Under the pieces are notes generated by a model. That model was not told the origin of the DNA. It worked only from the letters and a program-made list of their open reading frames with translations, and searched no databases. This document shows, piece by piece, positions 1 through 64,000 of a DNA stretch of 64,000 nucleotides. Location of the stretch: the NCBI GenBank assembly GCA_041697335.1, contig JBGUGD010000001.1:96001-160000 (forward strand), read 5' to 3'. The DNA comes from Vampirovibrionaceae bacterium NZW_1234. GTDB lineage: Bacteria > Cyanobacteriota > Vampirovibrionia > Vampirovibrionales > JAGQHJ01. Made by a program: the position numbers and the translations under genes. Each line of letters starts with the position of its first letter. Within the stretch, counting starts at the first letter, position 1.

Positions 1-129
1 AAAACCGCTGAGCCAAACCACGAGAACTCCTCGGTTTCGAGAGAGGTTCTTGACGATAGGCTTGGTCAGGAACTGGTTTGATCGGATTGCTTTTATTGTT
101 GCTATCGTACGTTCAATGGCATTGGGCAT
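1..129 (-). CDS. Partial hypothetical protein (N-terminus only, runs off the window edge)
   Basis: ATG at 129 opens 43 stop-free codons (MPNAIERTIATIKAIRSNQ...) to the window edge; GGAG at 147-144 is somewhat far upstream. Confidence 0.3.
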   Translation of the reverse strand, partial: MPNAIERTIATIKAIRSNQFLTKPIVKNLSRNRGVLVVWLSGF

Positions 130-244
130 GACGTTGGTTTGAACTCCAGTGAACCCTCAGATAGTTCATTATGGCGCATTCAAGAAGCGTCAACAACGAA
201 AATCGAAGATATTTGAATCTGAATCCGTCACGGTCTGGATTGGC

Positions 245-1327
<1,083 letters not shown>

Positions 1328-1603
1328 TTATCGTCCGACTTCCAGGACGACATCGCCATGGATGCGACATTGACAGGATAAACGGTCATTGGGGTCGAGG
1401 TAGAAGACGGCTTCCTCAACAACGGTTTTGGGGCATATGTTTTCCATCCCCTGAAGGACGGTAACCACACAACTGCAACAGGCTCCGTTGCCGCCACAGC
1501 GATCATGGACATTGATGTCCAGTAGATGTGCCGCCTCTCGCAGCGTGGTTTCACCGTCAATTTCAATTTCCAGGTTTTGGGGTGTAAAACGGACTTTGGG
1601 CAT
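1328..1603 (-). CDS. 2Fe-2S ferredoxin
   Basis: CGGNGACCSC and RLSCQC cysteine pattern; typical MPKVRF start at ATG 1603 (alternative 1645). Confidence 0.85.
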   Translation of the reverse strand: MPKVRFTPQNLEIEIDGETTLREAAHLLDINVHDRCGGNGACCSCVVTVLQGMENICPKTVVEEAVFYLDPNDRLSCQCRIHGDVVLEVGR

Positions 1604-1670
1604 GAGTCTAATGGTTTGTTGCTCTGTAAATATCGTGCTTTTCATTGTATCGGATCGCCGCCTTTGGGAC

Positions 1671-1702
1671 AAAAAGAAAAAACCGAAGGGGTGACCTTCG
1701 GT
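1671..1702 (-). terminator. Intrinsic terminator downstream of yraN
   Basis: ACCGAAGG-N5-CCTTCGGT stem (1682-1702) preceded on + by an A-run (U-tail on -). Confidence 0.7.
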
Positions 1703-1748
1703 AGGGTAATGTGTGTGTGTTGTCAGACATGGGGTTTGTGGGAAACTT

Positions 1749-2117
1749 TTAAAAAGCGGATTCGTAGAAGGTGATAACAGGCGGTTGACCATTGTTCTGG
1801 TGAACAACCGTAATCACGTCAAACGACACTTGATTGTATTGAAAATCTGGCTGCGTAGCGAGGTACGCTTCTGCTAAAATCCTGATTTTCTCTTGCTTTA
1901 CTGGCGTTATTGCCTCATGTGCTTCTCCATACTTCGTATTTCGACGTGTCTTCACTTCTACAAATTTAAGGGTTAACGTTTTCGGGGAATACGCAATGAT
2001 ATCTATTTCGCCAAACTGACCGTATCTCCAATTACACTGAAGGATTTCGAACCCAGCTTGTTCTAGGAATACCCTTGCGAGGGATTCACCGTGTTGACCT
2101 AATTGACGAGACTTCAC
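1749..2117 (-). CDS. yraN: YraN (UPF0102) family putative nuclease
   Basis: LGxxGE, GEIDIIA, FVEVKTR and FDVITV motifs; GTG start at 2117. Confidence 0.9.
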   Translation of the reverse strand: MKSRQLGQHGESLARVFLEQAGFEILQCNWRYGQFGEIDIIAYSPKTLTLKFVEVKTRRNTKYGEAHEAITPVKQEKIRILAEAYLATQPDFQYNQVSFDVITVVHQNNGQPPVITFYESAF

Positions 2118-2160
2118 TCTGGCCTTAACAACACAAACACTACAATGGTTATTGTAACGT

Positions 2161-2493
2161 TTAAGCGTTAAAGGTTTTGAACGAAGAGTCAATGTTTTTG
2201 TTGATAACCTTTTGAACCGCTTCAATCTCTGTCTGAACTGCCTGACGTTGGGTGTCCACACGACGTAAGTTCATTTCGAGAGCCTTATCCAGCGTCTGAA
2301 TCGCTGCAATTCTCGCTTGGATAGCGATAGCCGCAGGGGATTCAGGTTCAAGGTTAGCACTAATCGTAAACAGAGCGCCAGTGACGTTGGCCAGGGACAT
2401 ACGAGCTTGGTTAATGAACTGCCCCTGCAATTCCAAGTCACTCTTACGAGCTGTTAGGATTAGATATCTGGCTTGACTTGCTGCAAAACCCAC
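2161..2493 (-). CDS. Small helical/coiled-coil hypothetical protein (MGFAASQAR... type)
   Basis: 110 aa, GTG start with AGGAG RBS, heptad-like Leu/Ile/Gln pattern, no signal peptide. Confidence 0.85.
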   Translation of the reverse strand: MGFAASQARYLILTARKSDLELQGQFINQARMSLANVTGALFTISANLEPESPAAIAIQARIAAIQTLDKALEMNLRRVDTQRQAVQTEIEAVQKVINKNIDSSFKTFNA

Positions 2494-2911
2494 TTCTCTA
2501 TTCTCCTATTTATTCTTCTCGAATGAGTTACAAGTGACTTACATAATATATATAAAACATTCAAAATAACCGGATTGCTCAAAACGGTCCAAATTGATCT
2601 CAAACTGTAATAATTCTTAAAAAACAATCAAAAGATAAGGGAAACTTAATGATTTCCCGGGCAATATCCGTGTTGCGGCCTTATACGGCTGCCATTTGAG
2701 CCCTTTTCGAAGGGCGAAAATCCGGGTTTTGGGACAGAATATTATCTTTTCATTAGGATTTCTAAAGGATAGATCGATGACCTTACCCCCTCAAGGACGA
2801 GTCCGGTAAGTTGAGCCATCCCGAATCAATCCCTGTGGATGGGGCTTGTAGCAAGGGAATTTGGCTTCCTTGAAAGGAAGGTGTGCCTAACAGCCAAGCA
2901 AAAGGGACTGG

Positions 2912-3229
2912 TTAAATGATTTGTGTCCCATCCGGCACGCCGTGATCGCCAAAGCTAAGCCGGATAACGCTTAATATGCTTTCTATTAGCTCTTCCTGAC
3001 TTTGGAACTCTTCTTGCGGACTGTCATGAAGAATGTCAGCCAAAACCATGGACTCTGTCTGGGACCATTGGATTTCCAGCGGCCCGATATGTCTCATCAA
3101 TTCAGGCTTGCGGGCCGGGAAGCGAACTTGGGCCAAGGCGTCGTTTAAGCTATCCAGATTGCTGGTAAGGTTTGGCTCAGCCGTATCGGGTTGAGTTAAT
3201 TTGGGTTCGTCTTGTTTTGACTTGGCCAT
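2912..3229 (-). CDS. Small acidic protein, DUF2795-like
   Basis: GGAG RBS; L..V.FPA.K.EL pattern resembles DUF2795. Confidence 0.6.
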   Translation of the reverse strand: MAKSKQDEPKLTQPDTAEPNLTSNLDSLNDALAQVRFPARKPELMRHIGPLEIQWSQTESMVLADILHDSPQEEFQSQEELIESILSVIRLSFGDHGVPDGTQII

Positions 3230-3407
3230 GGTGTCTCCCCCCTGTTTTGAGCACTTCGCTGTCCAGACTGTCTCTCTCGGACGTTCTGGTCTTTGATTAC
3301 TTTACCCTACCTGGCGGGGGTGGGTGTATTCACTGAAAGACGGATCACCCCGGAGGGTTCTTTTTCCTATTCTTTTCTATATAGGATGGCGGCGATGTCC
3401 CGACACG

Positions 3408-3441
3408 AAAAAAATCCCTGTGATGTTGCCGTCACAGGGAT
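3408..3441 (-). terminator. Intrinsic terminator following conserved core copy 1
   Basis: ATCCCTGTGA-N8-TCACAGGGAT stem (3414-3441) with an upstream A-run on +. Confidence 0.7.
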
Positions 3442-3583
3442 AGGGATTTTTCCCTACAATCGTACATTGGCTATGGGTTAAGTTAAAGCGAAAATGAGTA
3501 GTAACTGCTACTTAGCCCCAAGATTGCAGGGAAACAACATAGCTCGTGTATTGCCGCCCCAAAGTAGGGGGCGGGTTTCGGTT

Positions 3584-3763
3584 CTAAGCTTCCGTCCAGA
3601 GGCGCTGGTTGCTGTTGGGTGCGCCAGTCAAAAGGTTACCGCTGATCCCACCACCAAAGCTGCTGGCCGTGTCATTGGAGACCCCGTTAAAGCTATTGCT
3701 TGGAGGGAAGGTGGTTTTCATTACGTTTGCTGAACCGCCCATTGCGCTCATACTGCATGCCAT
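3584..3763 (-). CDS. 59-aa Ser/Gly/Asn-rich small protein (not in the ORF track)
   Basis: Translated by hand: MACSMSAMGGSANVMKTTFPPSNSFNGVSNDTASSFGGGISGNLLTGAPNSNQRLWTEA*. AAGGAG lies 7 nt upstream of the ATG and a GC hairpin follows the stop. Confidence 0.65.
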   Translation of the reverse strand: MACSMSAMGGSANVMKTTFPPSNSFNGVSNDTASSFGGGISGNLLTGAPNSNQRLWTEA

Positions 3764-4007
3764 TGGTAGACTCCTTTTCTTGTTTCCTACTAACCTAACT
3801 GAAACGTTATATTCTTATAATAATGAATTGTTGAAACAAGAAGTGTCTTCTGGCCTACAAATTTAAAAAGAAAATAAAAAAACGTGGTGGCGTGGGTTGC
3901 ATCTTTGCCCGAAAAGCCTCAAGGCATGGGCCATTTGCCTATTGTTACGGTTTCTGGAAGTGAACATTTATGCCTGTAATTTTCCAGGTGCCACAGGGGG
4001 GCTGGAC

Positions 4008-4121
4008 AAAAAAGAAAAACCCTATGGAAGTCATAGGGTTAACAATCGTACATTGGCTATGGATAAGTCGTTAAGAGTAAGATCGATTTAGCGTGTTTTC
4101 TGTGAGAGTAGAGTTTCGATA
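4008..4121 (-). ncRNA. Candidate sibling sRNA, copy 2 (ends approximate)
   Basis: Conserved upstream block with CATAAT, core at 4042-4073, terminator stem AACCCTATG/CATAGGGTT plus U-tail. Confidence 0.6.
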
Positions 4122-4473
4122 CTTTTATTATGTCAAATTGATGTGTTGCTTTCTGTCGGGTAGCCAACAAATTTGTTCAGCGGACTCAAATTCGTCTTCG
4201 GAGTTTATCCGAAGCGTCTGAAACCCTTTTTAGATCTGGGTTTGAGGTGGTTTACATTTCGCAATCATCCTGCTCTCCAAGCGCGTTCCTCTAAAGGACG
4301 GACAAAAAAAAGAAACCCTATGGTGAGCATAGGGCGAGACAATCGTACATTGGCTATGGATAAGTCGTTATGAGAGAGAGGTTTAGAGTTTTGGTCTGAA
4401 GAGATGTGTTGAGTTTCGATACTTTTATTATGTCAAATTGATGTGTTACTTTCTGTCGGGTAGCTGACAAATT
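4111..4473. repeat. 63-bp direct repeat pair (4111-4173 and 4411-4473), putative duplicated sRNA promoter
   Basis: 60/63 identical by hand alignment, offset exactly 300 nt. Confidence 0.9.
4304..4421 (-). ncRNA. Candidate sibling sRNA, copy 3 (ends approximate)
   Basis: Same layout as copy 2; core at 4339-4370; same CCCTATG/CATAGGG stem with a different loop. Confidence 0.6.
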
Positions 4474-4588
4474 CGACGGACTCCTCGGGTAATCCTGAAA
4501 AAACCGCCTAAATGCTCTCCACGAGAGGCAAAAAGGCGGTTTACAAAAGTTAAAGATTGAAGGCTTACAGCGAAATCAAGCCCGTCTG

Positions 4589-5773
4589 TTATTTGAAATA
4601 GGCGCTGACTTGCTTGTCTTCAGCATAACAGCTCCCGTTCCAGCGATAGACATAGATCGGGTGGTAAGGGTCTTTGTCAAACTGGCGAACCACAATTTCC
4701 ATCTTGCCGTCGCCATCAATGTCTTCGGTAATATGGGGGCCTTTGTGGGATTTCAGTTCCCCGATCACCTGGTTTTTCCCGTTGAGAATACGAACCTCAT
4801 AGGGGGCGTTGGGCGTGCCGGTTAAAAAGAAATTGATGGAATCGGTCGTGCCGTCCTGATCCAAATCCAGCGATTTACTGGTTTTCAGTTGGTTCCAGTT
4901 GACGGGTGTCGAACTGAAGGAGCATGTCTGCGCAACTTCCGGGGGACGAGATGTCGCGGTTGTTGTACTCTGGTCCGACTCTACCGTGTTGCCATCAGCC
5001 ATGGACAAGGCCATCAGCGCACTATTGGGGCTGGATGACGTCGCACCGTAGGGAACATAAATGGTCGTCACGTCTTCATTAATTAAGCTGCTATAAGCTT
5101 CATAAGGCTTCAGTCCTTCCAAAATGCGCACATAGCTGGGCCATACACCGGGTTTCATATCATCGCGGTTAAAAATCAGGGCATCTTTCAGCTTGTAGCC
5201 CACATCCATCTTGCGGGTGGTCATGGCATCCGGCGGCGCGTTTTCAAAGATAATGTCCGTATCGACCTGGGCCAAGCCATAGGCCAGGCTGGTATAGGGG
5301 GAGCCGATTTTATCGTTGGCTTTTCTCAGGAAGAAAAGGCCGTTCTTATTGGCTTCCATCACCAGTTGGGCGTATCCATAGTCGAAAAACTTGATGGGGT
5401 CATTTTCATTGGTCAAATAGCGGGCTTTCAAAGCCTTCATCAGCTTTGCACGCTCTTCGGGAATCTGGCCATAGGCTGCATAGGCCCGTCGAAGGGTCTC
5501 CATATGCAGGAGCAGCGAATCGGTCGACGTCATAAACTCATAGGTTCCGTCTGCCGTTTGGACAGCCTGGTCCAGGCCTTCGGCTTGGGGGACACTGGAC
5601 ACTTCCAACGGAACTGTTCTAAGCAGCATGGGCTTTTCAGTAACCGTGGTTGACGTTGCTTCCAGTGCGACATCTTCAGCCTTGCCGGGTGCCAGGAGGG
5701 CTGTTGTTAATGTTAGCGCCAGCATGGAGGCAAAGGTGGTTTGCTTCATCCAACTCAGTGACCGGTTGTCCAT
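4589..5773 (-). CDS. Exported protein with helical region and C-terminal FG-GAP/VCBS-like Ca-binding loops
   Basis: GAGGAG RBS before ATG 5773; hydrophobic signal segment ending GKA; DLDQDGTTDSI and DIDGDGKMEIVV motifs. Confidence 0.75.
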   Translation of the reverse strand: MDNRSLSWMKQTTFASMLALTLTTALLAPGKAEDVALEATSTTVTEKPMLLRTVPLEVSSVPQAEGLDQAVQTADGTYEFMTSTDSLLLHMETLRRAYAAYGQIPEERAKLMKALKARYLTNENDPIKFFDYGYAQLVMEANKNGLFFLRKANDKIGSPYTSLAYGLAQVDTDIIFENAPPDAMTTRKMDVGYKLKDALIFNRDDMKPGVWPSYVRILEGLKPYEAYSSLINEDVTTIYVPYGATSSSPNSALMALSMADGNTVESDQSTTTATSRPPEVAQTCSFSSTPVNWNQLKTSKSLDLDQDGTTDSINFFLTGTPNAPYEVRILNGKNQVIGELKSHKGPHITEDIDGDGKMEIVVRQFDKDPYHPIYVYRWNGSCYAEDKQVSAYFK

Positions 5774-6430
5774 AGAACACACTCCTCTAAAATCGCTTGC
5801 TTTTGGACTTACATGGCCCCATATCACCATATCGGGGCAGATTTGATTTTCTTTATCATGGCCTCTCTCTATATATAGAATAAAGGGAGGTCATTTGTCT
5901 GAAAGTCATCCGATCTCAATTATAAGGAAAAGCCTCAAATCGGGGGACGGGGGCGTAACGATCTTCAATGACGAGGTCGTTGGCAAGGAGGTTCCGATAG
6001 GGGGAATTTCCCCGACTCCGAACCGGCTTCACCGGGGAGACTGATCGAAGCCTTCATGGGGCGCCCTCTGCCATGGGCTGAGGACAGGAAAGTACCGCTA
6101 GACAAAGGATTTGTTTTCTGGCACAATAAACCAGCCTCGCCATACCCAACCCGATCGGGAGTGACCCCTGATCCGGAACTGCGATGAGACCGGGCTCGGT
6201 TTTTGCCCTCAAGAACCAAAGATGCGCCCCGCGCTGTGGTCGCCCACAGAAATCATAACGATGGTCTTGATCCTGTTTTTTGTTTTGGTTATGGTGTTGG
6301 TTCACACTGTATGGCACGGCGAATTTCGGTCGCTCGCCACACCAGTTACGAAAACGTAAGAAGCTACAGAGTCAAAACGTAACGAACACGGTACGAAATA
6401 AGTAAAGAAAGCTGAGAAAGTACAGAAAGC

Positions 6431-6805
6431 ATGGCACGGATTGTTGGTGTAGATCTTCCACGTAACAAGAAGCTTTTATGGGCTTTGACCTATATTTACG
6501 GCATTGGCCTGACAAGCAGCAAAAAGATTTTAGAAGCCACCGGCATTGACCCGGACAAGCGTACAGATGATCTGACCGAGGATGATATCAACCGTCTGCG
6601 GGAAGAAATCGAAAAGAACTACCAGGTCGAAGGGGATCTGCGGCGTAAAGTGGGGATGGACATCAAGCGTCTCCAGGAGATCAACTGTTATCGCGGTCAG
6701 CGTCACCGCAGAGGTCTGCCGTGTCGTGGTCAGCGCACCAAGACGAATGCCAAGACTCGTCGTGGTAGAAAAGCTGGCAGCCCCATCAAGAAAAAAGCCG
6801 GTTAA
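6431..6805 (+). CDS. rpsM: 30S ribosomal protein S13
   Basis: [13 protein letters not shown]...[13 protein letters not shown]. Confidence 0.98.
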
Positions 6806-6848
6806 TGCGTAGACAAGCTTAAGCACAGTGGAGAAAGCGTAATTTACT

Positions 6849-7247
6849 ATGGCCAAACAACAAAAAGACAAAGGCAAAGTCAAACGTAAAGAGAAAAAGA
6901 ATGTGCTCCAAGGCGTGGTGCACATTCAGTCCACGTTTAACAACAGTATTGTGACCTCGACCGACCCGCAAGGTAATGTCATTGCTTGGTCGAGTGCAGG
7001 GGCTTGTGGCTTCAAGGGTGCTCGCAAAGGCACACCGTTTGCCGCTCAGTCCGCCGCCGAAGACGTGGCCAAAAAGTCCGTCGAGCACGGTATGCGCTCG
7101 GTAAAAGTCTATGTCAGCGGACCGGGTGGCGGCCGTGAAACGGCTATCCGCGCCCTTCAGGTTGCTGGCTTGGAAATTACCTTAATCAAGGATGTGACCC
7201 CCATTCCGCACAACGGGTGCCGTCCTCCCAAACGTCGTCGAGTTTAA
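6849..7247 (+). CDS. rpsK: 30S ribosomal protein S11
   Basis: HIQSTFNN...[18 protein letters not shown]. Confidence 0.98.
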
Positions 7248-7279
7248 GCAGCAGAAATTGATAACAAGGAGAAGTACCC

Positions 7280-7894
7280 TTGGCACGCTATCGTAAATCA
7301 GTTTGCAAATTATGCCGCAACGAGGGCATGAAGCTCTTCCTGAAAGGGGCTCGTTGCGAAACCAAATGTGCAATCGACAAGAAACCCTACGCCACCGGCC
7401 AACATGGTCAGGCTCGGAAAAAGCTCTCTGAATACGCCATTCAGTTGCGTGAAAAGCAAAAAGTTCGCCGTATGTATGGTGTTCAGGAAAAGCAATTCCG
7501 CAAGTACTACGAAAAAGCAACCCGGACCACTGGGGTTACCGGTACCATCATCTTCCAATTGTTGGAAGCTCGCTTGGATAACGTTCTTTACCGCTCCGGT
7601 CTGGTTCCTTCCCGTGCCCAAGCCCGTCAAATGATTGGCCATGGACACTTTCTGGTGAATGGACGCAAAGTCGATATCCCGTCGGTTCAGCTCAAGCCGG
7701 GTGACGTGATTACGCCCAAGGAAAAGAGCAAGGAACTGATCAAGCAACTTTCCGAAATTGCCACCACGGCCACCCCGCGCTGGTTGGATGTGGATAAGGA
7801 CAATCTGGCCATTCGGGTGAATGCAAAAGTTGAACGGGAAGACGTGGATGCTACCCTCAAAGAAGCGCTGATCGTTGAATACTATTCACGGTAA
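7280..7894 (+). CDS. rpsD: 30S ribosomal protein S4 (Cys-containing, Zn-ribbon type)
   Basis: TTG start; CKLCR...C...C; QLREKQK, RLDN and IVEYYSR motifs. Confidence 0.97.
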   Translation: MARYRKSVCKLCRNEGMKLFLKGARCETKCAIDKKPYATGQHGQARKKLSEYAIQLREKQKVRRMYGVQEKQFRKYYEKATRTTGVTGTIIFQLLEARLDNVLYRSGLVPSRAQARQMIGHGHFLVNGRKVDIPSVQLKPGDVITPKEKSKELIKQLSEIATTATPRWLDVDKDNLAIRVNAKVEREDVDATLKEALIVEYYSR

Positions 7895-7961
7895 GCGATA
7901 TACTTTTGTTCTAGAACAGTTCTATCCGCCGGATAATTTTTAAGAGGAGTTTTAGCCCCCT

Positions 7962-8924
7962 ATGGAACACCAACCCAACATTAAATGTGTCAACACAACC
8001 ACCGATTCGGATGGTTCGATTTATGGCAAGTTTGTGATTGAACCGTTGGAAAGAGGCTACGGGACCACTTTGGGTAACTCGTTGCGTCGGGTTCTTTTGT
8101 CCAGCTTGCCGGGTTCTGCCATTACGGCTGTTCGTATCGAAGGGGTCAGTCACGAGTTCACTACCATGCCTGGTGTCAAGGAAGACGTCATGGACATCAT
8201 CCTCAATCTCAAAGGCATCGTGATCAAGAATCTGACCGAAGATACCCAATATCTTCGCATTGATGCCGATAAACCCGGCCCGGTGTTTGCAGGCGATATC
8301 AATTTGCCTGGTGATGTTCGTATCGTCAACCCCGATCGCTTGATCTGCACCTTGTCCGAGGGTGGCAGCTTCCATGCCGATCTGACCGTTGAAAACGGCA
8401 AAGGCTATGTTCCGGCCAACACCAGCGGTAACCTCCCGGTTGATGTATTGCCCATTGACGGTGTCTTTATGCCCATCCGCCGGGTTGCCTACACCGTGGA
8501 AGATACCCGGGTCGGCCAGCGCACCGATTATGACAAACTGATTCTGGAAGTCTGGTCCAACGGCAGCATCGAAGTGGCTGAAGCCCTGAGCCGTGCTGCA
8601 AACCTGCTCATCGAGCACATGTTGCCTCTGGCCTCTTTGTCCGGTATTCCCAAGCTGGTGGCTCAACCTCAGCCTGAAGAAACCGAGACGGAGACCAAGG
8701 CGCCCAATATCACCGTCGAAGATCTGGAATTGTCCGTGCGTGCCTTCAACTGCTTGAAGCGGGCCAATATCAATTCCATCAGCGAGTTGCTCAACAAGTC
8801 CGAAAACGACTTGCTCAACATTAAAAACTTCGGCAAGAAGTCCGCTGACGAGGTGATTGAGCGCTTAAGAGCCTTTGGTTTGGATCTGAAGCCCAATCCG
8901 GAAGAATCGGAACTGATTTCGTAA
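7962..8924 (+). CDS. rpoA: RNA polymerase alpha subunit
   Basis: EPLERGYGTTLGNSLRRVLL; LSVRAFNCLKR; KNFGKKS. Confidence 0.98.
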   Translation: MEHQPNIKCVNTTTDSDGSIYGKFVIEPLERGYGTTLGNSLRRVLLSSLPGSAITAVRIEGVSHEFTTMPGVKEDVMDIILNLKGIVIKNLTEDTQYLRIDADKPGPVFAGDINLPGDVRIVNPDRLICTLSEGGSFHADLTVENGKGYVPANTSGNLPVDVLPIDGVFMPIRRVAYTVEDTRVGQRTDYDKLILEVWSNGSIEVAEALSRAANLLIEHMLPLASLSGIPKLVAQPQPEETETETKAPNITVEDLELSVRAFNCLKRANINSISELLNKSENDLLNIKNFGKKSADEVIERLRAFGLDLKPNPEESELIS

Positions 8925-8959
8925 GAAGGAAAGAATAAACTCCAAAAGGACTATCGATC

Positions 8960-9361
8960 ATGAGACACAGATGTAAACGTCATCACCTGTCCAAAGCGGC
9001 TGACCAGCGCAATGCGCTGATCCGGACTTTGGCAACCAGCTTTATCAAGCACAATGAGATTGTCACCACGCTGCCTCGGGCCAAAGCGCTTAAAGAAACC
9101 GTGGAGCAGCTCATTACCCTAGGTAAGCAAGGTGATGTTCACGCTATGCGTCAAGCTGCTCGGCATGTCTACAACCAGCCGACGGGCGAGCTCATGACCA
9201 CGGACAACGGAAAGACCATCTCCCAGACGGTATTGCGTAAGCTCTTCTCCGAAATCGCTCCCAAGTTCCAGGGGCGTAAGGGTGGATACACTCGTGTGGT
9301 GAAGCTTCCTCCCCGTCGTGGTGATGCCGCTCCGATGGCCCTCATTCAGCTGGTCGATTAG
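8960..9361 (+). CDS. rplQ: 50S ribosomal protein L17
   Basis: MRHR...GGYTRVVK...RRGDAAPMALIQLV. Confidence 0.97.
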   Translation: MRHRCKRHHLSKAADQRNALIRTLATSFIKHNEIVTTLPRAKALKETVEQLITLGKQGDVHAMRQAARHVYNQPTGELMTTDNGKTISQTVLRKLFSEIAPKFQGRKGGYTRVVKLPPRRGDAAPMALIQLVD

Positions 9362-9388
9362 GGATTTTTTCCCTTTCTGGGACCAGGC

Positions 9389-10297
9389 ATGATGACGGAC
9401 ATTCACTCTCAAAGTATCGACACCCAGCAGCAGCGCATTGCACTGCTGCTGGAGTATTTTGGCCCGGCTTTTTCGGGGGCGGCCCGACAGATTGAAGCCT
9501 ATACGGTTCAAGGCGCTTTGGAAAACACCTTGGCCAAGCTGAACATTCCGCATACCGGTGTGTGTCTCGCCGGGCGTACGGATGCCGGCGTGCATGCCAA
9601 GGGTCAGGTGGTTCATTTCGATATTCCCTTTCAAGGCCTGAATCAGATTCCAAGCCTGAATCTTTCCTTAAATGCAAAGTTACCCCATACTATGTCTGTG
9701 AAGGATTCGGTGATTGTGCCTCTGTCGGAGGTCAAGAAGCAGAACTTTCATGCCACCGTGTCGGCCCAGTGGCGCTGGTATCAGTACCGCATCTTTAATC
9801 AGCCCCTGCGGTCCACCTGGAAGCGTCCCGATGCGGCCTGGGTTCGCTATCCGATGGATGTGGAGCGCATGGCTGAAGGGGCACGCTACTTCCTGGGTGA
9901 ACATGACTTTGAGAGTTTCAAATGTCCTCGGACCGATAATATGAATAATGTTTGCAACGTCATCCACAGCCGCCTGTATCGGGAAGATGAAAACTATATT
10001 GTCTTTGACATTGTGGCCAATCGGTTTGTTTACAAAATGGTCCGCAATCTGATGGGGCTGTTGATTCAGATTGGGCTTGATGATCGTCTCCAGCCGGAAG
10101 ACATTCCCCAGATTATTGGATGCAAAGCCCGTCAGGATAGCTTTTCTACCGCACAACCCGAGGGTCTTTCCCTCATGGCGGTCCATTATCCCAAACCATG
10201 GGACTTTTTTCAGAACGATGTTTATGTTACAACTTTGAATCAGATAATACAGGAGTCCAGCAGTTATGAAAAAAACGTACTCCGCAAAGCCTCTTGA
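9389..10297 (+). CDS. truA: tRNA pseudouridine(38-40) synthase
   Basis: [19 protein letters not shown] and F.YKMVR motifs; overlaps the rplM start by 32 nt. Confidence 0.95.
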
Positions 10298-10712
10298 AGT
10301 AGAGCGTAAGTGGATCATCGTCGACGCTAAAGGCCAACGCCTTGGCCGTTTAGCCAGCACCGTGGCAACCTTGCTGCGTGGCAAGCATAAGCCCGAGTTC
10401 ACCCCCCACGTGGATACCGGGGATTTTGTTATCGTCATTAACGCCAGTGATGTTGAAGTGACCGGCAACAAGGCGAATGATAAAAAATACTACCGCAACA
10501 CCGGCTACCCGGGTGGTTTGCGGACGTTGACCTTTAAAGATTTCATGGCCAAGTCCCCTGAAAAGGTGATTGAGTTGGCCGTTTGGGGGATGATTCCTCA
10601 CACTCGCCTGGGTCGTGATCAGATCCGCAAATTGCATGTGTATCCCGGTGCTGAGCACCCGCATCAAGCTCAACAGCCGGAACTCTACAGAGAATTGGAG
10701 GTCGTGAAATAA
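10266..10712 (+). CDS. rplM: 50S ribosomal protein L13
   Basis: LGRLAS...[15 protein letters not shown]...HPHQAQQP. Confidence 0.98.
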
Positions 10713-10713
10713 C

Positions 10714-11115
10714 ATGGATTACCCGCAAAAAGGAACCCGTGGTACGGGACGTCGTAAAACCGCTGTTGCTCGGGTACGTTTGGTCAAAGGCACCGGCAAG
10801 CTTCTGGTGAACAACCAAACCGGTGAAGATTATTTTGGCCAACGGGCTGCGTTGGTTACCCAAGCGGTTCAGCCCCTGGTGGTTGCCGGTGTTCGCGAGA
10901 AATACGATATTCTGGTCAAAGCCCATGGCGGCGGCAAAAGCGGTCAGTCTGGTGCTATCCGTCTCGGTGTGGCCCGTGCGCTGATCGAAGTGATGCCGGA
11001 TCTGAACAAGTCCATCCGTGATGAAGGCTTCCTGACCCGTGACCCTCGCGTGAAAGAACGGAAAAAGTACGGTTTGCACAAAGCCCGCAAACGTCCTCAG
11101 TACTCCAAACGTTAA
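10714..11115 (+). CDS. rpsI: 30S ribosomal protein S9
   Basis: GTGRRKTAVARV...KARKRPQYSKR. Confidence 0.98.
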   Translation: MDYPQKGTRGTGRRKTAVARVRLVKGTGKLLVNNQTGEDYFGQRAALVTQAVQPLVVAGVREKYDILVKAHGGGKSGQSGAIRLGVARALIEVMPDLNKSIRDEGFLTRDPRVKERKKYGLHKARKRPQYSKR

Positions 11116-11160
11116 TTTCTGCTGGGATTCAAAGACAACACACTGTATTATCCGATTCAC

Positions 11161-11205
11161 AACCATCCTCTCACTCGAAGACCTCGGTGGGAGGATGGTT
11201 GCTTT
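11161..11205 (+). terminator. Hairpin closing the ribosomal operon
   Basis: AACCATCCTC...GAGGATGGTT inverted repeat; weak U-tail. Confidence 0.5.
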
Positions 11206-11316
11206 AAGGATTGGAGCGGGTGAGAAGAAAGAGCGACCACTAGGCAAATGACATAAAAACGCTCGGATCTTTAGAGGCTCCGAGCGTTGGGTTTTTCAAA
11301 TGATAGGGGCGTGTCG

Positions 11317-11874
11317 TTAAACAATTCTGTCGAATTGCGGTTCAAGGTTGCGAGAGACCACCCCAAATTGTCCGACAAGCGGCTTTCCTTTAAGGGCGGC
11401 CAATTCCTTGATCTGGGTGGTATCAATCCGGAAGGCATCATCGGATGCCAACGCCGTATCCGGATCCAACGCGCCTTTTAAGAGCTCGACCCCCGGTAAT
11501 TGGAGCAAGGCTTTCAGGAGGGTTCGTTTCTCCGGTTCCGTATGGGAGGCGGTGAGCAGTAAGACTTTGGGGTCGCTGGAAGGCGGATCTGTTTTTCGGC
11601 GACCATACCCCACAAACAAGGTCGGATGGTCTAACATCTGCTTCAGGAGGGTGGATTGTTTGGTGAAAAATGTTTCTAGAAACGTTTTCACAATGCTCCC
11701 TTCGGCTTTTTCAGCTGATGTGACTGCTGGAGCCTGTTCGGTCCGGTGCTCGTTCAGGAGTTCTGCCTTAAGTCGAGCCAGGGCCTCTTGGGTGTTCGAT
11801 GAATCACTAGAGAACTTCAGAGGCTGTTTCGCTGCCCTGGTTGGCAGATACGGTTTAATTGCCAAAATTTTCAT
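11317..11874 (-). CDS. Hypothetical protein
   Basis: GGAG upstream of ATG 11874; disordered N-terminus ending QPLKFSS; hairpin downstream at about 11259-11288. Confidence 0.65.
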   Translation of the reverse strand: MKILAIKPYLPTRAAKQPLKFSSDSSNTQEALARLKAELLNEHRTEQAPAVTSAEKAEGSIVKTFLETFFTKQSTLLKQMLDHPTLFVGYGRRKTDPPSSDPKVLLLTASHTEPEKRTLLKALLQLPGVELLKGALDPDTALASDDAFRIDTTQIKELAALKGKPLVGQFGVVSRNLEPQFDRIV

Positions 11875-12145
11875 TGCTTTTAGAGACTCCCTTTCAACCA
11901 CCACGGGTGTTTTCACCTCAAATGATATTTGGAAAGCAGCTGGTAAGCAATTAAAAATTGGCATTGGGCTTAAGATGTCCATACGTGAAGAATATGGGGG
12001 CAGAACGGTTTCTGACTAGGTCGCTTCCAAAATTACGAAATGTAACAAATGGATCGGCTTTAGGCATTTTTAAACCTTCTTAATTTTTTATTTACACATA
12101 GAGAAGAGATTACCTTGTTTTGCGAAGAAGGAGAGAGAAGACGTT

Positions 12146-13045
12146 ATGTATTCGATGAATCCTTACGGTGGTGGTATCAGTCCCAACGTCGGAGGCTATG
12201 GCTTTCCGCAGTCACCGCGTAGCAGCTCGTCCTCCTCAAGCTATAACAATTACAGTCCTTCAGCAGTTTCGAATTATTCGAATTACAGCCCGTCTGCCTC
12301 ATCGGCATACTCGAATTTTTCAAATTACAGCCCCACGGCGGTGAGTTCCAATTTCTCGCCGAACTACTCGCCGACGCTGAACCAGTATTTGCATAACGAA
12401 AACAAACCGATTTATTACAGCAATTCGACCAACTATTATGGTCAGGAGGGTACCCCGGTGTATAATCCCCCAATGTCGTATTCGCCGCCTGGCGGAAGCT
12501 ATTATCAGGGCGGCACCTATAGCCCCAGCAGCAGTTATTATCAAGGTGGTAATTATCATGGTGGCAACTGGGCCTATGATAACAGCAATTACCACACCTC
12601 GGCTCAGCACAATAACTACAAGAGCGATTTCACCTTTGCCCCGCAAGTCACTCAAATCGGTGACCCCTGGGCTGCCCGTTTCCTGGGCCGTCCCAACGTA
12701 TTTGGATTCAAATCCGTGGGTGACATTGCGTCCAACAATACCCGTCTCGGTGTTGGCGTCAACTCGGTGGGCGACATTAATTCCCGGAACATCTTCAATA
12801 TCAATTCCGGCAACAATTTCATTAATGTCAGCAACCTGACCCAACCCCAGCCTACCCCATTTTACTGTCCACCCGGCTACTATACGCCGTTCTATCTGGA
12901 CCCCACCCAGTATGCAGATTGTCCCCCCGAGTTGTTGCAATACCTAGGCCAATCCTTTGATAGTTACCGAGGAGCTTTCGGCGGCAGCCAAAATACCTCG
13001 ACCAACAACTATAACCGGGTGTTACGCGATTTTACCGATGCCTAA
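12146..13045 (+). CDS. Ser/Tyr/Asn/Gly-rich low-complexity protein with YSP repeats
   Basis: AAGGAG RBS, 299 aa, terminator directly downstream. Confidence 0.85.
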   Translation: MYSMNPYGGGISPNVGGYGFPQSPRSSSSSSSYNNYSPSAVSNYSNYSPSASSAYSNFSNYSPTAVSSNFSPNYSPTLNQYLHNENKPIYYSNSTNYYGQEGTPVYNPPMSYSPPGGSYYQGGTYSPSSSYYQGGNYHGGNWAYDNSNYHTSAQHNNYKSDFTFAPQVTQIGDPWAARFLGRPNVFGFKSVGDIASNNTRLGVGVNSVGDINSRNIFNINSGNNFINVSNLTQPQPTPFYCPPGYYTPFYLDPTQYADCPPELLQYLGQSFDSYRGAFGGSQNTSTNNYNRVLRDFTDA

Positions 13046-13088
13046 AACCCGGCATCACCGGTGAACAAGTTACCTTCCTAATTAATCT

Positions 13089-13122
13089 GGCTCTGCTTAG
13101 CGGCAGGGCCCTTTTTATTTTT
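13089..13122 (+). terminator. Intrinsic terminator
   Basis: GGCTCTGCT-TAGC-GGCAGGGCC stem (with G-U pairs) followed by a T-run. Confidence 0.7.
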
Positions 13123-14194
13123 ACGCCGGCAGATGCAGGCCCAGGTGTTGGGCGATGAGTGGAGCATCGGCGGGGAGGGTGTCTTTTTGGGCGTTGCCGA
13201 ATTGAATGGCGTTGTCCGGGTCTTTCAGGCCATTGCCGGTCAGCACGCACGTCACCGTCGAACCGGGTTCAACGTAGCCGTTGGCGCAGGCTTGAAACAG
13301 CCCGGCCACGCTGGCGGCGCTCGCAGGCTCACAGAAAATGCCTTCTTTGGAAGCCAGGAACTGATAGGCGTAAACGATTTCGTCATCGGTCACATCATCA
13401 ATCCGCCCGCCGGATTCGTCCCGGGCGTTGACGGCCCCTTGCCAGCTGGTGGGATTGCCAATGCGAATGGCCGTGGCCAACGTTTCGGGGTTATCGATTT
13501 TTTCACCCCGCACAATGGCCGCCGACCCGGTGGCTTCGTAGCCGAACATTTTGGGCAGGCTATCGATTTTGCCCGCATCCTTATAGGCCTTATACCCGGC
13601 CCAATAGGCGGTAATGTTCCCGGCATTGCCTACGGGAATAAAATGATAGTCGGGGGCTCGGCCCTCGAGCTGGTCACAGATCTCAAAAGCCCCTGTGCGC
13701 TGCCCGAGGAGGCGATAAGGATTGATGGAGTTGACGATGGCCACATTGGTGGCCTGCCCGAGGATTTTGACCACATCCAGGGCCTGGTCGAAATTGCCGG
13801 CAATTTCCACAATGCGGGCCCCGTACAAAATGGCTTGCGACAGTTTGCCCATGGCAACCTTGCCCTGAGGTAGCACAATCAGGGTCTCAAGCCCGGCCCG
13901 AGTGCCGTAGGCGGCCGCAGAGGCACTGGTGTTACCGGTGCTGGCGCAGATAATATGGGTATAACCCTCAGCCTTGGCTCTGGAGACGGCATAGGTCATC
14001 CCTCGGTCCTTGAAGCTCCCGGTGGGGTTCAGGCCTTCGAATTTGAGATAGACTTTTAAACCGGGGACTCCGGCCTGTTTCGCCACGGCTGGGGCGGGAA
14101 TCAGCGGGGTATTGCCTTCGTTTAAGGAGACAATGGGAAACGTGTCGTCAAAGTCAAAAAAGGACCGATAGCGGCTTAAAATGCCCTGGCTCAT
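13121..14194 (-). CDS. thrC: Threonine synthase
   Basis: NPTGSFKDRG PLP-lysine motif, ASTGNTS, LTGNGLKD; overlaps the hom stop. Confidence 0.95.
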   Translation of the reverse strand: MSQGILSRYRSFFDFDDTFPIVSLNEGNTPLIPAPAVAKQAGVPGLKVYLKFEGLNPTGSFKDRGMTYAVSRAKAEGYTHIICASTGNTSASAAAYGTRAGLETLIVLPQGKVAMGKLSQAILYGARIVEIAGNFDQALDVVKILGQATNVAIVNSINPYRLLGQRTGAFEICDQLEGRAPDYHFIPVGNAGNITAYWAGYKAYKDAGKIDSLPKMFGYEATGSAAIVRGEKIDNPETLATAIRIGNPTSWQGAVNARDESGGRIDDVTDDEIVYAYQFLASKEGIFCEPASAASVAGLFQACANGYVEPGSTVTCVLTGNGLKDPDNAIQFGNAQKDTLPADAPLIAQHLGLHLPA

Positions 14195-15546
14195 GGATGG
14201 AAAACCCTCAAAACAGTTGCAATGGTTTGTGTGGTGGATTGGTTCCGGATTTGCTCAAGTGCGGCCTGCATGGCGCTTTCCTGCACATCATGGGTAATCA
14301 GTACAATTGTCGCCGAGCCGGTCTTGGGGTCGGTGCCTTTTTGCATAATGGCATCCAGGCTGACGTTATGGTCGCCGCAGGCTTTGCCCAGATTGCCGAT
14401 GACCCCGGATTCATCTTCGGCTTCCAGGCGGATGTAGTAAGCGTTTCGGGTTTCGGAGACGGGAATGAGCTTGCTTTGGGCTTCCAAGGAAAGGTTCATA
14501 CCCGCCACGGAGTGTTGGCCGGTTCTCAATGCATTGGCAATCAAGAGGACATCACCCGAAACGGCACTGGCGGTAGGTAATTCTCCAGCGCCTTTGCCGT
14601 AAAACATTACATCACCCACCGCATCGCCTTGAACAAAGATGGCGTTGTTTTCAAACAGAACCTTGGCCAGGGGGTGCTCCGAGGGAATCAACATCGGGTG
14701 AACCCGAATGTCGATGGCTTCGCCATTTTCGGAACGGGCCATGGCAATCAGACGAATGGTATAGCCCAAGGTCCGGGCCATCTCGATGTCTACCGGCCCA
14801 ATGGTCGAAATGCCTTCGGCATGAATGCCGCTTTGTGCGACCTGGCGCTGGTAGGCAATGGAGGCCAGGATGCCGATTTTACAGGCCGCATCGTGGCCTT
14901 CCACATCGGCGGTGGGGTCGGCTTCGGCAAAGCCTAAATCCTGGGCTTCCTTGAGGGCCGCCTGAAAATCCAGCCCGGCCTGTTCCATGCGGGTCAGAAT
15001 ATAATTGGTGGTGCCGTTTAAAATGCCGGCAATCTGGCGGATCTGGTTCCCGGCCAGGGAGGTTTTTAAAGGCGAAATAATGGGAATCCCACCGGCAACC
15101 GCCGCTTCAAAGAACAGATTGACGCCGTTTTGGGCGGCCAATGCGAACAGCTCCGGCCCATAGTTGGCAATAACCACCTTGTTGGCCGTGACCACATGTT
15201 TTTTATTTTCCAGGGCCTGGCGAATCACTTGGTAAGGATGCTCTTTGCCCCCCATGACTTCTACAACGATATCAATGTCCGGATTGTTGATCACATCGGC
15301 CACATCATCGGAAATAATTTCGGTCGGCACGGTTTCCAGCGAGCGTTTTTTATCCAGGTTCTTGACCACAATGCGGGAAACGTGGGTGAAGGGGCAACGG
15401 GTCAGCAATTTGTAGACGCCGGTGCCCACAGTGCCAAGACCCAGCAATCCAACATTGATGACGGGCTTGCCCGCATTGTGGGCGGCATCGGGTTTATGGG
15501 CATCTTGTGTCAACATGGGGGACAGTCCTTCTGGTTGGTTACTCAA
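14191..15546 (-). CDS. hom: Homoserine dehydrogenase with C-terminal ACT domain
   Basis: GLGTVG, VVTANK, EAAVAGGIP, NGTTNYIL and AEADPTADVEG motifs. Confidence 0.95.
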   Translation of the reverse strand: MSNQPEGLSPMLTQDAHKPDAAHNAGKPVINVGLLGLGTVGTGVYKLLTRCPFTHVSRIVVKNLDKKRSLETVPTEIISDDVADVINNPDIDIVVEVMGGKEHPYQVIRQALENKKHVVTANKVVIANYGPELFALAAQNGVNLFFEAAVAGGIPIISPLKTSLAGNQIRQIAGILNGTTNYILTRMEQAGLDFQAALKEAQDLGFAEADPTADVEGHDAACKIGILASIAYQRQVAQSGIHAEGISTIGPVDIEMARTLGYTIRLIAMARSENGEAIDIRVHPMLIPSEHPLAKVLFENNAIFVQGDAVGDVMFYGKGAGELPTASAVSGDVLLIANALRTGQHSVAGMNLSLEAQSKLIPVSETRNAYYIRLEAEDESGVIGNLGKACGDHNVSLDAIMQKGTDPKTGSATIVLITHDVQESAMQAALEQIRNQSTTQTIATVLRVFHP

Positions 15547-15564
15547 CGGGTTTGACGTTTGCTA

Positions 15565-16281
15565 TCACCAGGTCGGGCCCAGCGAAAAGGGCACATGGGC
15601 CGTTGCCAGAGCGGTGACGCTGATATCGGGGGAAACTTTCTGGAAGGCTTTGACGGCCTCGCTGAGGGTGGCGCCGGTGGTCATCAAATCATCCATGATC
15701 AGAATCCGGGACTTGGGCTGGAGTCGTTGGGCCAAGGCTGGATGCACTTCTAAGGCGCCCTGGATATTCTGGCGGCGTTTGCGGCGGTGATAGATGGTGT
15801 GTTGGGCCTGAATAGGATGACGCCATTGAAGGCCGTTTTCCAGAAAGTCATAGCCGAAATGGCTGGCCAATGGGCGTGCCAACAGGGGCAATTGAGCGAG
15901 GGCGGAGTCTGCATGCGGCGGAATCATGACCACCGTCCACCCGGATTGCTGGGCCTGCGGGAGTTGCTGCCAATAATGCAACAAGATCTGGGACAAGGGA
16001 AACCCCAGCTCGGCTTGGTTGTTGAATTTTAATTGATATAAGAGCCGCTTGAGCCGGAAGGGAAACTCGCAGGCGGTATAAATAGGGGCCTTGGAGACCG
16101 TCATAATGGGGACGGCGTGACGCACCATCAGCTGTTGTTCACAGGTGGGGCAGATGAACCCCGGCATTTTGGGAGGCATACTGTCACGGCAAACAGGGCA
16201 AAGCGCATCCGTCAGGGCCAGTCTCAGTCTATCCAATAAGAAGCCAAAAGGTTTGACAGCCATCCATCCAATACCACTCAA
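15565..16281 (-). CDS. ComF family protein (Zn ribbon plus phosphoribosyltransferase domain)
   Basis: CPVC...CPTC and ILIMDDLMTTGATL; the usual RGFNQ segment is degenerate; start uncertain. Confidence 0.8.
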   Translation of the reverse strand: MSGIGWMAVKPFGFLLDRLRLALTDALCPVCRDSMPPKMPGFICPTCEQQLMVRHAVPIMTVSKAPIYTACEFPFRLKRLLYQLKFNNQAELGFPLSQILLHYWQQLPQAQQSGWTVVMIPPHADSALAQLPLLARPLASHFGYDFLENGLQWRHPIQAQHTIYHRRKRRQNIQGALEVHPALAQRLQPKSRILIMDDLMTTGATLSEAVKAFQKVSPDISVTALATAHVPFSLGPTW

Positions 16282-16506
16282 AAAAACCGGATGCCATAGT
16301 CATAACACTCATTTTGAGCAGAATCAACCTTGTGTTAACTCCTGGCCAGTCCGATGCTTTGGCCGATTCTTGGCCCTCGGCAACCGGGGAATCCCGGGGG
16401 CGGGACTCCGGTTTTTGATCCCGGTTGCATTTTTTACAAATCCGCATACGCTTTCTCTAACAGGATTGTCGAGAGAGAATGAGTAGCCTGGTGGAGCATG
16501 TGTGTT

Positions 16507-16941
16507 ATGCGAGAAAGCGGATTCATGGATCTGTTGAAAGCCCTGGTGACGTGCAGTCATGCCCGGGCCAATGCGGTTGAAGGCAAAACGTTTTGCCCGG
16601 ACTGTGGGCAGGGGGTGGTGTTTCGGTGGGTTGTTCTTAAATGTGTCGGCTGCGGGCAACGACGATCGGCTTGCTATCGGTTTCGTCAGGTAGCCCCTGT
16701 CGATCTGTGTTGCCGCTTTTGCGGTGATCCGTCCTGGGAGGCTCGGGTGTTGGTGGATCCGGAATATTATCAGCTTCGCTATGCCCTGCTCCAATATGAG
16801 CCGGATCCGGAGGAAGCCGCTGGACGACCCGACTGGGGGTATGGGGTGCTTGTGTCCTTGATAGCGCGTTTGTGGGCATGGCTGGATCCCTCGCCAACAC
16901 AATCCCCACCCCTGTTGTGTCCTTCCTCACCTCTGTCCTGA
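16507..16941 (+). CDS. Cys-rich putative zinc-ribbon protein
   Basis: CSH, CPDC, CVGC and CRFC pairs; start could be 16498, 16507 or 16525. Confidence 0.6.
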   Translation: MRESGFMDLLKALVTCSHARANAVEGKTFCPDCGQGVVFRWVVLKCVGCGQRRSACYRFRQVAPVDLCCRFCGDPSWEARVLVDPEYYQLRYALLQYEPDPEEAAGRPDWGYGVLVSLIARLWAWLDPSPTQSPPLLCPSSPLS

Positions 16942-17168
16942 GGTGGCGGATGGGGGCAGCATCATAAATGGATGTTGTTTGTAGCGAAAACATCGGTTTT
17001 GCTTGAATTCAGGCCATGCCTTCGGCAGTGAATGGGATGAGGAATGTGTCAAAGCGTAAAATTTTTTAAAAGCCTGACTGAGCTGCTTTGAATCCCTTGA
17101 CAAGCGTCGTGATGCGATGAGCGATGGCTCTTGATCACAGGCCATGGTGAATGCAGCGACCAACTGTC

Positions 17169-17189
17169 AATACTACATCGAGTAGTATT
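17169..17189. promoter_or_regulatory. Putative BlaI-type operator AATACTAC-N5-GTAGTATT
   Basis: Perfect 8-bp-arm palindrome about 155 nt upstream of the BlaI-family gene; resembles TACTAC-N5-GTAGTA BlaI-family boxes. Confidence 0.65.
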
Positions 17190-17342
17190 TGTGGAGGTAG
17201 GCTAGATTGAGAAATAGACGTTGATTTTTTAAAAGTGCTTTCCATATACTGGTAGGAACAAAATTTGAGAGTTATTCAGAGATCAATTGAGAGATAGGTA
17301 GTTTATCTATTTCAATTTGGAAGCGGAGGTTTTCTCACGGAT

Positions 17343-17807
17343 ATGAAAATGAACTTGAAGCAAGGCGACCTCGAAAATATTATTCTTAATGCTCTGTGGG
17401 ATCTGGAAACGGATGGGCGCACCAAGATTTTCGTGGGAGACATTCAAGAGAAGATTAAACAGGACCGGGCCGATTCCAGAGAATGGGCCTACACCACGGT
17501 TAAAACCGTCCTGGATCGCCTCGTGGATAAAGAAATCGCCTTCCGTGAAAAAGACGGTAAAAAATATCTCTATCGCTCGGTTCTCAAACGCGATGAAGCC
17601 GGCACCCTGGCATTAACCAAGCTGATTCGCCAGTATTTCCGCAACGATGTGAGCAACCTTGAAGCCTGCCTCGATCGCATTCGCCACACCTTTGAACCGG
17701 TGAAGCCTTTTGCCTCCAAGCCGGTTGCTCCCTCGCTAGAAGAAGTTCTGGCCCCCATTCCCGCTGCCTCCGTTGAGACCCGAGTTGCTGAGCCGGCGAT
17801 TTCTTAA
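17343..17807 (+). CDS. BlaI/MecI/CopY family transcriptional repressor
   Basis: GDLE..IL..LW, WAYTTVKTVLDRLVDK and GK.YLY motifs. Confidence 0.9.
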   Translation: MKMNLKQGDLENIILNALWDLETDGRTKIFVGDIQEKIKQDRADSREWAYTTVKTVLDRLVDKEIAFREKDGKKYLYRSVLKRDEAGTLALTKLIRQYFRNDVSNLEACLDRIRHTFEPVKPFASKPVAPSLEEVLAPIPAASVETRVAEPAIS

Positions 17808-17812
17808 GGCCG

Positions 17813-18340
17813 CTATTTTTTCAGGTACGAAATTAAATTTTTCACAATCGCTTTGTGTTCTGGTGAATGCAGATTCTGCATGAAGGCTGGATCGTTTTCT
17901 GCCTTGCTCACCAAGCTGCGCTGGGCCTGAGCCGCGTTGACCTGGGCAATAAATTGCTGGAACTGGGCCGGATCTTTGGCAATGGTTTTGGTTAATTCCT
18001 GATACTCTTCCCAGGTGAGGCCCTTGGCGGCCAGAATTTGTTTGATCTGACCTTCCGAGCGCAGGGATGAAGGCGTATAGTATGTTGGCTTTAAGACGGC
18101 CGATAATTCTTCGACGTTGGTGTTGCCATTAAAGCTTTCCAACAAGAGATTAACGGCTTGGTTTTTGCCACCGCCACCGTGATAGGACACGGTTTGTGTG
18201 GTGCTTTGAAACAGGTCCGGATAAATGTCGGCGTAAGCCTTCATTTTTTCCGGAGAAACCCCCATCGCCCAAGATTGGGCGATGATTAACACACTGAACC
18301 CTACCGACATGACACTTTTGCCAATCCAGCCTGTCATCAT
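17813..18340 (-). CDS. Exported hypothetical protein
   Basis: Signal-peptide-like segment ending SWA; AAGGA upstream of ATG 18340. Confidence 0.7.
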   Translation of the reverse strand: MMTGWIGKSVMSVGFSVLIIAQSWAMGVSPEKMKAYADIYPDLFQSTTQTVSYHGGGGKNQAVNLLLESFNGNTNVEELSAVLKPTYYTPSSLRSEGQIKQILAAKGLTWEEYQELTKTIAKDPAQFQQFIAQVNAAQAQRSLVSKAENDPAFMQNLHSPEHKAIVKNLISYLKK

Positions 18341-19387
18341 CCAGCCATTTCCTTCTAGCGTTTGCTCAATGAAGATATAGCCCGTATCGGACGGACGTTT
18401 GCAAAACTTCAGTAATCCTGACTCCCTGATCACAATTTGTAACATGTTTCAAGTCCGTGCGATTGCTCGTCTGGGCGATTTTTCCAGGGCCTGGGAGCCC
18501 TTTGGAGAGACAGTGCTGACTGGGGTCGTGATTATTGAGATGTGGGGGTGGATGTGGACAAGGGAAAAAGGGTTGGCTTGGAGCGGCAACGAAACCCCAT
18601 GTGAGGCAATTTCACCGTGCGGACAATTTGTCCGCACGGTGATTTTCAGACCGGCATGGTTTTCAGAGGGGGTATTGGCGTGTAAGGTATCGAGTTGGGG
18701 CATTCTTGAAACCTTCTTGATAGGATTTTAGTGTTATTATTCCCACTGGGTAATGTTTTTAAACGTGTATTTTGGGTAAATTAGCCTTTATATAAGCTTT
18801 TTTCCTGATTTGTTTGTGAAATTGCTTTTAAAAGTGGTGTCTTCGCCCAGGGTAATCCAACGGATTTGCGTTGCCGATCCATTGGGAATACACCGTTGGG
18901 CGGTTGGAGTGATAATGGCGATAAGCCTCTTGTGGAGGGCGTTTTTAAGATTTACTTAATGCAACATCGGCGTGTTTTTTGTTTTTAATTTATTACAGTC
19001 TTTAGAAGGACAAGTTGTCTGGCTTGCGGACTGTTCCAGTTGCAGTTTTTGGAGGATCGTCCTTTCGTACAAGGTTATGTGTGTGCGCGAAAATAATGCG
19101 TGTGTGCGTCTTACGTGCTTTCCCAAAAAGTCCAGGCCGATTTTTCGAGCTTGTGAGTTTATCCGGTTTTTTCTCTAATCAATAAGGTTATGGACCGAGC
19201 ATCTGGGGTAATAAGGCCGTGTGCCAACATTTTCCTGGATGTGCATGAGATTGAAACAGAAACAGAATAGGTGCTTTCGCCTTCTGCAGGCCGCCATGTC
19301 CATCGGCATCCGCCCTGGGCAGGCTAACCGGCGGTGCGTTGTCAAGTGTGCTTTCTCCCCTGAAGTCACTGCTGAAGCCTACTGATT

Positions 19388-19423
19388 GCTGCTGAACTCT
19401 CATGCATTCGGCAGCTTTTTTTT
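19388..19423 (+). terminator. Intrinsic terminator with no plausible + strand CDS upstream
   Basis: GCTGCTGAA-N10-TTCGGCAGC followed by T8. Confidence 0.7.
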
Positions 19424-19463
19424 GTCCTTTGTGTCATGAGGGTGTGGGGCAGCGTGATAGGTG

Positions 19464-20477
19464 TCAGTCAACGTTGATGACAATCTTTCCGAAATGTCGG
19501 CCACTTTGGAGGTACTCAAAGGCCGAAACAGCCTCTTCAAAGGGGAAGATTCGGTCGATGACGGGATGAATGGGGAGCTGGCTCAAGGCCTTGTTCATGG
19601 CTTCAAAAGAGGCTTTGGAGGCCACATAGATCCCCTGGAGCCGGATACGTTTCATCAGAACCGGTAGCACATTCAATTGGGATGCGGCACCGGAGAGGAT
19701 GCCGATGACATGGATAGCTCCCTGATGGCGAACGGCATTCATCGAGAGGCTTAAGGTGTTGGCCCCACCCACCTCAATGACATGATCGACGCCCTGGCCT
19801 TCGGTCAGATCCAGCACGGCCCGATCCCATTGCGGCGTCGTGACATAGTTGAGGATCTCATCGGCTCCCAGGGTTTTGGCCCGAGCGAGCTTTTCGTCAC
19901 TGCTCGACAGGAGAATTGTACGGGCCCCTATGGCCTTGGCCAATTGCAGTGCAAAGAGGGAGACCCCACCTGTACCTTGAATCAGCACGGTGTCACCGGG
20001 TTTAAGCTGACCTTCATCCACCAGGGCGCTCCAGGCCGTCAGGGCGGCTATGGGCAAGGTGGCCGCCTCCTGAAAATTCAGATGCTCAGGAATCGCCACG
20101 ACACCGGTTTCCGGCAAAATGACATGCTCGGCCAGAAGGCCGTCCAATGGTCCTCCCAAGGTGGCTTTGGCTTTCTCCCGGGTGAGCCCGCCCTCGAACC
20201 AGCGCTGGGCGAATAGCCCCATGACCCGATCGCCCACCTTGACCTGGCTCACGCCAGGGCCTACGGCGTCAATGACACCCGCACCATCCGAGACCGGAAT
20301 CAGGGGGAGAGGTTGTTTCGGGTTGTAGAGACCTTGAACCATCAGCAGATCCCGGTAATTAAGCGAAGTGGCTTTGACCTGGACCCGAACTTCGCCAGGC
20401 CCGGGACTGGGGGTGGGGCGTTCAGTTATGGCCAGTGCGTCCAACCCAAAGGCGTGTTGCAGTTCCCAGACGCGCAT
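19464..20477 (-). CDS. MDR-family NAD(P)-dependent oxidoreductase (alcohol dehydrogenase-like)
   Basis: SLNYRD, PVSDGAG, GTGGVS and HFGKIVI motifs; no Zn-ligand cysteines. Confidence 0.9.
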   Translation of the reverse strand: MRVWELQHAFGLDALAITERPTPSPGPGEVRVQVKATSLNYRDLLMVQGLYNPKQPLPLIPVSDGAGVIDAVGPGVSQVKVGDRVMGLFAQRWFEGGLTREKAKATLGGPLDGLLAEHVILPETGVVAIPEHLNFQEAATLPIAALTAWSALVDEGQLKPGDTVLIQGTGGVSLFALQLAKAIGARTILLSSSDEKLARAKTLGADEILNYVTTPQWDRAVLDLTEGQGVDHVIEVGGANTLSLSMNAVRHQGAIHVIGILSGAASQLNVLPVLMKRIRLQGIYVASKASFEAMNKALSQLPIHPVIDRIFPFEEAVSAFEYLQSGRHFGKIVINVD

Positions 20478-20712
20478 CAGCAGAATTCCTTTTCCGATTC
20501 TTGATAATGCGACTAGCTTATCACTGCTTGCCCGCTTTGTCAGTGGATGGATACTGATACCGGATTCACACCAAACACGGGGCGTGTAGCGATGATGACA
20601 ACCTCGTGTTATTTGTGTTGATAACGGATTCGGCCAGGCTCAAAACATTCGAATTTGGATATTCAAGGACTGGCGTGGACTATTCCATGGGGATTCTTGT
20701 CTTGGGGGATTC

Positions 20713-21384
20713 TCATCCTGAGGTTTGGGAGCGGTTTGAATCCCCTAACAATTGGGCGAGGCGTTGTTCGAGCTTAAGCCAGTCTCCTGCAAGCTGGAGC
20801 AGGCCTGACACGCGTGATCCGATCGGCCTCGGTTGTCTCGGCTGAGAATCGGCCCGTTGTCCTCCAATACCAGAGTCTTGGTCAGTAAAGCGCTGGCCTT
20901 GCCTTTCTGACAGTCTTTGGGAGGAGTTGGAATTGCCTAACAACTGGGCGAGGCGTTGCTCGAGCTTAAGCCAGTCTCCTGCGAGCTGGAGCATGTTTGA
21001 CACGCGTGATCCGATTTGCCTTGCTTGTCTCGGTCGAGAACCAGCCCGTTGCCCGGCAGGATCAGAGCCCTGTTCAGAAAAGAGCCGGCCCTGTGTTTGT
21101 GGCAGGCTTGGGGATGCGAATGGGTCAACCCGGGGTTGACTCAACAACCCCGGATTCGTTCTTTGCCAATTATTTTCAAGGCGTTGTTGTATCTCGAAAT
21201 AATCCTGGACCTGGCCTAAAGCACGTGAGATGTTAAACCCTTGGGGGGTATACATATCCGAGGGGAAAAAGCCAGTTTGTGCTACGTCTTGAACAGCAGC
21301 CCAATTGCTGAGTTTTTCCAGCTCCCGGCTCAGGCGACCCCAGGGCGTCGATCCCATGAAGGAATTGTTGGCATTGCCAAACAT
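20713..21384 (-). CDS. Gln/Arg/Ser-rich hypothetical protein with a 64-aa internal duplication
   Basis: AAGGAG RBS; LQLAGDWLKLEQRLAQLLG occurs twice; DNA repeat offset 192 nt. Confidence 0.8.
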   Translation of the reverse strand: MFGNANNSFMGSTPWGRLSRELEKLSNWAAVQDVAQTGFFPSDMYTPQGFNISRALGQVQDYFEIQQRLENNWQRTNPGLLSQPRVDPFASPSLPQTQGRLFSEQGSDPAGQRAGSRPRQARQIGSRVSNMLQLAGDWLKLEQRLAQLLGNSNSSQRLSERQGQRFTDQDSGIGGQRADSQPRQPRPIGSRVSGLLQLAGDWLKLEQRLAQLLGDSNRSQTSG

Positions 21385-21451
21385 GCGGGGCTCCTTCCAT
21401 AGCTTATATCAATGTTTGGAAATAGACGGGAGATGATGTGCCAATTGCTTT

Positions 21452-22126
21452 CTAGGTCAATAATTCAGCTAATCCCTGAACGAGAGGGTTCTCGCCGCCG
21501 GGACGGCCGCCTTCACCTTGGCCGCCTTCGCCCATGATGCGCTCAAGTAAGCCGTTTAGAAGTTGACCCAGAATGCCTTCCGGTCCGTTGCCATTTCCGG
21601 CGCCACGGCCACCCCCGCCATTCTGGTTGGGAATCTGGTTTGGATCCATATTCTGCCGCAGGAACTGCCGGGCTTCGTCGTCATCCATTTCATCGGCCAT
21701 ATCTTCGGCCGTATCGCGATCGACGCCCATTTGTTGTTCCAGCACCCGGGCCACTTCGTCTTCCAGATCGTCGTCATCAATGTTATTGACGCGTTGCTCA
21801 ATGGCATCCTGATCGATGCGATCCTGAAGCAGGGCGGCGGTTAGCTGGCGTAATGCCTGCATTTCCGCCTCCTGAGCGGCCTGGTTGTTATTGTTGGCCC
21901 GCCCTTGTCCGGCGTTGGCGTTGTTGTTGGCATTGCCGTTGCCTTGAACATTATTATTGTTGTTATTGGCATTGTTGTTATTGTTGGTGTTTTCTTCGGG
22001 CCCACCCATGCGGTCTTCCATGGCATCCAGACGGTTGTTCATCCGATCCATGCCCCGTTGCAGATTTTGGGCCATATCTTGCCATGCCGCAGCATTGTTT
22101 CCGTTAATTATGACGTTACCAGCCAT
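21452..22126 (-). CDS. Asn/Gly/Asp-rich low-complexity hypothetical protein
   Basis: GAGGAG RBS before ATG 22126; 224 aa. Confidence 0.85.
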   Translation of the reverse strand: MAGNVIINGNNAAAWQDMAQNLQRGMDRMNNRLDAMEDRMGGPEENTNNNNNANNNNNNVQGNGNANNNANAGQGRANNNNQAAQEAEMQALRQLTAALLQDRIDQDAIEQRVNNIDDDDLEDEVARVLEQQMGVDRDTAEDMADEMDDDEARQFLRQNMDPNQIPNQNGGGGRGAGNGNGPEGILGQLLNGLLERIMGEGGQGEGGRPGGENPLVQGLAELLT

Positions 22127-22476
22127 TTGTCGCTCCTCACACGCGTAACTATCTTCTGCCACCGATATCGGTGTCATAAACACTAACGAACCTACATCCT
22201 AAGCGTATAAAAACAAACGTTAAAATTTTTTTGACAGCTTTTTTTAGAATTTTTTTCATCCACTTAAGACGGCTTAAGAATTGGGGGCATATGGGGAGGT
22301 CGGGGGGAGACGGGGCTCTGCCTGTTTTTTTTACACGTCTCTCACACGTTTCTCGCAGGGACAAAGGCGGGTTCTGCTATCAGTGTCGACTGTGGACGCA
22401 TGGTCGGGTTATCAGGCTTGTTGGTGAGGGACCTGGCTGAGGCAGCTCACTTTTTTTGCCGCTACTCAGGAAATGC

Positions 22477-22505
22477 TTGACGTGCCCGAGTGGAGTTGTT
22501 ATTTT
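22477..22505 (+). promoter_or_regulatory. sigma70-like promoter of tRNA-Lys
   Basis: TTGACG-17 nt-TATTTT with extended TGn. Confidence 0.55.
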
Positions 22506-22529
22506 GTGTAAGACTTGATTATGTCTTGT

Positions 22530-22601
22530 GCGTCCTTAGCTCAGCGGTAGAGCACTCCCCTTTTAAGGGATAGGTCCTGAGTTCGAATCTCAGAGGACGC
22601 A
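22530..22601 (+). tRNA. tRNA-Lys(UUU)
   Basis: Acceptor stem GCGTCCT/AGGACGC, D arm GCTC/GAGC, anticodon loop CTTTTAA, T arm CTGAG-TTCGAAT-CTCAG; CCA not encoded; C-U mismatch at the top of the anticodon stem. Confidence 0.95.
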
Positions 22602-22667
22602 TTTTCCCCTCCATATAAGGTTGTGTATGCGCCCCAATGAAGACGTTGTGGGTGCGTTTTTTTGCTT

Positions 22668-24308
22668 TTAAAGAACGTCGAGTGCCGGGGCGATGGGAGA
22701 AAAACTGTCGGGGTTGGCGCGATGCCAGTCTTTTCGAAAGCTCGCAGGAATTGGGTCTTTAAGCAGGCTATCGGGGGCAAGATAGTCATAAATGTAGCTT
22801 AAGGGGAGCACATGGGTTGGGCTGATGCGGCGTTGGATATGGAAAGGTTGAAGCTCCGAGGGGTGCGATAGTCCGGCTGCAGCGAGGATCTCCATAAAGG
22901 CATGGACCGTGCCGTCGTGGAAATTCTGGACCCGCCGCCATTTGTCTTCCACAACCAGGCCTTTGACCAGATCCGGATTTTGGGTGGCCACCCCGGTTGG
23001 GCAAGTGTTGGCATGGCACTGCAAGGCTTGAATACAGCCCAAGGCAAACATCATACCTCGGGCGGAATTGCACAAGTCGGCACCCATGGCGATTTTTGAC
23101 GCGATATGAAACCCGGTGGTTACTTTGCCGCTGGCTATGAGGCGAATATGTTGGCGCAACCCACAGCCGACCAGGGCGCTATGAACAAAGGTCAAAGCGT
23201 CATCCAGGGGGGTGCCTACGGAATCGGAAAACTCCAGGGGAGCAGCCCCGGTTCCGCCTTCACCGCCATCGACGGTAATAAAATCAGGATAAATGCCTGT
23301 CTCCAGCATGGCTTTGCAGATGGCCAGAAACTCATGCCGATGGCCCAGGCACAGTTTGAAGCCGATGGGCTTGCCGTCGGACAGTGTGCGCAGGCGATCA
23401 ATAAACAGCAACAACTCACGCGGTGTGGAAAAAGCCGAGTGCCACGGTGGGGACAGAACATCTTCTCCCATGGGCACCAGACGGATGGACGCAATCTCGG
23501 GTGTGATTTTTTCCTTGGGCAAAATCCCCCCGTGGCCGGGCTTGGCTCCCTGGGAGAGTTTGATCTCAATCATTTTAATTTGGGGCAGGGCGGCTTTTTC
23601 CTGGAAACGATCCGGGCAAAAGGCGCCGTCCGGGGTACGGCAGCTGAAATAGCCGGTGCCAATCTGCCAGATGAGATCCCCACCGGGCTCCAGGTGGTAA
23701 GGGCTGAGGCCCCCTTCGCCGGTGTTATGGGCAAACCCACCGGCTTTGGCGCCTTTATTCAAGGCCAGAACGGCATTTTTGCTGAGGGCACCATAACTCA
23801 TGGCTGAAATATTGAAAATGGAGGCATCGTAAGGCTGGGTGCACTGAGGCCCCCCGACGCGAATGCGAAAGGGTTCCGTTGGCATGGGTTTTGGGCTTAG
23901 GGCGTGGTTGATCCATTCATAGCCGATGTCATAGACATTGCGCTTGGTGCCGAAGGGATGGGTGTTCAGATCTTTCTTGGCCCGTTGATAAATGTTGGCC
24001 CGTTTCACTCGATCGAAGGGGCGTCCGTCGATGTCGGATTCGATGAAATATTGGTTGATTTCCGGGCGAATGGATTCCAATAAATAACGCCCATGGCCCA
24101 GGATCGGGAAATTCCGGAGCACGGCATGGCGCTTTTGAAAGACATCATGAAGGCCTACGCCAATGAGCGGCAAGGCCAGAGCATAGGCAAAGCGAGCTGC
24201 CGGCCAGGCAATGGCCCACGTCTCGATGCTTAACAGGGAGATGGCCGATGCGAAATAAAAAATACGCCGGATGGGAATTTTCCCGAACACCGCTGCTCTG
24301 CTCCACAC
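22668..24308 (-). CDS. FMN-binding glutamate synthase family protein (membrane-anchored)
   Basis: SAMSYGALS, NTGEGG, EIKLSQGAKPGHGG, DGGEGGTGAAP and CIQALQCHANTCPTG (3Fe-4S) motifs. Confidence 0.92.
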   Translation of the reverse strand: MWSRAAVFGKIPIRRIFYFASAISLLSIETWAIAWPAARFAYALALPLIGVGLHDVFQKRHAVLRNFPILGHGRYLLESIRPEINQYFIESDIDGRPFDRVKRANIYQRAKKDLNTHPFGTKRNVYDIGYEWINHALSPKPMPTEPFRIRVGGPQCTQPYDASIFNISAMSYGALSKNAVLALNKGAKAGGFAHNTGEGGLSPYHLEPGGDLIWQIGTGYFSCRTPDGAFCPDRFQEKAALPQIKMIEIKLSQGAKPGHGGILPKEKITPEIASIRLVPMGEDVLSPPWHSAFSTPRELLLFIDRLRTLSDGKPIGFKLCLGHRHEFLAICKAMLETGIYPDFITVDGGEGGTGAAPLEFSDSVGTPLDDALTFVHSALVGCGLRQHIRLIASGKVTTGFHIASKIAMGADLCNSARGMMFALGCIQALQCHANTCPTGVATQNPDLVKGLVVEDKWRRVQNFHDGTVHAFMEILAAAGLSHPSELQPFHIQRRISPTHVLPLSYIYDYLAPDSLLKDPIPASFRKDWHRANPDSFSPIAPALDVL

Positions 24309-24564
24309 CTTAAGGACTGTTCCTTCAGTTTACGAAAGCGACCATGCAAGGGAATCCTTCTTTTGGTGGAGCCAGGGTGCAGCCAAATGGCTACGGTCTT
24401 AAGAATGACTTAAGAATTGGGGTAACAACAAGGGGGCAAATTATTGTTTTTATAACAGTATCTCATTGGTTGAAGAGACCGTGAACCGTGAATCGAAGAA
24501 TCGGCACATCTAAATCCCCGTGCTGGTTTGAAATATCGGATATTGTGCTGGAGGAAACAATACA

Positions 24565-25062
24565 ATGGCTTTTGGTAATCTTCGAGGTGTCCCTCAACGG
24601 CAACCCAGTGTCAACGGTGGCAACAACCCCATGATGCCTGACATGACCAATGGTGCCAATGGCAACAATTTAATGGCGCAGCTCATTAATAGTCCATCGG
24701 CCAACCCAGGAGCACGTCCTGCTGGCGATGGCCAGGCGCCCGGAGGCGGTAATGCCGGCATTGATCCGCGGCAGATGTTTCAGGATGTGCGTAGCTTTTT
24801 AACCGGTGGTGGTGGCTTGCCTGACTATCTGACCGGTGGGGCCCAAGGCGGCAACGCTGGGACGCCTACAAATCTGGGTGAGGGGCTGCGCGGCATTTTT
24901 GGCAATGGCTCGAATAACGGGGCCCAGACACCGGGTGCCGATGCGTTGGCTCAGCGGCCTGGTGGTCCCAATTTAGGCCAGAACCCCGGGCTTCAGGCCA
25001 TGGGTGACATCTTTGATATGACTCGGCGCCTGGATCTGCAATCGGGGGCTTCCGGCATGTAA
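24565..25062 (+). CDS. Gly/Asn/Pro-rich low-complexity hypothetical protein
   Basis: GGAGG RBS; 165 aa with no Lys or Cys. Confidence 0.8.
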   Translation: MAFGNLRGVPQRQPSVNGGNNPMMPDMTNGANGNNLMAQLINSPSANPGARPAGDGQAPGGGNAGIDPRQMFQDVRSFLTGGGGLPDYLTGGAQGGNAGTPTNLGEGLRGIFGNGSNNGAQTPGADALAQRPGGPNLGQNPGLQAMGDIFDMTRRLDLQSGASGM

Positions 25063-25441
25063 TCGCTTGCTATGCCTGCTTTGAAGGCCTACTGGGGCTT
25101 TTTACCGGGTTTTCTGATCCATTTCCATCGGGCCTGGTGAGTCACCGGAAAATAGGGATTGACACGCTTTTTCGGTATTCTTGTGTCAGGTTGGGCTTGG
25201 GATCTTAATGAATCCCTAATGTTTGACCTGACACAAATTATTGCTTTGGGTGTTTTTATATAAACACAAGGTGAAAATAACTCACCGACTCCCAACTCTC
25301 TCTCTCGTTTCTCGTGTGTGTGATAAAAACCCCTTTTTTCATCCCGAATGAATGATGCCGGATAAGCCCATTATCGTGTGCATTGTTTTTCCCTGATAAA
25401 TCAACCGTGTGTATGTGTGTGTGTTAAGGAGGTTCTCTGAA

Positions 25442-26164
25442 ATGGTTATCGCTCGTCCAATCGGTGGTCGTCCCACGACCCCGCCCACTCGTCCTACGAC
25501 GCCCCCCAGACCGACGACTCCCCCAACAACCCCGTCGCCAACCACGCCGCCCGTGACCGGGACTAGCAATAACGGCGACCGGACGTTGATGCTTCAGATT
25601 TTATTGCTCCTGTTGCAAATGATTATGAAAATGCAGCAGACCCCCCGCTTTCCCTTCGGTGCCGGCGGTGGTTATAACCGAGCCTTCGGTGGTGGTTTAA
25701 GCGCTGGCTCGGGAAGCAGTTCCTCTCCCCGGTTCCCGAATTCGCTGTTCCCCTCGTTCAGCAATTCGCCGACCCTGCCTTTGGCGCCGCAACGCTTGGA
25801 TTCCCCATTTCGAAATACCGGTGACCTGACCCTGGATCGCTTAGTTGCGCCAGGCACCCCGGTGGCTCCCAATGACTATAACAGCACGGATTTTCTGACC
25901 GGCTTGAGCCAGTTTACCTCGCCATTCGGGCGACAGGTTGGGCCCAACACCACGCTGGAAGAAGCCCGAAATGCAACGCTGGCCGTACAATCCTACCTGC
26001 CCAGCAATATCAACAAGCAGCTGAACCTTGGATTGTTGCTCACCCAGTTGAATGCACGGGATCCTCAGCCTCTGGATCAACCGGAATACGCCCAGGCGCT
26101 GTTCGACCTGACGGGTAACATTGACCCTCAAACCCAGGCGCTGTTCAGAATCCCCGGTTTCTAG
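25442..26164 (+). CDS. Hypothetical protein with PTTP repeats and a Leu/Met/Gln helix
   Basis: AAGGAGG RBS before ATG 25442; terminator-like stem downstream. Confidence 0.85.
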   Translation: MVIARPIGGRPTTPPTRPTTPPRPTTPPTTPSPTTPPVTGTSNNGDRTLMLQILLLLLQMIMKMQQTPRFPFGAGGGYNRAFGGGLSAGSGSSSSPRFPNSLFPSFSNSPTLPLAPQRLDSPFRNTGDLTLDRLVAPGTPVAPNDYNSTDFLTGLSQFTSPFGRQVGPNTTLEEARNATLAVQSYLPSNINKQLNLGLLLTQLNARDPQPLDQPEYAQALFDLTGNIDPQTQALFRIPGF

Positions 26165-26273
26165 AATCAAGTTTTCGCTACCGTTACGAGTTCTCTTCTA
26201 CAACAACACAACACAACAACACAACACAAATCAGGGTAAATGAGATTCCTATAGTGTGGGAATAATGGGCTGT

Positions 26274-26315
26274 GTCGGGAGGTTTGGCCACGTGCCAGGC
26301 CTCCCGACTTATTTA
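26274..26315 (+). terminator. Probable terminator
   Basis: GTCGGGAGG...CCTCCCGAC stem followed by TATTTATT. Confidence 0.55.
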
Positions 26316-26452
26316 TTACAGAAGGCTGGACAATACCATTGAGAGTAACGCTGCTTCTGGAAAAGGACGCTTTGGCGCCAAGGGCTGATTGTTTTCGGCC
26401 AAGGAGTGTCGTACACTGAAATGCAGTTTTTCGCACCGTAACTGAAGTTTGA

Positions 26453-27412
26453 ATGATGACCGCCTCAAAGCCCGATCCGACTCCAAATTCTCCTCGCCCG
26501 GTGTCCGGGGGACCTTTGATGCCAGGGGCCTCTCCTTCCGGGGCTGGTATCTTGCCGCTCTTTGCTGAGACATTCCTGTTGGTGGGCCGGTACTTTATTA
26601 TTGTTTACCCGGTGTTTCTGTATTTCATTCTGAGCAGTTTTCTGCTGCCCCACACGACACCGGATTTCAGCCATTGGGCCTGGTGGGTTGTCAGCTTGGG
26701 CCTGGTCGCCATTTTGTATATTTTCAAGGCCGGCTGGAGTCTGATGATGTACCGGGCCGTGAAAGAATGGCAGGTGTTTCAGCAACGCTTACTGCAAGGA
26801 CCAGTTGCCGACGCGGATGAGCCGTTTCCGCTACCCATGATTCCTTTTTCCCTCCTAAAAGAGTTTATTCCCGGCATGGGACAATATGGCCTGACGTTTT
26901 TACTGGGCGGCATTCTTTGGGCGCTGTGCGTGATTACTCCCATCGGCCTGTTGGTTTGGGGAGCCTATCACTGGATTGGCAGTCCGGAGTTTATTTTGCC
27001 CTTGTATAACCAGAATACCCTCACGTTTCAAGACTTCCAGCAGTTTTGGGATCGCTTGCCGATGCATCAGAAAACCCAGTTGAGTCAATGGAACCTTGTC
27101 TCCATGGCGGCGATGGGGATTCTGTTCATCGTCAATGCCCTGACGCTGTATTGGCAACAATACGTGATTTTGAAAGACACCCATGCCTTTAAAGCCTTTT
27201 GGCTCAGTGCCCGGCGCGCCGTTCGGCACCCCTTCCAGACGGTCCTGATTCTGGTTTATTTCTGGACCTTTTACCTGTTTTTCTCCCTGGTCGGGAATAT
27301 GTCTGATGTGTTGGCCTTTTTGGGTATCTTCCTGCTGATTCTGACCATGGTCTACTTTGGTCTGTTCCTGTTTTTGTATCTTCTGCGGATCGATGCCGAA
27401 GCAACCCCCTGA
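26453..27412 (+). CDS. Multi-pass membrane protein
   Basis: About six hydrophobic segments; overlaps the miaA start. Confidence 0.8.
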   Translation: MMTASKPDPTPNSPRPVSGGPLMPGASPSGAGILPLFAETFLLVGRYFIIVYPVFLYFILSSFLLPHTTPDFSHWAWWVVSLGLVAILYIFKAGWSLMMYRAVKEWQVFQQRLLQGPVADADEPFPLPMIPFSLLKEFIPGMGQYGLTFLLGGILWALCVITPIGLLVWGAYHWIGSPEFILPLYNQNTLTFQDFQQFWDRLPMHQKTQLSQWNLVSMAAMGILFIVNALTLYWQQYVILKDTHAFKAFWLSARRAVRHPFQTVLILVYFWTFYLFFSLVGNMSDVLAFLGIFLLILTMVYFGLFLFLYLLRIDAEATP

Positions 27413-28310
27413 GGTTATTGTTGTTGCAGGCCCGACAGCCACGGGGAAGACCCGTGTGGGCGCAAGTATTGCCAAGCACTTGGGCTCCGAAGTCATTTCG
27501 GCGGATTCCCAATTGGTGTATCAGGAGCTGTCCATTGGTGTGGCCAAGCCCACGGCTGAGGAAATGCACGGGGTGGTCCACCACATGATCGATGTGGTTA
27601 CTCCGACGGAGCAGTTTTCTGCGGGACAATATGCGGATATGGCTCGGCCTATTCTGGAACGATTGCTTTCGGAAGGGCGATCGCCTGTTGTTGTAGGTGG
27701 CACCGGGTTTTATATCCGAGCCTTGCTCCAGCCCGGCCATATTCCCCAGGTGCCTGTGGATGAGGCCTATCGGGCGCAGTTGCGAGACCGCCTGGCGGAG
27801 GAGGGACCCGAAGCCTTGTATCAGGAGCTGCTGGTGCGGGATCCCCAACGAGCGTCTCAATTGCATCCCAATGATACGGTTCGGGTGATCCGGGCGCTGG
27901 AGATTATTGAAGCGACCGGAAAGCCAGTGGAAGCCAGCCCCGTGGAACCTGTCTACCCTACGCGGGCCATTGGGCTTCGCTATGCCGATCGGGAGCGCCA
28001 GTGGGCCCAGATCAATCGGCGTCTGGAGGCCATGATGGCTGAAGGTTTTTTGGAAGAGGCCCGACAGGTGTATGGCCGCTACGGGTTTTGTGAAGCACTG
28101 CATAATGCCCATGGGTACCCAGAGCTGATTCAGGTCCTGGAAGGGCAACGCACTCTGGAGGATGCCATTGGCCAGATACAGATCAATATTCGCCAGTACA
28201 GCAAGCGCCAATTGACATGGTTTAATCGTTTTCCCGGTATTCAGTGGTATTGTGTCGACCAGATGGGGTTGGATGAAGTTGTTACGGATGTCGTTGCTTT
28301 ATATCGTTGA
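27393..28310 (+). CDS. miaA: tRNA dimethylallyltransferase
   Basis: GPTATGKT, ISADS, VGGTGFY and YSKRQLTWF motifs. Confidence 0.95.
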   Translation: MPKQPPEVIVVAGPTATGKTRVGASIAKHLGSEVISADSQLVYQELSIGVAKPTAEEMHGVVHHMIDVVTPTEQFSAGQYADMARPILERLLSEGRSPVVVGGTGFYIRALLQPGHIPQVPVDEAYRAQLRDRLAEEGPEALYQELLVRDPQRASQLHPNDTVRVIRALEIIEATGKPVEASPVEPVYPTRAIGLRYADRERQWAQINRRLEAMMAEGFLEEARQVYGRYGFCEALHNAHGYPELIQVLEGQRTLEDAIGQIQINIRQYSKRQLTWFNRFPGIQWYCVDQMGLDEVVTDVVALYR

Positions 28311-28770
28311 CCCGGGCAGGGGATCTTCCTTAAGATGACTGGTGTCGTAATTTTGTTGACTGTCTTGATTTGATTTTTTGTTTTCCGAGTTGTTTTGTTT
28401 GTAAGGAGCGATAGTGAGTTGGTCTGGCAGGAGCGCCCGTTTCATGTCTCTGAAGACACCCGGCTCCCGGTAACACAACCCTTGAAGGACATGACCTTTA
28501 TTCACTGTCCCATGACGGTTGCCTTGCGTACTCGCACGCCGATTTACAAGGACTATGTCCTGTCCTCGGAACCCTATTTGCTGAATTAGGCTGGCGATGC
28601 CCTGCCCTTTAGTTGGGTTGGTGAGTCAGGATGCCTCCAGAATTTAAAAAAAAAGAAAGAGCAGGCTGTTTGGGAGAGGGCAGGGGATGTAACAGCGCTG
28701 CTCTTATTCTGCTTATTGTGCTGATAATCTGTGAGTGTTTGCGATAGCTTGAAGAGAGGGGATAGGTGTG

Positions 28771-29610
28771 TTATTTCCAGAGCCGTTTCCAGGCACTTGA
28801 GATTTTTTGCCCAACAGCCGATGCCGCATTGGAGACCTTTTCAGCGGCAGTGCTGACGGCATTGGAAATCTGGCTTGAGGAGACTTTGCCTACACCTGGA
28901 ATAGTGGCTGTAACGCCTTCCTTGGTGCTGTAGCCGACACCGACTTCAACGCCCTTGATTTTGACCGAGGCGTCAACAAATTCGCCTCGCTCCTCAGACT
29001 TTCCGGCAGTGACGCCCACTTCGGCATTCAACTTCTTGCCCAGGCCGACTTCGACTTTGGCCTCGACCGACTTTTCGCCGGGCTTGTCGGTGACAATGAC
29101 ACTGGGACTGCAGCTGACCGGGCCAACTTTTCCTTCCACCTTGGCCCCGTATTTGCCGTCTTCGCCGGTGTATACTGTGGCGGCCCCGCCTACGGACGCA
29201 TCGATTCCGGCGACACCGACTTTGCCGATGGCAGCGACTTCGGTTTTTTCTTTGCTGACGTTGGCGCCAAGTTTTGCGGAACCTTCCAACGGAACACCTT
29301 CAAATGTTGTGGTGCTTTTCACCTCGGCCATGGCGCCAACGCCGTCTTTGGCATTGCAGTTGGCTTTGGCACTTGCGCCCAAGGAGCCGGTCATGTCATA
29401 GCCGTTTACCTTGGCTTTCCAGTCCGCCCCGGCAGCAGCACCGGCCTTGGGGCCATCTGCGCCATTCGAGGCATAGGCCTCGGTGGTGATTTTTTCATCG
29501 TAATTTGTGACGTTGATCTTTTTTTCAGCAGGCTTCCTGTCCGAAGGAACTGCATGCAACGGCGCGCCATAGCTTTTCGCATATGGCTTTACCCCTGAGG
29601 ATAAGCTCAT
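28771..29610 (-). CDS. Gly/Ala/Val/Lys-rich beta-strand-repeat hypothetical protein
   Basis: GGAGG RBS; alternating small-residue pattern; amphipathic C-terminus ISSAWKRLWK. Confidence 0.8.
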   Translation of the reverse strand: MSLSSGVKPYAKSYGAPLHAVPSDRKPAEKKINVTNYDEKITTEAYASNGADGPKAGAAAGADWKAKVNGYDMTGSLGASAKANCNAKDGVGAMAEVKSTTTFEGVPLEGSAKLGANVSKEKTEVAAIGKVGVAGIDASVGGAATVYTGEDGKYGAKVEGKVGPVSCSPSVIVTDKPGEKSVEAKVEVGLGKKLNAEVGVTAGKSEERGEFVDASVKIKGVEVGVGYSTKEGVTATIPGVGKVSSSQISNAVSTAAEKVSNAASAVGQKISSAWKRLWK

Positions 29611-30101
29611 ACTATATAGCCTCCAATGTCCAGCCTAGTCGTAATATCTAAAGAAACGAGTAATATTTGTATTAATATAAAAATAATTATTGAAAGATTT
29701 TTGATAGCGGAATTCGGCTGAGTTAATTGTTATAAAAACAATCAATTGCTGGGCACTTTTGAAAAGAACCTGGTGGCGTGATTCGAGAAGTCTTTTGGAT
29801 CGGATACCCAGTTTGAGGCACAGGTCTCTGAAATGCGAAGTTTTTTTAAGTATCCGTACTTTGTCTTACCTCTGGATTTGAGAAAGATATAAGCCGCGGC
29901 TGCACTCGTTTTGCACAGCCTGACCGCCTGGTCAGGTGAACCGATGAGGCGGGTGAGGGGCCTCTGGTTTTTTGTCGACATGATGAATTGAAAACATCGA
30001 TTTTCAGCGTGCATCATAGGGAATGGTATACGGTGAAAACGCTTCAGCCTGATTGATAGTGGGCTGAGCCGTTCTGAAACTATTAATTAAGAGGAGGGTC
30101 T

Positions 30102-30368
30102 ATGGTTCCGCATTCCAAAGATGAATTGCAACAACGTAAGGAAGAGCTTCAGAAAAACGCTGAGATTGCCTATACGCAAGTTCCAACCCAGGAAGAGATG
30201 CTGAATGGAGGCAAGCCCGTTGAAAAACCGGCCGATAAAGAAGAGAATCTGAAAAAAACCGAGAAGTCCCAGGAGACGGGGCACAAGCATCACGACCAGG
30301 CGTTAGCCCAGGATATTGATGAGGCGCTTTACGAAGCGGCGCAACAAGGCAATATTGGCGGTGATTAG
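30102..30368 (+). CDS. Small hydrophilic acidic hypothetical protein
   Basis: GAGGAGG RBS; 88 aa. Confidence 0.7.
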   Translation: MVPHSKDELQQRKEELQKNAEIAYTQVPTQEEMLNGGKPVEKPADKEENLKKTEKSQETGHKHHDQALAQDIDEALYEAAQQGNIGGD

Positions 30369-31492
30369 GACTTGGGCTTGGGTTTTGCGCTTTTTTGCAG
30401 GGGACGATTTTGTTCGTCCAGTTCAAAAATCCAGCGTGATAAGGCATAGGCCGTGTTCAAAATAATAAGCGATACGCTGTCGCCAGGTTGAATATTAACT
30501 TCCTGTTTGTCCTCTTGACGTGTGGCTCGCTTAAAGCCTTCGCTGAGATCGGCATTGGCGGCTGTGTTCTCCGCATTGCTTGAACTGGTGGATGTTTCCT
30601 GAGCTGCTCCTCCCGAGTTCAAGAGCGACGTGTCAAAGATTGCCGCAGGCAGACCGTCTTTTGCCAACTGTTCGTTGGTCTTGTCTTTCAATATCGGAAG
30701 AATTGGGGCGGCAATTTTTTCATGAAACATCAAAACACCCACTTGCAAGGGCTCATACTGTGAGACCACGATTTTGAAACGGCCCAAGGTGTTGGTTTCC
30801 AGATACATGACGACCGACATATCACGTTCCTGGCCTTCTTCGCCGCCACTGCCGTCTTCAAAGGACAGGTCCATTTTCTGGGGTGGTACCAGGGGATAAA
30901 TGGGCAGGTAAAGCAGTACGAGGGTTTCGGTCGCGTGCATGGGGGATTGCTTTATTTTCTCACTCATCTTGTCAAGGGTCTTCACCAGCTCGGCCACTTG
31001 CGGGCCACTTTGGGTTTGACTGATGGGAGAGGCCTGAAGGAGTTTCATGAGCTTGGATTTGGCTTCATCCGTATTTTTTCCCAGGAGCTTCTGCATCTCA
31101 TCCAGGGGAATGGTTAATTCGTTGGCATTGTCTTGAATGACCTGTTTAAGTGTTTGTTTCAGGCTTTTTTTCAACGTTTCGGGCGTGGCTTCCAGGGCCA
31201 TCATCATCAGTGTGGTCCGAAGCTCTTCGGGAAGCTTCATGGCATCTTTCAAAAAAGTTGCAACCTCATCGGCCGGAAGACGTACCGATTCATCGGCAAA
31301 CAAAGCCGCCATGGTGAGCTTGGCAAGCTGTTGCTGCAACGTGGGAGGCCCTGTTGGAATGGGAGTGCTGGGAACGCCAATGTCGTTTGAACCGCCACTA
31401 ATCAGTTGCTGCGCCTGGCTCAGCAAGTTTACAAGATTGAATTTGGGAAAACCGGCGTTTGACATCATCAGCCTCATCGCGCTCTTGTTCAT
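30365..31492 (-). CDS. Hypothetical protein with a FliK/YscP-like C-terminal domain
   Basis: VMYLETNTLGRFKIVV...LQVGVLM followed by a helix ending LAKDGL resembles the hook-length-control (T3S4) pattern; the ORF is clear but the family call is tentative. Confidence 0.55.
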   Translation of the reverse strand: MNKSAMRLMMSNAGFPKFNLVNLLSQAQQLISGGSNDIGVPSTPIPTGPPTLQQQLAKLTMAALFADESVRLPADEVATFLKDAMKLPEELRTTLMMMALEATPETLKKSLKQTLKQVIQDNANELTIPLDEMQKLLGKNTDEAKSKLMKLLQASPISQTQSGPQVAELVKTLDKMSEKIKQSPMHATETLVLLYLPIYPLVPPQKMDLSFEDGSGGEEGQERDMSVVMYLETNTLGRFKIVVSQYEPLQVGVLMFHEKIAAPILPILKDKTNEQLAKDGLPAAIFDTSLLNSGGAAQETSTSSSNAENTAANADLSEGFKRATRQEDKQEVNIQPGDSVSLIILNTAYALSRWIFELDEQNRPLQKSAKPKPKS

Positions 31493-31554
31493 TATCGACG
31501 GTAAAGCAGAAAACGTGAATTCCTGAAAAGAGCGACTCTGGGTATAATATATGC

Positions 31555-32376
31555 ATGAAGTTGTTTTCCACTTATTTTTTGCTTGTGTTGGGTCTGGTCC
31601 TGGCCGTCAGTGCATTGGGCTGTCGTACCACCTTGCCTGAGAAGTCCACCGATCTGCTCCACTCGGTGCAGCAGCGGGATCAGATTATTGTGGGGACCAA
31701 ATACGATTCGCCCCCTTTTGGGTATCTGGATAAAGATGGCCAGTTGAAGGGGCTGGAAGTGGAGCTGGCTCACGAAATTGCCAAGCGCCTTTTGGGTGAT
31801 CCGAACAAAGTCAAGTTTGTTCAGGTGAACTCGTCCACTCGGGTTGCCGCCTTGAACGCTCGCCACGTGGACTTTGTCCTGGCAACAATGACGATTACTC
31901 CAGAGCGTAAACAAGTGGTGAATTTTACCGAGCCCTATTACAAATCGGCCCAGGCCATTATGGTTCGTGAAAATTCCGGTATTACCTCCATCAATGACTT
32001 GGCTGACAAGCGGGTGAACTATGTTATTGGGACCACCGGGGAAGCCAACCTGAAGAAAGTCTTGCCCAAGGCCAAACTTTTGGGCTTCAAGTCCAATACT
32101 GAAGCCTTTTCGGCCTTGAGTGCCGGGCGGGCAGATGCCTTTAGCCAGGACGATTCCATCTTATACGGTTTTCTTCATGAGCATTGTGATGTCAAAGTCT
32201 TACCGGATCGGATTTCCGAAGAGCCCTATGGCATTGCTTTTCGTAAGGACGCTCGCAGTAAGCCCTTACAGGATGCAATTCAAAAAATTCTGGACGATAT
32301 GGCCAAAGAAGAATACCTTCAGGGGTTACGCCAAAAGTGGGTACGTCCGGCCCCTCCTACGGTCTGTGCTCTGTAG
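31555..32376 (+). CDS. Polar amino-acid ABC transporter substrate-binding lipoprotein
   Basis: Lipobox ALGC; DSPPFGY, TMTITPER and EPYGIA motifs. Confidence 0.92.
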   Translation: MKLFSTYFLLVLGLVLAVSALGCRTTLPEKSTDLLHSVQQRDQIIVGTKYDSPPFGYLDKDGQLKGLEVELAHEIAKRLLGDPNKVKFVQVNSSTRVAALNARHVDFVLATMTITPERKQVVNFTEPYYKSAQAIMVRENSGITSINDLADKRVNYVIGTTGEANLKKVLPKAKLLGFKSNTEAFSALSAGRADAFSQDDSILYGFLHEHCDVKVLPDRISEEPYGIAFRKDARSKPLQDAIQKILDDMAKEEYLQGLRQKWVRPAPPTVCAL

Positions 32377-32510
32377 ATTTGTGGCCTTGCTTGAAATCAA
32401 GATATCCGGTCCGTGTCTCTTTAAAGGCGCGTGGGGTTTGCGAAAGCTTGTTATAATGAAACTAGTTCCTGCAGAAGCAATTCCCCTGGCAGCATGAAGA
32501 GATAGCGTCG

Positions 32511-33194
32511 ATGGATTTTGACATTTCGGTTTTACTGGACCAGCGGCAATTGATTGCCCAAGGTGTTGGCTATACCCTTGCTATCTCGCTTGTGAGCATC
32601 CTGCTGGCCATGCTGATGGGCTTATTGGTGGCCTTTGGGCAATTGAATTTTACCCCGCTTCTGCAGTGGGGCATGAAGGCCTATGTCCAGTTTTTCCGAA
32701 ATACGCCTTTGCTGATTCAGATCTATTTTTTTTATAAGGGACTTCCAAATCTGGGAGTGAATTGGCCTCCGGAGGTCTGTGGTGTTGTGGCGTTGTTTCT
32801 TCAGTCGGGGGCTTACATGGCTGAAATCTTCAGAACCGGCGTCGAGTCTATTCCGAAAGAGCAGGTGGAGAGCGCTCTATCACTTGGGTTTTCCAGGCTT
32901 CAAACTTTCGTTCAGGTCATTATACCCCAGGCGGTGCGGATTATTTTGCCGCCCCTTGGCAATCAATGTGTTGCGGTGATTAAAAACTCCTCACTGGTGG
33001 CCTTCATTACGGTTCCGGATCTGTTTTATGTGGTGTTTAACGGGGGCGCCGAGCATTTTCGGTATCTTGAATTCTTCCTGGCCGGCATCGTGGTCTATAT
33101 GATTCTGACCTTGATGGCGACCGGCCTGTTTCGTTTGCTGGAATACCAGCTTTCCCGTCGAGAGCGTCAATCTCAGGAGCCCTTGTATGTTTAA
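32511..33194 (+). CDS. Amino-acid ABC transporter permease
   Basis: FRNTPLL, AYMAEIFR, EAA loop, IKNSSL. Confidence 0.92.
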   Translation: MDFDISVLLDQRQLIAQGVGYTLAISLVSILLAMLMGLLVAFGQLNFTPLLQWGMKAYVQFFRNTPLLIQIYFFYKGLPNLGVNWPPEVCGVVALFLQSGAYMAEIFRTGVESIPKEQVESALSLGFSRLQTFVQVIIPQAVRIILPPLGNQCVAVIKNSSLVAFITVPDLFYVVFNGGAEHFRYLEFFLAGIVVYMILTLMATGLFRLLEYQLSRRERQSQEPLYV

Positions 33195-33870
33195 TTGGTT
33201 TCGCATTGACGATCTGATTCATTATGGCCCGTTGCTAGCCCATGGGTTAAGTTTGACGCTGTTTCTCTCCCTAACTGTGATGGTGACCTCACTATTTCTG
33301 GGGTTGCTGGTAGCCATCTGCCGCTATTATCGTCTGGTTGCAGTTCATGGGATACTGGAAGGGTATGTTTATCTGGTGCGCAGTATTCCCGTGGTGATGC
33401 TGATAGCCCTGGTGCATTTTGGATTGCTGCCCGCCTTAGGCATTGAAAATTCATTTATGCTATCTGCCTTTGTGGGGTTATCTTTGTCGACAACGGCTTA
33501 TGTGGCCGAGATTTTGCGAGGCGGCTTCACGACCATTCACCAGGAAGAATACGAAGCGGCCACCAGCTTGGGGCTCAATGTTTTTCAGCAGTTGCTCTAT
33601 GTCCTGGTGCCGTTGGTCTTGTCCCGCATGATGCCGACCCTGGTGAATCAGTTTGTGACCTTGATTAAGGACACCTCGTTAGCCTCCATTATCGGGGTCA
33701 TCGAGTTGACCCGGGCCTCGGAAATTGCTTATGAACACACCATGAGAGAAGCCACTATTTTGATTTTCGTGGCTCTGATTTACTTTGTGCTTTGCTATGG
33801 TCTGTCTCGCTGGTCCCGGACACTGGAGAGCAAGAACGCCAAAGCGCTTCAGAATACAACGGCGGGTTAG
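33187..33870 (+). CDS. Amino-acid ABC transporter permease
   Basis: AYVAEILRGG, YEAATSLG, IKDTSL. Confidence 0.92.
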   Translation: MFNWFRIDDLIHYGPLLAHGLSLTLFLSLTVMVTSLFLGLLVAICRYYRLVAVHGILEGYVYLVRSIPVVMLIALVHFGLLPALGIENSFMLSAFVGLSLSTTAYVAEILRGGFTTIHQEEYEAATSLGLNVFQQLLYVLVPLVLSRMMPTLVNQFVTLIKDTSLASIIGVIELTRASEIAYEHTMREATILIFVALIYFVLCYGLSRWSRTLESKNAKALQNTTAG

Positions 33871-33937
33871 GTTTTTTTTGCCCATGACTTTGATTACAAT
33901 GAGACCAATGCCCCTAGCTCCTGTTGAGGTTTAGTTG

Positions 33938-34711
33938 ATGACGTTTTCATCAGAACGCTTGTTCGTCGTGCTCTGCGCCGGCTTTGTCACAGCGTTGGTG
34001 ATTGCCGATATTGTGGGTTCAAAGCTGATTGCCACGCCGGAGATCACGTTTCAGCTTCCTGACTGGCTGGCCCAGCTAGCTGGTCAACCCCAATGGGTCA
34101 TTCCTTCTCTGGTGATGTCGGCTGGGATTATTCCCTTTCCCTTGACCTTTGTGTTGACCGATCTGATTAACGAGTTCTATGGCAAGAAAGGGGCCCGCTT
34201 TGTTACGTTTGTTGGCTTGGGAATGGCCATTTTTGCCGTGGGATTGCTCAGCATTACCCGGGTTATCCCGGCGACACCCAATTCACCCATTCCTCATCAG
34301 GCTTTTGAGGCTGTTTTTGGTCTGTCTGGTCGGATGTTTTTAGCGTCTTTGACAGCCTACCTGATTGGCCAGTTTCTGGACATCCAGGTTTTTCATACCC
34401 TTCGGCGGTTAACCAAAGAGAAGATGTTGTGGCTTCGAACCACAGGCTCTACGGTGATGTCCCAATTGATGGATTCATTGGTGGTAACCTTCGTCGCCTT
34501 TAGCGGCAAGCTGGCTTTTATTGATATTACCCATATCGCCATGAATAATTATGGGGTGAAGTTCTTGATTGCCTTGAGCTTAACTCCGATTTGCTATCTG
34601 GGGCACTCGATTATTGTCAGCCTTCTGGGGTATCACCCCAGTTCTCGCTATCAGGCAGGGCACTCTCTGCCTGCTGAAATTTCTGCGGAGCCTGATAACC
34701 TGGCAGTGTAG
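33938..34711 (+). CDS. Queuosine precursor transporter (YhhQ/VUT family)
   Basis: FPLTFVLTDLINEFYG, ASLTAYLIGQFLD and WLRTTGSTVMSQLMDS motifs. Confidence 0.88.
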   Translation: MTFSSERLFVVLCAGFVTALVIADIVGSKLIATPEITFQLPDWLAQLAGQPQWVIPSLVMSAGIIPFPLTFVLTDLINEFYGKKGARFVTFVGLGMAIFAVGLLSITRVIPATPNSPIPHQAFEAVFGLSGRMFLASLTAYLIGQFLDIQVFHTLRRLTKEKMLWLRTTGSTVMSQLMDSLVVTFVAFSGKLAFIDITHIAMNNYGVKFLIALSLTPICYLGHSIIVSLLGYHPSSRYQAGHSLPAEISAEPDNLAV

Positions 34712-34965
34712 ATCTGGAAATGCCTGCTTGCCACTATGGTGTCGTCTTTTTTCAATAATTTACCTCGCTTTTCCTCATGCTAACTTCGCTGCAAGGGGTA
34801 AACCGTGTATCAACGCCACGTTTGTGCTATAACTGCCATGGTTCGCCCGAGGTCGGCGATGCTTGCCCCGTGTGGGGGCTCTGTGATGAATACTTGTAAA
34901 TCATTTTCGAGTGTGTAAGATTGTAGAGTAATTCGTGTCTAGACAAAGAAGGAGATTCGTTTTTC

Positions 34966-35814
34966 ATGCCTGTCGCAACGTTACAAGAGTTATTGGAAGC
35001 CGGTGTGCACTTCGGCCACCAAACCAAGCGTTGGAACCCCAAAATGAAGCCGTACATCTGGGGCGAGCGCAACGGCATTTACATTATTGATTTGACCCAA
35101 ACCACCCAACTCTTGAACGACGCATACGAGGTTGTCAAAAAGGCTGCCTCTCAGGGCAAGAAAATCGTTTTTGTTGGGACCAAAAAGCAAGCTGCCGACA
35201 TCGTGCAGGAAGAAGCCCAACGCTGCGGGGCCTACTTTATCAACCGTCGCTGGCTGGGTGGCACCTTGACGAACTTTGAAACCATCCGCACCCGGATCAA
35301 CAAGCTGCGTGAGCTGGAAGACATGAAAGCCAGCGGGCACTTCGATCGCTTGCCGAAGAAAGAAGTGGCTGTCCTGACTCGCCAGTTGACCAAACTGGAA
35401 CGCTCCTTGGGCGGTGTTAAAGAAATGCGTGGCATGCCTGACCTGCTCTTCATCGTGGACCAGAAACGTGAATTGAACGCTGTCCTGGAAGCCAACAAGG
35501 CGGGTGTTCCGGTTGTGGCCGTTGTGGATACCAACTGCGATCCCGACAAGATTGACTATGTCATTCCTGGTAACGATGATGCCATTCGGGCGATCCGCTT
35601 GATTACCCGCACCATTGCCGATGCTGTTCTGGAAGGCAAGCAAATGCGCTCTGCTGAAATGACGGCTCGCGGTACTGCTGGTGGTCCGATCCAGGCCGAA
35701 GACTTTGAAGGTGCTCCGCAAGACGACCAAAAGCCTGCTTCTGAAGAAGCTCCGGCTGGCGCTGTTGAAGACGCCGCCCCGGCTGAGGCTGTTGAAGAAG
35801 AGCCTGTTTCCTAG
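34966..35814 (+). CDS. rpsB: 30S ribosomal protein S2
   Basis: [30 protein letters not shown]; acidic tail. Confidence 0.98.
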
Positions 35815-35894
35815 GCCGACCCTTTGCATTCGGCCCTCCACCCCAACCACAACCTATAGCATTGACCCTCGTAGGAGATAAGGAAGTGACTACT

Positions 35895-36830
35895 ATGACT
35901 CAAATTTCTGCCAGCATGGTAAAAGAACTCCGTGAGAAAACCGGCGCTGGTATGATGGACGCCAAGAATGCGCTCATCGAAGCCTCTGGTGATATGGAGC
36001 GTGCCGCTGAAATCCTGAGACAAAAAGGGATTCTGACTGCAGAGAAGAAAAGTGGTCGTGCGGCCGCTGAAGGGCAAGTGCTGGCCAAGTTGAGCGCTGA
36101 CAACAAACAAGGCGTCCTCTTGGAAGTGAATTGCGAAACCGATTTCGTGGCCCGCGGCGAAGATTTCCAAACCCTGGCCAACCAGTTGCTCGATCAAGTG
36201 ATGCAGTCTTCTGCCGCTGATGTGGATGCGATGAATGCCGAGAAAGCGCTTGCCGATCCCAGCAAGACCGTTTCCGAGATGGTGAAGGAACGTATTGGGG
36301 TTATCAAGGAAAACATCACCCTGCGTCGTTTTGCTCGCTTCAGCGTGGCTCAGAACGGCTATGTTCAGTCTTACATCCACACAGGTGGTAAAATCGGCGT
36401 GCTGCTCGAATTAACCACCGGCTCCGATGCGAGCAAGAACGAAGCACTGGTTCAGTTGACCAAGGACCTGGCGATGCACATTGCCAGCTCTGCCCCTGAG
36501 TTCTTGACCCGTGATGATATCCCGGCTTCGGTTATCGAAGAAGAGAAGCGCATCGAAATGGGCAAAGAAGACCTGCAAAGCAAGCCTGTTGATATTCGTG
36601 AAAAAATCGTTTCTGGCCGTATCGATAAGATTCTGGGCCAGCGCGTGTTATTGGAACAGCCCTTCGTGAAAGATCCCAGCAAAACCGTAGCTGATCTCGT
36701 CAAAGAGACCGCCTCTCAGTTGGGAACTACCGTTGAGTTGAAGCAGTTCGTCCGTTACCTGTTGGGTGAAGGCCTTGAGAAGCGTGAAGACAACTTCGCT
36801 GCCGAGGTTATGGCCCAAATTAAAGGGTAA
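35895..36830 (+). CDS. tsf: Elongation factor Ts (long form)
   Basis: LREKTGAGMMD, EVNCETDFVA, FAAEV; AAGGA RBS before ATG 35895. Confidence 0.97.
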   Translation: MTQISASMVKELREKTGAGMMDAKNALIEASGDMERAAEILRQKGILTAEKKSGRAAAEGQVLAKLSADNKQGVLLEVNCETDFVARGEDFQTLANQLLDQVMQSSAADVDAMNAEKALADPSKTVSEMVKERIGVIKENITLRRFARFSVAQNGYVQSYIHTGGKIGVLLELTTGSDASKNEALVQLTKDLAMHIASSAPEFLTRDDIPASVIEEEKRIEMGKEDLQSKPVDIREKIVSGRIDKILGQRVLLEQPFVKDPSKTVADLVKETASQLGTTVELKQFVRYLLGEGLEKREDNFAAEVMAQIKG

Positions 36831-36839
36831 TGGGACACG

Positions 36840-37625
36840 ATGCCGACCAATACTGACGCCACCGACACTGTCACCTCCACCCCGCTCGACGACACCGACA
36901 AGTCAGCGCTCAAGTACCGCCGTGTTCTGTTAAAGATCAGTGGCGAGGCCTTGATGGGTGATCAAGGGTTCGGAATTAAGCCGGAAGTGGTTGAGGCCAT
37001 TGCCGACGAAATTTATAAAGGTGTCGCTCTGGGTGCAGAAATCGCCATTGTGGTTGGCGGCGGAAACATCTTCCGGGGTGTTCAAAACAGCGCCAAGCTG
37101 GGCATGGATAGAGCCGCTGCCGATTATGTCGGCATGTTGGCCACGGTGATGAACAGCTTGATTCTGCAAGGCATTCTCAAGAAAAAAGGCCTTCAAATTC
37201 GGGTCTTGAGTGCCATTGCCATGGATCGTGTTGCAGAGCCCTACATTCGTCTTCGAGCGATACGTCACCTTCAGAAAGGGCGTGTGGTCATTTTTGGCGC
37301 CGGAACCGGGAACCCGTTCTTTTCGACGGATACCACTGCGGCGTTGCGGGCTGCTGAAATCAGCGCCGATGTCATTCTGATGGCCAAGAACAATGTGGAT
37401 GGGGTGTATGACAAGGACCCCAATCAACATAGTGATGCCCAGAAGTTTGAGACGCTGACCTATGATGAGCTGATGATACGGAACCTCAAGGTCATGGATC
37501 AGACGGCGGTGACCCTGTGCAAGGACACCAAAATGCCCATTATCGTCTTTGACTTTGCCAAACAGGATGCCATCAGCAATATTCTCACCGGCAAATCCGA
37601 AGGATCCTTTATCGGTCCCGCTTAA
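36840..37625 (+). CDS. pyrH: UMP kinase
   Basis: [28 protein letters not shown]. Confidence 0.97.
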
Positions 37626-37928
37626 GATCGTTTTGCTGCATCTGTTTAGCCTGTTTGGCGAGTTCGTATTTCTGGAATGGCGCTCTGTTGAACAATGCTA
37701 AACCGGCGTCATTTTAAACTTTCTGCTGTTTTTTCCTGCCGCGAGTCGGTTTACGGCAGAAGAACTGGGGCTTAAGCATGTCTTAAACACCCTGAAATTA
37801 ATCTAAAGCCTATGTCGAAGTAGCATCATTTTATAAATGATTGTTTTTATAATTATGAATTAAGACTTTACCGTATGTGCTTTGGGATATTCGGCAGTGA
37901 AGATGTAAGCGTGAAAGGACCTTGAGAC

Positions 37929-38321
37929 ATGGTTGTAAGTTTAAATGGCGGCCGTTCTGCACAACCTGCAGGGGGCGGTATTCGAGGAGATCTCCAGCAA
38001 AAAGTCAATCAACTGGAATCCATGGTACAGCAACAGATTCAAAACCCCGGTGAGCAACGACGTATCCTGGGGGCGCTGCAAAATGTGAAGTCCGGTACGG
38101 ATTTATCCGATGCCTTGAGTAGCTTGTCGGGAAAAGAGAAAACGGACTTGGCCAATCTCATTGCCTCCGTGGCGGAACCCCCCGAAGAGCTCAAAGAGTA
38201 TTGTACGGTCGATAAAAACTGGAGCGAAGGCCAGGAAGATGACTGTGCCTTGCGTCAGGTTGAAACGGCTGAAAAAGAAGGGACCAAAGACGCGGGCGGC
38301 CTGATGAACATGATGGCATGA
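37929..38321 (+). CDS. Hypothetical protein
   Basis: AAGGA RBS; 130 aa; Gly-rich N-terminus, helical core, one Cys pair. Confidence 0.75.
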   Translation: MVVSLNGGRSAQPAGGGIRGDLQQKVNQLESMVQQQIQNPGEQRRILGALQNVKSGTDLSDALSSLSGKEKTDLANLIASVAEPPEELKEYCTVDKNWSEGQEDDCALRQVETAEKEGTKDAGGLMNMMA

Positions 38322-38421
38322 ACCCTCTTGGGTGCGCCCAGAACATAACGCCGGACGAAACTTCTAGCCCCCCCCCGCAACCAAGCTCTCTCTTCTAAAG
38401 TCAAAGGCCCCATTCTTCAGA

Positions 38422-39132
38422 CTAACTGTGTTTTGAGCTTTCGATAAGGCCGCTTTGCAGGGCTTTTACGGCTGCCTGAGTCCGGTCATCGACTGCCAGT
38501 TTCTGGATGAGGTTACGCACATGGGCTTTGACCGTATAGATAGAGATGCACAGAATATCCGCGATTTCTTTGTTGCTCTTGCCTTGGGCAATCAATTCCA
38601 GGACTTCCGTTTCCCGTTCCGAGAGGTCATTATGGGGGTTAGGTTCTATTACGGGAGGGGACTGTCGGTCTTTCCCAACGCCCGGGCGTTGTTGAAGCAC
38701 CAAAGCCACTTTGCGGGCGATGGCCGGATCCAGCCAAACGGCACCATCTTTTACGGTTTCAATGACATGAATCAGGCGCTCGGTCTTAATGTCTTTCAGG
38801 CAATAGGCATCGGCCTGGGCCGCGAGAGAGGCATAGATTTCCTCGTCAATTTGACGGGAGGTTAAAATCACAACCTTGGTTTCGGGGTACAGCGACTTGA
38901 TTTTCTGGGTGGCTTCAATGCCATCAAGCTCCGGCATTTCAATATCCATCAGGATAACGTCGGGTTGGAGCTTTTCTGCAAGGGCCAGGGCTTCCAGCCC
39001 ATTTTGCGCTTCGGCAACGATGTTAAACGAGCTCTTACTTTGGAGCGAAAAGCTCAGGCCCGTTCGGGTAAATTCATGGTCATCCACAACCATGACCTTG
39101 AGGGGTTTTTGATCTGAATCGGGGGTTACCAT
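38422..39132 (-). CDS. NarL/FixJ family response regulator
   Basis: VVDDH, phospho-acceptor LMDIEMP, LuxR-type HTH LSERETEVL...GKSNKEIA. Confidence 0.93.
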   Translation of the reverse strand: MVTPDSDQKPLKVMVVDDHEFTRTGLSFSLQSKSSFNIVAEAQNGLEALALAEKLQPDVILMDIEMPELDGIEATQKIKSLYPETKVVILTSRQIDEEIYASLAAQADAYCLKDIKTERLIHVIETVKDGAVWLDPAIARKVALVLQQRPGVGKDRQSPPVIEPNPHNDLSERETEVLELIAQGKSNKEIADILCISIYTVKAHVRNLIQKLAVDDRTQAAVKALQSGLIESSKHS

Positions 39133-39139
39133 AAAGGGC

Positions 39140-41434
39140 CTATTCCTTTCGTTCGTCATTGGGGAGTACGATGGTGAAGCAGGTTCCCTTGTTCGGGACG
39201 GTGTCGACCTCAATGCTTCCCTGGTGCAGTTCGACAATCATTTTACAAATGTATAATCCCAAGCCTGTTCCAATTTTACGACGAGCCTGATCGCCTTTGT
39301 AGTACTGTTCGAAGATATAGGGCAAGATTTCCGGCGGAATCCCCGGGCCGGTATCTTGCACAATGAGCCGTGAACTCCGGGGGCCGTGGGTGAGGCTAAT
39401 GGAAATGCTGGAACCTGATGGGCAATTCTGTAGTGCGTTGCCGATGAGGTTGGTTAACACCCGTTTCATCAGCAGATAATCCGCCAATAGGGGAGCCGAA
39501 TGATTTGGAATATCGTTGATGAGCTCGATACCTTTGGCTTTGGATAATTCCTGGAGTTCAATGAAGCTTTCCTCAATCAGCACGTGGGGTGAAATGTTCT
39601 GCTTGTACGCTTTGGTAACCCCTTCTTCCAGTTGGTAGACATCCAAGAGCCGGTTAACCATGTCCAGCAAGCTGCTGTTGTTCTTGATAAACCCGTCCAG
39701 AAGCGAAAATAACCGCTTGTCTTCAGAAAAAGGAGAATTCTCATGCAGGACTTCCAGAATACGCTGCTGAGCAATCAAGGGGGTGCGTAGGTCATGGGTC
39801 AGGGCGGACACAAATTTTCGACGTTGCTTGGTTTTCTGGTTCAGCCTTTCCAGGGCGTCCAAGTACTGGTCTTCCAGCAGCTTGCGATCCGTAAAGTCCC
39901 GCGCCACGGCATAAATGTAGTCTTTGTTGCTATCAGAACTGGCATTCCACAGCAGCCATTTTAACGTTCCATCCTTGCAGATATAGCGGTTCTCGAAGTT
40001 GGTGACGGTTCGCCCCTGGGCCAAGGCGCTCATGACGTGGAGGGTGCGATCATGATCATCCGGGTGAACAAAATTCATAAAGGGCGAGCCCAGGAGTTCG
40101 GCCTCGCTATAACCTAAAATTCGACTAAACTCCGGGTTAACCTGATGGAAATAGCCGTCGGCCCTGGCCACGCACATCATATCGGCGGACAGGGAAAAGA
40201 GATTCTCAATTTGTCGAAGTTGGTGCGTGGTGTGCTTTAGTTCGTCTTCCAACTGCTTGCGTTGATTCATGTCTCGAACAAAGCAGAAATAGCCCAGGGT
40301 TTCTCCATTGACATCGACACTTTTAACCAGCGCAATGGCCTGATGGGTGAGCGAGCCATCTTTTCGAATCAATCGGGCTTCTACGTCGATGCGGTCCTGG
40401 GTAAAGAGTTTTTCACCGGCTTTAACCAGCGCTGGTCTGTCATCGGGGTAAACAAAGGGTTCCCAAAACAGGCCAACCAATTCTTGGGGCTGGTATCCCA
40501 GCTCACGGGCATAGGTTTGGTTGACGGATAAATAGTGGCCCTGGCTGTCCATAATACTGATGCCTTCCAAGGCATTGTCCATAACCACGGCATAGCGCTG
40601 GAGAATGGTGTGCATCCGCTTTTGCTCGGTAATATCCTCGGAAATGCCCAATAAATAGGCCGGTTCGTGATTTTCATCGAATAAAGGCACCTTTTTCGTG
40701 TGCAACAAGCGTACTGCGCCATCCTGAACCGTAATGCGTTCTTCCGGAATGTCATGAAGGATTTTGTGGTTGAGCACGTCTCTGTCTGCGGAGGTAAAGA
40801 ATTGAGCCTGCTCTGCCGGAAAGACGTCGAAGTCGTTTTTACCCAGCAAATGCTCTCGCTGGATGCCCAGGAGATCTTCGCCTGCTTTATTGATGAGGAC
40901 AAACCGAAGCTCTTTGGATTCTTTGACAAAGACCATGTTGGGGATATTTTCCACAATGGAGTTCAGCAGTCTCAGCTCATCCTGGGTATTTTGCGACGAG
41001 GTGAGGCTTTGCACCGTGATTTCCTCACAAGTACCCATGGCCTGACGCAATTGACCCGACTCATCGAAGACCGGCCACAGGGTAATCTCGTGCATCACCG
41101 GGCCTTTGTGGGGGTGGGTGGACGAGAGGCGTTGCCGGAAGGTTCGGTTGGCCTTTAACGTTGAAATCAGTTCTTGGATAAAGGCTTGTGGGGGTGCAGG
41201 CGAATAGAATTCGGTCAAAGGAAGGGGTAATGCGCTTTGTTGAACCTGGGGCAGCAGGTCACTGAATTCGGGGCTTACATAGGAAACACAGGGGACAGGA
41301 AAAATCGGGCTGAGGGTGAACATGCCTTTTACAGGAACGCTCTCTTGAGCATGGGTGCTCGAGCACTTCGGAACGTGTTGCTGGTGTTGTTGAGAATGCG
41401 GGGACATGCGATTGAATGTAACCTGTATTGGCAC
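39140..41434 (-). CDS. Cytoplasmic multi-PAS sensor histidine kinase
   Basis: Three clear PAS/PAC units, H-box THDLRTPL, N/G boxes (NLIGNA, DTGPGI, GTGLGL); start uncertain (41434 or 41407). Confidence 0.92.
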   Translation of the reverse strand: MPIQVTFNRMSPHSQQHQQHVPKCSSTHAQESVPVKGMFTLSPIFPVPCVSYVSPEFSDLLPQVQQSALPLPLTEFYSPAPPQAFIQELISTLKANRTFRQRLSSTHPHKGPVMHEITLWPVFDESGQLRQAMGTCEEITVQSLTSSQNTQDELRLLNSIVENIPNMVFVKESKELRFVLINKAGEDLLGIQREHLLGKNDFDVFPAEQAQFFTSADRDVLNHKILHDIPEERITVQDGAVRLLHTKKVPLFDENHEPAYLLGISEDITEQKRMHTILQRYAVVMDNALEGISIMDSQGHYLSVNQTYARELGYQPQELVGLFWEPFVYPDDRPALVKAGEKLFTQDRIDVEARLIRKDGSLTHQAIALVKSVDVNGETLGYFCFVRDMNQRKQLEDELKHTTHQLRQIENLFSLSADMMCVARADGYFHQVNPEFSRILGYSEAELLGSPFMNFVHPDDHDRTLHVMSALAQGRTVTNFENRYICKDGTLKWLLWNASSDSNKDYIYAVARDFTDRKLLEDQYLDALERLNQKTKQRRKFVSALTHDLRTPLIAQQRILEVLHENSPFSEDKRLFSLLDGFIKNNSSLLDMVNRLLDVYQLEEGVTKAYKQNISPHVLIEESFIELQELSKAKGIELINDIPNHSAPLLADYLLMKRVLTNLIGNALQNCPSGSSISISLTHGPRSSRLIVQDTGPGIPPEILPYIFEQYYKGDQARRKIGTGLGLYICKMIVELHQGSIEVDTVPNKGTCFTIVLPNDERKE

Positions 41435-41667
41435 TAACCGGACTTTGGAGCCCTATGTTTATTATACAAAATACAAAACCCACCTCGGTCGGGCTTGCCC
41501 CAATCCAAGGCTGCAGGCTTGACGCTTCCCAAGGGTTGGTAATAAGGGCTTATGCCTAGTGTATAGTGCTTTACACAAAAAAACGAGTTTCACTCCATTG
41601 CGAACGTCATGCAAGAGGCATCCCTGTTTTCAGTTTTAGGGCCGTTTGGGCTTGAGATTACTTGCCG

Positions 41668-42198
41668 TTAGTGGGTTTGGCTGACCCCAAAGGAGGTATA
41701 CTCCTCGCTTATATCCGGGATGTCTCCGGGTGCTTCCTGGGGCTGCAAGACTTTGGCACTCGGGGTCAGATCCCGTTGCAGGAGGCTTTGGAAACGGTCC
41801 AGGTCGTCAACGACGAGCAACTCCAAATGCGGATAGTGGCGCTTTTTAAACTCCTGGGAACGGGGATTTCGCTCATCCACGCAAATGCTATAGGTCATCC
41901 GGCAGGCGGTCGTATCGATGGCTTCAAAATGCACCTGAATGGACAGGGCGACCGGTCCATTGGGTTCGCTCTGCCACGATAGGGTTTCCGGAAAATCCAG
42001 GGTATCCCGGCGCATCTTCCAGTGATACTGACGCTGATCCGTTCCGGTTTCGAACCATTCAAACACGTTGGGGGCTTTCGTTGGGCGCACGTCTGTGACT
42101 CGGTTCATAAAGCGAGGGATATTGTCCGGATTGGCCATAAAGGTATAACACAACGCTTGAGGGGCTTTGACCATCAATATCTTGGTTACCGAATCCAT
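41668..42198 (-). CDS. SRPBCC (polyketide cyclase/START-like) family protein
   Basis: V.AP...Y.F.A.P.NIPRFM and DL.RF..LL patterns; GGAGG RBS. Confidence 0.75.
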   Translation of the reverse strand: MDSVTKILMVKAPQALCYTFMANPDNIPRFMNRVTDVRPTKAPNVFEWFETGTDQRQYHWKMRRDTLDFPETLSWQSEPNGPVALSIQVHFEAIDTTACRMTYSICVDERNPRSQEFKKRHYPHLELLVVDDLDRFQSLLQRDLTPSAKVLQPQEAPGDIPDISEEYTSFGVSQTH

Positions 42199-42553
42199 TT
42201 TTCACCCTCCTCGTCTCTGTTGCTTCTCTCGTCGTGGAAAGACACACGTAGGGGTAGTGTAAGGGGTGCCCCCCAGAAATGCTATTCCAATGCAGGGCAA
42301 TTTGTTGCTTATGGTGGCAGTGCCGGGTTCGCTTTTGAGGAGAGTCTTCGCCACAGGGGCTTGCTAAATTCCTCATTAGCGTAGCGCAATGATATTATCA
42401 TGGAATGCCTAAGGCTGCTTTCAGAGGCGCTCACGCCAGGTCGAAATTGCTCTTCCTGCTAATAGAGGCATGTCGGGTGATCGTATACGATAGGCCACTG
42501 AAAAAGTGTCTTTTTCGATATGTCGCGTAATAACTTCAAAAAAGGAGTGTCGG

Positions 42554-43048
42554 ATGATGCTACGAAGATTAGGTTTTCTCTCTCTCGGGCTGTCGATGGT
42601 GATGTCAATTTTTATGACAAATCCTGCGATGGCATTGAACGATGATGTGGCCGCAACGCTGACGATGACCCGGCAAGGTGCAGGCGAATTTGTGGTGGAT
42701 GATTTGGATGTGGGTGATACCCTGATCCTGACCCTGGTGAATCCTACAAACAAGCCGTTGCAGTTCGAAACCACGGAAAACGTCTTTAACCAGAAGAGCT
42801 TTGTGGTTCCGGCCAATAGCCAGCGAGTCGTGACCTTTAATTACACCAAGCCGTTTTCCGATGATGTGACCTACGTAATTCGTGAAGTGGCTCCTTCCAA
42901 TGTGGAAGTTGCCCGCAACGTCCTGATTCATCGTGAAACCACCACACAAACCACCCAGACGGGCCCCAACCAATATACTGAAACACAAACCACCCGAACC
43001 ACCACCACACAAACCGGTGGAACCACCAACGTCCGGGGCTACTGGTAA
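42554..43048 (+). CDS. Exported beta-rich protein with Thr-rich tail ending VRGYW
   Basis: AAGGAG RBS; signal peptide ending AMA. Confidence 0.8.
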   Translation: MMLRRLGFLSLGLSMVMSIFMTNPAMALNDDVAATLTMTRQGAGEFVVDDLDVGDTLILTLVNPTNKPLQFETTENVFNQKSFVVPANSQRVVTFNYTKPFSDDVTYVIREVAPSNVEVARNVLIHRETTTQTTQTGPNQYTETQTTRTTTTQTGGTTNVRGYW

Positions 43049-43074
43049 GTCTCTGACATTTTTGATGAGAAACA

Positions 43075-43107
43075 AAACGAGCGGTTCTGAAGAAGAACCG
43101 CTCGTTT
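43075..43107. terminator. Bidirectional terminator between convergent genes
   Basis: AAACGAGCGGTTCT-N5-AGAACCGCTCGTTT perfect 14-bp stem. Confidence 0.8.
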
Positions 43108-43134
43108 AAATTTTACTGAATCCGACAGGTGGGT

Positions 43135-43710
43135 TTAGAGTCGGGTAATTTTGGTGCCTTCCAGGCTGAGGTTATACATCAACCCCTTCTGGTCGGTCAC
43201 AAAGGCCACAACCGGTTTGTTCTCCAAACTTTTGGTATCGATGTTCCCTTCGGCCCCAACGGTAATGACGGCAACCGAAGCATCCAAACCAATCTCCCAA
43301 CCCTTGCTGTTTAAGAACTCATTCAAAGCTTGCTGGGTTAAGAAAGCCAGGATAACCGACTTGCGCTGTCCACCCAGCTGAAACCCGACGGAACCGGAGG
43401 TCATCCGATAGAAGCCGTGTTCCTTGCCTTTAATCATCAGGGCTCCTTTACCGTATTCTCCGCCAATGGCAAAGATACCGGCCTGATAGACCTTGGGGAA
43501 AACTAATACACCAGCCGCCCGTTGAACAACGTTGTAGGCGCTACGGTTTTTTTCCTGAAGATTCTGTAAGGTATCCCGGGCATCTTCGCGGATCCGTGAT
43601 TTGGATTGGGCTTCAGCACTGGGCATCATAAAGAAGATGCTGGCCAGTAACGCCATGATAAACGTAAGCGCTGCAACGCGCTTGAATGAACTCAATTTGA
43701 ATCGTTTCAT
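43135..43710 (-). CDS. YSC84/SYLF lipid-binding domain protein, exported
   Basis: GVLVFP, GGEYGKG, SVGFQLGGQ and GLMYNLSLEGTKI motifs. Confidence 0.88.
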   Translation of the reverse strand: MKRFKLSSFKRVAALTFIMALLASIFFMMPSAEAQSKSRIREDARDTLQNLQEKNRSAYNVVQRAAGVLVFPKVYQAGIFAIGGEYGKGALMIKGKEHGFYRMTSGSVGFQLGGQRKSVILAFLTQQALNEFLNSKGWEIGLDASVAVITVGAEGNIDTKSLENKPVVAFVTDQKGLMYNLSLEGTKITRL

Positions 43711-43917
43711 TAATTTCCTCTCCTTGTGGTTAATACAGGGTCTACGCTAAGATTTACGCATTATGGTACTGAGTCGAGAGACCTCAGCATAGTGGTTTTC
43801 TCATATGGCTGTGAGTACCTAGATGGCTAGGTCGGGGGCTACCCAAATAGGGAATTTTCACATTTCAATCCCAGACTAGGCTTAAAAAATAGTGATCCGT
43901 AATTAGGTAATTTGACG

Positions 43918-44472
43918 ATGAAACATGCCTTGACCCTGAGTTTGTTGATGTTACTCCTGCCCTTGTCCTCATTGGCGGAAGAGGTCACGTTAAAAGGGGG
44001 TATCAAGTGGGATGAGGAAAGAGCCCGGACCTATGCCTTAAAACACTTGAACCCGGAGATTGATACCGCTCACTTCCAGGCGGTGGATCCAATTTACCGG
44101 CAAAATTCCCTGTTGCCTCATGAATTGCCGGAAACTTTGCGCCAGGCGTTTCGACAAGTCACCTTTTTTAACAGTGGGGATTACTCGGTGGTGTACGATG
44201 GCGAGAACATCGTGCATTATTACACCCAACAAGGGGACTTGTTAAAAGTCTCTATTTGCTCCACGCCTTTTGGACCAGAAACGGATTATTCCAGCTACCC
44301 GCGCAAGTGCGTGGAATACGGCTATCCCGAGGGTCGCATTATCACGGTCAGTATGGATGTTTCGCCAAAAGAATCCTTTGTGTTTTCGCCCTCGGGTGAA
44401 TTGAAAAACCATTGGGTGGGCGAACAGTGCTTTGATGACTGTGGCAACGAGATCCTGAAGCGCCAACAGTAG
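43918..44472 (+). CDS. Exported hypothetical protein
   Basis: Signal peptide MKHALTLSLL...SLA. Confidence 0.75.
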   Translation: MKHALTLSLLMLLLPLSSLAEEVTLKGGIKWDEERARTYALKHLNPEIDTAHFQAVDPIYRQNSLLPHELPETLRQAFRQVTFFNSGDYSVVYDGENIVHYYTQQGDLLKVSICSTPFGPETDYSSYPRKCVEYGYPEGRIITVSMDVSPKESFVFSPSGELKNHWVGEQCFDDCGNEILKRQQ

Positions 44473-44502
44473 TCCGCTAAGCCCCTTTGGACTCAGTTGG
44501 GT

Positions 44503-47500
44503 TTAGACCGAGTGTGTCGCCGTCATGAGGTCGTCTTTGCCTCGCAGCCATCGGCCCAGTCGCTGGTGGGTCTGGTTGACCAGGATGTAGAAGACCGGAA
44601 TCACGTACAAGCTAAAGACGGTTGAGAAGACCATGCCGCCAAAGACACCGATGCTTAAGGAATGGCGACTGCCGGAACCGGCGCCTTCAGAAAGCATCAA
44701 CGGCAGAATCCCGATAATAAAGGCCAGAGAGGTCATCAAAATGGGACGCAAACGAATCTGGGCTGCCTCAACCACGGCATCCTGCAAGGTCATGCCTTGC
44801 TGACGCAGCTGGTTGGCAAACTCCACGATCAGGATGGCATTCTTGCTGGACAGCCCAATGAGCATGACCAGACCAATCTGGAAGAAAATGTCGTTTTGCT
44901 GCCCGGCCAGCCATTGGGCCAGGGCCGCTCCCAGCACGGCCAGGGGGACGGCCAGCATAATGATGAACGGATCCCAGACACTCTCGTACTGGGCAGCCAG
45001 AATCAAGAAGACCAGCAGAAAGCCCAGACCAAAGATGAGCAGCACCTGTGAACCCGATTCCAACACCTCTTTGGAAATCCCGGCCCATTCGTAGTCCGAA
45101 CCATTGGGCATTACGGGTTTGGCTATCTTGAGCAGAGCATCCATGGCTTGCCCGGTGCTGTAGCCTGCACGAGAGGACCCGGCAATCTCGATATTTCGGA
45201 ACAGGTTGTAGTGGAAAATCTGTTGCGGGGCCGAAGTCTGGGTGACCTTGACCAGGTTCTCCATGGGGATCAGCTTGTTATTGAGGGATTTGACCTGGAG
45301 GTTGTGAATATCACCCGGTTCGCGCCGGAAGGGCTGATCGGCCTGCAGATAGACCCGATAGACCCGGTTCATATAGTTAAAGTCGTTCACATAATTCGAC
45401 CCCAGGTAGGTTTGCAGGGTGTCTGCAATGCGGTCCACCGGCACACCCAGGGCTTCGGCTTTATCGCGCTGGATATCGATGTCCACGATGGGGCTGTTGG
45501 GGGTAAAGTTGGCGAAGACCGCGACCATTTCCGGGCGCTGATTGGCTTGAAACATAATGCTGTTGGCGGCTTTGGCCATGTCATCGAAGGTCAGGGTGCC
45601 GCTTTTATCGAGAAATTCAAACTGGACATCCCCGTAATCGCCATAGCCCTGGACCGGAGGCGGAGTAAAGGGGATGACGGTCGCTTCCGGAATACTCATC
45701 AGCTTGGGCTGAAGGCGAGCCACAATGGCATTGACCGTATGTTCATGGCCTTTACGCTCTTCATAGCCTTTGAGGGTTGGAAAGATGGCCCCCCGGTTGG
45801 GGCTGGGAGCCGATAAACTGAACCCGGCCACTTCAAAGGTTCCCAGCACATCGGGATCCTCTTGAATAATCCGGGCGGCCTTGGTCACGATGCGGCTGGT
45901 GTATTCAGCCGAGGCGCCCACGGGAGCCTGAATGTCCACAATAAAGTATCCTTGATCTTCGTTGGGGACGAAGCCGGACGGAATAATTTTGAACAGAACG
46001 ACCACGCTGGCCAGGGAGAGGCCAAAGAAGGCCAGAACCCAGGGCTTATATCTCAGAACACTGACCAGGGTGCGCTGATAGGTCCGCCGGATGAGATCCA
46101 AAACCCCTTCCACGGCCCGAAAGAAGCGATTATCCTGATCCGTGTGCCCGGTTGACATCAGTCGGGCCGAGAGCATGGGCGTCAGGGTCAAGGCCACAAA
46201 GAGGGAGATGAGAATAGACACGGCAATGGTCAGGGAGAACTGCCGGTAGAAGACCCCGGTACTGCCCGGAAAGAACATGACGGGAATAAAAACCGCCACC
46301 AAGACCAATGAGGAGGCGATGACGGCACTGACCACTTCTTTCATGGCCAGAGGCGCCGCCTGCATGGCCGAAATCTTGCGCTCTTCCACGTAGCGGGCAA
46401 TGTTTTCGATGACGACGATAGCGTCATCGACCACCAGGCCGGTGGCCAGGATGATGCCGAACAGGGTCAGCGCATTAATGCTGAAGCCAAAAAGCTTGAT
46501 AAAGGCAAAGGTGCCAATCAGGGAGACGGGGATCGCAATCGCCGGAATCAACGTGGTTCTGACCCGCTTGAGGAAAAGCAGGATGATGGCAATAACCAGT
46601 AGAATCGTGATGCCCAGTGTCAGCACGACTTCGTTGACGGTGTGGCCCACGATGCTGGTGGCGTCAAAGGCCATGGTGGTCTTCAGGCCCGGCGGGAATT
46701 TTTCGGCCAGACGGTTCATTTCCCGGGTAACGCCGGTACTGACCGCAAGGGCATTGGCGCCGTTGACAGGGGAGACCAGAATGCCCACCCCGGGATGGCT
46801 GTTGTAGTGGAAAATCGCGCTGTAGTCCTCGGCACCCAGCTCCACCCGGCCAATATCCCGGAGTTTGACCAGGGCGGTTCCCGAGGCGTTTCGCTTGAGG
46901 ACAATGTTTTCAAATTCCGTGGCGTCTTTGAGAAGGCCTCGGGCGTTGAGAGTAAATTGGGTGACCCGGCTGGGATCGCTGGGGGGCTGGCCGACTTGAC
47001 CGGCTGCAATCTGGATGTTTTGAGACCGGAGGGCTTGGGCCACATCCTGAGTCGACAGACCCCGCATGGCCAGGCGATTGGGATCGAGCCAAAGGCGCAT
47101 GGAGAAGCGCCGCTCGCCGATGAGCTGCACGTTGCCGACCCCGTCCACCCGTTTCAGGACGTCTTTGATGTAGCGATCGGCATAGTTGCTGATGAACAGC
47201 TCGTCATAGGCCCCGTTTTCCGAATACAAGGCCCCGGCCATCAAAATGGCGGCGGACTTGGTGACCTGAATCCCGACGTTGCGGACTTCTGCGGGCAAGC
47301 GTCCTTCGGCAGCATTAATGCGGTTCTGGACGTCGACGGCGGCCTGATCGATATCGGTCCCTTGCTTGAAGACAATGGTAATGGTGCTGGTGCCGTTGTC
47401 CGCACTGGTGGACTTGATGTAGTCCATGTTCTTGACCCCGTTAATCTCCCGCTCCAGCGGCTGGGTTACGGAAGATTCGACGACCTGGGCGTTTGCACCC

Positions 47501-47649
47501 GTGTAGGTGGCGTTCACCACAATCTGCGGCGGCGCAATGTTCGGGTAGAGTTCCACGGGTAACGTGGGAATGAAGACCAGGCCCACCAGCATAATGATAA
47601 TGGCGCAGACACTGGTGAAGATCGGGCGGCGAATAAAAAAGTGTAGCAT
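44503..47649 (-). CDS. RND efflux permease (AcrB/HAE1 family)
   Basis: FIRRPIF, GLVVDDAIVVIEN, KNAILIVEFA and RLRPILMTS motifs; 1048 aa. Confidence 0.96.
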   Translation of the reverse strand: MLHFFIRRPIFTSVCAIIIMLVGLVFIPTLPVELYPNIAPPQIVVNATYTGANAQVVESSVTQPLEREINGVKNMDYIKSTSADNGTSTITIVFKQGTDIDQAAVDVQNRINAAEGRLPAEVRNVGIQVTKSAAILMAGALYSENGAYDELFISNYADRYIKDVLKRVDGVGNVQLIGERRFSMRLWLDPNRLAMRGLSTQDVAQALRSQNIQIAAGQVGQPPSDPSRVTQFTLNARGLLKDATEFENIVLKRNASGTALVKLRDIGRVELGAEDYSAIFHYNSHPGVGILVSPVNGANALAVSTGVTREMNRLAEKFPPGLKTTMAFDATSIVGHTVNEVVLTLGITILLVIAIILLFLKRVRTTLIPAIAIPVSLIGTFAFIKLFGFSINALTLFGIILATGLVVDDAIVVIENIARYVEERKISAMQAAPLAMKEVVSAVIASSLVLVAVFIPVMFFPGSTGVFYRQFSLTIAVSILISLFVALTLTPMLSARLMSTGHTDQDNRFFRAVEGVLDLIRRTYQRTLVSVLRYKPWVLAFFGLSLASVVVLFKIIPSGFVPNEDQGYFIVDIQAPVGASAEYTSRIVTKAARIIQEDPDVLGTFEVAGFSLSAPSPNRGAIFPTLKGYEERKGHEHTVNAIVARLQPKLMSIPEATVIPFTPPPVQGYGDYGDVQFEFLDKSGTLTFDDMAKAANSIMFQANQRPEMVAVFANFTPNSPIVDIDIQRDKAEALGVPVDRIADTLQTYLGSNYVNDFNYMNRVYRVYLQADQPFRREPGDIHNLQVKSLNNKLIPMENLVKVTQTSAPQQIFHYNLFRNIEIAGSSRAGYSTGQAMDALLKIAKPVMPNGSDYEWAGISKEVLESGSQVLLIFGLGFLLVFLILAAQYESVWDPFIIMLAVPLAVLGAALAQWLAGQQNDIFFQIGLVMLIGLSSKNAILIVEFANQLRQQGMTLQDAVVEAAQIRLRPILMTSLAFIIGILPLMLSEGAGSGSRHSLSIGVFGGMVFSTVFSLYVIPVFYILVNQTHQRLGRWLRGKDDLMTATHSV

Positions 47650-48905
47650 CAGAAGGTTTTCTCAGTTTTGTCGGGGTGCGGTGCAATGGGCATACCATCG
47701 GCGAGCATTTGCATCCCGGTAACGATAATCTGCTCACCGGCTTTCAGGCCCGAGGTCACCACATAGCGGTTTCCTTGAAGGCCACCCAGGGTGACGGCTT
47801 GCTGATGGGCAACATAGCCTTTGGGGCCTGCGGCTTTGGGAACGAAAACGAAGTCCCGACCATTGTTCTTGACCACGGCCAGGGCGGGAATCAGCAACCC
47901 TTGGGAATGATTCCAAATAACCCGGGCCCGGTACTGTTGATCGGCACCCAACAGGTGTCGGGCATTGTTGATTAGGGCTTTGACCAGCAAGGTCTGGGTG
48001 TCGGGGTCGGTATTGGGGGCAATAAAGAACAGACGGCTTTCGGACAGGACTTTTCCGGCGCTGTCGAGGATCTGGACCGGGAGGTTGGACTGCAGGGCGG
48101 CCCGTTTTTCGGCAGGGACATACAGATAGGCTTCAATCGGGCCGGGATCGACCAGGGTCAGCAACGTGCTTTGGGGCGTGACATAGTCACCCACGTGAAC
48201 CGGCACATCACCGACCACGCCTTGAAACGGGGCTCTCACCCAAAACTGGCTCAAGCGCACCTGCTGTAGATTCACCTGGGCCTGGGATTGGAGCATGTTG
48301 GCCTTGCTTCGCTGAACAACGGCCTGCTGGGCCTTGATCTGGTTTGTGAGGTTGTCCACTTGAGACCGGGCCCGGGTGAGGGCGGCCTGGTATTGGTCTA
48401 ATTCATTGGGACTGGCGGCTTTCTGAGTGTAGAGCTGCTGGTAGCGATCGAATTGGCTTTGGGCGAGCTTCAGTTCGGCCTGGGCTGATTGCAGCTGCGC
48501 CTGTAACACCGGAACTTGGGCCTGGCTGGCCTGGCCTTCGGCAACGGCCACCCGGGTACCGGCCTGGGCACTTTGGACATTGGCTTGTTGTTCATTGGGC
48601 TCAATTTCGATCAGAACCTGACCTTGCCCCACCGCTTGCCCAGAGCGGACATTGACGCTCAAGACTCGCCCATCGACTTTGGGGGACAGGGTAATGGATT
48701 TTCGGGAGCGCAGGGTGGCCAGGTATTCGGAGGCCTCTTCCACATCGCCAATAGCCACCGGCTGGGTCGAGACGGGTAGCATCATGGGAGGTCCGCCTTG
48801 GGGTGGACCGGAGTGGCAGCCAGTGAACAGGCCGGAGACCATGACGCTCAATGCGAGGACGAAAGCGAGGGTTTTGTAGGGATGTTGAGGGCGGGTTGCG
48901 GGCAT
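47649..48905 (-). CDS. RND periplasmic adaptor (MFP) lipoprotein
   Basis: Lipobox FTGC, lipoyl halves, VRAPFQGVVG, SGLKAGEQII. Confidence 0.93.
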   Translation of the reverse strand: MPATRPQHPYKTLAFVLALSVMVSGLFTGCHSGPPQGGPPMMLPVSTQPVAIGDVEEASEYLATLRSRKSITLSPKVDGRVLSVNVRSGQAVGQGQVLIEIEPNEQQANVQSAQAGTRVAVAEGQASQAQVPVLQAQLQSAQAELKLAQSQFDRYQQLYTQKAASPNELDQYQAALTRARSQVDNLTNQIKAQQAVVQRSKANMLQSQAQVNLQQVRLSQFWVRAPFQGVVGDVPVHVGDYVTPQSTLLTLVDPGPIEAYLYVPAEKRAALQSNLPVQILDSAGKVLSESRLFFIAPNTDPDTQTLLVKALINNARHLLGADQQYRARVIWNHSQGLLIPALAVVKNNGRDFVFVPKAAGPKGYVAHQQAVTLGGLQGNRYVVTSGLKAGEQIIVTGMQMLADGMPIAPHPDKTEKTF

Positions 48906-50368
48906 TAGTAGGTTCCTCCAACCGCTTTATACAGACTGAGGGCGTCCACCAGGACGTCGGTTTTGGCTTGGGAAATCCGTTGCAGCAGTTGCAGGCGTTC
49001 AATGCGCAACGGGTTTAAATCGGGTTCCACAATAAGACCGGCTTCCAGCTTGGCTTGCTGCGTGGCCAGGCGATCGGTGACCCGGGTCAGCTTGTTCTCA
49101 TAATCCACCAGGGTTTCTTTATGGGTTTTGAGCGAAGCCAGCGCATCTTCCGTTTCGCGAAAGGCGCCGTAAATCGTGTCAAAGTAGCGGTGCAGCTGGC
49201 TTTCGTGCTCGGCCTTGTGGAGATCCAGGTTGGCCCGGTTCAAGCCACCGGCATAGAGCGAGCCCACCAGGGACGCACTAAAGGCCAGCAGGCGGCTTTG
49301 CCAGTTGAACAGGGTGCCCAGGTTCGTGGTAAACAGCCCGGACTGTGGGCTGAGCTGTAATTTGGGGAAGTATTCCTTGCGGGCCACCTGAACATCCAGT
49401 TTCGTGGCTCTGAGACGGGCTTCTTCGGCCAGAATATCGGGGCGCCGTGTGAGCAGCACTGAGGGCACCGACAAGGCTTCGACATCGGGCAAGGGAATGT
49501 CGTCAAGGGGCCTGAGGGCCGGCGCATCGAACTGGGCCGGGGCTTTGCCGGTCAGATAGGCCAGCTCGTTCAGGGCATATTCTTTCAATCGGACATAGCC
49601 TTCGCGCTCGGCTTTGGCGTCCAAAAACAGCTGTTCCTCAACCCGCATGGCATCGGCGGTGACCAAACCGGCTTTCTCCCGAAGCTCCTGGCGGTGGATG
49701 TTTTCCTGGAGTTCCTCGATGAGTTCGTCCTGGATGCGAATGGCTTGCTCTGCCCCAATGAGGTTAAAGTAGGCGCTGGCCACATCGGTCTGCAGGCTCA
49801 GGCGTGTTGCCTGGTAATCCCATTGGGCGCCATCGGCCCGTTGGGCTTCGGCCATTTGGCGATCCCGGTTTTTCAGCCAGATGTCGGCTTCGTAGTTGAC
49901 GTTTAAGGGGATGGTATAGATCCGCACGGTTCTGCCCGGGGCAAAGGCCAAGCCCTGGCTCCCGCTGGCCTGGTTGAAGTTTTGTGCGCCCAGGGTGGCC
50001 GAAAAGCGCTGGACCGTATAGCTGGGGGAGGTTGTGACGGTGGGAAGGCGAGAGGCCCGGATCATTCGAACGTAGGCTTCGGCTCGTTTGCCTTCGGCCT
50101 GGGTGGCCAAAAGATTTTGGTTGTGGGTGACAGCTGTTTTCAGCAGACCCTCCAAAGCCGGGCTCTGGAACGTCTGCCACCAAGCCTCTTCCGAGGGGGC
50201 CGTGGTGGCTTGAATATCATCCACGCCGATGCCTCGCCATTGGGTGGGCAGATCCGGCTGAGGCATCGCTTCGGGTGTTTTCTTAGGCTTGGCCATGGCC
50301 AGATCGTGGCCCTGCGTGGTGCAGAGGCCGATGACAGACAGTGCCAAAAACAGGGACCTTAGAGACAT
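48905..50368 (-). CDS. Efflux outer-membrane factor (NodT/OprM/TolC family)
   Basis: WWQTF, YEADIW, LLTRRPDI and LYKAVGG motifs. Confidence 0.92.
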   Translation of the reverse strand: MSLRSLFLALSVIGLCTTQGHDLAMAKPKKTPEAMPQPDLPTQWRGIGVDDIQATTAPSEEAWWQTFQSPALEGLLKTAVTHNQNLLATQAEGKRAEAYVRMIRASRLPTVTTSPSYTVQRFSATLGAQNFNQASGSQGLAFAPGRTVRIYTIPLNVNYEADIWLKNRDRQMAEAQRADGAQWDYQATRLSLQTDVASAYFNLIGAEQAIRIQDELIEELQENIHRQELREKAGLVTADAMRVEEQLFLDAKAEREGYVRLKEYALNELAYLTGKAPAQFDAPALRPLDDIPLPDVEALSVPSVLLTRRPDILAEEARLRATKLDVQVARKEYFPKLQLSPQSGLFTTNLGTLFNWQSRLLAFSASLVGSLYAGGLNRANLDLHKAEHESQLHRYFDTIYGAFRETEDALASLKTHKETLVDYENKLTRVTDRLATQQAKLEAGLIVEPDLNPLRIERLQLLQRISQAKTDVLVDALSLYKAVGGTY

Positions 50369-50913
50369 GAGCCGGTTTCCTCCTGGACACGCTGTAACAC
50401 ATTGGCGATCATGTCCGGATCCACGGGGATGCCCAGCATCTGGTTAAACCAAATCCCATCCCCGATAAGACGAATGATAAAGGCCGACGTGGGATCCAGG
50501 CCGTCATTCTGGAGGCGCTCCTGAATGCTGTTGATTTGGGTCAGGATGGGCTCCAGTAGCTTGGGGTTGTTGGCAATGACGGCAATCAGGGTGGAGCAGA
50601 GCTTCTGGGACGGATTCTCACATTCATCTTTTTGGTAGGCCACGTTCAAGTAGGCCCGGGCAAAGCGGCCCCGGGGCTCCGGGTCGTTAAAGACCTGATC
50701 CTTGAGTTCCTGGTTCATCCCCGCGATTTGGCGATGGATGAGCCCCACCATCATGTCTTCCTTGCTTTTGAAGTGGTAGAGAAGGCCGCCTTTACTCAAG
50801 GAGGCTTTTTGGGCCACGGCATCCAGGGTCAGGTGCATGGCGCCTTGGGTGACGAGGATGTCTTGGGCGGCATCCAGGATTTTATCTCGGGTGTCGTCGG
50901 CTTTGGCATTCAT
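50359..50913 (-). CDS. TetR/AcrR family regulator heading the efflux operon
   Basis: ILDAA...TLDAVA...SKGGLLYHFKSKE. Confidence 0.93.
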   Translation of the reverse strand: MNAKADDTRDKILDAAQDILVTQGAMHLTLDAVAQKASLSKGGLLYHFKSKEDMMVGLIHRQIAGMNQELKDQVFNDPEPRGRFARAYLNVAYQKDECENPSQKLCSTLIAVIANNPKLLEPILTQINSIQERLQNDGLDPTSAFIIRLIGDGIWFNQMLGIPVDPDMIANVLQRVQEETGSCL

Positions 50914-50941
50914 AGGGGTAATGTTCCTTTAGATCAGTTTT

Positions 50942-50970
50942 ACTGTACCGTCTAGACGGTTTTTTTGCAA
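50942..50970 (-). promoter_or_regulatory. Promoter with overlapping TetR operator
   Basis: TTGCAA-17 nt-TACAGT on -; perfect palindrome ACCGTCTAGACGGT (50947-50960) in the spacer. Confidence 0.75.
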
Positions 50971-51102
50971 GCGTCTTTTTTGACAAGGGTTTGGGAGTGG
51001 CGGGCGCAAGCATGAGAGGTGGATTTGGAGCCGAATCGGGAGAGTCGGGCCGGGGGATTGGAATGCTATGATGGGATCACTGTGAGCGAGGCGAGATGCG
51101 TG

Positions 51103-51609
51103 ATGTTCTCTCTTGAGGCCGAAAACCCTTTTCAGCTTTTGACCTTTATTGTGGCCCCGGCGATATTGACCAATTCATCGTCCGTTTTGTCTTTGAGTAC
51201 GTCGAACCGCTTTGCCCGGGTGGTGGATCGGTCTCGGGTGCTCTACGATCGCCTGGCTCATCCGGAGAAGCTTCGGCGGGAGGAAAAGGAGCTTTACCAG
51301 CGACAGTTGCAGCTGATTGGGCGGCGCTCGCTGCTTCTGGTTCGTGCCCTCACGTGGTTTTATGTGTCTGTGGGCGCCTTTGCCGCCACGGCGCTGATCT
51401 CCCTGGTGGGGGCGGGGGTGTCGTTTTTGCATTATCTGTCGGCGGCCAAGCTGGCCATTGCCGTCAGTTTGTTCTGTGGCATCGTCGGTGTGGTTGGCCT
51501 GGTGACCGGTGCCGGGATGCTGGTGCTGGAGATGTGGTTGGCCCAGCATTTCCTGCGGGCCGAAGTGACGTTAACCGAGTCTTTGCTGGCAGAAATTCAA
51601 GAGTCTTAG
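51103..51609 (+). CDS. DUF2721-like membrane protein
   Basis: APAIL...NRFARVVDRSR...RR..LL.RA pattern with three hydrophobic segments. Confidence 0.75.
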   Translation: MFSLEAENPFQLLTFIVAPAILTNSSSVLSLSTSNRFARVVDRSRVLYDRLAHPEKLRREEKELYQRQLQLIGRRSLLLVRALTWFYVSVGAFAATALISLVGAGVSFLHYLSAAKLAIAVSLFCGIVGVVGLVTGAGMLVLEMWLAQHFLRAEVTLTESLLAEIQES

Positions 51610-52856
51610 ACGCTGAGGGTGCAGGCCGGAGTCTCGGGTTCGGGTGGGCGCTGTCCTGAGCCGGTATGAATGGCCTGGAGCACCTCGTTCAGGCGAGGAT
51701 TGCCGCGTTGGGCGTAGCTGATGCGGCCGCTTTTGTCGATGACATAGACCGTGCGGTTGACCAGGAGCCCCCACAGCATCATGGCCTTGTATCGGCGGCA
51801 GACGGCTTTGTTCTTGTCCGTGAGGATCGGGTAGTGGACATTGATTTGAGAGCCAAACCGGGCATGGGATTTGACGGATTGCGGGTTAATGGCCACGACG
51901 ACGGCATCCAGGGCGGCGATGTCATCGGGGTGGCTGGCAAATTTTTTGAGCTGGGACGAGCAGGTGGGCGTATTGTCCATGGGATAGAACAGGAGGATGA
52001 CGTGTTTTTTGCCGATGAAATCGGCCAGATGAAAGAAATTGCCGTGTTGATCGGGGAGGGAGAACAGCGGGGCCTCTGTGCCCAGGGCCAGGGGGGCATC
52101 TTCCAATAGATCTTTGTTATGGATGTGAGTCGGGGTTTCCGGGGTGATGCACGAGGCATGGATGGAGTTTAGCGGGCCAAACAGCATCAGCAGGTCTCCC
52201 TGTTCAATGCGATAGTCTGGAGCCGGAAAGGCCACAGACTCATGGGCCTTGGTCACGTTCAGGACCGAGATGTTGCGGCCGCTAATCCCGGTTTCAGCCA
52301 GTGTGCGGTTCAGCATGGGGTTTTTTTCGCAGATTTCCAGCTGCACAATACCATTGCCGTTGGCACAGATGGCCACCTGCTCGTACATGACCGGTTCAAC
52401 CAGATGCTCATGAAGGAGCCATTGGGTCACCATCTCTTTAATCAGTCGGGAGACGGCGGGTTTGGAGAGGAACCTTTGGACGGCGTAGACCCCGAAAATC
52501 AGGGCGCAGAGCAGGAGGATGGGTTTGCTGAAGGTGACACCGAAGAGAATGATTTGGTTGTCTAACGAGGCCACCAGCTGAGGGCTGGCCACCAGGGTGC
52601 CGACGAGGGTGGCCATGGTGGTGATGATGCCGGCGTTGCCGAAGCGGATGAGGTTGCGGATGATCTTGCGTCGCTGGGGGAGGCGCACGGCCAGTTCGGC
52701 TTCCTGGGTGGTGAAACCGGTGCCGGAAAAAGCGGACGAAGCCTGGAAGAGGGCCTGATCTGGGGTGAGGCCCGTAATCTCAAGGGCAATGGCGCCGATG
52801 CGGGTGACGACGGCGGACATCATCAAGGCCAGAATAAGAAGAAGCAGGCTAATCAT
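51606..52856 (-). CDS. Membrane protein with TrkA-C (RCK_C) domain fused to a BCP-type peroxiredoxin
   Basis: SAFSGTGFTT.EAE N-terminal motif; P.PDYRIEQGD.L.LFG; APLFSLPDQ.G and FYPMDNTPTC (PxxxTxxC). Confidence 0.85.
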   Translation of the reverse strand: MISLLLLILALMMSAVVTRIGAIALEITGLTPDQALFQASSAFSGTGFTTQEAELAVRLPQRRKIIRNLIRFGNAGIITTMATLVGTLVASPQLVASLDNQIILFGVTFSKPILLLCALIFGVYAVQRFLSKPAVSRLIKEMVTQWLLHEHLVEPVMYEQVAICANGNGIVQLEICEKNPMLNRTLAETGISGRNISVLNVTKAHESVAFPAPDYRIEQGDLLMLFGPLNSIHASCITPETPTHIHNKDLLEDAPLALGTEAPLFSLPDQHGNFFHLADFIGKKHVILLFYPMDNTPTCSSQLKKFASHPDDIAALDAVVVAINPQSVKSHARFGSQINVHYPILTDKNKAVCRRYKAMMLWGLLVNRTVYVIDKSGRISYAQRGNPRLNEVLQAIHTGSGQRPPEPETPACTLSV

Positions 52857-52925
52857 TGGGGTTAGAACTCTCTTGGACGTTCAAGGGAATGCGTTTTCGC
52901 TGTGGTGGGTTCTGACAGGATTATC

Positions 52926-54344
52926 TCACATCTGGGCCTGTTCGGCAGCGGGGCCGGGGAAGGTTTTGGAAAGAACGGCCTGGGGCGCGAGGATGCCGAC
53001 AACGGGTGGGTTGTTCTTGGGGTTGAAATAGCGATCCAGCACCCGCTGGACATCTTGCGGGGTGACCCGTTGGAGGGCCCACTCGGCTTCGGCCAGGGTT
53101 TCGGGGGAAAGTTGTCGGCTGAGGCGATTGGTATTGTGTTTGGTGATGCCCCAGGTGGACTGTAAGTGCTCTCGCACCTCCCGTAGCGCCATGTTCTTTA
53201 GCGATGCGACCTGCTGCGGGGTGATGGGGGTCTTCAAGATCTCGGTCACGGTGTCGTTGTAGGCTTTCATGGTCTCGCCAATGGTATTGAAATCGACATC
53301 GGAGATCACCCCAAAGTAGCCACCCGTGCGGAATGTGTCGTACAGGGGGATGGGGGTATAGGTGAGGCCCCGTTCCACGCGGATGACTTTGTAAAAGGCG
53401 CTGCTGGGACTGCTGAAGTTGGCCTGGATCAGTTGGTAGGCGGGATAGTCCGGGTGGTTTTCCGGTGGGGTTCGCCAGGCGTAGAGCACCTGGGCGCGGT
53501 TGACCCCTTCTTTGGCAACCAGCACCCTGCGGGTGTCTGCTGCCGTAGGGAGGCTGGGGACACCTGGCAAGGGCCAAGCGGGTTGATAGGGGGAGGCATA
53601 GAATCCGGACGCTTGGACAGCCTGATTCAGGAGGGTCACCTGGTGGGAGGCTGGCTGAGGGGAGACCATCATCCAGCGGATCTGCTGGGGCAAGGCCAAG
53701 GCTTGGCGGTGGTAGCCCAGGACCTGATCCAGGGTAAACTTCCGGAGGGCCTGGATGCATTCCTCCGAGCTCAGGGCATAGGGATGGGTGGGGCCAAACA
53801 GGCGCTTCCTGACGGCAGCATCTAAAATCGAGATGGGACGGCTGAGCGTCTGTTTTTGCTCTTCGATGAGGTTGCCCTTGATTTTCTCGAATTCGTTGGG
53901 GTCGATGGTGGGACGTGTCAGCAAGTGGAGGGCAATCTGGGCTAAGTGGCCTTCCTGGCCCTGGGGTCCGGAGACGCTGAACAGAAGACCATCCTGGGTG
54001 GGGCGCAGTGAGGCGTCGATGCCTTGGGTGCTCAGGTCTTCCAGATACCGGCGTGTGGCCTCCGAGCCATCGATCAGGAGTTTGCTGATCAGGCCTTGCA
54101 GCCCCGGCATGGTGGCATTAAAGGGCAGTAGGGCACTGAGCTTGCTGGTGAACTGGTTGGGAACTTCAATGGCGAAGCACTCGGCGCCGTTGGCGAGAGT
54201 GGTGGGGGTGATGCGGCTTGTGGACGGTAGAGTGCCAGGGCCAGGTGCCATAGTCGTGGCGGAGCTGCCTGGAGTCAGAACCGGGGTGTAGTTGCCATAG
54301 GGCTGTTGGGGCCAGAGGCTTTGGAGCAGATACGGGCTACTCAT
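52926..54344 (-). CDS. M16B peptidase, non-catalytic subunit
   Basis: AGGAGG RBS before ATG 54344; no HxxEH; FG..HPY and IRVERGLTY (R/Y pair). Confidence 0.8.
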   Translation of the reverse strand: MSSPYLLQSLWPQQPYGNYTPVLTPGSSATTMAPGPGTLPSTSRITPTTLANGAECFAIEVPNQFTSKLSALLPFNATMPGLQGLISKLLIDGSEATRRYLEDLSTQGIDASLRPTQDGLLFSVSGPQGQEGHLAQIALHLLTRPTIDPNEFEKIKGNLIEEQKQTLSRPISILDAAVRKRLFGPTHPYALSSEECIQALRKFTLDQVLGYHRQALALPQQIRWMMVSPQPASHQVTLLNQAVQASGFYASPYQPAWPLPGVPSLPTAADTRRVLVAKEGVNRAQVLYAWRTPPENHPDYPAYQLIQANFSSPSSAFYKVIRVERGLTYTPIPLYDTFRTGGYFGVISDVDFNTIGETMKAYNDTVTEILKTPITPQQVASLKNMALREVREHLQSTWGITKHNTNRLSRQLSPETLAEAEWALQRVTPQDVQRVLDRYFNPKNNPPVVGILAPQAVLSKTFPGPAAEQAQM

Positions 54345-54348
54345 CTCT

Positions 54349-55875
54349 CTATCCTCCTCTATGCCCTTGGCGCTGTGCTCCGGCACAGGCCAGGCTTGTA
54401 GTATGGTAGGGGGACCACCCCTGAAAGGCAGGCGGTCGGTCTCCTGAAACCTGCTTATTGGTTTTGGGTTCCGGGACGCCATAGACCAAGACATAGGAGG
54501 TCGGGTTTAAGACCGTCTGGATGGTCTGTTGCAGGTCCTCCGGCGTTAGGCTGTTGATGAGCCGTTCATAGTTTATGTAATCGTCCAGAGTGTTGCTGAA
54601 GAGGGCGTTGCCCATATCCATGGCACTGAACTGGGCTTCGTTCAGGTTTTTTCGAAAGTCAAAGCACGCTTTGGCCTTGAGTTGATCCAGGTGTTGCTGA
54701 GATATCGGGGTTCGTTGCAGGGCCCGTAGTTCCGACATCAGGGCGTTGGCGGTGGCTTGTTCTTTGCCCGGGGTGACTTCGGCCAGAATGGTGAATTTGC
54801 CTGTTTCCTTGCCGCTGGTGTTCCAGGCCTGAATATTGTTTGCCAGCGGGGAGCGATGTTGAAGGGCAAGGTTCAGAACCGCTTGGGGGCTTCCTGTCAG
54901 GTGATTGAGAACCAGATCCAACGCGGCACGGGTCTTGCTCTGGCGGTGTGGGATGCTGGGAAAGGCGAGCGTCACCATGCTGTAGGTCAGCATGGGGTCT
55001 GTGACGGTGGCGGTGCGAATCTCCCCTGGGCGAAGGGCGCGCTTCAGGGCGGCCCGGTTCGTGTCGGCAGGGCCTTGCGGGATGGTGCCAAAGTACTGAT
55101 TCATTAGCTGGGCCGTTTGCCACGGGTCCATATCGCCGATCATAACGGTCGCCATCTTGTCGGGGGTGTAGAAATGGGCCTTGAATGCGTTCAGGTCTGC
55201 GGGAGTCACCTTTCGGATGTCTTCCGGGCGGCCGCCGGTTTGAAATTCCGGGCGCTCGAAAAGCAACTCGTTCACCTTGCTGGTGACCTTGTTCCGGGGA
55301 CTGGCGTTGTGTTGGGCGATTTCGTTCAGGACTTCCTTTTTGCACTGCTCAATGTCGGCTTCGGGGTAGACGGCGTTGAAGAGCATTTCGGCATGCATGG
55401 GGATGACCTGCTGGAGGGCCTCCCGGTTGACGGACAGCTCGTGGATGATCTGCTCGTCTTCGGTGCTGGCGTTACGGAAGGTGCCGGTGGCGTTGAGGTG
55501 AGCATCCAGGCTGTTCTTCTGCGGGTAGTTTTTGTGGGTCAGGAAGTGGCAGTGCTCGTCCAGGTGGGCGAGACCCGGTAGGAAGCCGTCTTTGGGGTAG
55601 AGGTAACTGGCATGGATGGGCTTTTCGTTGATGGATCCGGCATTGATGAAGGTTTTGATGCTGACAAAGCCGATGGGCCGCTGCTCTAAGACCAGGCGAT
55701 AGCCGTTGTTGAGGCGAAACTGATAGAGCGGGTAACCGGCTGGAGACACCCGGCTGGCCTCCAGGGTCGGCATCGACATGGGGGCCATGGGCTGTGGCAT
55801 CTGCCAGAGGCCTGGGCTGTAAAGGGGATAGGCTTGGTTGGAGGCCGGAAAGGCCGGGTATCCATAGATGGCCAT
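54349..55875 (-). CDS. M16B zinc peptidase, catalytic subunit
   Basis: LNNG, AGS..E, GLAHLDEH (HxxEH), NAST, V..E and FYTP motifs. Confidence 0.88.
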   Translation of the reverse strand: MAIYGYPAFPASNQAYPLYSPGLWQMPQPMAPMSMPTLEASRVSPAGYPLYQFRLNNGYRLVLEQRPIGFVSIKTFINAGSINEKPIHASYLYPKDGFLPGLAHLDEHCHFLTHKNYPQKNSLDAHLNATGTFRNASTEDEQIIHELSVNREALQQVIPMHAEMLFNAVYPEADIEQCKKEVLNEIAQHNASPRNKVTSKVNELLFERPEFQTGGRPEDIRKVTPADLNAFKAHFYTPDKMATVMIGDMDPWQTAQLMNQYFGTIPQGPADTNRAALKRALRPGEIRTATVTDPMLTYSMVTLAFPSIPHRQSKTRAALDLVLNHLTGSPQAVLNLALQHRSPLANNIQAWNTSGKETGKFTILAEVTPGKEQATANALMSELRALQRTPISQQHLDQLKAKACFDFRKNLNEAQFSAMDMGNALFSNTLDDYINYERLINSLTPEDLQQTIQTVLNPTSYVLVYGVPEPKTNKQVSGDRPPAFQGWSPYHTTSLACAGAQRQGHRGG

Positions 55876-55954
55876 AGCGTGAAAAGTCCTGACTCAGATT
55901 GGGGGTAATCGGATAACGTTTCTCAAACTTCAAAAATGCGTGATGGGATGCGAG

Positions 55955-56234
55955 GTGAGTAAAAATGGTTTTAAAAAGGCTTTATTTTGCCTCATTTTTA
56001 CTCATGAAGCCTGCTCAGGCGGGGCGTTGGGTGAGATGAGTAAAATGGATTTTTTGAAAATCCCTCGTTTTTGCTCATTTTTACTCATCTTGGCGTGGCA
56101 GGGCTGGTTTTAATGCTGTTTGGAGCCGGGGTATTTCGGGTTGTCTGGCTGTGGGGTGAGTAAAATGGAGTTTTTGAAAATTCCTCATTTTTACTCATTT
56201 TTACTCGTTTTTACTCATTTTTGACTCATTTTTT
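55955..56234. repeat. Three inverted-repeat units plus tandem decamers (CATTTTTACT)
   Basis: TGAGTAAAA(A)TG...CATTTTTACTCA at about 55956-56004, 56037-56087 and 56157-56234. Confidence 0.85.
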
Positions 56235-56547
56235 GCTGTTTTGACGCCTGGGTTTGATGTCCTGATGGACGCAGAGCCGAGGGGGGGTGTTGGGATTGGG
56301 GTTCGGGGAGGAGCGGGGCGGGAAGCGTGTTGGATATAAATAGTATATCATTGAGTCGGTCAAAAGGCCCGGTTTTTCAGGAAATCTTTAGATTTAATGG
56401 CTGTAAAACCTTATCCGGTTTACCGTTTGGGGAAAACCAACTGGAAGAAAATCGGGCATGGGATATTCCCCAGGTAAGTAAGACGCACCTACGGATGAGC
56501 ATGCTAGTATGGCCCCATATTGAGTAGAGAATCGGGGATGACGGCAG

Positions 56548-57777
56548 ATGATGGCGTTGACACGGCTTGTCGTGGCTGGAATGGTGTTTGTAATGGCGAT
56601 GGGGGTTCCCATAGCCTGGGCGAAAGAGATGAGTATTCCCAAAGGGCTTCGGGTGCCGCTGTCGTTTACGGCGCCCATCCAGGGCCGAAATATTTCCTCG
56701 TCGCAAAAGACTCCCGTGGTGGTGGCCGAGGACGTAACCATTCACTACCAGGTGGATCAAACCCGGCCGCCGGAGACCATTGTTCTCTTTAAAAAAGGCA
56801 CCCCGGGCTTTGCCAACGTGTTTTACCAAAAGCCTGGGGCCTTGGGCAAGCCAGCCTATCTGGCGGTGTTTAATGCGGCGGTCAAGGATGTCCAGGGGCA
56901 TGAATGGTTGTTGAAAACGTCAACCACGGCCCAGGGGACGCCCAGCAAGGCGGCGGCCTGGGGCACGTCGTTGTCGACCATGAGCCTGTTTACGCTGCCG
57001 CTGTTGCCGGTGTTTGCCTCCATGCGGGGCAGCGATGTGGGGTTGAAGCCCCAAGACGTGATTGACGCGTACACCTTGGATGACATCCGGCTGTTTATTG
57101 ATGAGGACAAACTGTGGGCCCATCGCCTGGCCGCCCAAGAGGTGACCGAGATTTTGCCCCCCGGCGCCGTGGCCCCAACCGGGCGGCAGTATTTCGAGGA
57201 TTTTTCCACACAGCTGTGGTCCGCACTCAAACTGCCCTCGGATTACACCGGTGCCTTGCCCATTATTGTGTATCGGGTCCTGGAAAACGGGACCTTGGGC
57301 CGGACCAATCTGGTCAAATCCTCCGGGGATCCCAACCTGGATCACCAGGTGATGGAGGCCCTGTACACGACGCTGGCCGAATGGCCCATGCCGCCGGATC
57401 AGCGACACAAGACCCATTACCTGGTGGTTAGCCAGTTGATCCAGGATCCCTACCGGGTGCAGGAGTTCCAGCGCCAATCTCCGGCTTTTAAGCAATGGAC
57501 CGAGGCCTCCACCGCCCTGACCCAGCGCAACACCTTGCCGCCCAGCCTGCGCTCCCAGCTTCGCAACGATGAGTACGCCCTGGCCGAAATCCTGATGGAC
57601 AAGCAGGGCAAGGTCCTGTTCTGCGACATCAAGGAGTCGTCCCAGAACCCGGCGGTCAACGACGTGGTGGTCAAGTCCATTGTCGCCTCCTCGCCCTTGC
57701 CTCCCTTGCCGCCGGACTACCCCAGCGAAGCCATCCTGTTTCAGACCATGCTGAGCTACGCGGCCTTTCGCCATTAA
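56548..57777 (+). CDS. Exported protein with two TonB C-terminal-like domains
   Basis: Signal peptide ending AWA; KSSGDPNLD...AL and ESSQNPAVND...SSPLPPLP. Confidence 0.75.
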   Translation: MMALTRLVVAGMVFVMAMGVPIAWAKEMSIPKGLRVPLSFTAPIQGRNISSSQKTPVVVAEDVTIHYQVDQTRPPETIVLFKKGTPGFANVFYQKPGALGKPAYLAVFNAAVKDVQGHEWLLKTSTTAQGTPSKAAAWGTSLSTMSLFTLPLLPVFASMRGSDVGLKPQDVIDAYTLDDIRLFIDEDKLWAHRLAAQEVTEILPPGAVAPTGRQYFEDFSTQLWSALKLPSDYTGALPIIVYRVLENGTLGRTNLVKSSGDPNLDHQVMEALYTTLAEWPMPPDQRHKTHYLVVSQLIQDPYRVQEFQRQSPAFKQWTEASTALTQRNTLPPSLRSQLRNDEYALAEILMDKQGKVLFCDIKESSQNPAVNDVVVKSIVASSPLPPLPPDYPSEAILFQTMLSYAAFRH

Positions 57778-57835
57778 TCCCGAATAGCGTACTTTGGGAT
57801 TCAAGCAAGTGACGGGATTGAACACGCCGATAGCG

Positions 57836-59008
57836 CTATTTCTGGGCGAGCGGGTTCAGGAGGTTTCGTAAGTTATCAACCGATTCTTCCTGCCATTTTC
57901 GTTGAACCTCGGCCAGGTTATTTTTTAATGCGTCATATTCTTCGGGCGATAACGCCAGCGCAGTTTTCATGGCGTCGTAGAGATGATTTTCCGCATGGGA
58001 AATGGCGCAGGATTCCAGGCCGTAGAGGGTGGCCAGTTTTTCATGAAGGACAGGCACTACCTGGAGCCCGACAGCCACTGAAATGGAGGAGCTGATTTTG
58101 TGGGTGAAATAATCGTGTTCAAACGACTCATCAATCAATGTCAACATATAATGGGCGCCACCGATGCGGGCATAATAGTCTCGATAGGGCAGAAAGCCGT
58201 GTTCCCATTCAAAATAGGCTTCCAGGCCCTGTCGGGCGATTTCTGACGCCAAACGCTGTGCATCGGGGGTATGGCTATTGCCCAGCAGCAGGATTTTGAA
58301 CTGTGGCGGCTGGTGTGACTTGAATTTTTGCAGGACGTCCAGAAGCCCCAGATAATTCCGGCGGAAAAAGACGATATTGCCTTGGATCACAAAGGTGGTT
58401 GTCACGGTTTTGGTAAAGGGCTGCTCTGTAAAATAAGCTGGGCGATACCAGGTAACGGGGATATCGGAGGGGAGTAGGCTTCGGCAATGGGGGGCCAGGG
58501 TGATGGCCTTTATCCTGGGCGACTGTCGCAGGTGGGAATGATAATAACGGTGTCGGTAAACCATGCTGCGACAATGAAAGGTCATCAGGACGGTAGCGTT
58601 TGTTTTGGCCAGCAGTGTTTCCAGCGTGACCCTCTGGAAAAAACGGTATTTGAAAAACCGGTATACCTGGATGACCCAAGGAAGCCCTGTGTAGATGGCT
58701 CGTTTGAGGGTTAACGATCCACTGGATTTCGCGTCATTGTAAATGGCGATATCTCGAACGGTATTGATAACAATGAGGTCATACCCGGACAACCATTGCC
58801 GTTCTTTTGGGCTTAAACGTCGGAACGCGGGGATGGGAAGCAAGCGGTAGTTTAGATGGGGGGTATAGTACAGTGAATTTTTTTCGAGATTCGTTGCGGT
58901 GGTGAGGATATCGACCTGAAACCCAAGTTGGTTGAGGTAGTAGACAAGCGACGGAAAAATTTCATCATGAGAGGTGCTTGTTTCCAGGAGTAAACACTTT
59001 TGGTCCAT
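57836..59008 (-). CDS. Putative GT-B fold glycosyltransferase
   Basis: F.IQG....RRNY..L, LLLG and KISSSISVA features of GT4-like C-terminal domains; family tentative. Confidence 0.6.
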   Translation of the reverse strand: MDQKCLLLETSTSHDEIFPSLVYYLNQLGFQVDILTTATNLEKNSLYYTPHLNYRLLPIPAFRRLSPKERQWLSGYDLIVINTVRDIAIYNDAKSSGSLTLKRAIYTGLPWVIQVYRFFKYRFFQRVTLETLLAKTNATVLMTFHCRSMVYRHRYYHSHLRQSPRIKAITLAPHCRSLLPSDIPVTWYRPAYFTEQPFTKTVTTTFVIQGNIVFFRRNYLGLLDVLQKFKSHQPPQFKILLLGNSHTPDAQRLASEIARQGLEAYFEWEHGFLPYRDYYARIGGAHYMLTLIDESFEHDYFTHKISSSISVAVGLQVVPVLHEKLATLYGLESCAISHAENHLYDAMKTALALSPEEYDALKNNLAEVQRKWQEESVDNLRNLLNPLAQK

Positions 59009-59548
59009 TGTTCAACGTGGGCTTAACCTGCTTATTCTCTCATTATAGTTGTTTTCTCACTGTCATTGGGTGTCTTTGCGGGGGTTGATAGGCGCAGCCT
59101 TTCAAGGTATGGGTCCTGCGCAATACTGCCTTTCTCCTGCTCAAAGTGCAATTGCTAGCAGAGGAGCGGTTGCGTCAATTGGGAAGATGATCATAAGGTT
59201 TAATATCAATCTGAAAATGAAATGGCGTGGAATCATGGCAGCTGTCTGCACTTGGAGTTATGGATTGCCGGGAAGCGGCCCCGTGAGAATAATGTATCGG
59301 TGATAGCGGTTCCTCTCAAGATGGCTGTAAAAAGTACCTGGATTTTGCCAAGCGCAATACCGTCGACTAAGCGGATCGCTTAAAAAAGCCATCAAGGACA
59401 AGAACTTTGTCGATCCCGAGGGGACACCCCATCACGGGATTCTGGATCCGGTGCGGGCTTTGGAGCTGACCCAGGAGCGGATGAAGGCCCGAGAGTAAGC
59501 TTATTCGTCCGTTCGTTTGGCTCATCATGGCGATTGCCCGGAAATCCG

Positions 59549-59883
59549 CTAGCCTTTGGCGTAGCCGGTGGCAAAGGCGTAGAACAGCATGGCCACAGGC
59601 CCAGCATGAAAAGGGGAGGAACCAGGATACCGCCCAAAGTGGTGACCCACGCCAGGCTGTTTAACGGCGTGATGCGGCCCAATTCTTTCAACCCACTGCG
59701 GGCACATTTTAGGGTGTGCTGCCATATGGATTCCGTATTCTGAGCGGACTGGGGCTTTTTAACGGCTTTGTGAGCAGAGGAGAACCTTGGTACCGATGTC
59801 GACAAAACCGGATTAAGACGTGTCCCTTGAATGCAGGGTATTGCAACTGTGTAAGTGGGGTTATGAATCAGTTTCATGGGCAT
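59549..59883 (-). pseudogene. Frameshifted small membrane protein, paralog of 59933-60295
   Basis: Similarity to the neighbour switches frame at 59594-59597 and continues to a TAG at 59551-59549. Confidence 0.6.
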
Positions 59884-59932
59884 TTTTAAATTGCGATGTA
59901 TTCCAATGAGACGAACGAGAAAAAAATCGGTG

Positions 59933-60295
59933 TTAGGATGGGGGTGATTCACTGCGTCGTTCCGGATCGGTTGGTCGGGCAAAGCCATTGGCAAAAGAAA
60001 CCAAAAGCAGGGAAATGCCGACCATCAGTAACGGTGGCACGAAAATGCCTGCCAGGAAACTTCCCCACGCGCCAACGTTGAGTAGGGAAAGCGTGACTAC
60101 CTGGCGAAACCCATTTTGTATGGATTGCTTCAGCATCAACGGAATGTCATTCATTTCCGGGTCTGTTGACGTTGCTTGGGTGGACTTTTGTGTATTTGAA
60201 TTTCCGGCAAAACCGGGACGAGCTGAATTTTTTAGCTGCAATACAGTATGATGTGAGTTTTTAAATTTAAAATCTTGTGACCTAATAGAAGTCAT
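59933..60295 (-). CDS. Small protein with C-terminal hydrophobic hairpin
   Basis: LLNVGAWGSFLAGIFVPPLLMVGISLLLVSFANGFA. Confidence 0.65.
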   Translation of the reverse strand: MTSIRSQDFKFKNSHHTVLQLKNSARPGFAGNSNTQKSTQATSTDPEMNDIPLMLKQSIQNGFRQVVTLSLLNVGAWGSFLAGIFVPPLLMVGISLLLVSFANGFARPTDPERRSESPPS

Positions 60296-60309
60296 AGCTG
60301 GCACCACGT

Positions 60310-61530
60310 TTAGGATATAAATCCACGTAAGTCAATATCAAATAAATTTTGTAAAAAGTCTTGTGCGCCTGATTGAAAGGTATCTAGCATTACTGTTGCA
60401 AAATTTGCTATTTTCCCTAATGGTCCATACCAATTTGGGGCCTTGCCTGATGCGCAATAATGTTGAAAGCCCCAGAGCATCGATAATGAAGGAAGGCCAA
60501 AACCAATACCTCCTGATAATGCACCTGTTAACTGTCCTAGTCCTGGAATAAATCTATGAAATAGGGACGTAACACGCTCACCAAAATGAACGATATTAGA
60601 AATTTGTAAAACAGGCTCTATTTCTTTATTTTCATTGGTGGGTATTTTAAATACTTTCTTCAGCTTGTTAAAAAGTACTTTATTTAAAGTCAGATGGTAA
60701 AAATCAGATGCAAGGGGAAGTAGCCCTAGGCTGCCTGTTGCACAAGCTGCACCTGTATATAATATGCACAGTCCAATGGCTTTAAAATATTGGTTTAAAC
60801 TTACTTTTCGTTTGTTTCCCTCAAAAGTTAAATATCGATGGTCAGAAAAATAGGCTTTTGGAAGAGGTGCTTTGAGGTATTCTTCTAAAATTGCTTCAAA
60901 TGCTTCGATGTTATTGGGGTGTTGTTTTAATTTAATTAAGGCTTTTCTGAGGGCTGGATCTTTTTTGATGTGTTTGGCGGCAGATATACTAAAATTGCAC
61001 ACTGCTGTGGTTTGTTGAAATTCTTTTACAGACTCCCTTAGTCGGTATAAAGTACGATACTTTCGACATTTAGCGAGTCGTTCGTTTGCTTCCTGATTAC
61101 AGGCATCAGCTAGTCTGGAATAAAAATTAATGGCAATGTCGGGTTTAATTAAAAAATCAATTAAGCCTATTTCACCTGACTTCAGTGCCTTTCTGAACAA
61201 CTTTATGTCACGAGTGGCGTGTTTTAATTCTTTCGGACGCTGGTAGCTTGTTAGTTCTTCCCAAAAAGAGTCAAAGTACTCTGGGTCTGTAAGATCATTC
61301 AGTAATTCACTGAGTTCAGAGTTAATTTGTGGTGCTGGTTTAATGGTTGAATGTTCAGTGTCATCTGGCGTGTTGGGCTGTAAGGGGGGCGGTTGAGATG
61401 GCAGGTGATAGGTTGGCTGCCCAGAAAGAAATGAAAAATGGTAAAACGATGGCTGAGTATTCAATGTTTTTTTATTACTATTCGGGTCTGAATTTGATTT
61501 AAATCTTATTTGCACATTCTGAATTATCAT
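60310..61530 (-). CDS. AT-rich orphan protein with C-terminal hydrophobic segments
   Basis: 406-aa open frame in visibly AT-rich DNA; Pro-rich N-terminus; two Gly-rich hydrophobic stretches. Confidence 0.8.
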   Translation of the reverse strand: MIIQNVQIRFKSNSDPNSNKKTLNTQPSFYHFSFLSGQPTYHLPSQPPPLQPNTPDDTEHSTIKPAPQINSELSELLNDLTDPEYFDSFWEELTSYQRPKELKHATRDIKLFRKALKSGEIGLIDFLIKPDIAINFYSRLADACNQEANERLAKCRKYRTLYRLRESVKEFQQTTAVCNFSISAAKHIKKDPALRKALIKLKQHPNNIEAFEAILEEYLKAPLPKAYFSDHRYLTFEGNKRKVSLNQYFKAIGLCILYTGAACATGSLGLLPLASDFYHLTLNKVLFNKLKKVFKIPTNENKEIEPVLQISNIVHFGERVTSLFHRFIPGLGQLTGALSGGIGFGLPSLSMLWGFQHYCASGKAPNWYGPLGKIANFATVMLDTFQSGAQDFLQNLFDIDLRGFIS

Positions 61531-61688
61531 TTTTCTGTCGGATTTCTGTTTTTATAGTCACTAATCTTTGTATAAAAATATTGTTGCGTCAATATTTTAA
61601 TGAAACCAGAGTGGCAACAACAACATAATTTTTTACACATTGCCAAGAGCGTGTTTGCTGCTTAAGAGGCCGGGCCTATCTGGTGCGG

Positions 61689-63875
61689 TTAAACGGTGGC
61701 GAGGTGGGCGGGGATGGATTTGAAGGCGGGGGTTTTGGATTCGGGGTCCAGGTGTTGGGGGACCAGGAGGTTGGCTTCGGGGTAGTACATGGCCAAAGAG
61801 CCGGGGGCGATGTCGGTGATGGAGACCCGGACCCGCATGGTGCCGGTTTCGGTGGAAACATCCACCGCTTGGCCTTCGGCAAGGTTCAGGCGCCGGGCAT
61901 CGACGGGGGACATCATTACAACGTCCCGGTGGGTGTTGCCCCGGTAGAGGTCCTCTTCTTCATAGACCACGGTGTTGAACTGGCCCTCGGAGCGAATGGT
62001 CATCAGCTGGAAGGTCCCGTCCTGATACGCCAGGTCGGGGACCGGGGTGACGTAGAAATGGGCCTTGCCGTCGGGGGTGGGGAAGGCCGGGGTGTGAAAG
62101 GTGCGGTTGGCAATCTGAAATTCAGCGCGGGTTTGGCCAATGTCCTTGAGGGGCTCCAGGCCGGGGACCACTTCGGCGATGGCGTCGCGAAGCGCCTGGT
62201 GGGAGTGAAGGGTTGACCAGTCGTAGACGCCTTTGGGCAAAATGCGCTCGGCAATGCTGGCAATGATGTCCACCTCCGAGCGCATGTCCCCTGGGACCAG
62301 GGGCTTGCCGCCGTCAGAAAGGCGGACATAGTTGAACATGGATTCCTGGGTCGTGCTCTGGTGCTCTTCGTCTCGGGCCAGGCAGGGCAGGATGAGGGCC
62401 GTTTGCCCCCGCCCGTGGAGATGGCCTTCGTTGAGCTTGGTGGAGACGGTGATGGTGAGGGGAATGCGTTGCAGGGCCTCGGCGGCCCAGGTGCGATGGG
62501 GGTTGCTGCCGAACAGGTTGCCGCCCAGCAGGAAGGCCACGTCGATGTTGCCCTCGTGGGAGGCGACCATGGCGCCATGGGTGTCCATGCCGCTGCCTTC
62601 GGGGAGGGTGATGTTGTAGAGGCGGCTCAGGCGCTCGGCAAAGGCCTGTTTGAGCTGAGGGGCCACCCCCACGGTGCCTACGCCCTGGACGTTGGAATGC
62701 CCCCGGATGGGAAGAAGCCCAGAGCCCGGTTGCCCCAACCAGCCCTGGCTGAGGGCCAGGTTCGACAGGGCGAGGATGTTGTCCACGCCAAAGGCATGGT
62801 GGGTGAGGCCCATGGCCCACATAAAGATGCCTCGCTTGCTGTGGGCGATGATGCGCACGGCCTGCTCAATCTCGTCGTGAGAAAGGCCGCAGGCGGTGAG
62901 CAGATCCGACCAGGAGCTGGCCTTGATGTCGGCTTCCACGGCGTCCCAGCCTTGGGTATAGCGGGCAATGTAGTCGCGGTCGAGATGCTCTCTCTCGATG
63001 AGGCCTTTGAGGAGGGCTTTGTACAGGGCAATGTCGGATCCGACCCGGGGCTGGAGGTAAAGATCACAGACGGTTGACCCGAAGAGGAGGCTCTTGGGGC
63101 GGGACGGGATTTTAAAGCGTACCAGGCCCAGCTCTTTTAAAGGGTTGATGACGATGACCCGCCCGCCTCGCTGGCGCAGTTCAACCAGTTGCGTGATGAG
63201 GCGCGGGTGGTTGCTGGCCGGGTTGGCCCCGGCGACGATGGCCAGATCGGCATGGTGCAGATCGTCCAGGGTGATGGAGGCGGTGCCGGACCCGTAAATC
63301 TTGTTGAGGGCGACCCCGGAGGCCTGGTGGCAGTAGTAGGAACAATTGTTGACGTTGTTGGTGCCATAGGCCCGGGCCATCAGCTGGAGCAGGAAGGCGG
63401 CCTCGTTGCTGGCCCGGCCCGAGGAATAGAAAAACGTCCGGTCCGGGTGGGTGCTGTTAAAGCCCCGGGCAATGCGATCAAAGGCCTCCTCCCAGGACAC
63501 CATGCGAAAATGGGTGTCGCCGGGTTCGGCAATCATCGGGTACGCCAGGCGGCCCAGGTATTCCAGCTCCCGCGGGGTCAGGCGGCTCATCTGGGCAATG
63601 CTGGTCTGTTTCAGAAACTCGGGCGTGATGATGCCCTGCATGTCCCCGGCCTGGGCCTGGACGGATTTCTTGCAAAACTCCGGAAAATGACCCGCTTCGT
63701 TGACCATGCCGCCTTTTTGCCCGCCCATGCCTAAGGCACAGGTTTTACAGGCGTTTTTGGACGCCATGCGGACAAAAAAGCGAAACAGACCGCCCGAGGT
63801 CCAGGCTTTTCGCATGGTGTAGAGAATGGCCGGAAAGCCCCCGGCGGCAGAAACGCGATATTTTCCCATGGGCAC
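61689..63875 (-). CDS. FdhF/YdeP family molybdopterin oxidoreductase
   Basis: CKTCA, EFC, YSSGRASNE, NNCSYYCHQASG, PIRGHSNVQG and RSEGQFNT motifs. Confidence 0.92.
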   Translation of the reverse strand: MPMGKYRVSAAGGFPAILYTMRKAWTSGGLFRFFVRMASKNACKTCALGMGGQKGGMVNEAGHFPEFCKKSVQAQAGDMQGIITPEFLKQTSIAQMSRLTPRELEYLGRLAYPMIAEPGDTHFRMVSWEEAFDRIARGFNSTHPDRTFFYSSGRASNEAAFLLQLMARAYGTNNVNNCSYYCHQASGVALNKIYGSGTASITLDDLHHADLAIVAGANPASNHPRLITQLVELRQRGGRVIVINPLKELGLVRFKIPSRPKSLLFGSTVCDLYLQPRVGSDIALYKALLKGLIEREHLDRDYIARYTQGWDAVEADIKASSWSDLLTACGLSHDEIEQAVRIIAHSKRGIFMWAMGLTHHAFGVDNILALSNLALSQGWLGQPGSGLLPIRGHSNVQGVGTVGVAPQLKQAFAERLSRLYNITLPEGSGMDTHGAMVASHEGNIDVAFLLGGNLFGSNPHRTWAAEALQRIPLTITVSTKLNEGHLHGRGQTALILPCLARDEEHQSTTQESMFNYVRLSDGGKPLVPGDMRSEVDIIASIAERILPKGVYDWSTLHSHQALRDAIAEVVPGLEPLKDIGQTRAEFQIANRTFHTPAFPTPDGKAHFYVTPVPDLAYQDGTFQLMTIRSEGQFNTVVYEEEDLYRGNTHRDVVMMSPVDARRLNLAEGQAVDVSTETGTMRVRVSITDIAPGSLAMYYPEANLLVPQHLDPESKTPAFKSIPAHLATV

Positions 63876-64000
63876 CAGTATACCGGATTTTGCCCCGAAG
63901 CGACAGGGCGTTTGTTTGCGCCGGAGATGGTGCCGAGGTTAGGGATCGGGTGCTGTGGTCGGCAGATAGGTCGCTGTACCGAATTCGTTTGCGCTGTTGG

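Follow-up and report, generated by a model that had tools for sequence, protein, structure and literature searches.

The window analysed here, a stretch of 64,000 nt from a 3.70-Mb genome that is 94.75% complete, contains on its minus strand three short, related units that follow a gene encoding an FG-GAP-repeat protein (Table 1). A terminator assigned to this gene (z −4.3; an equally good fold in none of 200 shuffles) is predicted to separate unit 3 from the FG-GAP mRNA. Also in the window, at 2161-2493, lies a 110-aa ORF that starts MGFAASQAR and has no Pfam match; we take it to encode a protein type typical of the host lineage. The nearest relative of the FG-GAP-repeat protein is 59% identical, the names of its homologues include Vampirovibrio sp., and no photosynthetic reaction-centre gene was found in the host genome. 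The metagenome runs that match the stretch are labelled hot-spring or microbial-mat. Our reading is that the host belongs to an uncultured lineage of Vampirovibrionia with no closely related genome sequenced; we know of no culture of it. Because short contigs from eight of the 13 public runs listed, all of them DNA and none RNA, cover copies 2 and 3 as well as the intervening stretch nearly without differences, these copies are not an assembly artefact, although some of the runs may be the source sample of the assembly; none of the public-run pieces listed covers the core of copy 1. The eight runs represent the same population and hold no informative variation. Loci elsewhere in the host genome (G000) are given below as contig:position, and gene starts and the intergenic mask come from a crude ORF caller.

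Table 1. Features of the three units and of the preceding terminator, in window coordinates and in the order of minus-strand transcription.
Feature	Position	Strand	Details	Basis
Intrinsic terminator predicted for the FG-GAP-repeat gene upstream (4589-5830)	4499..4542	−		hairpin and U run
Unit 3, predicted activator site	4454..4469	−	consensus TGTCR-N6-YGACA; centre −41.5	
Unit 3, −10 box	4427..4432	−	CATAAT, 21 nt past the site, TG-preceded (extended −10-like); predicted +1 at 4420	
Unit 3, predicted RNA copy 3	4303..4420	−	~118 nt; shared 32-nt block 4370-4339, terminator 4335-4315	
Invariant 21-nt core, copy 3	4339..4359	−	RNA CCAUAGCCAAUGUACGAUUGU	exact repeat
Unit 2, predicted activator site	4154..4169	−	TGTT-N8-GACA, one step off consensus; centre −41.5	
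Unit 2, −10 box	4127..4132	−	CATAAT; predicted +1 at 4120	
Unit 2, predicted RNA copy 2	4006..4120	−	~115 nt; shared 32-nt block 4073-4042, terminator 4040-4018	
Invariant 21-nt core, copy 2	4042..4062	−		exact repeat
Unit 1, predicted activator site	3844..3859	−	TGTA-N8-GACA, weakest of the three; centre −41.5	
Unit 1, −10 box	3817..3822	−	TATTAT; predicted +1 at 3810	
Unit 1, unannotated 59-codon ORF	3584..3763	−	starts MACSMSAMGG; AGGAG 7 nt upstream	sequence
Unit 1, GC-rich 7-bp hairpin	3554..3574	−	directly past the ORF stop codon, without U run	
Unit 1, 13-nt pairing segment	3522..3534	−	copy 1 only; pairs with 3461-3449	predicted fold
Invariant 21-nt core, copy 1	3456..3476	−	within predicted 3′ UTR	exact repeat
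Unit 1, predicted terminator	3406..3441	−	stem 3441-3414 and U run; compensatory changes relative to the other units	

The preliminary description of this stretch had reported a 21-mer in three places, and the three occurrences are indeed exact (none of 100 shuffles held any match). Across the 3.70-Mb genome these are the sole three places with up to three mismatches, and one extra place appears at four. The gaps between the copies measure 297 and 586 nt. Covariance model R2 retrieves the three units at E ≤ 2e−12 and no fourth in the genome. At least two highly related predicted RNA genes in one genome, as is characteristic of sibling sRNAs, are present, and by sequence pattern each copy also has a separate promoter and an intrinsic terminator. 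Outside the ORF mask, local triple 21-mers occur at two other places, C2:202870 and C8:175990, with periods of 140 and 243 nt.

Between copies 2 and 3, the identity around the core extends over 32 of 32 positions, as had been described. The nearly identical upstream block with CATAAT, previously given as 60/63, corresponds to a promoter and 5′ block with 60 of 64 identical positions, and the middle is divergent as stated (26 of 42 columns identical). The linker and terminator agree at 30 of 39 positions and the flanks at 25 of 63 and 28 of 59. Compared with the middle, the core (Fisher, P = 3e−5) and the promoter (Fisher, P = 7e−5) are significantly better conserved, the segments having been drawn after inspection of the alignment. 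All 21 core bases are retained in copy 1, whose promoter, having drifted, matches that of unit 2 at 32 of 55 positions (ungapped). To judge by these sequences, the conservation between copies 2 and 3 appears to be a selection-like pattern.

The promoters of the three units are homologous, and each contains a palindrome of the CRP/FNR type (TGTCR-N6-YGACA, CooA-like) with its centre at −41.5, a common feature that goes beyond the preliminary description. On the minus strand, each unit shows the order TGT(C/T/A)-N8-GACA, 21 nt, a −10 hexamer, six bases and an A after T. Two separate starts had been proposed near 4121 and 4421, and two are predicted here, each displaced by one base, to 4120 and 4420. 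The activator site and the −10 box are kept better than the intervening spacer in the three units. A ranking matrix made of six sites from two other genera, in which the outer TGTC/GACA is shared by construction and the inner letters are independent, places the sites of units 3, 2 and 1 at ranks 6, 24 and 142 of 3.7 million positions; the top seven are all intergenic, and the sites of units 2 and 1 rank 10th and 22nd among intergenic sites. The unit 3 site is also among the four strict palindromes of the genome. From the homology between the unit 1 promoter and its two counterparts, the three units would descend from one cassette, and for the same reason the promoters do not count as independent observations. 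A TTGACA within the shared block was rejected as a −35 box, since no −10 box lies 16 to 18 nt away on the same strand.

Beside each core there is a terminator-like hairpin in minus-strand orientation, in agreement with the earlier claim, and the 8-bp stem is homologous among the units while the loops differ, as had been noted. All 24 cells of this stem are paired across the three units, and two pairs are altered on both sides; among shuffles, 50 of 500 match this degree of pairing and double change, as only three sequences are compared. Plus-strand RNAs were rejected, because the U runs, −10 boxes and activator sites are all oriented on the minus strand. The geometry of activator site, −10 box and terminator favours the proposed arrangement, in which two RNAs of about 115 nt have promoters of their own and a further copy lies in a 3′ UTR. 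That the units are real regulated transcripts seems to us quite probable.

The placement of copy 1 in a 3′ UTR gains support from a short upstream ORF that has a strong ribosome-binding site. The coding score of this 59-codon ORF (0.21) is borderline: 5.8% of 4,518 stop-free stretches between genes reach it, and 33% of the starts of long genes lie below it. The ORF has no Pfam match and no convincing homologue in 48 genomes; its best Atlas value is 0.78, and its structure model has a pLDDT of 57. We consider it probably a real gene that belongs to no family. The position of copy 1, after the ORF stop and before the terminator, fits a 3′ UTR-derived sRNA as far as the borderline coding score of the ORF allows. 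The hairpin directly past the stop codon is possibly a 5′ guard or a processing mark of the 3′ UTR. In the predicted fold of copy 1, the pairing segment 3522..3534 covers the last 6 nt of the core, and the first 15 are mostly looped.

The palindrome extends well beyond this locus. TGTCR-N6-YGACA occurs at 13 intergenic positions (unit 3 included; mask from the crude ORF caller) and 9 coding positions in the genome; ten alternative spacers average 2.5 and 12.2. Seven of the 12 intergenic palindromes outside the locus, which were picked without a −10 criterion, have a −10-like hexamer at exactly 21 nt, compared with 0 to 4 of 12 at fifteen other spacings. The combined pattern of palindrome, spacing and −10 box has 10 occurrences in the genome and none in the reversed control. 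These motif tests are partly circular, as the search patterns were drawn from the promoters described here, and 8 of the 10 sites in relatives were retrieved with the 21-nt spacing as a search requirement. TGTCR-N6-YGACA is a real motif in the host genome.

Three genes of the CRP/FNR family score above the Pfam cut-off in the host genome. One of them, at C15:46701-47390 (hereafter C15), has a palindrome 70 nt downstream, ahead of thioredoxin and DsbD/CcdA genes. C15-type CRP genes are carried by 3 of the 49 genomes of the order, with orthologues 52 to 63% identical in 2 of the other 48, and none was found in the further genomes of a 401-genome sample of the class. In the two other carriers, which belong to two other genera, sites likewise flank the C15-type CRP gene and a thioredoxin/DsbD operon, and in one of them palindromes precede DUF3179, AhpC-like and bufferin-like genes. 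Strict sites number 8 in the three carriers and 7 in the other 46 genomes, as opposed to 2 and 12 for the reversed pattern; the strict pattern was drawn from the compared genomes themselves. Most, not all, of the strict sites in the carriers flank the C15-type CRP gene and its thioredoxin/DsbD neighbours. A “KLWYL” N-terminus is conserved in the C15 protein and its orthologues, and homologues at 43 to 50% identity bear Sericytochromatia and Blackallbacteria names. A search for the locus of a 74%-identical CRP homologue was blank. The best relatives of the C15 protein with solved structures are general CRP/NtcA proteins, CooA ranking lower, and the protein falls under every NCBIfam cut-off listed; for NtcA it reaches 72.2 bits, in comparison to a cut-off of 244.95. 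The NtcA box is GTA-N8-TAC, from which TGTC-N8-GACA in the trio differs.

The likeness to the CooA operator is closer. In an excerpt of PMC545781, the 16-bp CooA consensus is TGTCGGCNNGCCGACA, which is equal to the sites flanking C15-type CRP genes, and one site in genome G028 is identical, letter for letter, to the Desulfovibrio desulfuricans CooA site given there. The neighbouring genes differ: near these sites they are thioredoxin, DsbD/CcdA, DUF3179 and bufferin-type genes, in the CooA regulon CO dehydrogenase. No coo gene was found among the annotated neighbours of the palindromes.

Additional loci suggest what else this regulon might contain. In the host, a palindrome precedes a bufferin-like cluster (C16:29297-32820) of a CsoR-family gene, a Cys-rich secreted precursor, MNIO (PF05114), DUF2063 and an AhpC/TSA protein; another lies upstream of an unannotated, metallothionein-like, Cys-rich 88-aa ORF with a ribosome-binding site (C21:16272 onward), and a third, at C29:213309 on the minus strand, upstream of a histidine kinase/response regulator pair. 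The first 13 nt of the transcript predicted from C29:213309 are identical to the sequence just ahead of the copy 1 core, which may be chance. In genomes G034, G016 and G001, a second CRP type, absent from the host genome, adjoins TGTCATC-N2-GATGACA sites, and in G016 it lies directly upstream of an MNIO/DUF2063/YceI cluster. In Caulobacter, according to an excerpt of PMC11626156, bufferin clusters belong to the copper-stress regulon and are under the sigma factor SigF; our observations suggest that bufferin-like genes in this order are under CRP-type rather than ECF-sigma control. By guilt by association, we infer that the C15 protein binds the three sites, and the signal would be envelope thiol or copper stress, as judged from part of the regulon. 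Several other top-ranked sites of the genome precede orphan genes, and the “thiol/copper” label is therefore drawn from part of the regulon only.

Two further places resemble RNA genes under the same motif. At C30:1282-1165 (minus strand), a candidate fourth RNA consists of a site, a −10 box, about 113 gene-free nucleotides and a 12-bp terminator. Its start resembles that of copy 2 (local score, P = 0.048 against shuffles, P = 0.013 against intergenic DNA, both post hoc); a near copy of the pre-core block is present and the core is absent. It has no Rfam match and no homologue in 48 genomes, and was not syntenic in the four checked. At C29:207199-207445 (plus strand), a second candidate, unrelated in sequence to the trio, has a strong site and TATGAT; behind these come about 190 bases that are structured and contain no gene, and then a U-run terminator.

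The sequence family had not been recognized before, and our searches agree: positions 3250-4600 have no Rfam match at E ≤ 10, the single match at gathering score in the whole window being a tRNA (Rfam 15), and the units belong to no Rfam 15 family, including Qrr, NsiR1, csRNA and LhrC. The exact 21-mer has no occurrence in GTDB contigs, and none of 40 relatives contains the core with up to three mismatches. The synteny of the FG-GAP gene is lost in all four same-family genomes, and the best core match over 31 loci is 15 of 21. In the 48 other genomes of the order, covariance model R2 gives only matches of E ≥ 0.048, whose scores, in the 10 alignments listed of 12 loci, come mostly from the terminator or U run; in context, one match is a gene 3′ end with a terminator and another an antisense coding stretch. 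Ten metagenome matches to an 18-mer, none followed by a terminator, and five viral-contig matches to a 16-mer were set aside as chance, as was the resemblance of the core to the CRISPR repeat of the genome (11 of 21 in the best register, by eye). This absence of homologues is uninformative, because even the nearest flanking protein is only 59% identical. Outside the supplements and subscription papers, the literature searched contained no description of the trio, nor of any sRNA in Vampirovibrionia, Melainabacteria or Vampirovibrio. Neither Hfq nor ProQ was found in the 94.75%-complete genome, with an Hfq profile that also missed a cyanobacterial control.

Few G residues precede the core in the predicted RNAs (5 of 58 and 3 of 61 bases), and this part is predicted to fold weakly. 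Within the core, the 5′ half CCAUAGCCAAUG holds an anti-AUG triplet and is predicted to be more open than the 3′ half, whose last 6 nt should be paired at 37°C in each of the three contexts, copy 1 showing the firmest pairing. Neither the repeated GGA in loops of CsrB/RsmZ-type sponges nor a GGA in the core was found. Target prediction, proposed in the preliminary description, was carried out as three scans of about 3,000 start regions each with a crude scan of our own, and its outcome is divided: the 32-mer exceeds the controls only at k = 11 and before correction, and the core does not. For the 32-nt block, five genes have an 11-nt perfect match in the start region, in comparison to means of 0.7 to 1.2 (P = 0.004 to 0.013, uncorrected for three queries and five k values). 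The best duplex of the core (−24.2 kcal/mol) is equalled or beaten by 7 of 25 shuffles, and its perfect matches in start regions at k of 11 to 12 have P values of 0.055 to 0.17. After correction for accessibility, 44% of 150 controls do as well as the core and 39% of 100 as well as the 32-mer.

The top core target in both energy scans, statistically unsupported, is the gene of a glutamate-synthase-like FMN protein (C13:21065), in which 12 perfect pairs with the core span the AUG. Other leads are aroC, a caspase-like paralogue pair (C34:176910 and 177813) and an isochorismatase-domain gene; the start regions of both C34 paralogues can pair with the core 5′ half. The paralogues are adjacent (C34:176095-177813) and have an N-terminal weak caspase-domain match below the cut-off. 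Elsewhere in the genome the core can form no helix longer than 15 nt, G-U pairs allowed. An invariant stretch of 21 nt is also longer than a seed needs, which we count against base pairing. In streptococci, RNAs predicted from a site, a −10 box and a terminator proved to be expressed, with the anti-AUG unpaired (excerpt of PMC3091779).

Several known systems share parts of this anatomy, as described in excerpts of the papers cited. The csRNAs of Streptococcus, under CiaR (PMC3091779, PMC4211561), are, as predicted for the trio, several siblings with one activator, own terminators and tandem copies, and with a conserved unpaired stretch that holds an anti-AUG triplet; they work without Hfq, and no Hfq was found here. 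However, csRNAs use CiaR direct repeats instead of a CRP/FNR-type palindrome, and the trio lacks their 5′ stem-loop, a conserved anti-Shine-Dalgarno run in the core and a match in Rfam; one of its siblings lies in an mRNA 3′ UTR, and it occurs in one lineage only. LhrC1-5 of Listeria, under LisRK (PMC4132741), are also multicopy, measure 111 to 114 nt compared with the predicted ~115 to 118 nt of the trio, have similarly C/U-rich single-stranded parts and depend on a stress regulator, as is predicted here; they act without Hfq. The LhrC copies are almost identical and have redundant CU-rich sites, whereas the C/U-rich part of the trio is variable, its core is not CU-rich, and it has no Rfam match. 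Among cyanobacteria, which judging from named homologues belong to the same phylum as the host, the NsiR1 array (PMC9045159) comprises tandem, individually promoted copies, as predicted for the trio, but these are ~60 nt long, number 12 and have DIF1 promoters under HetR. NsiR4 (PMC6316151) has an NtcA site at −41.5, the CRP-family geometry that the trio shares. The trio is best filed as a new lineage-restricted family within sibling sRNAs, which are already known as a kind.

Because this anatomy is csRNA- and LhrC-like, we favour repression by base pairing. Each of three homologous units would be switched on by one CRP/FNR-family activator at −41.5 and would end at its own terminator, two giving stand-alone RNAs of ~115 nt and one a short mRNA with the core in its 3′ UTR. 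The core 5′ half would pair over start codons and block translation, without Hfq or via another chaperone. The units would have arisen by tandem duplication of the entire promoter-RNA-terminator cassette. An activator that turns on repair genes would thereby use RNAs to turn others off, and the trio would be the repressing arm of a thiol/copper-stress-like regulon. We lean, if only slightly, towards this model in full.

The same units could instead carry the core as a protein-binding element, a 3′ UTR signal on the small-ORF mRNA, of which the stand-alone RNAs would be copies serving as decoys or carriers. None of the 21 positions varies, the predicted-paired half included, a small CAAU/AUUG hairpin can form, the target scans fail, and a protein site has also been proposed for the conserved csRNA motif (excerpt of PMC3091779). 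Yet the energy of this hairpin is just −0.9 kcal/mol, with an equally good fold in 48 of 200 shuffles, the element is absent from every other 3′ UTR in the genome, and there is no CsrA-type GGA motif. We regard a protein-binding core as possible but unlikely.

It is improbable, in our view, that the units are leftovers of tandem duplication, kept alike by recent gene conversion and maybe transcribed, with no RNA function. Conservation outside one lineage is nil, copies 2 and 3 share 94% identity in their promoter blocks, and the genome contains two other local triple 21-mers outside the ORF mask, all of which such an origin would accommodate. Gene conversion, however, would have to skip the middle twice and touch only 21 nt of copy 1; double changes preserve the terminator stems, whose loops differ, and the activator site and −10 box are kept better than the spacer. 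The absence of homologues, moreover, says little when the nearest flanking protein is 59% identical. A core that acts as DNA (a CAAT-N5-ATTG operator, an integration or repeat scar) or as a tiny peptide (AUG-UAC-GAU-UGU) is very improbable: the dyad and an in-frame AUG are present, but there is no fourth copy near any promoter, the core always lies directly before the terminator, the AUG lacks a ribosome-binding site ahead of it and the reading frames of the copies diverge after four codons, the 297- and 586-nt gaps hold no recognizable mobile-element gene and far exceed CRISPR spacer length, and the CRISPR array of the genome does not match.

The trio likely represents sister regulatory RNAs of a new family, as the sequence patterns suggest. 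A bolder, rather doubtful extension is that sRNA genes are caught here emerging from an mRNA 3′ UTR, within an undescribed CRP-family thiol/copper-stress regulon. A stress-induced cassette of promoter, small ORF, 3′ UTR element and terminator would have been duplicated, and two copies would have shed the coding part to become free RNAs with graded sites (TGTC, TGTT, TGTA); the trio, joined by one or two distal RNA candidates, would form the non-coding arm of the regulon under a CooA-type operator. The reach of these proposals is one lineage, with targets that are predicted only. If true, they would provide a regulator-linked sRNA family with exact predicted starts for the non-photosynthetic sister group of cyanobacteria. 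They also point to an unstudied CRP/FNR clade that apparently runs thioredoxin/DsbD and bufferin-type genes via a CooA-like operator. With 3′ UTR and stand-alone forms side by side behind homologous promoters, the locus would be a natural test case for the origin of sRNA genes.
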